From contig NW_021832857.1 of the NCBI RefSeq assembly GCF_006345805.1, forward strand, positions 32,081 through 96,080: a stretch of DNA of 64,000 nucleotides. The letters run 5' to 3'. The notes under the pieces were generated by a model. The model was not told where the DNA came from, made no database searches, and saw nothing but the letters and a program-made list of their open reading frames with translations. The DNA is from Octopus sinensis. Taxonomy: Eukaryota. Shown in pieces: positions 1 to 64,000 of the stretch. The first letter of the stretch is position 1; each line of letters opens with the position of its first letter. The position numbers were made by a program, and so were the translations under genes.

Positions 1-605
1 AGCGAAGTCGATATAGAACCTCATCCGACGACAGACACCCATGCCAACCCCCCATGCTTGCGAAGACATGTTGGGGCAAGCGAAATCGAAATCGAAACCG
101 AATTGAACCAGCCAGGATCCCATGCCTGGTGGTACGTAAAAAGCACTATCCGACTCGTGGCCGTGGCACGTAAAATACTCCAATGCGACCGTACGACAGG
201 CACCCATGCCAACCTCCTTTGCTTGTGAAGACATGTTGGGGCAAGCGAAATCGAAATCGAATTGAACCAGCCAGGATCCCTGGTCTGGTGGTACGTAAAA
301 AGCACTATCCAACTCGTGGCCGATGCCAGCACCGCCTCGACTGGCTTCCGTGCCGGTGGCACATAAAATACACCAATCTGACCGTGGCCGTTGCCAGCCC
401 CGCCTGGCACCTGTGCAGGTGGCACGTAAAAAGCACCCACTACACTCACGGAGTGGTTGGCGTTAGGAAGGGCATCCAGCTGTAGAAACATTGCCAAATT
501 AGACTGGAGCCTGGTGCAGCCTTCTGGCTGCCCAGAACCCCGGTCGAACCGTCCAACCCATGCTAGCATGGAGAACGGACGTTAAACGACGATGATGATG
601 ATGAT

Positions 606-608
<3 letters not shown>
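1..608 (+). mobile_element. RTE-clade LINE 3' end with (GAT)n tail
   Basis: Ends ...gcatggagaacggacgttaaacgacgatgatgat. The same 3' sequence is found reverse-complemented on the RT-coding copy at 43954-46303. Confidence 0.8.
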
Positions 609-642
<34 letters not shown>

Positions 643-1724
643 TATTATATGATTGGATGCCATACATCCATTTCCAAGTAAGAATTAAGATATAAACTCA
701 AATTAGGCAATCATATTCGTATATTTATAAATTCAACTTAAAATGCGTATACATATATTAATACATATCAACACATATGAATATTAAAAAAAAAATATAT
801 ATATCTAAATATGCATAAAATACATGTAAATAAAGCCCATGTGGGATACATATGGGACGGATTTGACACACATGCACTGTCTCTCTCTCTCTCTCACATG
901 TAGGTACACATGTATACAGAGTACTTATCATTATATTTTAATCCACATTCTGTATAGACAGATGTAAATAATTTGTCTTAGCATAGAATATGATTGTGGA
1001 CAGGAAATGAGGGACCAACTGGACTGGTTTCAATGACTGACCACCTTCTTTACTTCTCCATCAAGACATTATTTAAGTAAACTGGACAGACCAGGCTGGA
1101 GATCTATTTCAGCAAGTTGGGTTAAAAGTCGGTTAGAATATGTAAATTCTGAAATCTGGTTTACTTAGGCAACGTCTCTGCCTACAGTTGAGGGAAGGAG
1201 GTTGGCACTGATGAAATCCCAAAACAGGACTGAAACCAGTTGAGTTGACCCCTCTCTTTATGTCCACAAATATATTGTAGACAACATGTTATTTCTCTAT
1301 ACATACGGTGTTGGTTAAAACCTATTTATATACACTCTGTAGCTCAGTATAGCATTGAAACAATGCATAATGCATTTATATATATGAATGTATGTGTATA
1401 TATATATATACACTCCCACAATGTCTAGAGTAACAAAGCCAGTTCTCTTCAACAGCATCACAGTTCTCTTTGTGGGACACAAAATATATAAAAACACAAC
1501 AGCACTTATTATAAGAGTGATGATTTGCTACGATCTGTGTAAACGCTGCACAAACTTGATAGATTCTATGAGAGACCTTACTGTTATGGATCAGATTCAG
1601 TGAGAATAAAATGATTATATCTTCATCTGAAAGGCTCTGTCTTCAATCTCCATTGGGCTCATTGTGTACCAGTCACATACTGGTGTTGATGTCATGAACT
1701 AAACATAAGACCATCTGTCTTACA

Positions 1725-2350
1725 CTATTGTTAAAATTCTGCCAAAGATAAGTTTGCCTTTCATCCTTTTAGGATTAGTAAAATAAGTACCAGTGAACTA
1801 TTGGGGTTGATGTAATCGACTAGTCCCTCCGCACCAAATTTCAGGCCTTGTGCCTTTAGTAGAAAGGATTATTATTATTATTATTATTGTTACTAAGGTG
1901 GCGAGCCGGCAGAATCGTTGGGACATTGAGTGAAATGCTTAGTGGTATTTTGTCTGTCATTACATTCTGAGTTCAAATTCCAATGAGGTCGACTTTACCT
2001 TTTCATCCTTTTGGGGTCGATAAAATTAATAAAGTTACACACTGGGGTCAATGTAATTGACTTAATCCCTTCTCCCAAATTCAAGGCCTTGTGCCTCCAG
2101 TAAAAAAGGATTATTATCATTATTATTATTACTATTATTTGTGGTGAGCTGGCAGAATCATTGGCATTCTGTGCAAAATGTTTTGTGGTATTTTGTCCAT
2201 CTGCATTTAACTGTGCCTTTCACCCTTTTGGGGTCAACAACATAAGTAGGAGTCAAGTGCTGGGATTGGTCATCAACTGGTCCTCTGCCCTCAAATTCCA
2301 GGAACTTGTGCCTATAGTAGAAAGGATTTTTATTATTATTATTATTATTA
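1725..2350 (+). mobile_element. Three head-to-tail copies of SINE family B with (ATT)n tails
   Basis: Repeated gagctggcagaatc...gttcaaattc...tttgcctttcatccttttggggtc...ggccttgtgcct...agaaaggattattatt. Confidence 0.8.
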
Positions 2351-3551
2351 TTGACAATGATGGCAGAAATGGTAGAGCTGGAGGTGACGATCCAGCTGTG
2401 GCCATCCTATATGTTTTCAGACTTTGTCTACCTTAGCTAATGCATTTGTCCATATCTAAGATACTAGAGGTGTGTTTTGTGGGAGGTTTGGCTGCTATTT
2501 CTGACAAATTTAGTGGCTGTATAGAAATGTGTTTCAGAATGCGTTATACATAGTTGTAGGAGTGTCTCTTGCTGACCTTACGCTGCTGTGGTAGCAACAA
2601 GTGTTGGACATCTTTTGGTGTTGTTGACCTGGGTGACACCATTGCACTGGACATTATATATATATATATTTATATATATTTGTATATTTATTTATATAGC
2701 CGTGTATTTGTATATCTATATATATCATGTTATGTCCATTGGAAGGGGGGAACGGTGTGAACTTGTTGATTCCCCGCCCCCATCCTGTTAAAAATAGACT
2801 GGTTTAATCACCATTCTTTAGTTTTTCTGTGTCAGATAATCAGCACGCAGTGTGTGTGTGTATACACACACACACAATATACATATATATATATATATGG
2901 CTGACACAGAAAAGGTTGAGGACAAAGAATAAGCAATACTATTTATGTAAGCAATAGAGGTGTGTGTGAGTGTTTCTGAGAAATTTTCTCCATGACAAAA
3001 TACAATGAATGGGTTCCTTACCGGTTCAAATATGCTGAAGCATATGTGAAATGTTAACAAGTTTGTACACACACACATGTACGTACGTATATAAATCTGT
3101 TGATTTATCGGAAGTGATAAAGGACAGGGATCAGTACAAACGTTGAGTATTCTTTAACCCGTTATAAATGAAAGGCTCTGATTTCCAGGACCCAAAGTTG
3201 CTCATTTCCAATCATCCATTTGTAAATTTTAGCCTGGTTTTCTTTTGAATATTCTCTGTTGGGAAATTTGTTTGAAATACAAAAGGAAAGTTTGAAGCAA
3301 ATGCTTCTCTTTCTCTCCTGATGATTCAACACTTTTGTGAACGACTTCAAGGTTACAACCTTTCATTTCATTTCTGATTCTCATGGCAATATTATCAGAA
3401 ACATCATAAATTCCATAGAATTGAAGTCATGAAACTGTGCCCCAAGTTAATGTTTTTAAAACCAATCATTCTGCACCTGTGCAGACCCCTACATATATAT
3501 CGACGGACACACATGGGGACACACATATGTTCACAAAATTAAATTCCTGTA

Positions 3552-3943
3552 TTCTTTTACTTGTTTCAATCATTTTTGACAGCGGCCATGCTGGAGCACT
3601 GCTTTAAAGAGTTTTTCAGTCAAAGAAATTTTACTCCCAGGACTTATGTTTTGTAAGCCTGGTACTTATTCTATCAGTCTCTTTTGCCAAACCGTTAAGT
3701 TACGGGGACGTAAATACACTAACATCAGTTGTCAAGTGATGGTGGTGGGGGGACAAATACAGACACACACATACATATAGATATATATACGATGGGCTTC
3801 TTTCAGTTTCCATCTACCACATTCACTCACAAGGCTTTGGTCAGCCTAAGGTTATAGTAGAAGACACTTGCCCAAGGTGTTACACAGTGGGACTGAACCT
3901 GAAACCATGTGGTTGGGAAGCAAGCTTCTTACCACACAGCCAC
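3552..3943 (-). mobile_element. tRNA-derived SINE family A, near full length. Partial copies at 6791-7357, 12973-13120, 17195-17463, 21040-21350, 41021-41155, 53841-53978 (-) and 37826-37978, 42798-42890 (+)
   Basis: Head gtggctgtgtggtaagaagcttgcttcccaaccacatggtt..ggttcagtccc with A/B-box-like motifs; many dispersed copies in the window. Confidence 0.85.
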
Positions 3944-4079
3944 ATCTGTGCCTTATTCGTGAGAGATATATATATATATATATATATATACACCTATATA
4001 CAACCACACATGCTTGTATACATATACTCACACACACACATGCACATATTAAAACAGATATCAATGTAACCCATTAATT

Positions 4080-4354
4080 AAACATGTCAAAAGTTAATGA
4101 TTTTTTTTTCTGAACCAAAATAAAAACTCAAGGAAACTTGTTTTTGTACAAGAGATACTCAGCCACTTGCACACGAACCATTGACAGTTCATTTCTTTTG
4201 TTCAAAGTGTTGGTGACTTGAATTAAAATCCTTAGATTTTCGCTCAAAGATTTCACTGCATTTTTGATTTCAAGATCCCATTCCTCTGAGGTTGCACATT
4301 TTCTACAAGGGACCAAGTAATTTTGAATTCACGAGGATTTGTCACACACTGTAT
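4080..4354 (-). mobile_element. Possible Tc1/mariner-like remnant
   Basis: Terminus TA-cagtgtgtgacaaa on the minus strand; ORF 4128..4316 loosely resembles a transposase C-terminus. Confidence 0.3.
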
Positions 4355-4393
4355 AAACTTTGGGTGTATATATAAATGTGTGTGTATGCATTA

Positions 4394-5032
4394 GTATGGT
4401 CATGTGATGCATATGAATGAGGACACCTGTGTAAAGAAGTGCCGATTTCTAACTGTAGCGGGAACCTGTGGTAGAGGTAGACCCAGGAAGAAATGGGACA
4501 AAGTGGTGAAGCATGATCTTCGAATTTTGAGCCTCACAGAGGCAATGACTTGTGACCAAGACCTTTAGTGGTATACTGTATTTGAGAAGACCATCAAGCT
4601 AATTGAAATTGTAGTCATGGCCAATGGTGGTGTGATGTAACTGGCACCCATGTTGGTGGCATGTAAAGAGCATCTTCTGAGCATTGGGCCTCATGGAGAC
4701 AAAATGTTAGTTCCTTTCGAGCAATGGGCCTCACAGAGGCAATGACCGAGACCTTTGGCATTAAGTCATGCTTGAGAAGAGGACCCATCTAGCCAAGCAA
4801 AATCGCAGTTGTGGCAGATACTGGTGTCACACAAATGGCACCTGTGCCAGTGGAACGTAAAAGCACTCATTACACTGTTGGAGTGGTTGGCATTAGGAAG
4901 TGCATCCAGCTGTAGAAAACCGTGCCAAATCAGACTGGAGTCTGGTGCAACCTTCCAGCTTACCAGCCCTGGTCAAATTATCCAACCCATGCCAGCATGG
5001 ACAACGTATATTAAATGATGATGATGATGATG
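4394..5032 (+). mobile_element. 5'-truncated RTE LINE
   Basis: Degenerate C-terminal peptide (YGHVMHMNEDTCVKKC...GTCGRGRPRKKWDKVVKHDL), family 3' UTR and (GAT)n tail. Confidence 0.8.
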
Positions 5033-6274
5033 GAGTGATGTATTTCTAGTGAAATTTGATATCAGCCTGTTGTGATTGATAATATCTCTCTGGTTGTTAT
5101 ATTACTTTATATACACCCAGAGGCCACACACCAGTTGAGCCCTGGATCTTGCTTCTTCCCCTGTCATTGTCCCCCCCCCCTCCACCAATACCACTTTGTA
5201 GGTTCTGCTGTGTTAAGGCCGCTTGGTTGGACAGTATCCTAGAAGATACAGTGATGTGGTGGTATTCATGATTTGACTAGGACAATATGGGATTCAGTCT
5301 CTACAAGGCTTAGGAACAGCATCACAGAAACTAAAGTGATGTGGTGGTGTTCATTCCTTCAAGGCTAATCAAATCTTTGCTATTTATGGCACTCCTTCAA
5401 GGAAACCCTATTGTGTGGTATTCCCTCCACTAGAACTAGACCCCTTCATGGGATCAATGGAAATTGTGTGGAAGTCCTTCAAATGGATTTTACCTATTGT
5501 TTCATGATGGATGTCATCTGCTGGCCACCACCACCTAGATGTCTTAAGGGGTGAGGCATTATTCCATTGGCTGAGGTGTGAGGATGCTTCTTATGATAAC
5601 TTGCCCCTTATATCAAAACAACCCCTTATTCACAGGGAATCTGCAAACTTTGTTTTCTGACTGAGCTTCCCTGTCCATGGTAGTGCAGTGTACTTCACCA
5701 TGGTACCAATTGACAGCAAGTTGACCTGCAGCAATTATTGTAGTCTTCTACCCGTGAATAATATTCTTCCTCCAAAACAGAATTCTGTAATTAGAGTATC
5801 AATTCCAGATTAATTAAAAACTCTGATTTAATTAAAAATTTCTAATCATGAATGTAGTCTCCAGTTTTCACTGACTCCCCCCTCCACCTCCCTTTCTGGA
5901 AGGATCTTCCCATCTCTAAACTTAGGTTCTATAAAATCATCTTTCACTAATTAATCTTGTTAGTTAATTATAATTTAATTAGAGATATATATATACAGCC
6001 TCTCTCTTGAATCTGTTTAAGGAGGTTTGTAATTAAGTGAAATTGTAATTAACATAATTATGTGATTTGTGTAAATATTGGAATAGAAGTGGTCAGTAGG
6101 AGAAGGGAAGAGGAAAGTTGTAATACATTTGTGATGTATATACATATACATACATGCACCTATACACACACATACACTACGTATATGAGGACAGTGTTGG
6201 CAAATTGTGATATAATTTGTGATGTATACATGCACGCACATACATAGTGTATGTGTGTGTGTATATATATATGC

Positions 6275-6460
6275 CATCGTCTGTTTTAATGTCTGTTTTT
6301 CCATGCTGGCATGGGTTGGATGGTTTGACAAGAGCTAGCAAGGCCAGGAGCCACATCAGGCTCCAGTGTCTGTTTTGGCAGGGTTTCTACAGCTGGATGC
6401 CCTTCCTAACACCAACCACTTTACAAAGTGGACTGGGTGCTTTTTACATGGCACCAGCAC
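6275..6460 (-). mobile_element. Short RTE 3'-end fragment. Similar short copies at 9338-9580, 14163-14410, 37997-38442, 39704-39838 (-) and 23600-23783, 36885-37036 (+)
   Basis: Shared core ccatgctggcatgggttgga...ctacagctggatgcccttcctaa. Confidence 0.75.
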
Positions 6461-8019
6461 CAAAGTTTTAGTGTCATCAGAAAGAACAGTGATAGTGCGA
6501 CTAACATCAGTTATGGAATTGGCAAAGCCACTGCCGTATTCCAGAGAATGTGTGCTGTCTGCTCCTCCAACACCATCAGCTCTGGGTCACAATGATCCCC
6601 CAAAATGTCATTTGATTCTTGATGGAATATTTCCTCACTTTTTCTGGATTTCTGGAATTCATTTAAAGAAGAATCTTGTCAAGAATTTCTGGGAAACAAT
6701 GGCAGAGAACCCTAAAAGAATTCTCTCCAATTTACTTAAAATCTCTTGATTGGGGGGGGGGGGATATCTAAAAATTAATTTTATCTTTTTCTTGTTTCTG
6801 TCATTGGACAGTGGTCATGCTGGAGCACTGCCTTCAAGGGTTTATTTGAACAAATTGACCTCTACCTACTTTTAAGCCTGGTACTTATTCTGTCAGTCTC
6901 ATTGAGTTACAAAGGCACAAACAAGCCAAGTGGTGATGAGGGACAGACACAAAGATGTGCACAAACACTCAAACATTATTCTTATAAATTTTCCATGAAG
7001 ATCTTCTCTGGGTTTGTAAATGTTTTCTCAAATAAACTTGCACTTCATTTTAGAAGCTCTGAGAAAGCTGTAAGGTAATGCACAAGCATGCAGCTTTGAG
7101 TGCAGTGCATCTTGTAGCAGAAACGGGTGTAAGCTGATGAAGTTGATTATATAATTCTAGTTTCCTTGTCATTTATTTACTTTCACATAAAAAGAGAGAG
7201 AGAGAAAGACTTCTTTCAGTCTTTGCCTACCAAATCCACTGACAAGGCTTTGGTTGGCCTAGGGCCATAGTAGAAGACACTTACTCGAAGTGCTACACAG
7301 TGGGACTGAACCTGGAACCATGTTATTGGGAAGCAAGCGTCTTCCCACACAGCCACATCATGAAAGACTTGGCAGCGTATCTGTTAAAACGAGGTCAGAT
7401 TGAGATATTTTCTGGATCTCTGAAACAAGATACCAAGGAAATGGTCTGCTGGAATTCCTGAAGAATTCTCTTGGAGTCGGTTACCTGATTCTCTTCTAAA
7501 TATTGTTAAATATGTTAAATATTTGTAAAACCCCATTTCTGATTCTTTACTGTTGATATCTAAAGTGTCAGACTTTCTCATAAAACTGGAATATTGCAGG
7601 TAAATTGTCGTTAAGGTTTGAGTTACAGGTGAAAACACTGTGGAGTGTTGGTGGGGAGAACATCTGGTTTGTTGGCCTAAATTGAAAATTGGGGGAGAGA
7701 AAATGTTGAAATCTGAACTGTTGGAGCATCGGATGTATTCATTATCATCATCACTGTCATAATCATCAACAGTATTTTTACGTTCTATCTCTCTGCGTTG
7801 CCATGGGATACACAAAACTTTTTGAGGGAGATTTTCTATTGATGGATGTCCTTCCTGTGGCCAAGCCTTACCTGTTTCCAAGTAAGGTAATATTGCCCCA
7901 TGGCTAGACATGTTTTCATGGATGATTGGAAATGATGGGAACAATCATTTACAATTACCACATGATATCAAGACAAAGAGTTACACACACACACACCCAC
8001 ACACACGAGGCTTGCCATC

Positions 8020-8500
8020 AAGAGAGCCTCTGTGTACAAGAAATAGCAGCCATATCTCCCTCAAAACATTAACATCATTAAAAAGGTGTAGTGGACACAT
8101 TAGGTGATGTATTTTTGATGTGTTGGTCATGGATAGAATGTCAATGATCATGGGCCTGAAGTTGGTAATTGTTGACCTGGGGCTAAACAACAACACATCA
8201 AAGCAGAGAGCAGAAGACAGGGTTTCACTTCTCACCTGCTGCCACCTCCTTACCTTTAGTTACTATATCAACAAGAGTGGGGTTGGCAGGAAATGATGGG
8301 AAATGGGAGGGGTCTGGTGTAGTTGTTTAGCCCCAGGTCTGTCCTTATCGAACGGATCTATGTTCAAAGATGTTCCAATCATGACCATCCCATTGGACTA
8401 CAGTATCCAATGTGTTTACCTCTTTTTGAGAGGACAGTGTGCCATTCGAGGAAATATGGTTGCTATTTCTAGCTTGATGAACAACCACATAGAGGCTCCT
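8020..8500. repeat. Inverted pair of a (CAA)n-tailed repeat (family E). More copies at 10915-11320, 17000-17060, 19400-19480, 52455-52720
   Basis: aagaaatagcagcc...ggggctaaacaacaac (8038-8194) followed by its reverse complement ttgtttagccccagg...ttgctatttctagc (8323-8472). Confidence 0.7.
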
Positions 8501-8946
8501 TTATTAGAATGTTTGTGTGTGTTTGTGGACCTATTCCTGTGTGGGTGTATTGTCTTCCTCAGCTGTGAGTTGAACCTCTCTTCCCCCCGATTCACTCTCC
8601 ACCACCACCACCACCATTGTCACCACCATGAACATTAAATATCTTAGAGTCAACTTTATTGAACTGTGAGATCAATACAGCTAATATTTGATATAAGTAG
8701 CTTAGTAATGATGACGATGGTGGTGATGGTGGTGGTTGAGTGATCGCTAGGTGTTGGCTTATCTCCCATCTCACAACATCCAGATTAAACTCTGTTCAGC
8801 TCTGTTGACCTCTGACAATCAACACCCATGACCCTCCTTCCTCACATTTATTGATTGCTCACTACCTCTACTTTTCCGCCACACCCAGCAACTATCTCCA
8901 CACAAACAGCATTGCTGCAACCCATATCTATGAGTGTATGCTTGTG

Positions 8947-8954
8947 TGCGTGCG

Positions 8955-9024
<70 letters not shown>

Positions 9025-9097
9025 TATATATATATATACACACACACACATATATATATATACACACACACACATATATATATATACACACACACAC

Positions 9098-9140
<43 letters not shown>

Positions 9141-9199
9141 CACACACACACATATATATATATACACACACACACATATATATATATACACACACACAC

Positions 9200-9234
<35 letters not shown>

Positions 9235-9240
9235 TATATT
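8947..9240. repeat. Compound higher-order microsatellite [(CA)4-7(TA)5-8]n
   Basis: About 22-bp units repeated roughly a dozen times; source of the spurious YIYTHTH/CVCVYIY ORFs. Confidence 0.95.
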
Positions 9241-9691
9241 TATAACAGTTCCATTATATGTAGAATCTACAAAAAAGTACTCTTTCCAGAAAGAGATAAA
9301 TATCATTTAATATACACAATTGTATGTATATCACCACCATCATTTAACGTCCGTTGTCCATGCTGGCATGGGTTGGACAGTTTAACCAGGGCCGGCAAGC
9401 TGAAAGGCTGCACCAGACTCCAGTCTGATTTGGCATGGTTTCTATGGCTGGATGTCCTTCCTAATGCTAACCACTCTGAGAGTGTAGTGGGTGCTTCTAC
9501 GTACCACCAGCATGGGTGCCATTTGCATGACACCAGTATCTGCCATGACTGCGGTTTTCCTTGGCTTGATGGGTCTTCATCTCAAATATATATATATCTC
9601 TCAAATATATATATATATATATATATATTTAGAGTGTTTGAAGTGGTGTACAAGTATTGTATATCAAGAAAAAGAAGGTAGTCAGAATTTT

Positions 9692-9814
9692 GGATAATTC
9701 TTTGTTAGCACTTTCGTTTGTTTATCAAACTCATCAAAACAAAATCAGAATGGTCATTTGATTTTGTTTTGACAAGTTTGATAAACGAATGAAGGCTCTA
9801 ATAAAGAATCATCC
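9692..9814. other. Near-palindrome made of two degenerate hammerhead-ribozyme-like motifs (Penelope-like terminal repeat?)
   Basis: Arms 9700-9746 and 9760-9806 are inverted with 39/47 identity. The minus arm reads TGATGA-GTTTG-ataaa-CAAAC-GAAA-GTGC-TA. Confidence 0.55.
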
Positions 9815-9996
9815 ATTAAGGCAAAGGCAAACATCTCAAGTTGTATACAATATTATATATCTGCTGCATCAGAAATCTGCAATGGCTCCATAACTATCGT
9901 CTCAGCTGTAACTTTGGAGCCCTCGTAATCCATTACAGCACTTACCTGGCGTACCTAATCATTTAGATCACCTGTGAACTAAACCTTCATACTTTG

Positions 9997-10034
<38 letters not shown>

Positions 10035-10036
<2 letters not shown>

Positions 10037-10908
10037 CATCATCGTCGTCTTTTAATATCTTCTTTCCATGGACTGAGAACTGGCAAGCCAGAAGGCTGCA
10101 CCAGGCTCCGATCTGATCTGGCAATGTTTCTACAGCTGGATGCCCTTCCTAATGCCAACCACTCCGACAATGTAGTCGGTGCTTTTTACGTACCACCAGC
10201 ACAAGGGTAAATCAGGCAGTACTGGCATCGACTACACTTGAATGGTGCTTTTTATGTGCCAGCAGCATGGGGGCCAGTTAAGCAGCACTGTCAACAAACA
10301 CACTTGAATGGTGCTTTTTAAGTACCATCGACACTGGTGCCAATCAGGCAGTACTGTCATCAGTCTCGACAATGACTTCACTTGCCTCAACAGGTCTTCG
10401 CTAGTGCAGTTTATTGCCCAATGATTGAAGGGTACTCTTAAATGGGTTGGTTATGCTGCACTAGCATAGGCATTGCTTATGGTCTCACTTAGCTTGCTGG
10501 GTCTTCTCAAGCACTGCATATCTCCAATGGTCTTCATCACTTGTCATCGCCTCAGTGAGTCCAAACGTTTGAAGGTCGTGCTTCACCACTTCATCCCAGG
10601 TCTTCTTTGGTCTACCTCTTCCACAGGTTCCCTCTACTGCTAGGGTGTGACACTTCTTCACACCACTCTCCTCATCCATATGCATCGCATGACCATAACA
10701 GCGCAGTCGTCTCTCTTGCACACCGCATCTGATGCTTCTTAGGTCCAACATTTCCCTCAGGGTGCTTACACTCTGTCATGTATGTACACTGACATTATAC
10801 ATCCAGCAGATCATACTAGCTTCATTTCTTTCAAGCCTACGCATATCTTCAGCAGTCACAGCCCATATTTCACTGCCATGTAGCATGGCTGTTTACACAC
10901 ATTCCTCA
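10035..10908 (-). mobile_element. 5'-truncated RTE LINE
   Basis: ORF 10485..10751 (RRLRCYGHAMHMDEESGVKKCHTLAVEGTCGRGRPKKTWDEVVKHDL) plus 3' UTR and (ATC)n tail on the + strand. Confidence 0.85.
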
Positions 10909-11859
10909 TAGAAAAGACTGGATGGTCATAGCTGGAACATCTTTGATCATTGGTCTGTTGGATCAAGACTGACCTTGGGCTAAACAACAACGGAGACCAC
11001 ATTAAATAAAACTGAATGGAAAAATGGGATGGTCATAACTGGAACATTTTTGATCATTGGACTGACCTGGGGGACAAACAACAACAATGGAGGACACATT
11101 AGATAATGTAGTCCTAGATGCACTTATGTCTGAATAAAAAATTGGAAGGTCATGGCTGGAACGTCTTTAACCACTGAATTGTAGCTGACTTGGAGCTATA
11201 ACACAGAAGGACACCCTGGATAATGTAATTGTTGTTTAGCTGTAGGTCAGTCCTGATTCAGTAGATCAATGATCAAAGATGTTCCAGCCATGACCATTCC
11301 ATCTTTTATTCAAACATAAGGATAACTCACTGGCATTCCACTAGTTATGACAATGAATCTTCCTTTTGATCTGATCAACAGAAGAGACTGCACATGAGAT
11401 TAACTTGCAAGTGGCTGAAGACACCACAGACAGTTGTACCCTTAATGTAGTTCTCAGGGTGATTCAGCACGACACGGAATATGACCAGACTGGGCCCTTT
11501 GAATTACTGGTACAACTCATTTTTGCTAACTGAGTGGACTGGAATATAATGTGTTTCTTAAGGACACAACGCACAGCCGGGAATTGAACTCATGACTTTA
11601 TGATTGACTTTTCCTTCACCACTAAACCACAGGCCTTTTTGGACTACATTGTCTAATGTCTCTTTGCTGTATCTCTTAGAAGTCCGGTGTTGATTAGTTC
11701 TTACTGACTGTGATCATCTCTGACTTGGTTGCTGATATTTCACTTGTTAGAACCAGGGGCTTCTCTCCTGGGGTCCTATTTCCACACATATCATTCAAAA
11801 ACTAATTCTAAATTACAAAACCACCTTAAAGACTTTTTCTAAGAAATTATAAGAATTGG

Positions 11860-12400
11860 TCAGCCAAAATCATCAGCTTCTGGAGAAACAGAATGAAATT
11901 GTAGAAGAAATAAAGTGAAAGGAGTTGCTCTTGATGGAATTTTCATGAAGAGATTAGATTAAAAAAATGGTTTTTGTTTCTCATTTTAGACAAGGAATTT
12001 CAATGTTGATGGAATTAGAGAAAAATTTGGGATTAACAGAAGAATTAAAAAAGAAATAAGAACTTTGAAAAATTCAATATTTCTTTAGAGTGATATACAT
12101 GTTGAAGTAAGCAGAGATACATCAATGTAAATGGACACCAATTTGGTAAAGCCCGGAATTTCAATGGGATCCAAATTTATGGAAGTTTATCTGCTGAAAA
12201 ATCATTATTGAACTTTGAGAAACTTTCTGACTTCAGCTTTGGCTTGGCAACAAATCTTGTTTCAGTGGTAAATGATAGAACAAGTGCCAGCGTTCATTTT
12301 GGTAACACTGTTAATTGTGAGCATTAATTGTGTTACATCAATTTCATTTGGCTGTGATGGTCTTTACAGGAAAACTGAATCTAATTGTGATGAAGCAAAT
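11860..12400 (+). mobile_element. Decayed hAT-like transposase fragment
   Basis: Frame from 12121 reads INVNGHQFGKARNFNGIQIYGSLSAEKS...FGLATNLVSVVNDRTSASVHFGNTVNCEH*LCY, then HLAV after a frameshift. Resembles hAT motifs (TDGASV...QLCxAHxxHLAV). Confidence 0.55.
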
Positions 12401-14807
12401 TTCACTAACGACCTTTCTTAAAAGAGCAAGTTTGAAAATATATTCAATGATGATGATCAAATTGTAGTTTCTCCAGTGAGAAAATTCTCATTTAACGTCC
12501 ACTTTCAATGCTTGCATGGGTCAGATGGAATTCATTGAAGCAGATTTTCTATGGTCAGATGCTCTTCTTGGTGCCATTCACCTCTCTCCAGGCCAAGTAG
12601 TATTTCCCTTGGCCAGAAATGTCCTTCGACATCCCACAGGATGATGTGTGGTGTCAGTCTTGTAACAAAATACATCTGCCCTTGGGAAAATCTGACCTTG
12701 CTTGGAAATAGCTGAAAGTTGGTGACAAGAAGGGCAAAACCGACCAAAGGACATCTGCCTCAGTCACCACTGTCTGGCCCAGACAAGCATGGACATGCGG
12801 AGGTCAAATGCTGTTGATAATATCTATCTACCTACCTGTCTGTCTGTCTCCCTCTCTCTTGTCTCTCTGCTTGTCTCTCTCTCTTTCCTCCTCTCTCCCT
12901 CTTCGTCTTTATCTCGTCTGTCTGCCTGCTCGTCTCTGTTTCTCTATTTATAGAGACACACACCCACACAATGGACTTCTTTCAGTTTCCATCTACCATA
13001 TCTACTCACAAGGCTTTGGTCAACCTGCAGTGAAAATAGAAGACGCTTGCCCACGGTGTCATGCAGTGTGGCTTGAACCCAAAACCACATGGCTGCAAAG
13101 TGAGATCCTTAACCACGCAGCTGGCCCTTTTCTTTCAAGGTTCCCCTCACGGTCACCCCATCACCACCACCACCACCACCATCCTCCCATTTATTAAATA
13201 TGTTTCTTTGAGTTAATGTTGTCAAATATTTGAGAAAATTATTTCTGAATTTATTTTTGTTGTAAATTGTTATTTTTTGATACAAAACAAACTTTTTTTG
13301 TCTTTTTTTAAAAAATGTTTTATGTTTTCTGTCGGTGATTTTTGCCTTTTTGGTGTCTGAAAGTTTTAAACCATTGAGTAAGAGAATTAAAAAATCTGGG
13401 TCCATTCCTGAGAAATTCACCATCATCACCACTACCATCAGCATCACCATGACCATCTTCATCATCATCATCACCACTACCATCAGCATCAGCATCACCA
13501 TCCTCATCATCATTATCACCATCACCACTGCCGTCATTTCTTTATATTCGTTAATGTGGTGGCTATAATCCATTGCCCACATCTCAGCCATTTATTATCT
13601 CTCACCTACAAGAGATGAGTCTTCATCTTTTTGTATATTGTTATTGTTTTATAGCTCAATGCCCTTCCTGTGGCCACCCACCCCCTTGAAATGGGGAGGG
13701 GCAGTCTCATCATATATGCACAACTGGAGGGGTCTGTTTGCCAGGACTACCCCACCGATTTCTACTCTAAGATATATATATCTAAATTTCCATGGTTCTG
13801 TCATTTGACTGTGACCCCTAAGTGCATGGCCTGGTGGTTGGGGTGTTGCAATCAGGATCGTGGAATCATGGTTTCAGTTCCTGGATCAGGTGAAGCATTT
13901 TGTTCTCCAGCAAAACACTTCATCTCATGTTGGTCTGTGATCACTTGGGCATCTAATGTGTTGAGTGCTGCCCACTTGTTCAGGCGATGTCGATTTGATG
14001 GAGGATGTGAGCTGATGTACAACATTTGATCACAAGAAACAAATCAATCTTTCGTCTCGTTCAGCAAAAACTGAACACTCATACATTGTCTTCGACAGGA
14101 TATTCCATCATGTATATGTGTGTGTGTGTATATATATATATACACACACACACTCACACACACATCTTCATCATTTAACGTCCGTTTTCCATGCTGGCAT
14201 GGGTTGGACAGTTTGACTTGGGACTGGCAAGCCAGAAAGCTGCACCAGGCTTCAGTCTGGTTTGGCAAGGTTTCTACAGCTGGATGCCCTTCCTAACACC
14301 AACCACTCCGAAAGTGTAGTGGGTGCTTTTTACGTGCCACTGGCGCGGGAGCCATTCAGGTGGCACTGGCATTGACCACGTACAGATGGTGCTTGTTACA
14401 TACATGCCACTGGATATATGTGTGTGTTTGTGTTTTAGCAGTTAATATGAAATTAAATAAATGGCATCAGAAATTACATAATCAACTTCATCAGCTTACA
14501 GCTGTTTCTGCTACAAGCTGTAATGCACTCAGAGCTATGAATGCAGTTAGAGGTTGATATTAAGTTGGATATCTTATATACACTCTACCCCAGTCCAATG
14601 ATATGTTTCTGCCAAATTTTAAACAATAAAATATCAAGTTCTGCACTTGTACTCTGTATTAGACACTGAGTATAGGAAAGCAATCCACTTTGATTGACAC
14701 AATTTCAGTAAGACCAATCCACAATATATACATACATATGTATGCATGTATATATTGTGTATTGTCTTTCAACAAAGATAATGCACAATATATAACATAC
14801 AAGTGTA

Positions 14808-14872
<65 letters not shown>

Positions 14873-15799
14873 GAAATTTAAAAAATGAAAGAAAGAGGCA
14901 CTCAGCACATTTTGTAGGAGTCACATATGTTGGCATTTAAAACAGTTTGATTTGGCCCCATGCAACTTAAGGTTTTGTAGGCTCAGTTAAAGGACTCAGC
15001 TGAGCCTTATAAGCTAAGCTTGTAACCGAATCAAAGGGTTTTAAATAGCACTATATCGATAATAAACGAACACCTGCACCCAACTGTTGTTTCTAGCTGT
15101 TTGTTGACCTTTATTTTGCAAGTTCATCTTCTGTTTGTCATCATTACAGTTCCCTTACAAACTTTCAAAAGGCAAAAGACCCAATTTTCAGGCAAGTGGT
15201 TCACACTGTAGTTTTAGAAATTTCTAGACTAGCCTTTACTCTTCTCTCACTAGAGGCCCTAGATCCCAGTCAACACATCACCTACCCACTCCCTTCACAA
15301 CCCTGTCACTTCCTCCTCTCTCTGTCCCTACATACTATATAACCAACCCTTTCTCATAAAAAACTAGAATAATCCCAACTTGAAAATCAAGTGCAAACCC
15401 ATCACTTCAGCTGACCCTTTGCAATACTATGGATATTCCCTTTTTAATGCCTTTTCATACTGTTTACCCCCTAATTCTCTTTAATTAAGTAAAGCACCTT
15501 CACAAATGAAGTCGATACAAGTTATTTTTTATGTCATTTTTTTTCCAAATTAATATAAATGAATATTGTTGTTGATGATGATGATGATGTCCAAATTGAA
15601 ATAAAACTTCCCTTTGATAACAATTTGTGTGATGTGAACCCTCATTCTATGATACCCCTCTCCTTTTTTTCAATTATTCAACTAAAACCTGGTAAGTTTA
15701 TGTCAGTCATTTCTGTTATGGCCCAAACACCATCTTTAAGATCCCAATATATATTTGTCTTCTTATGTCCCAAACACAATGTATTTGTTTTGCTTAAAT

Positions 15800-15837
<38 letters not shown>

Positions 15838-16246
15838 GAGTCCCCGAATGTCATTGTTTGTTTTCCCCCCAAAATGTCATCTGCATGATATACTTGTGTG
15901 ATGTGTGTGTCCCCTTAATTTACATGTGCTCTCCATGCTTACAAGGTTTGAGCTGGTCATCCTAATTATCTTTCTTCTTCTAGCAGCATCTCAATGAGGT
16001 CAGTTCTGGCTTGAGTCTGGTGTCATTCAGTTTCCTCGTCCCTGAGTCGTGGGCCACAAATCCTTGCTTTTACTGGGAGACAATGAAGTTTACTTTATAT
16101 GGTTATGTGACCTGCTAGACATTGCAACCAGCCTGTCTTAAAAGAAGGACCCAGTCCTCCAGCCATACAAACTAAGGCAACACAGGGGACACTGGAACAT
16201 GACCCTGTTCTTCCATGTGTTGTCTTGTATTGAACTAGTTTGTTTA

Positions 16247-16462
16247 GCCTTTAGCATTTAATCTGGCCAAAATATTCTGCCTTTTTTTTAATGTTCAAAC
16301 TGGCCATGTCCAACATCTCACACCTACTTTACAATGTTATAGTAAAAATAAACAATCGTATCACTGAAATTTTGAAGCCACAAGATAATGCGCATGATTA
16401 ATTGAAGACATTATGACTAAGTAAGCATTAACGTTTGACATGAAAATCTGAATGCTGAAGGG
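16247..16462. mobile_element. piggyBac-like MITE
   Basis: Termini gcctttagcatt / aatgctgaaggg (10/12 inverted match); right flank TTAA, left flank ttta. Confidence 0.55.
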
Positions 16463-19400
16463 TTAAGCCATAGCAATGTAAGAATTAGACATGAAATGAT
16501 GGTGATGACGAGAATGTAATCCGAGATTTCCTGTATCTATGTTGGAGCTAAACAATAACAAATTGTCTCTATTGTATGGATTGCTGTGTCAGAGGATCAA
16601 ATGTTGGGCTGAGCTAACGGGAAGCTGATATATGAAACCCCTTCCGAACTCATATTTCATGCAAACAACTTGTTTGTGTAACTGAATCCCTTTCTGTGGG
16701 CCATAGGTGCTTGCAGAGACGGACACAGGTGACAGGGTGACCTTTGGCCTGGGTAACCTCGATTCTGTTTGCTGACAGTTGATATTCTCAGCCTTTTATT
16801 AATTCAGGATGGTTTCTGTAACTGGAGGATCAGCATTAATTGTTGTGGGTGTGTAAAGGGGGTGAATGAAATTAGGGATTCACTTTCACCCACTTCCCCC
16901 TTTATCGTCACCATCCTCATCTTCATTAACAACATTGCAGTTATACAATAATGAATTTTTAAATTATTAAAAGAAGCAAATTAATAAAATACAATTGTTT
17001 TTTTAGCCCCAGGTCAGCCCAGTCCAGCAGACCCAGGATAAAAGGTATCCCTGCTGTCTTGCTTCAGTCATTAGTCTGTGGCTATGCTGCTACAACACCT
17101 CCAACAATTTTAGTCAAATGAATCAATCACAATACTTTGTTTTCAAAAATCTTGTTTTGAAACTTGTGATTATTCTATCAATCTCTTTTGCTGAACCATT
17201 AAGTTATGGGGGTGGGTGTAAACGCACCAACACTGGTTGTCAGGCAGTGGTCGGGGAGAACAAATACAAAGACATGCACACAGACATGCATGTGTATGTG
17301 TGTATACACACACACACATGGCTTCTTTCTGTCTCTTTCTACCAAATCCACTCTCAAGGCTTTGGTCAATGCTGTAGTCAAAGATACTTGCCCAAGGTGT
17401 CATGCAGTGGGGCTGAACCTGGAACTCTGTGGCTGGGAAGCAAACTTCTTAACATACAGCCACATATGTTGATATATGGATATGTGTACCTTTGCTACTG
17501 TGTCTAGTGGTGACCAGCTTTTGGACAAGTCCTGTGCGTGTGAACTTTCTCCACACCCTATACAACCTGGGAGGGCCAGAACCCTCCCCTACGGTCGTTA
17601 AGCAGATTACTAGAACTGTAGCCCTCCATGACTAGATTTGAGATGAATACTGGAATAATTTCCAGGCATGGGATTTGAACTCAGAATCTGGAGAGTGAAA
17701 TTTACTGTAAAACATTTTTGATGAAGGGTCTGTGTTTCCTTGTTCCGTATTATGAGCTTTGATAAGAATGACTGAATGAGAGAAGCAATCTTGAAAGCCA
17801 ACATGGAGTCTTTATTCCTTTGTAATATTTGCACAGTAGTTTGGACACAAAGAAAACATTAGCAAGTTCTCTAAGGTTGTCATTTCTCCCTCATCCTGGT
17901 GATGAAGCTTATCCCATCATTGTTTGTATGTCTTTGTTGTGTGTCGGTTCTTGTGTGGACAGCTGGTTTCTGCAACTCACCTCACCTCCCCACCTGCTGA
18001 AATGTTTGTTCAACCAATTTATGGAGTGAAGTGGGCCCCAGAACACATACAGAAATTGTCATTTAAAATATGTTAAGCAAAACGTGATTGGACTTTTAAT
18101 CCAATTTCTGTGCAACGTTTGACTAATCATGACACAGGGCTCATAACTGACCAAAAATCCATGTGATGGATATCTTAACCAATCAAATTAGTGTGGTGAG
18201 CCCACAATTTCATGATTGCTACATGTATAAATAAAACTTAATGATCATTTAATGCAACTACACAACTTGTTCTTGCTACACATCTCTGCTAACAAGACAA
18301 TGATTCTATCTCTTTCCCACCTGCAGAACAACACAAAAACATAATGCACTGCCTGGTCCAGAATTCAAACCCACAATCTGGCAATTGTGAGGGCAATGTC
18401 CTGACTTGTAGACCACATGCTTTTTCTGTGTGTGTGTGTGTCTCCCTCACCATAGGTGCAAGTGTCATAACTGCATTAAGAACTCTGCAGTGATGATATT
18501 TCACAGGTTGCTATGACAACTCTCAGATACACCCCACCACCACCACCACCACCATCACCTTCTCACCTATAAATCCCACCCTGCTTCTTGCTTCCATTGT
18601 AAATAGTCAATATTTCTCAACAAACATTCAGTGTGGGATGTGGGTGTGCATGGGAGTGAGATAGACTGACGTGTGTGTGTGTGTGTGTAAGAGAGAGGCA
18701 TGTGTATATGCTAGGAAGGTGTGTGTGTGTGTATTTGCATATATTTTTATATGGTTGTGCATGTGTGTGAGATTCACACTTACGTATGTATTTGTTTGTG
18801 TGTGAATGTAACCTCCACACACACAGCAACACCTTCACGCACACACACAGCCAGGTGCGTATGCACACGGAACAGCTTGAATCCATTATCTCAGTTCTCA
18901 GGTGTTGGAGTTATTAATTAGAAGTCAATGTCACCTGTTAATCTGTGTGAGCTAATAAAGGGAGTGATCTTTTAATGAGTTAATCCAGCTGTGTCTGTGT
19001 TGTTGTTTAAACCAAACTCAAGGTTACACTCAGCCTCATCTCTCACTCAATGCTATTCTTTGAGTGGAGTTACATCTACACCTCTCCTTCACCAGCTCTA
19101 ATGCGACCCCCTCCCACCCCGTAATGTGTATCTTCTTGTACCTCAGCATAATCTTACCTGTCCCCTAATTTCCCACTTAACAACTGAATGGAGCCACATA
19201 AAAATATGGTAGGGGTCATTCCCAATATCAAGTGTTTCTCTGGTAGCCCCTCCACATCAGCTTCATACCCTGCTCCACCATCACCTCCACCCCTGTCCTC
19301 AGCACAGCTCCCCACCCACCCACATTCAGTAAATGATTACCCGACCCCACTCCCAGAGGTCACTGTACTTTCACAGCTGTTGTTTTTCTTGTTGTTGTTG

Positions 19401-19580
19401 TTTGGCCCTAGCACAGTCTAATCCTAATCAAGCAGACTTATGATCAAAGACGCTACAACCATGACCATCCCATCTAGGTGCGCATTATCTATAAGAACGT
19501 AATGATGGTTTGGCTGTTATTTCAAGTGACCACCACAACCTAGTGCCTGGTGCTGTAATGCCGTCCTTTCTCTCTTTCAG

Positions 19581-19709
19581 AACACAGCCTGTCTCGATGA
19601 CTTTGACAGAATCAAAACCCTCGGCACTGGATCGTTTGGCCGTGTGATGTTGGTCCAACACAAGGCCAACAAGGAATACTATGCCATGAAGATACTGGAC
19701 AAACAAAAG
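19581..19709 (+). CDS. Pka-C1: PKA catalytic subunit, exon equivalent to vertebrate exon 3 (glycine-rich loop and catalytic Lys)
   Basis: Acceptor tctctttcag|AAC, donor AAG|gtaaca; 129 nt, phase 0/0. Translates [43 protein letters not shown] with GTGSFG and AMK motifs. Not shown in the ORF track. Confidence 0.98.
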
Positions 19710-20661
19710 GTAACACACTTTCTCTTACACTGTAGTCACCACACTACTGCAGTCTATACTGTGGGGTGTTAGATGAGGAATTATTTTGCTGCAAAAATAT
19801 GTGCAGCAGAAGTAGTATTGGATTAAAATAGCTATTTATGTATCATATTTAATGTAAACACATTGTAATAATATCTCCTATTATGGATGTGCTGTGTTTA
19901 AAACCAGCTGGTGGAAGATCTGCTGGGGTTAAACGAGTAGTAACATGGAAAGCATGACTCTCACTAACAATACACTAAGGGACCAAGAGACAAGCTAAGT
20001 GCAAGATATTCAGCTCGGTAGAGCTACGAGTTGTCTATGTGAGTTAGCCTTCTCCTAGAGGGATGCCTTGACAAAGACCAGAAGTCCCTCACCCCCAGTG
20101 GGCATATGTATGCATGCACGCAGGTATATGTATGTATGTATGTATGTGTATATAAATTATACAATTTTGAGTTGAGATTGTTAACTTTAACAATACTCAG
20201 AAACAGGCTAGAATTAAAGTGCTCTAATTAAAGTGCTCTAATTAAAGTGCTCTAATTGAGCTCTGTTCCAATTAATGATTTCAGTGGAGGCAATACCAGC
20301 AGAAAACTCGATGACCTATTATCCAATAGAATATTCAATATCCATCTCTATACACACACACAGCCATGGAGAGAGAGAGTGATTGTGTAGAGGAGGAAAG
20401 GCAAGTTGTCACTGCTGTCTACATCCGAGTAGGCTACGGGCTGTTCACTACTTTTGTAAAGAACCATTGATTCCTTACCAATTCAGTGAATTAAAAATAT
20501 TGTCACTCATTTGACTTTGATGTTGTTGTTGCTGCTGTTCTCCTCTTTGTCAGCTGTCAATTTTTATTCACACTGAAACACCAGGAAATGTGCTGCATTC
20601 TCTCTCTCTCTCTCTCTCTCCCCACCTCCCCCTCTTTCCACCTGCTAACTACTGCCATTCC

Positions 20662-20696
<35 letters not shown>

Positions 20697-21444
20697 AGTT
20701 CTGGCTTTTGTCTCCACTCCAGTAACACTTGACCTAAAGAGTAAGGTCAGCATTGGGGGGTGTGGTGGTAGGCATTGTTTCTTATGTTCAACACTTCTCT
20801 ACCCACCACCACCCCTGCTGTCCCCCCCCCCCAACTCAGTTTCCTTTTTTTCCCCTGAAACATCAACACTTCAACATTATACATACAGTAGACACATCAT
20901 CCATATATATATATATATAGATATATAGATAGATAGATAGATAGATATATTAATGTTTATTTTTATGTCAAGTTGCAATAAAAACAACCTCACATAAAAC
21001 TCTAAATTTTTTTATAGGTTCCTTCTTCTATTATCTTTTACTTGTTTCACTTGTTAGACTGTGGCCTTGCTGGGGCACCACCTTGAGAATTTTTCATTGA
21101 ATGAATCAACCCCAGTGATTTTTTTTTTTCTTTTGAAGCTTGTTATTTATTGTGTCAGCCCCTTTTGGTATGTTACAGGGATACAAACACTCAGTGGTGG
21201 GGGACAGACACAGTCACAAAGACACACAGACATATCCACTCAAAAGCTTTGGTCGACCCAAGACTGTAGTGGAAAACACTTGCCTAACTGCCCTGCCTTG
21301 GGACTGAACCTTTAACCCTGCAGTTGGGAAGCAAATGTCTTACCATACTCTCATGCCTGCACATTTATTCAACTTTTACAAGAAAAGGGGTGACAATGAC
21401 TTCAAAATTTCAGCCTGCTGGTCCTCGTCAGATAGGCCAGCAAA

Positions 21445-21565
21445 ACACACACACACTCTCTCTCATACACACACACACTCTCTCTCATACACACACACTC
21501 TCTCTCTCATACACACACACACTCTCTCTCATACACACACACACTCTCTCTCATACACACACATG
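21445..21565. repeat. Compound microsatellite [(CA)n(CT)nCAT]x5
   Basis: Unit acacacacacactctctctcat (about 22-24 bp). Confidence 0.9.
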
Positions 21566-23097
21566 CACTTTCACCATCAATGCCCTAAGCACTCGAAAGA
21601 TGTCTCAAAACGAAACAAAAAGAGAGAAAATAATGTTTATTTTATTTCCGATTTATTTAGATTTGAAAAGTTTCCTCCAACTTTTTTGAATTGCAAAGTC
21701 TTTGATCAGATCCTCAAAAGTAATGTAACACATCTGCATCTATACTTAGTAGAGACAAAGGCATCCCGAATGTTATTTTTGGCAAGTTTAAAGGGATTTC
21801 TTTTGTGCTGTAAACCATTTACCATTTCTGTCGTGCCCCCTCCCCTTCCCTTGATGCTCTGAGCGCGTGCTTATTTCGCTTAATGGTTAATCTAGTACTG
21901 ACTCTCACCACACACATACACACATGTGTGCACACGAACACTCTATGTCCATTGTGGAAAATCATCCTGTTGCCTTCCTTTGCCAGAAGGGAACAGACAT
22001 TGTTTATCTGTCTTGTGGCCTTAAACGAAAGAGGTTGTGTGGTGGACGAAATGGAAAGGGCTGAAAACAAACAGCTTCCTCTGGGTAAGTGAAGAGGAAG
22101 TGCTTCTTTGTTGACTGGTGGAGGAGAAGAGGAAGCATTGTCTTAGTGAATGGGCCCACTTTGAGTATACATCTGTAGATTGGAAGAGAACAACTGAGAG
22201 AAGGCACTAGCCGTACGGGCCAGGGGGACCATGTCTTTGTGGGGTTTCTGTGACTGGTCCTCAGAAGTCTCCTTCTTTTAAGGAATCATTCACTCTTACC
22301 ATTGTTCTTCTTCTTTATTATTATTACTATCATCCACGGCATGAAAGGCAGTGAGCTGCTGGTAGAGTCATTAGCATGTCAGACAAAATGCTTGTGAGCT
22401 TTTCATCTGTCTTTACGTTCTGAGTTCAAACTCCACTGAGGTCAGCTTTGCCTTTCATTCTTTTGGGATGGATAAAATAAATACCAGTTGCATACTGGGT
22501 TCAATGTAATCCACTCCCCCCTCCCCCCCACCTGCCTGTAATAGAAAGGATTATTATCTGCAACATAAAATGGCAAGATAAGGTGTCAAATGTCAAGATT
22601 TTCGTGAAATGTGATATTTCCTGTGTTGAAAGTATGCGGATTGGCAAGACATGTTCTAATGCAAGAAAAATATTTTGTCTGGCTGACAAGCAGAGGGATT
22701 CCCTGGTAAAGGAAGACCTGTCCTTAGGTATACAGATCAGTTGAAGCAATCCTTCAAGTCTTTACAACTTAATTCGACATCGTAGAAAAGTCATTTGTCT
22801 ACATTGATCCGAGTGGTGTGAAATGTGTTAGGATGCCTCTAATTAATTTGAGTTGAAGAAACAGAACAACGAAAGAATTCTATCCTGCAATCAACAGACA
22901 CATTTGTCCAATCCCAGGTAGAATCAATATCATCATTGTCCCCCATTGCAAATAGATACAGCTTCTTTTTTTTAATTTTTAATCCTTTTTCTTTTTTAAC
23001 TTTGGCAAACAGTCATACATTGAAATCGAGAGGAGAGGCCTCCATCATCATCATTATTAAATATCTAATTGCTGTGTGTCTTTTCTTCCCCCAACAG

Positions 23098-23196
23098 GTT
23101 GTTAAACTGAAGCAAGTTGAACACACATTAAATGAAAAACGAATCTTGCAAGCAGTCTCTTTCCCTTTTCTCGTCAGTCTTGAATATCATTATAAG
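23098..23196 (+). CDS. Pka-C1: PKA catalytic subunit exon 4 (alphaB/alphaC helices)
   Basis: ccaacag|GTT ... AAG|gtaagt; 99 nt; [33 protein letters not shown]. Confidence 0.98.
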
Positions 23197-23255
23197 GTAA
23201 GTCTTCAGAAATACAGGTGTGTGTGTGTGTGTGTGTGTGTGCATATGTATATACA

Positions 23256-23314
<59 letters not shown>

Positions 23315-24537
23315 GTATACAAATTGAGATAGGGGTTGTAAATGCAACCCTCCTATATGTATATTCTCTTTTTTATATATATTCTACTTATTATACAACA
23401 TTACTCTTTTATGTACACTTTTTTATGTACACTCCTTTATGTACACTGATTTGTTCTGCTTTTTATATTTAACCCTACAGTCTCTTATGTGGTGGTTTAA
23501 TAAAGTATGTGATTGAGTATTATCTGGTAATTGATATTTGATTTAGGTGTATTTCTCCATTTTCTTATCTTGTGTATATATATATATACATATATATATG
23601 GCATGTAAAAAGCACCCACTACACTCGCGGAGTGGTTGGCGTTAGGTAGGGCATCCAACTGTAGAAACACTGCCAGATCAGACTGGAGCCTGGAGCAGCC
23701 CCTGGCTCCCCAGACCCCTGTCGAACCGTCCAACCCGTGCTAGCGCGGAAAACGGACGTTAAACGATGATGATGATGATGATGTATACATATAAATGAAT
23801 AATAACAGACAATGGATAATTGTCAGCTTCTATTTTTAAATAGAAGAATGACAACATTAGCTTATTACAAAAAACCATAATCATCAGGTGAAACATCCTA
23901 GAAGCATAGGTTTATCCAACCCTACCTGGTGCATATCTTTTCAAGTACCCAATTCTTTCTGAATCCTTATTTTACTATGTATACACACACACACACACAC
24001 ACACCTTTAAACTTCTCTGAATTAAGAACTGAAATGTTAGATCCTCTCTACCCTGATGATGGAGGCTTGTCTCATCCTAAGTTGAATATAGTCGCATTTC
24101 ATAAGGAACTAAATCTCCCGACATTATTATGGATCGCCTAACCCCCACAAACAGCTGGTGGACTTACAGTATCTTTCTTCCGCCTCTTTCATTTTCTCTG
24201 TTGTTTGTACTCTTTGTAAGTTGGACCTGTTTATGTAAATATCTACAGATTTATACATATAAATTCATCATTTGAAAGTTTCAACCTTTCACTTTCTCCT
24301 GATTTGCATGTATACATATATACATGTTTTGTATTTAATACATTTGATGAGCCTAATTTCTTTATCCACATAATTGCCTCCATTTCTGCTCAATTTGATC
24401 CCTTTTATAGCCATTCTTTATGCTGTGGAATTGATATCCTGTAAAGACATCCGAGTCAAAGTTTGAATCTTTTGGGCACTACCAAGTGTCTTCTATATGA
24501 AGAATATCTGGATCTCCTCTGTGAACTATGTGTGTAT

Positions 24538-24580
<43 letters not shown>

Positions 24581-24789
24581 TACATACACACATATATCAT
24601 CATCATCATCATCATCATTTAACGCTCAACTGGTTATGGTCAAGCAACTGACAAGCAAGTCTCATGGTATTGAGCAGAATATTTGCTGTAGCCCATCTTT
24701 TATACCAAGACAAAACAATGTACATGATAACACCTCCTGTCAGTTAAGATCAGGAGCAATGAGAGCCACTGCCTGGGACTGCATCAGGC

Positions 24790-25347
24790 ATTTATTATTA
24801 TTATCATTGAGTGAGAGAGCAGTGCTGCCATCAAAGTGACACTGGGGTAAGATTTACAAAGCCCAGTATACCCGTCTGATAAGGGTACACTAGGCACATG
24901 CGTCACGACCATATGTGTGTGACATGGTAATCTCATATCAAGATAAACAGCACATGACCTTGCAGATGGGGCCCAGTCAGAATTTTCTTGTGATTGAGTA
25001 ACCCATCCCGCTCAAAAGGCCCCTGAATAAGGTTTGTTTAAGGATGATGAACAAAGCACCCATGTTTTCAGAGGTGAACTATTCAAACACCAAAGAATCC
25101 CTCTCAACACATGGCTATGATGCTCCCCCACTACTTCTGCTCGTGGTCAGAGATGCACATATCGTCAGCCACTAAGGGTCATGCTCAACTGGTTAAGGTC
25201 AAACAACTGACAAGCAAATCTGTGGTATTGAGCTGAATATTTGCTGTAGCCCATCTTTTATACCAAGACAAAACAATGTACATGATAACACTTCCAATCA
25301 GTTAAGATCAGAAGCCATGAGAGCCATTGCCTGGTTCTGCATCAGGG
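24790..25347 (-). repeat. Interspersed repeat with (AAT)n tail, with an adjacent partial duplicate at 24622-24787
   Basis: About 165 bp at 24622-24787 is nearly identical to 25182-25345 (gctcaactggtta...tttgctgtagcccatcttttataccaagacaaaacaatgtacatgataacac). Confidence 0.7.
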
Positions 25348-25365
25348 CAGAGGATTATTATTATT

Positions 25366-25790
25366 AAGCTGGCAGAATCGTTAGCATGCTGAGCGAAACG
25401 CTTAGCAGTATTTCGTCTGCCGTTACGTTGTGAGTTCAAATTCCGCCGAGGTTGACTTTGCCTTTGATCCTTTTGGGGTCGATTAAATAAGTACCAGTTA
25501 CGCACTGGGGTCGATATAATCAACTTAAACCGTTTGTCTATCCTTGTCCGTCCTCTCTGTGTTTAGCACTTTGTGGGTAGTAAAGAAATAGGTATTTTGT
25601 CTGCTGCTACATTCTGAGTTCAAATTCTGCCAGGATTGACTTTGCCTTTCATCCTTTCGGGATTGATTAAATATCTACCAGTTACACACTGGGGTCAATG
25701 TAATCGACTTAATCCCTTGCCCCAAATTTGAGGCCCTGTGCTTCCTGTAGAAAGGATTATTATTATTATCATTATTATCATTATTATGAT
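25366..25790 (+). mobile_element. SINE family B, internally dimeric copy. Other copies at 22345-22558, 31637-32085 (x2), 59186-59650 (x2) (+) and 50880-51128, 51362-51670 (-)
   Basis: Head gctggcagaatcgttagcatgctgagcgaaacgcttagc. The central gagttcaaatt...ctttcatcct...accagtta unit occurs twice; (ATT)n tail. Confidence 0.85.
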
Positions 25791-25959
25791 TATGATTTCT
25801 TTTTATCTCAGGTTTTGTTGTGATTACTGAAGTCTTGCACACGTAGCGGGCTTGCTGCCTGCAGCCACTGGTACCACGCTGTCTATTCTTTTTCCTGATT
25901 ATTCTGAATGTTGTTATCATTATTGATGTTCTTATTCTTATTGTTGTTGTTGTTTGCAG

Positions 25960-26042
25960 GACAATTCCAATCTTTATATGGTTCTAGAGTTTGTGACTGG
26001 CGGAGAGATGTTTTCTCACCTGAGACGGATAGGAAGGTTTAG
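25960..26042 (+). CDS. Pka-C1: PKA catalytic subunit exon 5 (hinge)
   Basis: tttgcag|GAC ... TTTAG|gtgagt; 83 nt, ends in phase 2; [27 protein letters not shown](S). Confidence 0.98.
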
Positions 26043-26751
26043 GTGAGTAACAAAACTCGGTATTAATTCTTTTGAGTTACATAGCACCCCACCCACCCCC
26101 GTATCTCCTAGCATTTGGTCAGGTCTGTTCCTTAAAAGACTTTGTTGATTTTGTTTGAAATTTCCCCTCTACCCTCCCCACTGCCAATGTAGGGATATTT
26201 TTAAAGTGCTACAAGGGTCATCCCTACGTGGTCCCACAAAAGAAATATGGTTTCCATCAGCTGTGAACCTCCTTTTGGAGTGCAGAGTGGTTATGACCCG
26301 CATTGTATGGGGTGAGGTTACAGTGGGTTCATCCTCACAGCAAATATAGAGGGGTCATTTACTCCTTTGTATAAGGTCCTGTCTAGAAATAAGGGGTTGT
26401 TTCTCAGGTTCATCTGTTGTCAACACACCCCTTATATACTCTTCAATTGTGTCTAATGTATTAGAGTGGGTCATACTGCTAATATAACACACACATTGGT
26501 TATATTTCATTTCAGTTTAGGTTTGTCCAAAGTTCTTTCATCACAGCCTGTAATGATGGCTGTGCCCCCCCCCCATACACCTTTGTGCTAACATACACTC
26601 CTTGTGTGTTGTTCTATATTTTGAATCAGAGTATGACTCTCCTAAAGTACAACAACATTAGCTTGTTGAGCACAGGATTCACATCAAGAAACATGTGAAA
26701 CAAAAACAAAAATTCCACACACACGTGATTGTGTGTGTGTATGTATGTGTG

Positions 26752-26783
<32 letters not shown>

Positions 26784-26789
26784 TATATA

Positions 26790-27101
26790 TCACGTGACCG
26801 ACCAGACTATCAGTTGTTGTTACACATCGCTGGTCACAATGCGTTTGCATTGTTTTAGCCTTCAAATGACGCCACCCCACTGGCTAAGCGAGCAGGCCAA
26901 TAGAAGAAAGAGTGAAAGAAAGAGTACAGCAGTGGAGGCGCAATGGCCCAGTGGTTAGGGCAGCGGACTCGCGGTCGTAGGATCGCGGTTTCAATCCTCA
27001 GATCGGGCATTGTGAGTGTTTATTGAGCAAAAACACCTAAAAGCTCCACGAGGCTCTGGCAGGGGGCAGTGATCCCTGCTGTACTCTTTCATCACACTTT
27101 C
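26790..27101. mobile_element. tRNA-derived SINE family D with internal inversion
   Basis: Head on + from 26933 (A box tggcccagtgg); downstream part on - at 26790-26932; 15-bp overlap at the breakpoints. Confidence 0.65.
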
Positions 27102-27137
<36 letters not shown>

Positions 27138-28600
27138 ATATGTATTAGGCTGTTGTTCTTAAAGCCTTGGTGTCTCCAAAGCCCTTCCATGAATGCCATA
27201 TATTATTGATAGCTGTTAGCACAAGGAGTTCTATTCCCCGCACTAATTCTGATATAAAATAGCTTCAACACTTCCACCTCCTTGTAAATCTGGTGTCAGT
27301 GGGTAATATGGGTAGGGCTGGGAGTGTTTGGGGCCTCACTTAGTGGATGTGTTGGGTTGTAGAAGTGGGGCTACTTTGGTTCATGAAACGGGGGCATTTG
27401 TGCTGGTTTTACTTCAGTGGAAACTTGGAAGTAAAACGTTTGTTTTAATGTAATTTCATATATATACATACATAAATATATATGTATATATCCATCCATC
27501 TATCTATATATTTATATGTATGTATATACACATGTATGTATAAATGTCAAATGTGTTTTCAATTTTATTTTGCTATGAATTTTGTGATTTGATTCCAGCG
27601 TTAGTTCAAAGCTCTCTAGGTACACACACACTCACAAAGCAAATTCGAGAGGCAGGGTAGGAACCCTGTAGGTTATAGTCATTAACTGTTCCCTAATTAC
27701 TTGGTGTCCTTTATGAGTTATAAAGTAGGGATTGGGCAGTGTTCTGAAAGTGTCACTGGCATGAGGGGTTCAAGCTGTGGTCTCACACGTGAAGGACGAC
27801 ACATTAATGTTGTGGGCCAGGTTTGTTGAATCCCTTTTTGTCTGTGATGCTGACAGCAGCCTTGCACCTAATACCTCAGATGGCCTAGCTATAATACACA
27901 CACACACAATTCCATGTGGCCCTTTTTTGCTCCTATCTCGATATGCCAGTAATTGTAAGTAGAAAGGTGTTGGTGTTGGAAGGTTCACCTGTCCTTTATG
28001 TAATTAGGAAACCAGGCGAGAAATAAAAGATTAGTGGGGGATGAAGGTTATCTTTGACCAGTCAACATTGACTTGTCTCACTTGAAAGGTACCTCACCCC
28101 TCAATGCGACAACATTCAATGATCAGACGTATCAGAGTTCAGGTGATACTTTCCCTTTGTCCAGGGACGGCTATGATGGGATTTGAGCTCTTTTACACAA
28201 GGGTCACTTGTAAGGGACCACATGAAGAGAATGGTTCATTTCTAATTCAGTTTTGGGTAAAATGCAATGATTTTGCAGTCCTTACTGACTCGTTTACTCT
28301 CACTTTCTCTACTTCCTCAGTCTCCCCAAATCTTTCCCCTGTCTCATCAGGTCACATGACCTGTTACCATTGTGCCACAACAGGGTCCACTGACATTTAT
28401 GTAGGGTCTCTTTACAGAAAGGGACCCTTTTTTTGTCTACCACTTCAGCCATGTTTGTCATGTAGCTTTATTGTAGAGGGCAGCACCAGTCAGACATCCT
28501 GGCAACTTCACCACAATCAGTATTTGACACCAGGGTATTACTGGTACATGATGGAAACAAAACTGAGGAATGAATCAATAGCTAATCAACTGATCGAGAA

Positions 28601-28915
28601 GGCGTATGGCTTAGTGGTTAAGAGATTCAGCTAACAATCGTAAGGTTGTGAGTTCAATTCCAGGCAGCACACTGTGTTCTTGAGCAAGACACTTTACTTC
28701 ACCTTGTTCAAGTCCACTCAGTTGGCAAAAATGAGTTGTACCTGTAATTCACAAGGGTCAGCCTTGTCACATTCTCTGTCATGTTGAGTTTGCCTGAGAA
28801 CCACATTAATGGGACCTTGTCTGTGGGGTACTCAACCACTTGCATGTAAATTTCATGTGCAAGCTGTTCTGCTGATCGGATCAACTGGAACGCTGCTCAT
28901 TGTAACCAGCTGAGA
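28601..28915 (+). mobile_element. tRNA-derived SINE family C. Opposite-strand copy at about 11360-11632
   Basis: A box tggcttagtgg, B box gagttcaattcc; body gtccactcagttggcaaaaatgagttgtacc is found reverse-complemented at about 11510-11550. Confidence 0.75.
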
Positions 28916-29197
28916 GCCAAACCTGCCTGGCCTGCTAATCAACCGATCGGTTAATCTATATAACAGACTAGCTAATCAATCAATCAATCAGATAATCTAT
29001 AAAACAGATCAATGTTATAGATCAATAGTGAATGCAATAACTGGGAGTATCAAGTTCCATTGATTCACCTCTCACCCCTACCTACCCACTTACGACCCCC
29101 TCTTCGGGACCCATCTGTCCCCTCACACTAGATGTTCAGGTCAGGGTTGTAGGAGAGGTTTGTTGTTGTGTAACATGTTTCATTTCTTCTGCTTCAG

Positions 29198-29324
29198 TGA
29201 ACCTCACTCCAGATTTTATGCGGCTCAAATCGTGTTGGCGTTTGAGTATCTGCACTACTTGGATATCATTTACAGAGATTTAAAACCTGAGAATTTGCTT
29301 ATTGATTCATCTGGTTACTTGAAA
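29198..29324 (+). CDS. Pka-C1: PKA catalytic subunit exon 6a (catalytic loop), alternative copy 1
   Basis: gcttcag|T GAA ... TTG AAA|gtaagt; 127 nt, phase 2/0; (S)[42 protein letters not shown]. Confidence 0.97.
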
Positions 29325-29669
29325 GTAAGTAAAGCCAGCAGTTGTTGGCAGACTTGAAAGTCTTTTGTAGAACAAGATGATGAAGAGGAGGAGAAAGAAG
29401 AAGAAGAAGAAGAAGAAGGAAAAACAGAAATGATGTCGATTGATTTCTTTCTCAGAATTGTTTTAAACCATAAGAAACAGCAGCCCCCTGAAGTCTTGCT
29501 CTTCCCCATCGATCCCTTCCCTTTCAATATTGAACTTCTTTCCCATTACCCACCTTTATCGTTTCATTTCATTCCCCAGTAATTCATATGTCTCCTCTCC
29601 TGACCCCTTCTTTTCTACCACTGTAAATTAAATCCCACCACTTCCACTCGTCAGTTATTATTTGGTCAT

Positions 29670-29705
<36 letters not shown>

Positions 29706-29780
29706 CTGCAAGGGTCATCACAGACAACTCAAGTTTGGTCAACAATCGAAGACTGGGGATTGCTTGAGCTATAACTGTGT

Positions 29781-30000
29781 TGTATCAGCGATTAGCTATA
29801 ATACATCCATGGATTTGGTGTGGATCAGGGATCAACTATAATACATCTCTTCATCTAATGTGCATTAGGGATTCACTATAATACATCTGTGGATCTGTTG
29901 TGGATCAGGGATCGACTATGACACATCTGTTGATCTGTTGTGGATCAGGGATCAACTATGACACATCTGTTGATCTGTTGTGGATCAGGGATCAGCTACA
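29781..30000. repeat. 40-bp GATC-rich minisatellite, about 5.5 copies, between exons 6a and 6b
   Basis: Unit tggatcagggatc(g/a)actatgacacatctgttgatctgttg in exact 40-nt register; the 3' copies are most homogeneous. Confidence 0.92.
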
Positions 30001-30312
30001 GTCCAGTTCTTTTCCCATTCAGTTTAATCCTGAGATACGCTCCTTTCCAACCCTTAAAATACTTTATGTAATATTTTCTGAAATGAATTAATCCAAGATT
30101 ATCCTAATCCTGTGTTTAGATCAATTCTGAGAAATGATGATGCCTGCATCATTTTATTTTCTTCTTTTTATTTAATCTTTATTATTTGTTTTTTTCTTTT
30201 TCACAGCTGTTCAACCTTGTGTGACCGAATGTGACTTTGCTGTTGCCTGGTCTTTTTGTTGTTTGTCTCTATCATCGTAACCCTTTTGCCCTTTTGCCCT
30301 TTTTCTCTACAG

Positions 30313-30439
30313 TGAGCTGCATTCCCGATTCTATGCCGCACAAATCGTGTTGGTGTTGGAATATTTACATCACTTGGATATAATGTATCGCGACCTCAAA
30401 CCTGAGAACTTGCTCATAGACTATCTGGGTTATTTGAAG
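30313..30439 (+). CDS. Pka-C1: PKA catalytic subunit exon 6b (catalytic loop), alternative copy 2
   Basis: ttctctacag|T GAG ... TTG AAG|gtattg; 127 nt, phase 2/0; (S)[42 protein letters not shown]. Open frame with many synonymous differences from 6a. Confidence 0.95.
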
Positions 30440-30882
30440 GTATTGTACCTCACCTCGCTCTCATCTTGTCATGGGGATGCTTCTAGGACACCCGCCACAG
30501 CGCCCACCACCCAAGAAAAAAAGTCAGTAGCAGCAGCTACTATCTCTCTATCTATCTATATATACACATATGTGTGTATATACATACATACTTACATACA
30601 TGCATATATATATATATATATGTATGTATGTATGTATAATGTATTTCTACATACATTCATGTGTGTGTATATAGCCTGCATCTCTGCAATACACCCGCAC
30701 AAAATGGTGGGATTTTTGCATTTCATGCTTTCACATCGTTGCCATGGTGATGGGGCTCCAACATTCAATTAGCAAATTGAATCTCTTTTCCTTCTTTTTT
30801 TTTCTCCATTTTATATATTTTTTCCCCCTTTTTTAATTACATCTGTTCATCTCTCATACATATATATATATATATATAATAT

Positions 30883-30954
<72 letters not shown>

Positions 30955-31167
30955 GTGTGCCTCTCCATGTTACCCTTTTTAAAATCTTTAAACATTCCAT
31001 TCTTTGTCTCCCCCACTCCTAAACCAGTCAATCTTCACGGAACAGTTCTTCCCCACCCCCAGTTCATTTCACGCTTCTCTGCATCGCTGAACTCACATGC
31101 ATACTATACACACATCACGCATTATATAATGTGTGTCTGTGTGTATATATTTACGTGTATGTGTGTG

Positions 31168-31210
<43 letters not shown>

Positions 31211-33349
31211 TCCACACTAAATAATTCTTTTTGCTACGATTTCATGTTTTTTCTTTTTCTTTTTAACATATGTGGGTTTTTTCTCAGGTTTCTTTCTCTC
31301 TCTCTCACTCTCTCTTTCTCTGGTGTTGTTTTTTCCTAACCCCTAAATTGGTCCTTAAACTGTTCATAATTTGTCGTCTTCTTTTCCATATGTTAACAGC
31401 TTTTTCATGTGTGAACCTTCTCTCTCTCTCTCTCTCTCCTCATACACATACTTTGACTTTATATACACCCACCACCACCATCACACACAGCTCCTGGCGT
31501 TGTTGTTGTCGTCGTCAAGGTTTTCTGATCCCTTTTTTTTTTTTTTTTCCAACTGCAAACCCTCCTGTGTACCAAGTCATGAGCTGGGTTCAATTCCTTT
31601 GAGTGTATCCACCAACTGTTGTTATTATCTTTATTAAGCTGATGAACTGGCAGAATCGTTAGCGTGCTAGACAAAATGCTTAGCGCTATTTTGCCTTTCA
31701 CTACGTTCTGAGTTCAAATTGCACCAACGTCAACTTAACCTTTCATCCTTTTGGACTCGATAAAATAAATACTAGTTGTAGACTGGAGTTGAGTTGATGT
31801 CATCGACAAGTCCCCTTCCCTAAAATGGCTGCCCTTGCGGCAAGATTTTAAACCATTATTATTATTATTAAGGCAGTGAACTGCTTGAATAATTAACATG
31901 TCAGATAAAATGCCTTGTGGTATTTTGTCCAGCTTTTTTACATTCTGAGCTCAAATCCTGTTATGGTAAACTTTGCTTTCCATCCTTTCAGGGTCAGTAG
32001 AATGAGTACCAGTTAAGTAGTGGAGTCGATGTGATCAACTTACCTCCTCCCCTTGTGCCAAAATTTAAAGCCATTGTTATTATTATGAATTTTTCTTCTT
32101 CGTTCAGTTTTGTTTCCCTTTCTTGCTGAGTGTCTTCCCAACACCTAGGGCAAAGAACCTTTTCGTAGGCATTTGTAGGCCATTGAAATAAACTCACCAG
32201 ATTGTTCATTTACAAAATCAAATAAGATTATGTAGAAAAAAATTGTTTCCATGGAAGGTAATCGTTCTCACAGCAACAATACTCTTAATACATGTTAACC
32301 CTCAAATAAAACCTTCATCGGACAGGTCAATTCCATCAGTGTTGTCTGTTTTGTGTTGAGGTCAGCTTTCACCATTCCACGTCTTCCTTACACTCCTTTT
32401 TCCACATCTTCCATCCACTCCACAGCACTTCTTTATATAAAACTTGACATTTTTCCATGTGGATCACAACATGTCTGTATCAGCTCAGTTGTCTCTCTCT
32501 CTCTCTCTCTATCCCTCCCTCTCTCTCTCTCTCTATCCCTCTCTCTCTCTCTCTCTCTCTCACTCTCTCTCTCTTTTGCACATTTCATCTGATTCCTCTT
32601 CTGCTCAGTTTTTCTCTCCCATCTCCTCTCTACTTCATTGTTCATTCACATCGACATTACACATCCAGTGAAGCATGTGCTCGCTTCATTTTCGTTTTTT
32701 TCCCAGCCTCCACATGTCCCCTGCATTCAGTTTGCTCCCATGCAGAATCGCACATCATACACAAACCTTGTACAATCTGCCCCTGCACCTTAAATTCTTT
32801 CTGTTGCCGACAGAGGGGAACTTTTTACAGTTTCTTCTTACTTTGGCTGCTGTGATTTTGCAGAAACATCTTCCACTGCTAATTAGGTTACCTAGGCAAC
32901 AGAAACTATCAACTATGTTTATAGAGCTTTCTGAGTATTTGAAAGAATATGTACATACGTGTGTGTGTGTATGTGTGTGTGTCATTATTCAGTTTTATTT
33001 CAAGATTTCTTGCCATTAGAGAAAGAGCTAGTTTCTAACCTAGATCCAAGGCTTATATGTATGTGTGTGTGTGTGGTGGGTGGGCATCACACAAATGCCC
33101 ACCCACCATATCAGACAAAAGGCTATGTGATTTTTAGCTAACTCCCTTAATTTAAATCTTACTCACTTCACTCCTTGTTGTGAATCAGTGTAGTTGATTA
33201 AAGACTACTCCAGCAAGGCCACAGTCAGTAATAGAACAAAAGGTTTAACAAAATGTCCCTGGTTTAACCAATCGAGACTTCAAACTGAATTGACAAGGTG
33301 TTGCCCCAGCCTGGCTGAGGCCTGTTGGGAGTTCAAAGTGATGGAAGGC

Positions 33350-33930
33350 TAAATCTCTGGTTTCTAATTATGTATCTCATTAGTGAAGTACCTGTCTTAT
33401 TACTAAACTGTAACTCGTTAGTCATGTAGTGTTCTTTAGTAAGTTAGTTGTCTCATTTCTAAACTGCTTTGTTACTAAACTGTGTCATGTTTGTCATCCA
33501 ACTGTCTCGTTAGTAAACTGTAGCTCATTAGTCAACTGTGACTTGTTAACTAAAGTGTGTCTCGTTAGTAAACTGTAGTTCATTAGTCAATTAAGTGTGA
33601 CTTGTTTACTAAAGTGTGTCTCGTTAGTAAACTGTAGCTCATTAGTCAACTGTGACTTGTTAACTAAAGTGTGTCTCGTTAGTAAACTGTAGTTCATTAG
33701 TCAATTAAGTATGACTTGTTTACTAAAGTGTTTCTCATTAGTAAACAAGGTTTCATTAGTGAACCAGCTTACCTCGTGACAAAACCATCTCATTAGTAAA
33801 CAGTATCTCGTTAGTAAACAAGCTGTCTTTCATAAGTGAACTAGTTTGTCTCATTACTAATCTAGCTGAACCTCGTTACTAAGATGATCTCAATTGTTAA
33901 TAATTTAACTGTGCCTCGTTAATGAACTAA
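33350..33930. repeat. Hierarchical minisatellite (about 18-bp monomers, 55/59-bp units, 114-bp dimer)
   Basis: Units A 33504-33558, B 33559-33617, A 33618-33672, B 33673-33731, with degenerate monomers on both sides. Confidence 0.9.
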
Positions 33931-34313
33931 CTCTGTCATAATCACATCACCAGTCCCGTCCTCAACGATTGTTGCTGCTTCATTAATTAGCTTGTCACAT
34001 TCTTTTGCAACTTCCCTTATTATTAGTGGTTGTTAATAAACAATGCTAATACCATTGCTGATGGCTGTTGTTGTTGTTGTTGTTGTACGCTTTGTGTAGT
34101 GGCCTTCATTCCCCTCCCATCCACTCTGCCACTGCATCACATCCTCCCCCATTCTACTTGCGTTCAGTGCTTTAACATCTCCAAAGCTTTATTATTAATA
34201 TTATTATCATTATTATTATTATTATTCATTTGTTTGTTTATATATTTTTTTGAATGCTGATCATTATTTCTTGTTTCTGATGTTTCTTTGGATGATTAAC
34301 CTGCTGTTTAATC

Positions 34314-34369
<56 letters not shown>

Positions 34370-34477
34370 CTCACGTACACACACACTCTTGACTTAAATG
34401 TTTTAACCATTAAATTTAATCAGCAAAACTGCTGGTATTCCACTGGGCCAGGTTATGTAGGTTGGCTCAATGTTATA

Positions 34478-35400
34478 TAATAATAATAATAATAATGAAA
34501 TTATTGTGTACAGTGCTCAGGTGCACCGCAACTCGTCAAAGGTGCATGTACAGTACATAGAATTATGTATAAAAGTCAGGGAAGTGAACAGTATGTGAGT
34601 CATGATATACATGTGTGCATGCGTATGGAGTGGTGGGGATATCAGATTTTGTGTTGGTGAATTTCAGGAAAGATGGAGGATTTAAAGGATGCAATGTCTC
34701 GGCAACTAACAACTGATGCAGGTAGTTTGTTCCATGCTTCAGCGACTCTGAGTGTGAAGAAATGTTTCCGAAAGTCATGGGAGCTGTGCTGTTTTCTGAC
34801 TTTGTAGGCATGGTCACAGGTGTGTTAGACACATAGAGCTTTAAAAAAGGTGCTCAAGGTGGTTGATGGCACAATGGTTAATAATTCTGTGGATGTTTAC
34901 CAAGTCAGTTGCCAGACATCAGCGGTTCAATGTATTTATGCTCAGGGAAGCAAGGCGTTTAGAGTATGGTAGATGCCTGATGGAGGGTATTCGCTTGGTT
35001 GCATGTCTCTGAACAGTTTCCTGGAGGTCAATGTCCTGAGCAAGATAGGGATTTCAGACTGGTGATGTAAATTCCAAGAATGGCCGCACCATAACCATAT
35101 ACAGTCTTAAATAGATGCTGCAGAGCAGCTGACGAATCACTGCTGACCATAATACCCAGGTAACATTCACAAGAAGACTTTGTGATATTAGTTTTGTGGA
35201 CAGAGCATGTGGACACTGGGTTTTTCCTCCAAAAATGCATGGTGGTACACTTGTCCGCGGCCAGCTTGAGCTTCCAGTCCGTGGTCCATTGTTGCATTGT
35301 GTCCAGGTCCAATTGCAGGAAAGATCTAGTGTTCAGGATTTGTCCTTTTTATCTCAAGGTACAGCTTAATGTCATCTGTATATTTCATCACTGTGGCATT
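34478..35400 (-). mobile_element. CR1/L2-like LINE 3' fragment
   Basis: ORF 35028..35312 (DLDTMQQWTTDWKLKLAADKCTTMH...YLGIMVSSD), degenerate YADD (YTDD at 35371-35382), and (TAA)n at 34478 as the 3' tail. Confidence 0.75.
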
Positions 35401-35855
35401 CTCTAAGTTGGCATCTATATATCATTTATGTATGCATCAAACAAAAGGGGACCAAGAACACATCCTTGCAGTACACCAGATGACGGGAACTGTTTGCTTT
35501 CCTTACACACCTCACAAAATTCTGTGGGTTGTGCAAATCCACAACCAGCATAATCTGACAAAGAGTCAGCATATCATCTTTCCATAGGTTGAATAGAATA
35601 AATACCAGTCATACACTTGGGTAGATTTAATTGACAACAGAGATTATGCTCATTCCTACCCCTCCTCAACCTCACCCTGCTAAAAGATTGAAGTAACGGG
35701 TCCAGATTTTAAATCATGTCACAACAATCTATTTTGTAAGTTTTGAGTTTTTGTGGTTGTGGGACAGATGGAGGTACAGGATGCTTCCCCACCACCAAGT
35801 CACCATCAGCTTTTGTATATATATGTAAGTTAATGATATTACACATATATATATA

Positions 35856-36018
35856 GGTGCAGGCGTAGCTGTGTGGTAAGAAGCTTGCTTCCCAACCACA
35901 TGGTTCCATGTTCAGTCTCACTGTGTGGCGTTATGGGCAAGGGTCTTCTACTATTGCCTTGGGCTGATCAAAGTCTTGTGAGTGGATTTGGTAGACGGAA
36001 AGCTAAGAGAAGCCCATC

Positions 36019-36082
<64 letters not shown>

Positions 36083-36340
36083 GTATGTATGTATGTATGT
36101 ATATATATGTGTGTGTGTATATGTATCTGTGTTTGTCCTCCCCCATCACCGCTTGACAACCAGTGTTGATGTGTTTATGTCCCTGTAATTTAGTGGTTTG
36201 GCAAAAAGCAACTGATAGAATAAGTACCAGGCTTTAAAAAAAGAAATAAGTCCTGGGGTTGATTCATTTGACTAAAACCTTTCAAGGTGGTGCTCCAGCA
36301 TGGCCACAGTCAAATAACAAGTAAAAGAATAAAAAGAATA
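35856..36340 (+). mobile_element. SINE family A, full length with expanded internal microsatellite
   Basis: Same head and 3' end (ctccagcatggcc..cagtca...aagtaaaagaata) as the 3552-3943 copy. Confidence 0.85.
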
Positions 36341-37035
36341 TAGGTTGATGATGATGATGATGATGATGATATATATGTACAGATTGTTTGAAGTGGTGAA
36401 CAGATTTTATAGATGAAGAAAAAGGAGGTGGTTAGCATTTGGATAAAAACTGTTTCTTGGCCCTTTTATTCCGTTTTCGGATGATTTCTTTCCACATATA
36501 TATGGGAGGAAGTTGAAAGAAAAAAATCTGGAGTTGGATTTGTTTTCCTGAATTTTGGAAACAGGATGTTTTGGGAGAGGTTGAGATGGTGCTTTGTTAT
36601 TTTGATTCTGTAAATATGTGTGTCTGAATTTTTAAACTGACAAGATACACACACACACACGGATTCAAAATAACAAAGGACATCTCAACCATTCCCAAAA
36701 CATCCTCTTTCCAAAACCCAGAAAAGAAATCCAACTCCAAATTTTTTCTTACAACTCACTCATAGAAAAGCTATGGATTTTCTATAAGAAATCATTCATG
36801 TGTCCCTGAAAGGGACAAAAGTGTTAAATAAATAGATTTTATCCAAATCCTGACTATATTCTTTATATATATATAGTCCACTGTGCTAGGTGGTTGGTGT
36901 TAGGAAGGGCATCCAGCTGTCAAAATCTTGCCAAAACAATCACAGACGTCTGGTGCCGCCTTCTGTCTGGCTGGCTGGCTCCTGTCAAAACGTACCACCC
37001 ATGTCAGCATGGAAAGTGGACACTAAACGATGATG

Positions 37036-37079
<44 letters not shown>

Positions 37080-37096
37080 TAGATAGATAGATAGGT

Positions 37097-37135
<39 letters not shown>

Positions 37136-37137
<2 letters not shown>

Positions 37138-37600
37138 GGGTTTAGACAAATAATGTAAATGTCTTGTTGGACAGAAGTTTTATTATTTAATGCAGAGTTG
37201 GTCCATCTTTGGCATCAATCGTAGACTTCACACGTTGAGAAATTAACAATTGTTGATGGTATTTTAAGCCTTTCTCTCTGCTTTAAATCTTTCAGTGACA
37301 ATGGTATAGGGAAGTGGCTCTGAAATGCACCATAAATGTTTGTTTATATCAAGATCTGGTCTTAAATATTTTTACTGTTCCTCTTACAAACTGTATCATT
37401 AAAGTGAGCGTCAACTTCTCTCTTTCTTTGCCTGAAAATCTTAACTTCTTCAAATTGTTAGTTAAAACTGTAATTAGCAAACTGAAGTGCATGATAGTTA
37501 CGAGTGTAAATGTGAATTTATAATCAGGGAAGAGGAGTCGAGGTTACGAAACAGTTGCCCAAAAACATTTCAATATTCTGTTTCCGACTCTGTGTATGTG
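37136..37600 (-). mobile_element. Tc1/mariner-like remnant
   Basis: Terminus cagggtttagacaaataat. Minus strand reads QRVKSTIDAKDGPTLH*, like a Tc1 C-terminus. Other end not identified. Confidence 0.4.
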
Positions 37601-38060
37601 TTTAATGTTCAGTTTTCCCTACTTGCCTGCATCAGACAGGATTCTTTGAGACAGACTTTTTAGGGCCAGATGCCCTTCCTGTTTACAAAGTAAAGTAATA
37701 TTACCCCCATGGCCTAACAAGTTCCCAGGGAAGACTGGAAACCATGGAAACCATTTGAATGATAGAAATGCTTCTTCACAACAATCGTGATGTCAAGAAA
37801 AGGACACACACACACACACATAAGTGCAGGTGTGGTTGTGTAGTAAGAAGTTTACTTCCCAACCACATGGTTCCGGGTTCAGTCACACTGGGTGGCGTCT
37901 TGGTGTCTTCTATTATAGCCTTGGACCAACCAAAACATTGTGAGTGGATTTGGTAGACAGAAACTGAAAGAAACCCATTCTGTGTATGTGTGTGTTATCA
38001 TCATCATCATTTAATGTCCATTTTTCATGCTGGCATGGGTTGTATGGTTTGACATGGCCC

Positions 38061-38340
38061 TGGAGGCACATGGCCTAGTGGTTAGAGCAACAGACTCGAA
38101 TCTCAAATCGGACGATGTGTGTGTTTATGAGCGAAACACCTAAGCTCCACGCGACTCCGGCAGAAGGTAATGGCAAACTTCTGCTGACTCTTTTGCCACA
38201 ACTTTCTCTCACTCTTTCCTCCAGCATCTTGCAGCTCACCTGCGACGGACTGGCGTCCCGTGCAGGTGGGGAACCTATACGCCAAGGAAACTGGGAAACC
38301 AGCCCTTATGAGCCAGGCGTGGCTTGAGAAGGAACAAACA
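38061..38340 (+). mobile_element. SINE family D-related copy nested inside an RTE 3' fragment
   Basis: Head tggaggcacatggcctagtggttagagc matches 26933; RTE sequence stops at about 38054 and resumes at about 38357. Confidence 0.7.
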
Positions 38341-40804
38341 GCTGTTCCTCCAAAAGGATCTGGAGCGGGGAGGGGGCTGTCCTGACTCTGGTTGTCTGTT
38401 GTGATATGGTTCCTACAGCTGGATGCTCTTCCTAACGCCAACTAATTTACAGACTGTATATGTGTGTGTGTTTTGTGCTTTTCCCCTGCTACCTCTTCAC
38501 ACACACACACACACACACTCATATGCACACACGTTTATTCATAAGTGCATAGAAGCATATACACACACCTGCGCACGTGTATATGTAGGTATGTAGCTGA
38601 AATTGAGAGGTCTCAAAGACTAAAGTATTATTAAGTTGGAAAGAATTGTAGGACTGTGCTATTGTGAAAATGACTGTGCTTGTGTAGAAAAGGGGTCAGG
38701 ATTCCATTTGGTGTTGCCACCAGTGTAATCAGTGCCCTGTAGTTTTGAGACAGATCACAAGCTGCCAGACTTTGGATGCTGTAAGTGATGGCTGGTGCAT
38801 CTACAGACCATTATACCAACACCTTTCACAAGGATGTTTCTGTTGGCAAAAGTGTTGAGATGTAAAACAACGAGATCACTTGTCTCAAACGTCAAACATT
38901 CTTTTTTCCCTGTCTTCTAATGTCACCTTGAAATGTTTGTGAGTTCTATGGCAATCTCACCAGTTCGGGTGGCACAAGAAATGCACCCAATCCATGCTGT
39001 AAAGTGTTTGGGGTCAGGAGGAGTATCCAGCTACAGAAACCAGATACTGGACTCTGTTCACTCTATCTTTTATTGTCCACACAATGGAGTGGGGAGCCAG
39101 AGAAGGGGGAGGGTGGTAGAAGAAAGAGTAGCAAAACCAGGGGAGTGGAAGTGAGAGGGTGGTAGGCAGTTGTATGAGGGTTGTTGGTGAGTACATGTAG
39201 TAGAAAGGAGATGGGAGGGACAGGAAAGGTTGGCGGAGGGAGTAATGTGTGAGAGAGCTGGATAACAATAAAAAGGGCTGTTGATAGGAAGTACTCAATA
39301 CCCAGGCAGAGTGATGGAAGGAACAAATGACAGCAATAGCAACAACGTCCCTGTCCACCATTTTAAATCTGTGACAACATTTACATATTGATTGGATGGG
39401 TCTTGTCAAGCCCCTTTTACACCCTGCAGGTGTTTGTCATCATCTTCATGAGATTCATCACTTCATTCTATGTCTACCTTGGTCTCCATCTTCTGTAGGT
39501 TCCATCCACTCATTAAATGCTCACCACTTCTTTCTACGAAGCAACATAACCACATACGCCACATGGCCACAGCTGTGCAGTCTTCTTTCTTGCACATTAC
39601 ACATCCCTCTGTGTGTATGTGCTTATATACACACAAGTGCACAAATGCACGTGCATATTTATGTATATCTACATATGTATATGTGTGTGTGTGTGTATGT
39701 CTTCATCATCATCATTTAATGTCCATTGTCCATGCTGGCATGGGTTGACAGTTTGACAAGGCTGTACCAGACTCCAGTCTGACTTGGCAATGGTTTTCTA
39801 CAGCTAGATGCCCTTCCTAATGCCAACCACTCCTAGAGTTGTAAATAGATTTATTTCCTTGGACAGGGTTTGAGCCATCTCTCTTGTTGACCACTTTGAC
39901 ACTGACATTGTCCCAAGATCAGACCTGTCCTGGGGTTACACACACACACAGAATGAAACAGGGGACCCCTTGACTACAAGAGAAGAGGGATCATTAGATG
40001 ACATTCTTTCATTAACGAGCATGAGTAATAATAATTAGTGAACCCATTGTAAACTGTTAATTAGACCATAAAATGTTTAATTAATATCTGCTAATTAACA
40101 TATCAGAAATGATTAATTGTTAACATTTTGAAGCCGGTCAGCTGATGAATCCAGGACAGTGTTTAACACCGAGATGGCTGCAATGTGGTTACTTAGTATA
40201 ATACAAGAAATAGTAGCCAAATCTCTTCAAATCTCACTTTGGACATGCTGGCTAATGTGGTCCTTGCTTTCCTGTCTGTAAGAAAATGATTGGATGGTCA
40301 TGGTAGGAATACTTCTCATTGCAGGATAAGGACTAACCTGGGGTTAATGACAATAGAACTGACCGATCCTGACCACCTCTGGACATTGTCATCACAATGT
40401 TGTGTTAATCCCACTGCTTCACCATAGCAACGCAAATTTGGGGGAGGGGAGTATGTTTTTCTCACCTGAAATGTCACAAGGTCATTTCACTGTACTGACC
40501 ACCACCACCACCACCACCACCACCACTCCAATCACCACCACCTTCACCACAAACTGTATTTTAAGGAGAAACCACCAAAGTATTACTCTGCTCTCTCTTT
40601 CTCTCTCTCACTCTTTCACTGCTGAGTAAAGGACCAACCAATCACTGCACCTTTTATATTTTTCTGTATTTATGTTCTTTTGGTTTTGGTTAAATTTTTT
40701 TTCCTTTTGTAAAAATATTTTTCGTTTGTTTGAATTGAAATTAAATTCATTGAAGGGATGTGCAGGGAAGGGAGAGGGTTTCTGTCGAGGATTTATGGTG
40801 TAAA

Positions 40805-40842
<38 letters not shown>

Positions 40843-41388
40843 TTATTATTATTATTAATATTAATATTATTATCATTATTAATATCATTATCATTATTAT
40901 TATTTTTATTATTATCATCATTATTATTATTAAGGTGTGTATGTATGTGTATATATATATAATATGCAATATATGTGTGTGTTTAGTGTGTATATATCCT
41001 CCTCACACACATACAAACTTGATGAGCTTCCTTCAATTTCCATCTACCAGATCGTCTCACAACATTTTGGCTGGCCTGGGGCCATAGGAGGAGACACTTG
41101 CTCAAAATGCTGGATAGTGGAGTTGAACCCAAAACCAAGCGGTTGGGAAGCAAACTGATGAGGATAATGATAACTTGTTACCAAGACAACAAGGCCAGGA
41201 ATTCTGAGAGACACTGCTTAGTTCATTATATCAACCCCAGTACATGACTGGTATTTTATTGACCATAGACAGATGAAAGGCAAAATTGGCCATGACAGGA
41301 TGGTACTGCAGTATGGCCACAATATATTTATACATGTGTGTGTATGTGTATGTGCATGCATCTCTCTTTCTTTTTCCTTCTTTCTTTC

Positions 41389-41431
<43 letters not shown>

Positions 41432-43178
41432 TTAATCTTCTTTGTATCTTTGTAATTTTAGAATTTGTATTGCCAAAGCATCACTCTCTCTATATATATA
41501 TGTCCTTTATAATAATTTAAGTGTGTGTATTTATATGTAAATATATATATCTTTTTTGCTAGTAAGGTACAGAAGGATATCCGTTGTATTTTATTGGCAA
41601 ACAAGCCAACATAAACCTGTTATTTTAATGTTTTCCTCTTAAATTCCATGAAATTATTTTGGCTGCTACAGGCTGACAATGACTTGAGAAGTTTTCACAT
41701 TTTCCCCTGATTCAGTTTCTAATGAGCAGCTTCAACACTCCTCCAAAATGACTTCAAACTTCAAATTCACTGTCATCTTTTAGCAGCAAAAATACATAAA
41801 ACACTTGATTTGATGTATTGAGTTCTTTATATTTGTATATATATATTTTGTGTGTGTGAATTCAGCTGTATGTAATTAATTTTATTATCACTTACATAAA
41901 CATACACCAGGAAAGGATAAAAATCTTTGTTTAGCATTATTAAAAAACGTTGCTTGCTCTGTGCCATCAAAAATGATGGCTAATTGGAGTATTTTATATA
42001 TAAATAAGGTACAAAACCAAGTTTTTAGTTTAATAATTCTTTTATTACCAAATTTTTTAATGTGAAAAAAATCTATCTGCAACTAACATCCTTTGACTGC
42101 TTGTTTCCTTTCAAGTTTTCCTTTCTTTTCGTATGACTTGAGACCATATAAAGTTGGCCATGACTAAATACGGGAGTTGGCAAGTAAATACCAAATACAC
42201 AGAGTTTAAACGCTGTTTGATTTTTCTTTTCAGCATTGAATTTTCACCATCCCACTTCCATTGCACACACACACACATATACCTCCCTATTACATACACA
42301 CACATACTCACACGCTGTTTGAATTTTTTTCCCCACTGTACAATTCCCATCATCCCACTGCCAAGTCTGCCCTCACCCCTTCCTTTCTCATTCCTATGTT
42401 GTGATGGAGAAAGATACAAGTATTCTTTTAGTAGATGAATAACAACTGGCATTAGTTGAGCTTTCTAATGTACTTCTCACCCTGCCCTGTACTGACCCCA
42501 GGCCTTCTTTCACTGCCACAGATCACAAATTCCTGAATTCCTCCTCTGCCTTTTATACAGTATCAGCTGCTCACACCACTCCTGGCTGTTGAACAGGAAT
42601 ACCCTTGTATATACCCTTGTCTATAGGAAATACACATTTATATGTGAAGTGAAAACATTAACACTTGGCTACTGATGTAAAAATCCAATGGTCAAAGATT
42701 TGAGTGCAACAAACAAAGGAACACATGATTGCCAATGTGGGAGTCTAATGATTGAAATGGAAAGTCTGCATGAATTCAACCAGTATAAAGGAGGCAAAGT
42801 TGTGGCTTTGTGCTAAGAAGTTTGCTTCCCAACCACATGGTTCTGGGTTCATTTCCACTACGTGGCACCTGGGGCAACTGTCTTCTACTACAGCCTACTT
42901 TCAAATTATTTGATTCTCTGTTTGAAATATTTCTAGTAGGTGATATCTTACATATTTTCTCCTACCTGTATAATTTTTAAATTCTTATTAACAAATGAAA
43001 CATGTGTAATGGTGAATAAATGATGCCAGAAAACTTTCCAATCTCCTGGCTCAATAACATTTCTCTGCAGAAAATATTTTCCTGAATATGCCTAAGTATA
43101 ACACCCACATACGGATTTGGAATCCTGGGATGAGCAGATGTGCTTCAAGAGGACACAGCTTGGATTTTGACCCTATCT

Positions 43179-43232
<54 letters not shown>

Positions 43233-43409
43233 CACATACCATATACACATGACACACACACACACACACCACACACACATACACGCCACATACACCACAC
43301 AAACAAACACACACATGCCACACACAGATACCACACACACCACATACACACACACCACATGCACCACATACACAAACACACACAATACACACACACACCA
43401 TACATATTT

Positions 43410-43822
43410 TACGTGTTGTGAGAACAAGAGCCAGTCGGGGGCACTGGCCATAGCTACGATTTTGGTTTTGATAGACTCAACAAGTCTTCTCAAGCATATT
43501 AAATCACCCGACGCATCAAGGGTACTCTTAAATGGGCCTGGACATGCAACACTAGCATCAGCCCTGGCTGTGATCTCACTTTGCTTGCCGGGTCTTCTCA
43601 ATCACAGCATATCTCTAAAGGTCTTGGTCTCCTGTCATTGCCTCTGTGAGGCCCAGTGTTCAAAGGTCATGCTCCACCAATTCATCCTATGTCTTCCTGG
43701 GTCTACCTCTTCCACAGGTTCCTTCCACAATTAGTGTGGCACTTCCTCACACAGCTCTCCTCATCCATATGTGACACATGACCATACCATCGCAGTCATC
43801 TCTCTTCACACCACATTTAATG

Positions 43823-43826
<4 letters not shown>
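43410..43826 (-). mobile_element. RTE LINE internal 3' fragment
   Basis: Matches the C-terminal coding region and start of the 3' UTR of the 10035 and 43954 copies (gtcttcctgggtctacctcttccacaggttcc). Confidence 0.75.
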
Positions 43827-43827
<1 letters not shown>

Positions 43828-43861
<34 letters not shown>

Positions 43862-43862
43862 T

Positions 43863-43953
<91 letters not shown>
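43828..43953. repeat. Long interrupted (TA)n. Comparable tracts at 30858-30950, 46304-46404, 57400-57450; (CA)n 47451-47522; (GT)n 34316-34362; (AAT/ATT)n 40803-40930; (CT)n 32493-32575
   Basis: Read directly from the sequence. Confidence 0.95.
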
Positions 43954-43957
<4 letters not shown>

Positions 43958-46303
43958 TCATCATCGTTTAAAGTCCGTCTTCCATGCTAGCATGGGTTGG
44001 ATGAAGCCAAAAGGCTACACCAGGCTCCAGTCTGATCTGGCAGTGTTTCTACAGCTGGATGCCCTTCTTAATGCCAACCATTCTGTCAGTGTAGTGTGTG
44101 CTTTTTACGTACCACCGGCACAGGTGCCAGGCGAGGCTGGCAACAGCCACAATCGGTTGGTGCTTTTTACGTGCCACCGGCACAGGTATCACAACTACAA
44201 TTTCCATTGATTTTGATGTTGATGTACTTGACTCAATAGGTCTCCTCAAGCACAGGGTCGAAACAGTGTTTCTTTACTTGCCACCTGCATAGGAGTCAGT
44301 CCAGCAGCACTGGCAACTGCCGGGTGCCAGTCATAGGATTGGTTCAATTTCGATTCCAATTTCACTTGCCCCAACAGGTCTTCACAAGCACAGTTTAGTG
44401 TCCAATGAAGGGTGGTTGGCATGGGTGCCAGTCGTCAGATGAGGTTTGATTTCAAAATTCAATTTTGACTTCACTTGCCTCAACAGGTCTTTGTGTGTCC
44501 AAGGACGGAAAGGCATGCATAAGTGGGCTGGCTACATCCCTGGCAAAGGACACGGGATGGGCTCACTTGTCCTTCCGGGTCTTCTCACGCACAGCATATT
44601 TCCAAAGGTCTCAGTCACTAGTCATTGCCTTGGTGAGGCCTAATGTTCGAAGGTCGTGCTTCACCACCTCGTCCCAGGTTTTCCTGGATCTACCTCTTCC
44701 ACAGGTTCCCTCAACCGCTAGGGTGTGGCACTTTTTCACACAGCTATCTTCATCCATTCTCGCCACATGACCATACCAGCGCAATCGTCTCTCTTGCACA
44801 CCACAGCTGATGCTTCTTAGGTCCAACTTTTCTCTCAAGGTACTTACACTCTGTCGAGTATGAACACTGACATTACACATCCATCGCAGCATACTGGCTT
44901 CATTTCTTGCGAGCTTATGCATATCCACAGCAGTCACGGCCCATGTTTCACTGCCATGTAGCATGGCTGTTTGTACACATGCGTCATACAGTCTGTCTTT
45001 TACTCTGAGCGAGAGGCCTTTTGTCACCAGCAGAGGTAAGAGCTCTCTGAACTTTGCCCAGGCTATTCTTACTCTAGCAGTTACACTTTCAGCACAACCG
45101 CCCCCACTACTGACTTGGTCACCTATGTAGTAGAAGCTATCAACTATTTCTAGTTTTTTTCCCTGGAATGTAACGGAAGTTGTTTTCTGCAGATTTTCAG
45201 TGTTTATTGCTCCTGAGCATCTGCCACATACAAAAACTATCTTCCCAGTTAGCCTTCCTTTGACATTGCTGCACCTCTTATGTGTCCATAGCTTACACTT
45301 GGTACATCTTATAGAGTTTCTACCTACACCTTTTCTACAGATCGAGCAGGGTCATCTACCTGAAGGTGTTTGTGTTTTGTCTACCTTCCTGCTTACTAGT
45401 ACTTTTGTTTTAGCTAGGTTGACTCTAAGGCCCTTCAATTCTAATCCTTGCTTCCACACCTGAAACTTCTCCTGTTCTGATAGTGACTCAGCAATTAGAG
45501 CAAGGTCATCAGCATAGAGGAGCTCTGGGGGTATGCAGTCTTGAATTCCTCTGTTATTGCCTGGAGAACTATGATAAATAGGAGGGGGCTGAAGACTGAA
45601 CCTTGGTGGATTCCTACGTCTACCCGGAATTCTTTACTGTACTCATTGCCAACCTTCACCTTACTAACAGCATCCCTGTATATGGCTCGCACGGCTCTCA
45701 CTAACCATTCATCTATCCCTAGTTTCCTCATTGACCACCAGTTAAGGGATCGGGGGAGCCTGTCAAAGGCTTTCTCCATGTCAACAAAAGCCAGGTACAG
45801 GGGTTTATTTTTGGTTAGGTATTTCTCCTGCAGTTGTCTTACCAGGAATATGGCAACAGTGGTGCTTTACCCTGGCACAAACCCAAACTGCATTTTATCT
45901 AAACTGACTCTCTCCCTAATCAGTTGGGCTATGACCATCTCCGTGACCTTCATTACCTGATCCAACAGCTTGATACCTCTGTAATTATTTGTATCCAGGG
46001 CATCACCTTTACCTTTGTAGCAGTTGACTATTATGCTGCTACACCAGTCATTGGGTATGACTCCTTCATGTATCACCTGGTTAACTATACGGGTGACTAG
46101 GCTATAGCCGACACTGCCAGATATTTTGAGCATCTCTGCAGTAATTCCTGATGGGCCTGGGGCTTTCCCGGTCTTCATGCTTCTAATTGCCTTAACTACC
46201 AGGGAACTGTCAACTCGGATTGCAGGTCCCTCTGTTGAGTCAACATTCGGCAGACTTTCTTTATCCCATTCATTTTCTTCATTCAGCAGCCTTTCATAGT
46301 GGC
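43954..46303 (-). mobile_element. 5'-truncated, disrupted RTE-clade LINE with reverse transcriptase (about 2.35 kb)
   Basis: ORFs 45867..46178 (KAPGPSG...NYRGIKLL...QFGF), 45495..45779 (EKAFD...GIHQGSVFSPLLF), LLYADDL at about 45503-45525, and ORF 44611..45027. In-frame stop and frameshifts present; 3' UTR and tail intact. Confidence 0.95.
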
Positions 46304-46404
46304 TATATATATATATATAATATATATTATATATTATATATATATACTATATATTATATATGTATATATATATATATATAAGATATATATATATGTATAT
46401 ATAT

Positions 46405-47449
46405 ATCATCATCATCGTCATTTAACATCCATCGTCCATACTAGCATGGGTTGGATGGAAGGCTGCACCAGACTCCAGTCTGATTTGGTATGGATTCTAC
46501 AGCTGGATGCCCTTCCTAACGTCAACCACTCTGAGAGTTTAATGGGTGCTTTTACGTGCCACCAGCACGGGTGCCATTTGTGTGACACTAGTATCTTCCA
46601 CAGCAGCGATTTTGCTCAGCTTGATGGGTTTTCTTCTCAAGCATGACATAATGCGAAAGGTCTGAGGCCCAACGCTTGAAAGCAACTCAGCTACTTTGCC
46701 TCTATGAGGCCCAATGCTCGAAAGGTGCTCTTTATGTGCCGATTACGTGACACCAACATCAACCACAACTACAATTTCACTTGGCTTGATGTGCCTTCTC
46801 AAGAACAGTATATCACCAAAGGTCTCAGTCACAAGTCATTGCCTCTGTGAGGCTCAAAATTCGTAGATCATGCTTCACCACTTCATGTCATGTCTTCCTG
46901 GGTCTACCCCTACCACAGGTTCCCTCCACAGTTAGAGATCGGCATCTCTTGACACAGCTGTCCTCATCCAAATGCATCACAAGACCATACCAGTGTAGTT
47001 GTCTCTCTTGCACACCACATCTGATGCCTCTTATGCCAAACTTTTCTCTCAAGACGCTTACACTCTGTCAAACATGCCCATTGACATTGCACATTGAGTG
47101 AAGCATACTGGCTTCATTTCTTTCAAGCCTATGCATGTCCTCACAGCCCATGTTTCACTGCCATGTAGCATAGCTGTTCGCACACAGGCATCATACAATC
47201 TGCCTTTCACTCTGAGGAAGAGGCCCTTTGTTGCCAGCAGAGGTAGGAGCTCTCTGAACTTTGCCCAGCCTAATCTTATTCTCACACTCTTGGAGCATCT
47301 ACCTCTGCTACTAACTTGGTCACCTCGATAACAGAAACTATCTTCTACCTCTAGCTTGTCCCCCTGGCAGTTGGTGGAGTCTGTTTCCTGCACATTTTCA
47401 GAGTTTATTCTACTTGTGCATCTTCCACATACAAAAGCTAATTTCCCTG

Positions 47450-47450
<1 letters not shown>
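46405..47450 (-). mobile_element. Second, diverged RTE LINE 3' fragment
   Basis: ORF 47058..47519 (GKLAFVCGRC...WAKFRELLPLL...AMLHGSETWAV) homologous to the neighbouring copy; (ATC)n tail at 46405. Confidence 0.9.
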
Positions 47451-47525
<75 letters not shown>

Positions 47526-47595
47526 TTATAAATTTGTAAACAAATCCGAAGGCTGTAAATTACGGAGAAGACTGACACACATTGGTCCTTTTTAA

Positions 47596-47719
47596 TAATA
47601 ACTGTAATTATATATTATTTATATAATATTTACTCCATTTAGAGCAACTAAACCTAAGTTTCCCTAAATGGAGCATATATTATTATTATTATATATATAA
47701 TATATAATTACAGTTATTA
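47596..47719. repeat. AT-rich imperfect palindrome
   Basis: Perfect 23-bp outer arms (47596-47618 / 47697-47719) and perfect 10-bp inner arms ctccatttag / ctaaatggag (47633-47642 / 47664-47673). Confidence 0.85.
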
Positions 47720-47769
47720 TATATATATATATATGTGTCCATTAATTTTATTATTTGTTTATTTGAATT

Positions 47770-47808
<39 letters not shown>

Positions 47809-49576
47809 TCAAAAGATATCAAAACAAAGCAGCAAAGATTGTATTAAAATTAAATTTTAAAAAATTGTAATAAAATACAAATTTTGAATAGGATTTAAAT
47901 GCTAAAGGGTCTTAGTCATCTTGTATACATCTGTATTTACATAAATGTTTTTACATGTACACACATGTACACCAAAAATCTACACCTATTACACATTCAC
48001 ATACATGTATTACTAAAAGCTGAAACCTCTTGAATCTGTTACTCTGAGTTTTCTGTTGTAAACTATTTTCACACTCAAAGAAGGAAAGTCACATGACAAT
48101 ATCTAAGCCAGAATTTTCTCTTTAGTAATTGTACTCCAAGATGTTGTTTCTGTTTGTCTGAGAAGTAAACCATCTGATGACAGCATTTTTGCACTGTGGA
48201 ACTATAAGACAGGACCAGAGACTTCTATGAATATTAATTGAGGAATTTTCAATTAGTAAATGGCTAAAAACAGATTATTTCCAAAATATTGGATATGTGA
48301 TATCCATATTGTAGGTGAGTGGGGATATAAAAAAACAAAACAAATCGAGCCATTAATTAATGCCAAAAGTTCATTAATAATAATTACCTCTCTTCCTTTT
48401 TGTGTGTTTTACAAATTTTATACTAAATGTTCAATCTTACCAGGTTTACTGTATTTGCCAGTGTATAAGAGACGACGCTCTTGCAAAAGCGAGACTCCTA
48501 CATTTTGTGGGGAAATAAATGTGTATTTTGTGAAAAATCAAATCAAATATCATTAGACACACTTTTAATTGCATTCAAGAATAAAAACGAAATGCATCTC
48601 CTCTGCCTGCATTCACGGCCGTTCTCTTTAATTGAAGCTTATTTTATCACAAGAACCTGTATTTATGTCTCCACTAATACCCAGGAGGGAGCCAGCCCTT
48701 TATGTCCCTGCTGTGACACAGTCTTAGTCCAAAGTCCCTTTCAAAAATGTGCCAGAAGCCACCCCAATAAAACAATAAGATGTTTTATCCAGCAGCACTA
48801 TACTGTTGCTAGTGTGAGGATACGATCCCTTGAACTGGGTGGAACAGTGTAATTACAACATCTATGCAGAGTGTAAATGTTCCATCCATGACCATCCCAT
48901 CTTTTATTTAGGTGTTGTTTCTAAAACTGTTCTCTGACATGTGACCTATTTCTTTCTCTCTCTATCTCTCTGCTCCCCCCCTCTTCTCCCAGACTATCCC
49001 CTACATGTGACCCAGGCAGTTCTAAAACATGTCACCTTCCACATTTTTTCCTTCCTTCCACCCCTATTTCTCCTACAAGACAACTTCTCCCTCCTCTCAT
49101 GTACCACCAACCTTTTAAAGCCCCACTCCTCTCACATTCACCTTCCACTGAACTAATTAGACCATTAATTAATAGCCATTCTCTGAGATAGCAATCCTTC
49201 CTTCTCCGTTACATCTGAAGATGACCAGGGGCATGGTCGAAAACAAAGCTAACCTTTCTCTTGTTTACAGAATATTATGCACCTCCTTATTCTGACCAGT
49301 TGGAAACACCTCAACAATGAAATGGTTAACGGACTTTCTACTAACATAGATACCTGTGTGTGTGTGTGTGTGTGTGTTTTGATACAAGATGGGAAATTGT
49401 TTTGTTGCAGAAAACATCCAATATTATTAAAATAATTTTTACAATTTGAGGAATCGAATGATGGTCCTTATCAAATCATTTCCCATCTTGAATCAGAATG
49501 AGTAAAAACCCTTAAATTCCTAATTTCTGAAGGACACTGTTCCAATGCCAACCTTTTCTCTCTCTTTTTTCCCTAG

Positions 49577-49735
<159 letters not shown>

Positions 49736-50229
49736 TAGTTTTAGGGAATCCTAAAGAAATCATTTGAAGGCCTGGCTATTATATATTTATGGGGTTACAT
49801 CAGATATATTTTTAAGGGGTTTATATCAGATATCTATTTATGTGGTTTAAGGAGTTTATATCATATCTAATGATTTATCTCTCTAGTGGCATCAGTGAAA
49901 TATGTATTTAAGATCAAATAAATATTTAGGGCTTACAGTGGGACTCTATATCTATATGATATATATATATCTAAAGGGGGCAGATGAAGTATATAAAGGG
50001 CTTATATCAGTGATTCATAGCTCCCCCTCTCTATCTATCTAATCTATACACTCACACACATACTTTTCTGCAAGTGTCTAATAATACTAAGGGTGTTTAA
50101 TAAATTAGAAATAATAATTCAATTAATGAAAAATTTTAAATATATATTGAATATTTTAAATGTTTTTAATAAAAAGAAAAAAACTTTTCTACAAACGAGA
50201 CAAGGCCTAAAACAGCTGAAGACAAGAGT

Positions 50230-50901
50230 CTCATCACCCAGAACTATCAAGCAGAAGGGGCAGACGCAAAGTGTAGACCCTGCAATGACAAACTTGAGAG
50301 CATTGACCCCATTTTTGCCGGTTGCTCAGTCGTTGCCCCATTGAGTTGGCCAATACTTGCCCTGGAGCATATTCCATCACTGTGATATCCTGCACCTAAG
50401 AACTGGTATGAACACCATCCAGAGCCAGTCACTGAGGGAGAGAATGTTACCATCTTTTGTTGATTATGGGAATACATATAGACAAGCAAATTAAACCTCA
50501 TTGTCGTCAAAGACATAAGGCAAAAAGACATGCTTGTTAATTGATAGGAGAGGTACGAACTGATAGAAACACCTGAGCAAAGGAATTTGAAAAACGGTTG
50601 AAATATAAGGGCCTTGAGATTGAAATATTTAGGATGTGGCAGTTAAAAACCCAAACCATCCCTGTTGTTGTGGGTGCCCAGGGAATGATTAAGAAAGGTA
50701 CTGACAAATTTTTTGATCAGATCCCTGGGAAACCCTCAATCTATGAGACTCAAAAAATTGTGTTGACATCAACTGACCCCATTTTCAGGATGTTTCTCTC
50801 CATCTTATATGTGCCTTATGTCTGTGGTTGTGACCCGGTTGGAAGATAGAATCAAATACAAATCAAAGAAAAATTGAATTATAATAATAATAATAATAAT
50901 A
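50230..50901 (+). mobile_element. Restriction-like-endonuclease non-LTR retrotransposon 3' fragment (R4/NeSL/HERO-like)
   Basis: Degenerate YEHHPEPVTEGENVTIF, IVVKD...CLLID, and ORF 50598..50849 KYKGLEIEIFRMWQLKTQTIPVVVGAQGMIKK; (AAT)n tail. Family recognised from memory. Confidence 0.7.
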
Positions 50902-51815
50902 ATCTTTTCTAGTAAAGGCACAAGGCTTGAAATTTTAAGGGAGAGGGCTAATGGATTTTCTTGACGCCAGTACACAACTGATGCTTATTTCACCGACTCT
51001 GACAGAAAGAAAGGCAAAGTCCACCTTGGTGGAATTTGAACTCGGAATGTGAAGACTGCCAAAATGCTTAGCAGCATTTTTCCCAGCATGCTAACAATTC
51101 TACCAGCTCATCACCTTAATAATAATAAACTTCCATGAGCAAGCTAGATAACCAATGCATTACACACTCAACACACGAGCAGTAATACAAAAGGCTGCAG
51201 CACACCTCAAGAGAAAAGTAAAACTAACAAAATACAAAATCAGGAAGAGTTTGCACACAGCCCAGCAAACAATGCTGCACACAGCCCAGCAACATGGATG
51301 TGTAGCAGCAGGTGATGCAGTACAAATTTGCCTCAAATTACCAAATGTCACACAACTCTAGAATAATAACAATCCTTTCTGCTATGGGCACAAGTCTTGG
51401 ATTTTGTGGGGAGGGGGACAGGCAATTACATCGACCCCAGTACTCAAATGGTACTTAATTTTGGGGGAGAAGGGATTATGTCGATTACACTGACCCCAGT
51501 GTGTAACTGGTACTTAATTTATCGACCCCGAAAGGATGAAAGGCAAAGTCAATCCTGGCGGCATTTGAATTCAGACCATAAAGACAGACGAAAAACCGCT
51601 AAGCATCTAACCCAGCATCTTAACAATTCTACCTGCTCACTACCTTAATAATAATAATAATAATAATAATAAATGTAACAACTACAAAAGGTCTTTCATT
51701 AGGGATCTCTAGTCTCTGTTCTTTGTCACGAATCCCTGTTTATAATCACTGATCAGTAAGTGTATATATTCTCTGGCCCCTGTTTCTAAGACATAATTGT
51801 TTTTGTTGTTCCCAG

Positions 51816-51938
51816 GGTTACAACAAGGCTGTTGACTGGTGGGCCCTCGGAGTACTAGTCTATGAAATGGCAGCAGGATATCCTCCATTCTTTGCTGATC
51901 AACCTATACAGATTTATGAAAAAATTGTTTCTGGCAAG
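51816..51938 (+). CDS. Pka-C1: PKA catalytic subunit exon 8
   Basis: gttcccag|GGT ... AAG|gtaagt; 123 nt; [41 protein letters not shown]. Confidence 0.98.
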
Positions 51939-51948
51939 GTAAGTGTAA

Positions 51949-52341
<393 letters not shown>

Positions 52342-54205
52342 TGAGTGTGGTGCGTATGGGCCACACTCAGTTGGAGTGTGAGTATCAGCATTTACTTGTC
52401 ATTATTCAGCTTAAAGTTACAGTGTACCAAGGACTACATTATCGAATGTGTTCTTGTTGTTGTTTAGCCCCAAGTCAGTCCTGATCCAAGCAGTCCAATG
52501 ATCAAATGTGTTCCAGACCTAGTGTATCTAAGACTACTTTATCTAATGTCTCCTTCTGTGTTGTTGTTGAGCTCCAGGTCAGTCCTGATCCAAAAGAAAT
52601 AATACGGTCCAGACATGACTGTCCTTTCTATTTCAGGGTCTTGATTATTGTTCCTAAAAATAAAATGAAAAAAAATATTTTGTGATTTGAGGGTGATTTG
52701 GCTGCTATTTCCTGCAATCTTGGCTCCGTCTTTGTCGGTGTTCAATCAAGGAAAGTTGTGTATTCAGTATAAGGGAGACAACTGTGATAAACTTTGATGG
52801 GTTTCTGCCAGTTGAGGCCCTGGGCCATGTCTAACTTAATAGCACCACCTGGTGAAGTTTTTTAGTCATATATGGGGCCCCATGGCCCACTCTAGCAAAG
52901 AGTCATTATATCTGGAGACATATCCGGGTGTAGGAGGTTGGTCCGGGATTTTTTGTGAACTTTTGAATTTTATTGGATCTGTTTCTGTTTTGACAGATTT
53001 CGTATTAAAGAGGGCTGGACCGGTTGAGGTAAAGTAGTTGTGACGTAATGGCATGTGTCCTGAGTTCAATTTTAGTAGTGGGCAGCGAAGAGAACACAGC
53101 ATCGAAGTTTTGGATGGATTTTAAAATTGATGCCAACATCATTCCGTGCAATATTGATGGAATATTTTCCACATCACACAAATGATGTGCTGGGAAATAT
53201 TATGTTGACCCTTTTCAGTGTGCCACCCACCTCCAGCTCAGTGTTTGGCGCCTGGCGGCTTCCTTACAGATGGCAGTCTGTGAGCAGTGACTGTATCCTA
53301 GTCATGCATGGCTGCACCTAAATCTCTGAACCATACAATCAAATATAATAACAATAGTTGATGGTTGGCTGGTTTGTCAAATCTCACTTTACATCATCTT
53401 TGAAAGAGAATAGAAGCAAGATAGAGAGAGAGAATTAGCCGGAGACGTTGCTGGACGAATGTATATACTAGGCTTGGTGGCAGGCAATGATAAGTTTCTG
53501 AACAATACTGGACAAACTTTTGCAGAAGTAGGATTTTGTTGGAATAGGTTGTGATTTTGTTCATAAAATTTAGAAAAATAATAACATATATTTATTGCAA
53601 ATAAACAAATGAGTAATTTGTTTTATTTAATTATGATGTGATAAAAATGTTGTTCGTTTCAAAATTAAACATCAAGAAATGTCCTAAAAGTTAAATTATA
53701 AATATTGTATTTATGCCATATTTTCTGATATTACCCCAGGGTGGCCAAAATTATACTTTCAAAGTTACTTGTCATCATATAATGGGTAACACTCTTTGTG
53801 TGTGTGTGTGTGTGTGTGTATATACACACACACACAACAGGCCTTTTTATTTTCCATTTATCAAATCCCCTCACAAACTCAAGGCCATAATAGACAACCC
53901 TTGCCCAAAATGCCAAGCAGTTGGATTGAACCTGGGACCATGTGGTTGGGAAGCAAATGTCTCACCACTCAGCCACACCTGAGTCTCACCTGTCATTCTA
54001 TGCCCAGCAATATTCTGGCATAAAATCATTATCTCATCCATACATTTGCTTATTTATGCCTGTTTCTGCATGGTACCCTAAGGGTGTGTGTGGGTACCCT
54101 TGTTAGGATACTTTGCGTTTGAGAGCCTCTCGCCTTTTGTTATGTGATGTGGTGGTGTGTATCCTGTTCCCTTTGTTAATTGATTTTTATTTCCTTCTGT
54201 TTCAG

Positions 54206-54331
54206 GTTGAAGCTCCTTTTATTCCAAAATGTAAAGGCCCAGGGGATGCAAGTAACTTTGATGATTACGAGGAGGTGCCACTAAGGATCTCCTCCACAGA
54301 GAAGTGTGCGAAAGAGTTTGCTGACTTTTAA
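54206..54331 (+). CDS. Pka-C1: PKA catalytic subunit exon 10 (AGC C-terminal tail, stop)
   Basis: tgtttcag|GTT ... TAA; 126 nt; [41 protein letters not shown], ending in the FxxF hydrophobic motif. Confidence 0.98.
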
Positions 54332-57300
54332 ACAACACAAAACAAAAAACAAAAAGAGACAAAAAAATACACAAAAAACAGTAAAACCTGGACACAAAAA
54401 TACCAAGAAACATTAATAATGATAATAATTATAATAATAATAATAATGTTAATATTGATGATAATAATATACCTCCCCCCCTTCCATAACAACAACAACA
54501 ACAACAAGCATGAACAGGACTTATTTAACACTCCCCCCCCCCCTTCCAACAAGTTTTTCTTCCGTGGCTGTTTCTTTTTATTTATTTTTTGTTACTCTAC
54601 CCTCCCCCCTACATGTCCCCTATCTACCCCCTCCCCACCACCAGCGACTTCTTCCTTTCTTCTTTCCTCTCTCTTTAAATATTTCTTTCGGTGTCGCTGC
54701 CAATGGACAACCACCACCATGACCACCACCACCTCCGTTATCAGCTGCGAGGAGAGATGCTGCATGTCTTGACCGCACACACACCCACTGTGGCGTCCCT
54801 ACTTCCCCTCTCCCCCTTCCTCCACTCTATCACCTCCTACTTCTGCTCTTCATCACATGACCACCACCACTTGCACAGAGGAAAGGAGAGGTGAAGGTGG
54901 TGGTGGTGGTGAGAGGGAGCAGGCTACTTTCAGTTTCTCTTCTTCCCAACATGGTTTGGTAGAGGGGAGGAGCTGGTGCATATGCCCCCGCCCACTGGTC
55001 CACTCTTAATATGACCATCACTACTGCCCCATAGCCTACCAGGGACCCCACACAACCTTACTTGGGTCTTTGGAAAGGAAACTGGATTCTGTCTTTTATT
55101 CTCTCTGGAAATATAGAAGAAATGTATGTTTTTATACTATATATATATATATACACATACATACATACATAAACATACATTCACACACACACAAAGATAC
55201 GTATATACATATTATTTTATATATATATATATATATATAATATATATATATATACACACACACACACGCACATATAAAAAATGTAATATAGAGAGGGAGG
55301 AGAGAGAGGATGAGACACATATATGTATATATATATAGAGATGTATATATATAGAGATGTATATATATATAGATGTATATATATAGAGATGTATATACAT
55401 GCATAAAAAAGAATAGACCAATTACTTGTGACTTTGACAATAGAACTTAACTCTTATTACCAGTACACCCCTTTCGGTACAAGACCCTAGTATCACTACT
55501 GACCCCTATTCCTGTCTCTTTCAGGTCTACAGGGCAGCCGGGTTGGGAAGCCGGCTTCTTGCATCTAGTCCACATACATCCGTGTGTGTGTGTGTGTATG
55601 TACATGCATGTGTGTGTATGTAAGTAAGAAGCCATGAAGCAGGCCCCTGAGGCAGCCAAAGAATACAGCCCCTATATCAAGATCTGGTCTGTCTCCTTTG
55701 GCAAAATTGATCCCTTGAAATTGTTTTGGTGTTGGATTAGGAGACATTTACGTCTGCTGGTGCTAGGGGATGGCATCTGACCATCTTGAAGGCTGCAGTG
55801 ATGATCCGTCATCATTATTGTATTAGTTAGGGAAGGGCATGGCTGGTGGTGGAGGGACAGCTGCTTGTTTTGGCTGTCTGTGGCTCTGGTTTCCATCTCC
55901 AGCCAAGTCACCCTTTGCTTGTTATCGATGCAGGGTCAATGAGTGGTGGTTTGGAAGAATTGTTTGGGCATCAGACGAAGAAAAAATGTCTTTTGCCAGT
56001 TGGTGCAGCTGTTCATGTTCTGTTAGCCTCCTTGCAGTATGATGCAAATTATTTAAGGCCCAGGACCCAGTCAATGATGGCAAGGGGTCCAGTGTTGAGT
56101 GACATGTTGATTGGATCTCTATCTCAGTTCCTTCAATAAAAGGGGCCTGTCCTTCTGAAGTGGAACAAGAACTAAAGCAAAGGTAATAAACCTTGATTAG
56201 AGGTGAGGAATGTGACCAGAATAGAGCACAAAATGTGTTAGGGGGTCATGGGGACAATAATCTCCCCTTTTATATTTCCCCCACTCAAATCCTGTTTTTC
56301 ATTCTTCAAAAATAAAGGTGGGAGGATAATTCTCTGAGTATTGCCCCAGCATGGCCAGGGACTGATGAGTGTTACATGAGTAAGAAAAAAAATCTCCCAT
56401 TCTGTAGCCACAATTATTATTGTTGCAAGGTGGTGGGGGGGCTGCAGCAATGTGACCCCTGACCTTATTTAGAAAAGGCCATGGGGTCAGTAATCAGCTG
56501 TGTTGATACTGCTCCCTAGCGACTGTAGTTCTTAAATTCATCCCCCTTCCCCCCACTTATTTTCACGTGACCTCACCCCCCCTCAATTATTTTTCGTTCA
56601 GACTCCCCCCCCCCCCAAAAAAATATTGGAAGTTTTTAGATTAAATTAAAATGAGCGCAACTCATGTTGAGATACCCACATACACATCTGTGAGTGTGTG
56701 CGTGTGTATATATATATATATGTATGTATGTATGTATATTTGTGTGTGTGAGCCAGTATTTACTGGTGTATATATTAAGTCCTACTTGGTAAGACAATGA
56801 GAATACATAAGACTTCCACTTTATACTAAGAAGGGGTGGTCACTTAAAACACATGAGGTTAGCTTATATTGACATCATCACTAAATAATAATAACGCCCT
56901 GTCCAGCTTGGTGTAGGAATGGAGGGAAGATAAAAAAAGTTTGTGTATATGTGTGTATATATATGCATGCAAATATGATGATACATATACACAAATGTGT
57001 GTGTGTATAGTTATATGTATGTGTCTAAAATATATGTCATTTAATTAAGGAATGCAAACAGCAATTAGTTAAGTTGGAGTATTTTTACAATTAATATTCC
57101 TATTACAATTATATAACCTTGAATTTTATAGTTTCTTGTACGTGTTGTATATACACACATACACACCCTAATGCATACACACACACACCCAGACTTTTTA
57201 AACTAAATCTTTTTTTTTATCACAGATAAACTTACCCAAGAATTTTCCCAGAGCACATTGTCTCCGTCTCTCTCCCGGTCTCAGCTCTGTACTCCAGAAT

Positions 57301-57397
57301 GGTTGTTTTGTACTTGTCAGTTGCACAACTACTCAATTATCAGCCAAAAATTTATACATATATAATAATATAAATATATCTATCAATCTATCTATCT

Positions 57398-57454
<57 letters not shown>

Positions 57455-57470
57455 ACACACAAATTATAAG

Positions 57471-57515
<45 letters not shown>

Positions 57516-58398
57516 GTATATGTATGTTTATACATATATTATATATGCACACATATGTGTGTATGTATGTGTGTTTATATATATGTGTATGTGTGCATGT
57601 GTATATATATATGTCTGTATATATATATATTTATATGGAATGTGTGCGTGTATAGCAAACCAAGCAAAATAAAGCCCAGACTGGAGTGTTTGTATGCTGC
57701 AAGTTGTGTATACACATGTATGGAACAATGCATAGATTTTTGTGAACGAGGAAACCCCTGTGCAAAGTGTGTGTGTGAGAGAGAGAGGAAGTTGTGAGGT
57801 TGCGGTGGACGTGTGCCAACAAGATTAGGCTATGGGCTATGCGTTGTTGTTTGTTTTTTTTCTTTTCTCCGTTTTGGTTATTTTTTCTTCCAGACGGAAA
57901 CTGTTCGTTGTGTCCAGTCACCCTGCTTCACCCTGTGTTGATGGTGTGGTCGTTGTTGTGTGTTGGTGTGGTCTTAATCAATTTTTTCACCAGGGATTCA
58001 GGTGGCTGCAGAGGAGAAGCAAAAAAAAAAGGAAACCTGTTTTATGTTTGTGCGTGCGAGTGTGTGTGTGTATATACACACATGCAGAGAGACAGAGAGT
58101 GTGTGTAAGATGTAAAGAGACTCGTGAGTGTATAACTGTTGTATCTCCACACAAAACGCTAGTATATATAATTATACAAACATATACACACACACACATA
58201 TAGTTGTAAACCTACACTTTAAATATTTAATATAAACACACACACGCACACACACATGTATATATATATATATATATACACAGATAAACACATGTATGTA
58301 ATTATAAACCTGCATCTCAAATATTTAATATACATTCACACATATAAACATGTACATTCACTTTGCAACCCAAAGACAAACCAATAATGATGATAATA

Positions 58399-58439
<41 letters not shown>

Positions 58440-58910
58440 CATTTCATACAAAAGTGGAGAGTTCAAAGTTATAAATTTTAGTTTCCCTCAAATGAAATCT
58501 TTGTGATATGCCAATGTCTGTGTGTCCATGTCCGTGGGGAACGGGAGGAGCAAGAGAGGGGTCGGGGATCTCTTCATGCACTTTATGCCTCACCCTTCCA
58601 CTCCACACTATGTTCCCCCCTCTCCCCTTCAACAATTCTTGTTCATATTATTTCCCCCCCCCCATCCGTTCTTCATTTTTCTACTTTTCTCTCATTTTTC
58701 TCTCCTTTGTCTTGAATCTCAAACTCTTCTCTTTCTTCTCCCCTCCCCTCTTCCATCTGTCATCGTTGCCATAGCAACACTGTCATCACCTTTATTGCTG
58801 TTCTCTACTTATTGTCATTTGTACTCACTGCATCATCATCAACATCATCATCATTTAGTTATTCTCACCCAATCATCTATATACACTCATGTACATATAT
58901 GTATATATAT

Positions 58911-58941
<31 letters not shown>

Positions 58942-59618
58942 GGTAGATAGATGCTTATATAGATGCTAGCTAGCTAGGTGTCTCCACCATCCCCCCCCCC
59001 CCCCTTCATCTTTATTTATTTCAAAGGAGAGATCTTGATCCCTTAGAACCAACTCCTCACATTTCACTGCTGAATCTATTAACCCCTACCCCCTACACAC
59101 ACACACTTCACTTCCCCCTTTTTTCCCTTTAGTTTTTCTCTTTCTTTTGTTTGTTTCTTTCTGACTTTTGCTTTTATTAAAAAGGGGTCAGCTGGCAGAA
59201 TCAGTAGAGCGTCAGAAGAAATTCTTTGTGGAGTTTGTTCTGACTTTACATTTTCAGAGATCGAATCCTGCTGAGGTCAGTCTTTGCCTTTCATTCCTTT
59301 TGGGGATCAAGTACTGAACTCAGTCGTCTTAACTAATCCCCTCCCCTCAAAATTGATGGCCTTGCACTGACATTATTATTATTATTAAGATTGGCAGAAT
59401 CAACAGAAGATCAGAGAAGATACCTCATGGTGTTTAGTTCCAACTCTTTATGTTCTGAATTCAAATCCCCTCAGGGTCTTAACCTTGTTTTTCATCTTTT
59501 GGGGCTGATAAAATAAAGCATCAGCATTCTAGTATTACAGTTGATTACAATGAACTAACCTCGGCCCCAAATTTGAGGCCTTCTGCCCAGATTATTATTA
59601 TTATTATTATTATTATTG

Positions 59619-59654
<36 letters not shown>

Positions 59655-61099
59655 ATAACCTTCATATTATTGCAGCTTGCACTAATTTATTTCTAATCTT
59701 GTGTTTGTGTTTACCAAGACTGCCCCACCCATGCCCCACCCCACATAGTTATCGATCACAGAGCCCCCCCTACTGTCTCGATATGATTTTATTAACGACC
59801 TGGCTATTCTAGAACAGTATTTCACTGTCTTACTGAAGGACAGGGTGCTGACGGACCAGACGTCTCCATATCGGACACTTTGGGGGGCTGCAGCAGGTGT
59901 GGGTGGCACAGTTGTTATTATAACAGGATTATTTCAGAGGCTTTCAGCCCCCCCCCTCCATAATTGGTGGAGGTGCAAATAATAATAATAATAATTATTA
60001 TTAGTTTTCCTTTGTGTCCTATTGTTGTCTGATGGTTTCACAAGACCCTCTCCTTGCTATTGCTACCTGGGCTCTTTGACCGATGTCTGGACTGTTAGCA
60101 GCTACAGTATCAATTAAGGGAAATGGATAGCTTCGTTTACTGATTGCAATCTTGCTCTGCCTCTTGTTAATGTGTGTGTGTGTGAGCTTGTGCATGTGTA
60201 CAAATCTTATCTTATATATGTATCTATGTATGTATATAATATATATATATATATATACACACACTCACAATCTATGTTATTACCATTGAGAGGAAGTTTG
60301 TTGGTGAAGGTATTACATTCTCCACTCCAAAGTGGTGAGTGCCACCTACACTACTACGACAAGACACCCAGCTGTGCTGCTTCATCCTGAGGGATGTGGT
60401 AAGAAGTCATTAGTGTTAACGAGTTGATAATTACTTACAGGGATTGTGTTTCCAGAGACAAAACACCTCCATTAATACATCATCATCCTCATCATCACCA
60501 TCATCATTATTATAATCAAGGAGATGAATGAAGAAAGGATTATCAATATTATTATTATTATTATTGTTGTTATTAGTATTATTAGCTTCATTAATCACTT
60601 TCTCTCTCTATTTAGAGCATTGAGTACTGAAGAAGGGGTGGGGGTTAGGGGCCGTTCTTGTAATAAGGAGCAGCAGGGCATAGAGGTGTGTTGGAGGTGG
60701 GGGGGAGCTCCACTCCTGCCTCTTCGCCTTCGCTCTGGATAGTAATCAGTGAAGTTTCTAGATTAATTTTTACAACTGACCCCCCCCCCATCAGCTTTGA
60801 TTCATTTTTTGTTTTCCACAGAAAAATAAAAGTTTAAAATACATTTTCTCTCTCTTCCCCCTCCTCCTCTTCCTCTCTGCCACCACCACCATACAACCTC
60901 TCCCCCCTCACCTACCCCCTCCTCTCCAGCTGTGACATTAATAAAGCTGCATCTTCTCACTCGACCTACCCCCCACCCCCCGCCACCACTGTCTCCTTTG
61001 TCTGTCTGTCTGTCCATCATCAACAACCAGCTTCTAGTGGTACAAACCAAAAATGTTTCTAGACATTTCTTTTTTTTTTTTCTCAAGTGACTGAATAAA
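54332..61099 (+). other. Candidate long 3' UTR of Pka-C1 (end uncertain)
   Basis: Follows the stop codon. No further exon recognised. AATAAA at 56135-56140 and 61094-61099 among others. The true poly(A) site cannot be determined from DNA. Confidence 0.35.
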
Positions 61100-61276
61100 A
61101 CGTATCTTTATGCTGAACGTAAAATGGCCGTTGGGATTCCTTTATTAATCAATGTCATGACGGGGGAACCGTGTCAGTCCATTGCCACCAAGGGCCCAGC
61201 TTTGCAAAGGAATCTGATCAACCTTTTGCAACGTTGACAATGCTGAACATTTCACAATGGGACCAAGCCTTTAGAA

Positions 61277-61564
61277 CAGTGATTCCCAAAGTGGGCAGTA
61301 CTGCCTTCCCCTAGGGGCAGTGGAAATTCCATGGGGGTGTTGAAGAAAAGTGGGATGATAATGGGGGTAGCCAAAAGGGGGCAACTGATGTAAAAACAGC
61401 AAAATAACAGGTTAATAAGGTTAAGTTTTATTTGTAAAAAATGCAGTTGCTTTGAATTTGCTTCAGAAAGGGGTCTGTTTGTGGTAGCAAGTTAGGTGGG
61501 GGTTGCTAGAACTGTGGCCTGGGTGTCAAGGGGGTGGCATTCCGAAAAAGTTTGGGAACCACTG
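61277..61564. mobile_element. hAT (Charlie-like) MITE, 288 bp
   Basis: 14-bp TIRs cagtgattcccaaa / tttgggaaccactg (1 mismatch); 8-bp TSD ctttagaa / ctttagag. Confidence 0.85.
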
Positions 61565-62869
61565 CTTTAGAGGATGCTTATTGACATTGCGCAATGGGTC
61601 TGTTAGGGTTCCCAATCTACTATAAGGAGTCTGCTTGCCTGAGAAATATAATTGTTTGCTATAAGAAAGGTGCTCAACTGTCAGCAATGGGGCCATGTGT
61701 CCAGGGAAACCTATAGAAATTTATATTAAGGGGTCATGATTCTTAGAAAATATTTTCAAACTTCTGAATTGAATATAGTTCACCAGGAGCCCCTAATTGA
61801 TATCAGGTTTCCACAGGACCTTAATCAATCATCAGTATTAGAGACAACCATCCACAGGACCTTGGTCAACATTTTACAATTTGGACACTTCATGAAATTA
61901 GTTTTTTCTGGAATTAATTTTCTTGAACGATTTACATCAAGTGACATGAAACCAAATCTAAAGAAAAGGAAGAATCGACCTTCCTGTTTAGATCTCCCTC
62001 CTCTTTTCGAAAGTATTTCAAAGAGAATTGTACAAACCATGTTGTTATTTGGGTTCTTCCTGCAGCCTGTCAGTTTTATCCGTGTGTTATGCTAAGAGAA
62101 GTAATAACTCAAATGTAGAAAGACGTACGTACATATGTATATCTATGAATGCACGTTAATTAGTAGTGAAGAAGCAATATTAACACCAAAATGTAATCTT
62201 TATATCTAACTCGACTGGTAAACCTTGTCAGAACAGCAAATATTGTGTTATTAGCCTTGAGAAATCCTCTCATTTCAGCACTTGGTGCATTAAAGCGCAC
62301 ACATAGGTCGTAGCATATGAAAATTGTCTGCCACGGGTATCATGTCTATCGGAAGCACTAGTCAAAGCCAGTTAAATCTTGCTGCCACAGTGTATAGAAT
62401 ATATATATGTGATGTTGGAATTCTGACAGCCATGACAGGGGAATTTTGTCTGCTACAATTTGTATATCTGCTTTAATGCATCAGGGCCCCTATATGAGAA
62501 GATCTTTCAAGGTAAACAACATGGTAACTCTACTAAATGCACCAATAGATATGCATTTTGAGATGTATATTAATAGAGATATGAACAGAAAAGTGGCTGA
62601 ACTTAAATGAAATGAATTATCTCAATTGGTAAATAACATCCAATGAGTCTTGGGAGGTGTTTGGACAGTGTAAAGTGTAGTGTGTGTGTGTGTGTGTACA
62701 TTGTAATGTGATGTATGGTTTATGTTGTGGGCAAATAGCACGGGGCCCAAGTCTTGGGTGTATCTTAAAGGTGATGCCAACATCATTTGGGCAATGCTGA
62801 TGGAATATTTTCCACATCATGCTGATGATGTATTGTTCACAGTGTCATTGGAGAGAATAAAGCTTGAGC

Positions 62870-63395
62870 TTTTCTAGTGGACCCCAGTCAAGGCCTGTCA
62901 TGCCATCTATCATTTTTGTGACCTTTCAGGTACTTCAGTTTTCATGATACTTTGTTTTGTGTGGGGAGACCACAGTGGACAACAGTATTCAAGATGGGGT
63001 CAGGCAAAAGTAGAGAAGAGAAGGATAATGGTGTGGATATCTCTTGACTGGGAAGTTCTGAGAATCCAAGAAAACATTCTGCGAGCCATGTCAACTTTGC
63101 TGTTTATATGAGTGGTACAGCTTATGTTGTTCACAATTACTCCCAAGTCTCTGATATTGTTGGATGCCATGAGAGTTTCACCTGAAGGAAGGGAGTATTG
63201 GAGTTTCAGGGTATCCTCATTTCCAAAGTGGATTAACTCAAATTTGTCCTCATTCAGCAGCATGTTATTCTTTTCCATCCATTGGATGACAGCCAACAGA
63301 TCAGACTGAAGGCATGTCCGGTCACTCCATTGATGACCTTCTGGATCTTGGAATCATCTGCAAAGATTCTGATGTTACTGTGCTTAATGATGTCA
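62870..63395 (-). mobile_element. CR1/L2-like LINE reverse transcriptase fragment
   Basis: Minus strand reads IKHSNIRIFADDSKIQKVIN, then ORF 63000..63296 (QWMEKNNMLLNEDKFELIHFG...RDLGVIV). Confidence 0.8.
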
Positions 63396-64000
63396 GTACG
63401 TCCAGGTATCAGTACATTATGGCTGTATGTCTATATCTATCTAAGTATCTAACCATATCTTGACGCAAAATCAAGAGATGGAAAAAAGCCTGACCGAATA
63501 GGTCAGTGGTCAAGCGAAGGGAAAGCGAGAAAACAGGTGGTGAAGGGCAGAGAAAATAGCTGATGTGTGTGCATGTGGACACTAGGATTTCATGTTGCTC
63601 TTTCCGAAAACAAGCTGAAAGACTGCAAATTTATCTTTGTTCATTATTTTTGAAATAAAGTGAAACAGTTAATTTGAATGAAATGTTTAATGATGACATT
63701 TTTTGTTTTCAAAGAATTGAGGCAAAAGATCTGAAGTTGGAAATTTGAGGCTGAAGAATTGCTATCTCTTGTTAGTATTTAGAGATTTATGGGCACCTGA
63801 AATGGTAGGTGAGTTTGATAAATGTTAGCAATAAATTCCATGCATGAAATCAGTCGAAGATAGTTTGTTCGATTGGCAATGACTCTGACAGCCTTTTCCT
63901 AGAGACGGTTAAAGCCTTCCACAGCAGAACTAAGAACAAATGGTATTTCACTCGGTTAAATGGTCTCTGCTGGAACCTGAGACATGTAAAAATAAAATAG

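What the first reader, a model, noticed from the sequence alone, without database searches (positions are those of the whole stretch)
29198..30439. Duplicated, mutually exclusive catalytic-loop exons (6a/6b) in the PKA catalytic subunit
Seen: two 127-nt exons with identical phases, intact splice sites and open frames lie 988 nt apart. They differ at 7 of 42 residues (P/L, A/V, F/L, Y/H, I/M, S/Y, S/L) around an invariant [12 protein letters not shown], and most nucleotide change is synonymous, suggesting both are under selection. Established (from memory): Aplysia PKA-C has A1/A2 isoforms from alternative cassettes of this same 42-aa segment (Beushausen et al. 1988), and vertebrate PRKACA has a single exon 6. 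Inference: this is an ancient molluscan isoform switch in alphaE and the catalytic loop, retained in a cephalopod and likely missed by single-isoform annotation.
Basis: partly seen in the sequence, partly recalled or inferred. Interest (0 to 1): 0.85.

Follow-up and report, generated by a model that had tools for sequence, protein, structure and literature searches.

The report
Alternative exon-6 pair in octopus PKA
The octopus protein kinase A catalytic-subunit gene carries two interchangeable copies of the exon that encodes the catalytic loop. This alternative-splicing switch was described in the sea hare Aplysia in 1988, is already annotated in a sister octopus species, and proves to be shared with bivalves, snails and at least one annelid.

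Summary
Exon 6a (29198-29324) and exon 6b (30313-30439) are both 127 nt, AG/GT-flanked, in the same phase and 988 nt apart. They differ at 7 of 42 residues and 34 of 127 bases, and about 24 of those base changes are synonymous.

The window is Octopus sinensis contig VCDQ01006044.1. The gene is the PKA catalytic subunit.

Only transcripts with exactly one of the two exons encode a kinase. With both, the first codon of 6b reads TGA. With neither, a TAA follows one codon into exon 7.

The pair is ancient and orthologous across species, not a local duplicate. The same a-then-b order occurs in cuttlefish, an oyster-like contig, the snail Physella and the annelid Lamellibrachia. The b cassettes cluster together across classes. 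Octopus 6a and 6b grouped together in 1 of 1000 bootstraps.

It is not new. O. bimaculoides RefSeq isoforms X1 and X2 differ only in this cassette, and many molluscs have both isoforms annotated. Only the O. sinensis model lacks 6b.

Expression in octopus and sequence identity with Aplysia A1/A2 could not be checked here.

Side findings are an a-strong/b-weak donor asymmetry conserved across phyla and a roughly 100-nt cephalopod-conserved intronic element downstream of 6b.

Interest is modest.

The parts
15150..15191 (+). 42-nt cassette micro-exon (FPYKLSKGKRPNFQ) between exons 2 and 3, with an AG acceptor and a GC donor (gcaagt)
   Evidence: The peptide was located and the sequence read. It is present in O. 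bimaculoides X1/X2/X5 and in the O. sinensis model, and absent from the Sepia model.
19581..19709 (+). PKA-C exon 3 (129 nt; glycine-rich loop, Lys72 region)
23098..23196 (+). PKA-C exon 4 (99 nt; alpha-C helix)
25960..26042 (+). PKA-C exon 5 (83 nt). It ends with AG, the first two bases of the Ser139 codon.
29198..29324 (+). Exon 6a, the a-type cassette (PKA residues 140-181: alpha-E helix, catalytic loop, beta7-beta8). Donor is AAA|gtaagt.
   Evidence: Its peptide is identical to Sepia 6a and to the cassette in O. bimaculoides X1 and O. sinensis XP_036355164.
30313..30439 (+). Exon 6b, the b-type cassette ([16 protein letters not shown] signature). Donor is the weaker AAG|gtattg.
   Evidence: It differs by 1 aa from the cassette in O. 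bimaculoides X2 XP_014777148. Orthologues occur in Sepia, bivalves, gastropods and Lamellibrachia.
30440..30497 (+). Intron flank just downstream of the 6b donor, conserved between Octopus and Sepia
   Evidence: A blastn block spanning 30293-30497 aligns to Sepia 66722-66926 at 81%.
30670..30770 (+). Single-copy intronic element, 88% identical between Octopus and Sepia. Candidate splicing regulator of 6b (inferred).
   Evidence: It has no match in the oyster-like or annelid loci and no other copy in the window. It does not fold better than shuffled sequence (z = -0.3 and -0.45).
49577..49672 (+). PKA-C exon 7 (96 nt; DFG motif and activation loop with Thr197)
51816..51938 (+). PKA-C exon 8 (123 nt)
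52126..52290 (+). PKA-C exon 9 (165 nt)
54206..54331 (+). PKA-C exon 10 coding part, including the TAA stop

Best explanation
Exons 6a and 6b are two functional, mutually exclusive alternative exons of the single Octopus sinensis gene for the cAMP-dependent protein kinase catalytic subunit.

**What the switch does**
- Each mRNA takes one of the two exons. The resulting kinases are identical except for residues 140-181 (mouse PKA numbering).
- This stretch covers the alpha-E helix, the catalytic loop YRDLKPEN and the beta7-beta8 hairpin.
- The catalytic residues do not change. The a/b signature lies at 153, 154 and 159 (C-terminal half of alpha-E), at 163 (the residue before the Tyr of YRD) and at 176/177 (the beta7-beta8 turn).

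**How exclusivity is enforced (shown from sequence)**
- Exclusivity of the productive message is built into the reading frame, because 127 is not a multiple of 3.
- With both exons included, the first codon of 6b reads TGA.
- With both skipped, a TAA appears one codon into exon 7.
- Both aberrant stops lie more than 350 nt upstream of the last exon junction, so nonsense-mediated decay should remove those transcripts. That last step is inferred.

**How the choice is probably made (inferred)**
- 6a has a consensus donor (gtaagt) and 6b a weaker one (gtattg). This asymmetry is conserved from annelid to octopus.
- A roughly 100-nt element downstream of 6b is conserved between octopus and cuttlefish and is a candidate enhancer or silencer.
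- Together these suggest that 6a is the default exon and 6b is the regulated one.

**Origin and likely function**
- The pair arose by tandem exon duplication before molluscs and annelids diverged, and both copies have been kept under strong purifying selection.
- By analogy with what I recall of the Aplysia A1/A2 isoforms, the two kinases probably differ quantitatively in substrate kinetics and in their interaction with regulatory subunit or inhibitor. This was not tested.
For: **Anatomy and frame**
-.

**Gene identity**
- The encoded protein aligns end to end with 1ATP chain E residues 36-350, E = 1e-190.
- The window is 100% identical over 64 kb to O. sinensis VCDQ01006044.1.

**Isoform use in annotation**
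- O. bimaculoides X1 and X2 differ at only 6 residues, all inside the cassette.
- The same holds for isoform pairs in Crassostrea, Biomphalaria, Physella, Pomacea, Bradybaena and Haliotis.

**Transcript-level support outside cephalopods**
- Full-length spliced b-type and a-type proteins occur on 1.4-3.4 kb Logan/JGI contigs.
- Examples are Crassostrea P0265 and P0267, and the heterobranch cluster P0284/P0352-P0354.
- A cloned Lymnaea cDNA (Q4JIV3) carries the b type.

**Selection**
- Osin 6b versus Sepia 6b: pS 0.78, pN 0.04.
- Osin 6a versus Sepia 6a: pS 0.53, pN 0.
- 6a versus 6b: pS 0.92, pN 0.10.

**Orthology**
- The a-then-b order is shared by Octopus, Sepia, the oyster-like contig, Physella and Lamellibrachia.
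- In the NJ analysis the b cassettes cluster together. Octopus a+b grouped together in 1 of 1000 bootstraps, and all cephalopod cassettes in 0 of 1000.
- Type-specific donors (AAA|gtaagt for a, AAG|gtat/gtac for b) occur in all five taxa.

**Conserved intronic element**
-.
Against: - No octopus RNA evidence could be consulted. The only O. sinensis protein model that surfaced uses 6a, and no cephalopod transcript assemblies appeared in the protein searches.
- O. sinensis 6b has Leu (CTG) where O. bimaculoides and Sepia have Pro. This could be a real substitution, a polymorphism or an assembly error. The position is variable across taxa (S, T, Q, H, V, N and L are all seen), so it is not a sign of decay.
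- Bootstrap support for a single all-inclusive b clade is only moderate (515 of 1000) because the alignment has just 42 columns.
- The proposed regulatory role of the intronic element, and any functional difference between the isoforms, are inferences. The element shows no excess RNA structure and no enrichment of YCAY or GCAUG motifs.
Confidence: 0.88

Rival explanations
1. 6b is a relic. It would be a duplicated exon that octopus no longer splices in and that is drifting towards a pseudo-exon, so the gene effectively makes one isoform, as the O. sinensis annotation suggests.
For: The O. sinensis model XP_036355164 uses only 6a. 6b has the weaker donor. It also carries a Pro-to-Leu change relative to O. 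bimaculoides and Sepia.
Against: - The frame is open and the AG/GT sites and polypyrimidine tract are intact.
- pN is 0.04 against pS 0.78 versus Sepia 6b.
- There is 1 aa difference from O. bimaculoides 6b, which is annotated in isoform X2.
- The flanking intron and a downstream element are conserved with Sepia, more strongly than neutral intron sequence, which does not align at all.
- The weak donor is the ancestral state of b exons in five taxa.
Confidence: 0.04
2. The pairs arose by independent, lineage-specific tandem duplications. The octopus, bivalve, gastropod and annelid pairs would then resemble each other only by convergence or gene conversion, and there would be no ancient switch.
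For: The alignment is only 42 residues and strongly constrained, so convergence on a few positions is conceivable. Copy number varies: three in Lamellibrachia, three cassette types in one heterobranch, and two separate genes in Helobdella.
Against: - b cassettes share L154 and M163 without exception, and nearly always V153 and H159, across three molluscan classes and an annelid.
- The a-then-b order is the same everywhere.
- Even the final Lys codon and the donor hexamer are type-specific (AAA|gtaagt versus AAG|gtat).
- Within-species a/b pairs almost never group together (1 of 1000).
- Synonymous sites between a and b are saturated, which argues against recent duplication or conversion.
Confidence: 0.04
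3. Both exons are spliced in tandem, or both are skipped, to give a longer or shorter protein product rather than alternative isoforms.
For: Some automatic gene models in other species string both cassettes together, for example Pinctada P0123, Mytilus coruscus P0124 and Mya P0125.
Against: - In the octopus, double inclusion gives TGA at the first codon of 6b, and double skipping gives TAA after one codon of exon 7.
- The tandem models in other species use ad hoc internal splice sites or read through the intron, and they duplicate the catalytic loop. These are prediction artefacts.
Confidence: 0.01

Closest known systems
Aplysia californica PKA catalytic subunit, A1/A2 exon cassettes (Beushausen et al. 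1988, Neuron 1:853; the citation's existence and title were confirmed, the details are from memory)
   Same: - A single PKA-C gene and two mutually exclusive cassettes of 42 residues covering the catalytic loop.
- The Aplysia range I recall is residues 142-183. Allowing for the initiator Met and the one-residue gastropod insertion after Lys63 (PMC3625193), this equals PKA residues 140-181, which is exon 6.
- In 352-aa gastropod proteins the a/b differences fall at residues 143-182.
   Different: - The species and class differ (cephalopod versus heterobranch gastropod).
- The Aplysia sequences could not be retrieved, so I cannot say which of a, b or c corresponds to A1 and A2.
- Biochemical differences were reported for Aplysia (from memory). 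None are known for octopus.
RefSeq isoforms X1 (XP_014777146) and X2 (XP_014777148) of Octopus bimaculoides 'cAMP-dependent protein kinase catalytic subunit 1'
   Same: The same gene in a sister species. X1 carries the 6a peptide exactly. X2 carries 6b with one difference (Pro for Leu at cassette residue 2). X1 and X2 differ only inside the cassette.
   Different: These are predicted models, not a published description. The O. sinensis annotation of the very contig in this window lists only the 6a form.
Annotated a/b isoform pairs in bivalves and gastropods (Crassostrea, Saccostrea, Mytilus, Dreissena, pectinids, Pomacea, Biomphalaria, Physella, Haliotis, Bradybaena), and the Lamellibrachia satsuma exon-6 triplet
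   Same: Orthologous a and b cassettes, the same exon order, the same 127-nt length and phase, and the same type-specific donors.
   Different: - Intron sizes differ: 137 nt in the oyster-like contig and 988 nt in octopus.
- Some lineages have a third cassette. Lamellibrachia has an extra upstream copy. One heterobranch has a 'c' cassette with HRD in place of YRD.
- Leeches carry the b-like cassette in a separate gene.
JNK (MAPK8/9/10) exons 6a/6b and p38-alpha (MAPK14) alternative exons: mutually exclusive exons inside a kinase domain (own knowledge)
   Same: A tandem-duplicated, equal-length exon pair inside the catalytic domain gives isoforms with an identical fold and tuned substrate or partner preference.
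   Different: A different kinase family, a different part of the domain (subdomains IX-X rather than VIa-VII), and an independent, vertebrate origin.
Vertebrate PRKACA/PRKACB and C. elegans kin-1 isoform diversity (PMC3625193, PMC5526564; own knowledge for kin-1)
   Same: Orthologous genes with the same exon 3-10 architecture. Isoform diversity comes from alternative splicing.
   Different: As described in those papers, vertebrate diversity lies in the alternative 5' exons, plus exon-4 skipping in primate C-beta. Exon 6 is single.

Membership tests
PKA catalytic subunit (PRKACA/PRKACB orthologue, AGC kinase) | Full kinase core with GTGSFGRV, the Lys72 region, [11 protein letters not shown], the activation-loop [15 protein letters not shown] motif and the C-terminal FxxF tail; high identity to solved PKA C-alpha | tested here: met
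   Exons 3-10 translate to 315 aa. These align without gaps to 1ATP chain E residues 36-350 (E = 1e-190). tblastn against mouse C-alpha gives 71-100% identity per exon.
PKA catalytic subunit (PRKACA/PRKACB orthologue, AGC kinase) | Conserved exon 3-10 lengths and intron phases shared by bilaterian PRKACA/B genes | tested here: met
   Exon lengths are 129, 99, 83, 127, 96, 123 and 165 nt. PMC3625193 states that exon lengths and phases are conserved across bilaterians with introns. That these exact numbers match human PRKACA is from memory.
Aplysia-type A1/A2 mutually exclusive exon-6 cassettes of PKA-C | Two tandem homologous exons of equal length and phase encoding the 42 residues around the catalytic loop | tested here: met
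   127 nt each, the same phase, 35 of 42 residues identical, 988 nt apart.
Aplysia-type A1/A2 mutually exclusive exon-6 cassettes of PKA-C | Only single inclusion preserves the reading frame | tested here: met
   both exons in gives TGA at codon 1 of 6b; both out gives TAA in exon 7.
Aplysia-type A1/A2 mutually exclusive exon-6 cassettes of PKA-C | Both cassettes are found in mature mRNAs, one per transcript | not testable with these tools
   No octopus RNA data were available.

Indirect evidence:
- O. bimaculoides models X1 and X2 differ only in the cassette.
- Spliced full-length a and b forms occur on transcript-sized Logan contigs of oysters and a heterobranch.
- A Lymnaea cDNA carries the b type.
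Aplysia-type A1/A2 mutually exclusive exon-6 cassettes of PKA-C | Cassette sequences orthologous to Aplysia A1 and A2 | not tested
   The Aplysia proteins did not appear in any hit list or cluster, and the Aplysia papers are not held. Orthology to a/b cassettes of other heterobranchs (Physella, Biomphalaria, Elysia, Lymnaea) was tested and met.
Aplysia-type A1/A2 mutually exclusive exon-6 cassettes of PKA-C | The isoforms differ in kinetics or regulation | not testable with these tools
   This needs recombinant protein assays.
Mutually exclusive exons enforced by competing RNA secondary structure (Dscam-type docking/selector) | Conserved intronic sequences able to pair, with structure support | tested here: inconclusive
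   A conserved intronic element exists. However, it folds no better than shuffled sequence (z = -0.33 and -0.45). With two near-identical sequences, no covariation test is possible. No complementary partner was searched for systematically.
Mutually exclusive exons enforced by steric hindrance or U2/U12 incompatibility | An inter-exon intron too short to splice (under about 60 nt), or mixed splice-site classes | tested here: not met
   The inter-exon intron is 988 nt in octopus, 356 nt in Sepia and 137 nt in the oyster-like contig. All sites are GT-AG.

The most novel reading that the evidence does not exclude
The exon-6 a/b switch would not be a molluscan invention. It would be a Cambrian-age or older cluster of mutually exclusive exons shared by molluscs and annelids.

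- It has kept the same exon order and the same strong-a/weak-b donor asymmetry for more than 500 million years.
- It expanded to three cassettes in some lineages, including a heterobranch 'c' cassette that turns YRD into HRD.
- In leeches it was resolved into two separate genes.
- In cephalopods, a near-invariant element of about 100 nt downstream of 6b would be the splice switch.

I found no paper in the searchable library that describes this distribution.
Probability: 0.6. Interest if true: 0.45.

Novelty: already known. Interest (0 to 1): 0.27.

Why it matters
PKA is the central kinase of cAMP-dependent synaptic plasticity, and cephalopods and Aplysia are the classic molluscan models for it.

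Octopus can make two catalytic subunits that differ next to the catalytic loop. This matters for anyone who annotates, knocks down or expresses 'the' octopus PKA, and the 6b exon should be added to the O. sinensis annotation.

As biology it is a confirmation, not a discovery. The switch was described in Aplysia in 1988 and is already modelled in O. bimaculoides and many other molluscs.

The modest added value comes from three points:
- The pair is shared with an annelid.
- The splice-site asymmetry is equally old.
- There is a concrete conserved intronic element to test as the regulator.

Tried and rejected
**Aplysia A1/A2 sequences not obtained**
- Three protein searches and two cluster look-ups did not surface them.
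- The 1990 and 1992 Beushausen/Bayley papers (PMC362957, PMC48508) are not held.
- Full-text searches found only citations.

**First search biased to short hits**
- The 102-aa query returned only fragments of 180 aa or less, so it could not show whether a full-length 6b isoform exists. The 315-aa query did.

**Loci not retrievable**
- O. bimaculoides genomic DNA: the gene range exceeds 100 kb, or the product is not on record.
- Owenia and Tubulanus loci: not on record.
- As a result, no octopus-to-octopus dS could be computed, and there was no test in a basal annelid or a nemertean.

**Negative results**
- No third exon-6 copy in the window. No c-type copy in Physella.
- RNA structure in the conserved intronic element: the predicted hairpins are no more stable than shuffled sequence.
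- Nova-type YCAY clusters and Rbfox GCAUG sites near the exons: no enrichment, and no GCAUG at all.
- The conserved element has no match in the oyster-like or annelid loci.
- No Rfam family anywhere in the window.

**Other**
- The recent mussel sperm PKA-C paper (PMC13425070) discusses only 5' exons, not the internal cassette.
Full report
**What is there**

On the + strand the window holds exons 3-10 of a cAMP-dependent protein kinase catalytic-subunit gene. The coordinates are:
- exon 3: 19581-19709
- exon 4: 23098-23196
- exon 5: 25960-26042
- exon 7: 49577-49672
- exon 8: 51816-51938
- exon 9: 52126-52290
- exon 10: 54206-54331, ending in TAA

The exon lengths are 129, 99, 83, 96, 123 and 165 nt, which I recall as matching vertebrate PRKACA. 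The product aligns without gaps to mouse PKA C-alpha in 1ATP, residues 36-350, E = 1e-190.

Both are 127 nt, both follow a pyrimidine tract and AG, and both precede GT. Both begin with the T that completes the Ser139 codon and end on a Lys codon. They are 988 nt apart. They differ at 7 of 42 residues and 34 of 127 bases, about 24 of them synonymous.

**Where the window comes from**

The 64 kb are 100% identical to Octopus sinensis assembly GCA_006345805.1, contig VCDQ01006044.1. The window runs to the end of that contig. Exon 2 lies upstream of the window, at L003 11881.

**Is the second exon already known?**

Yes, in the sister species.
- RefSeq lists O. bimaculoides 'cAMP-dependent protein kinase catalytic subunit 1' isoforms X1 (XP_014777146) and X2 (XP_014777148).
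- They are 435 aa each and differ at six residues, all inside the cassette.
- X1 carries the 6a peptide exactly. X2 carries 6b except that it has Pro where the window has Leu (CTG) at cassette residue 2. Sepia 6b also has Pro.
It is a substitution, a polymorphism or an assembly error. It is not part of the a/b signature.
- The only O. sinensis product that surfaced (XP_036355164, with no isoform label) uses 6a.

**How old is the pair?**

*Other loci with the same arrangement*
- Sepia pharaonis has 6a (peptide identical to octopus) and 6b 356 nt apart in the same order.
- An oyster-like Logan contig has a and b 137 nt apart.
- Physella acuta has a then b 629 nt apart.
- The annelid Lamellibrachia satsuma has three exon-6 copies 150 and 148 nt apart. 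The second is a-type and the third b-type. It also has two exon-4 copies.

*Annotated pairs and transcripts*
- Isoform pairs that differ only in the cassette exist for Crassostrea, Biomphalaria, Physella, Pomacea, Bradybaena and Haliotis.
- Both cassette types are also annotated, on separate isoforms, in Saccostrea, Mytilus, Dreissena and the pectinids.
- A cloned Lymnaea cDNA has the b type.
- One unnamed heterobranch has transcript-sized contigs with three cassettes in otherwise identical proteins: a, b, and a 'c' type that reads HRDLKPEN instead of YRDLKPEN.
- Helobdella has two genes, one with an a-type and one with a b-like cassette.
- A small metagenome contig with a b-like exon fused to exon 7 resembles that second gene.

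*Tree of 53 cassettes*
- In a neighbour-joining analysis the molluscan b cassettes plus the Lamellibrachia third exon cluster together.
- A broad b clade has 515 of 1000 bootstraps, which is moderate because there are only 42 columns.
- Octopus 6a and 6b grouped together in 1 of 1000 replicates. All cephalopod cassettes grouped together in 0 of 1000.

*Signatures*
- L154 and M163 are invariant in b cassettes, and F154 is invariant in a cassettes.
- The last Lys codon and the donor are type-specific in all five taxa examined: AAA|gtaagt for a, and AAG|gtat (gtac in Lamellibrachia) for b.

These results reject independent duplications. In the search made with a b-type query, arthropod, chordate, nemertean and bryozoan proteins showed only a-like cassettes. 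This is suggestive, not proof, that b is restricted to a subset of lophotrochozoans.

**Selection**

Synonymous sites are saturated while non-synonymous change is small:

| Comparison | pS | pN |
|---|---|---|
| Osin 6a vs Osin 6b | 0.92 | 0.10 |
| Osin 6b vs Sepia 6b | 0.78 | 0.04 |
| Osin 6a vs Sepia 6a | 0.53 | 0 |
| Sepia 6b vs oyster-like 6b | 0.50 | 0.04 |

The last pair gives dN/dS of about 0.055. Both exons have been under strong purifying selection. 6b is not neutral.

**How it works**

*Shown from sequence*
- Because 127 is not a multiple of three, only single inclusion gives a kinase.
- With both exons in, the first codon of 6b reads TGA, 508 nt upstream of the last exon junction.
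- With both out, the message reads Arg then TAA in exon 7, 380 nt upstream of the last junction.

*Inferred*
- Such transcripts would be removed by nonsense-mediated decay, so the productive mRNA pool is mutually exclusive by construction.
- Steric hindrance and splice-site class incompatibility do not apply. The introns are 137-988 nt and all sites are GT-AG.

*The choice between exons*
- The sequence offers two leads: the conserved strong-a/weak-b donor asymmetry, and conserved intron sequence downstream of 6b.
- Apart from microsatellite matches, Octopus and Sepia introns between exons 5 and 7 align only around these exons. The aligned pieces are about 20 nt upstream of each exon, 58 nt downstream of 6b (30440-30497), and a single-copy element at 30670-30770 that is 88% identical.
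- That element is better conserved than exon 6b itself (81% over the blastn block that contains the exon).
- It does not fold better than shuffled sequence. It has no GCAUG motif and no YCAY enrichment. It is absent from the oyster-like and annelid loci.
- I read it as a cephalopod-specific binding platform for a splicing regulator of 6b. That is inference only.

**What differs in the protein**

In standard PKA numbering (from the alignment), the cassette covers residues 140-181. The conserved a/b differences are:

| Position | a type | b type | Location |
|---|---|---|---|
| 153 | A/S/T | V | C-terminal half of alpha-E |
| 154 | F | L | C-terminal half of alpha-E |
| 159 | Y | H | C-terminal half of alpha-E |
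| 163 | I/V | M | residue before Tyr164 of the YRD motif |
| 176/177 | variable | often hydrophobic at 177 | beta7-beta8 turn |

Catalytic residues D166, K168 and N171, and the LLID strand, are unchanged. From general knowledge of the PKA fold, these positions lie in or next to the hydrophobic core that couples the catalytic loop to the rest of the C-lobe. Quantitative tuning is more likely than a qualitative change. From memory, the Aplysia A1 and A2 enzymes were reported to differ in peptide kinetics and regulation. I could not re-read those papers.

**Comparison with the known case**

The existence and title of Beushausen et al. 1988 are confirmed by citation. I recall that the Aplysia cassettes encode residues 142-183. 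This fits exon 6 exactly once the initiator Met and the one-residue gastropod insertion after Lys63 are counted (PMC3625193). In 352-aa gastropod proteins the a/b differences fall at 143-182. Sequence-level membership could not be tested because the Aplysia proteins did not surface in any search. Because heterobranchs can have three cassette types, I cannot say which two correspond to A1 and A2.

**Verdict**

The finding is real and correctly interpreted, but it is a known kind of isoform switch. It is already modelled in O. bimaculoides and many other molluscs. The practical outcome is a missing alternative exon in the O. sinensis annotation. The modest new points are shared ancestry with an annelid, an equally old donor asymmetry, and a testable conserved intronic element.

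Noticed in passing
window 15150-15191 (+): A 42-nt micro-exon (FPYKLSKGKRPNFQ) with an AG acceptor and a GC (not GT) donor. It is inserted between exons 2 and 3 in the O. bimaculoides X1/X2/X5 and O. sinensis models and is absent from the Sepia model. Gastropod isoforms have optional 5-residue inserts at the same junction.
   Followed up: partly
window 30440-30497 and 30670-30770 (+): Intron sequence downstream of exon 6b is conserved between Octopus and Sepia. The 101-nt block is 88% identical. It is single-copy, shows no excess RNA folding, and is not found in the oyster-like or annelid loci.
   Followed up: yes
window 29322-29330 and 30437-30445; L004, L001, L006, L005: a-type exons end AAA|gtaagt and b-type exons end AAG|gtat (gtac in Lamellibrachia) in all five taxa. 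The synonymous Lys codon and the donor strength are therefore type-specific across phyla.
   Followed up: yes
window 30317-30319: Codon 2 of exon 6b is CTG (Leu) in O. sinensis. O. bimaculoides X2 has Pro and Sepia has CCA (Pro). This is a real substitution, a polymorphism or an assembly error.
   Followed up: partly
window 29784-29998, 29369-29418 and 29669-29694: The 6a-6b intron holds a 40-nt tandem repeat (5.4 copies, 84% matches), an (AGA)n run and a (TG)13 run. These account for much of the size difference from the 356-nt Sepia intron.
   Followed up: no
window 47058-47519 (-) and 63000-63296 (-): Degenerate ORF fragments that look like the C-terminal part of a non-LTR retrotransposon reverse transcriptase. 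One lies in the 19-kb intron between 6b and exon 7, the other downstream of the gene. This is judged by eye only.
   Followed up: no
window, e.g. 6285-6460, 14163-14344, 23599-23779, 24624-24804, 25183-25364, 44003-44183: A dispersed repeat family of about 180 nt (80-91% identity between copies, both orientations) is scattered through the introns. It is probably a SINE.
   Followed up: no
L005 15545-15643 and 15766-15864; L005 18798-19475: The Lamellibrachia satsuma PKA-C gene has two tandem exon-4 copies as well as three tandem exon-6 copies. Annelids may therefore run two clusters of mutually exclusive exons in this gene.
   Followed up: partly
proteins P0284, P0352-P0354 (unnamed heterobranch transcripts); P0152 (Perinereis): A third 'c' cassette ([35 protein letters not shown]) replaces YRD with HRD in a heterobranch. 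Perinereis has a cassette with the same AAQVC start in a protein that is 98% identical, over its full length, to relatives carrying an a-type cassette.
   Followed up: partly
proteins P0193 and P0355 (Helobdella); locus L002: The leech has two PKA-C genes, one with an a-type and one with a b-like cassette. A metagenome contig (L002) carries a b-like exon fused directly to exon 7, which indicates intron loss in such a paralogue.
   Followed up: partly
protein P0130 (Branchiostoma lanceolatum model): The gene model contains a second, partial exon-7-like stretch ([24 protein letters not shown]). This hints at a duplicated exon 7 in amphioxus.
   Followed up: no
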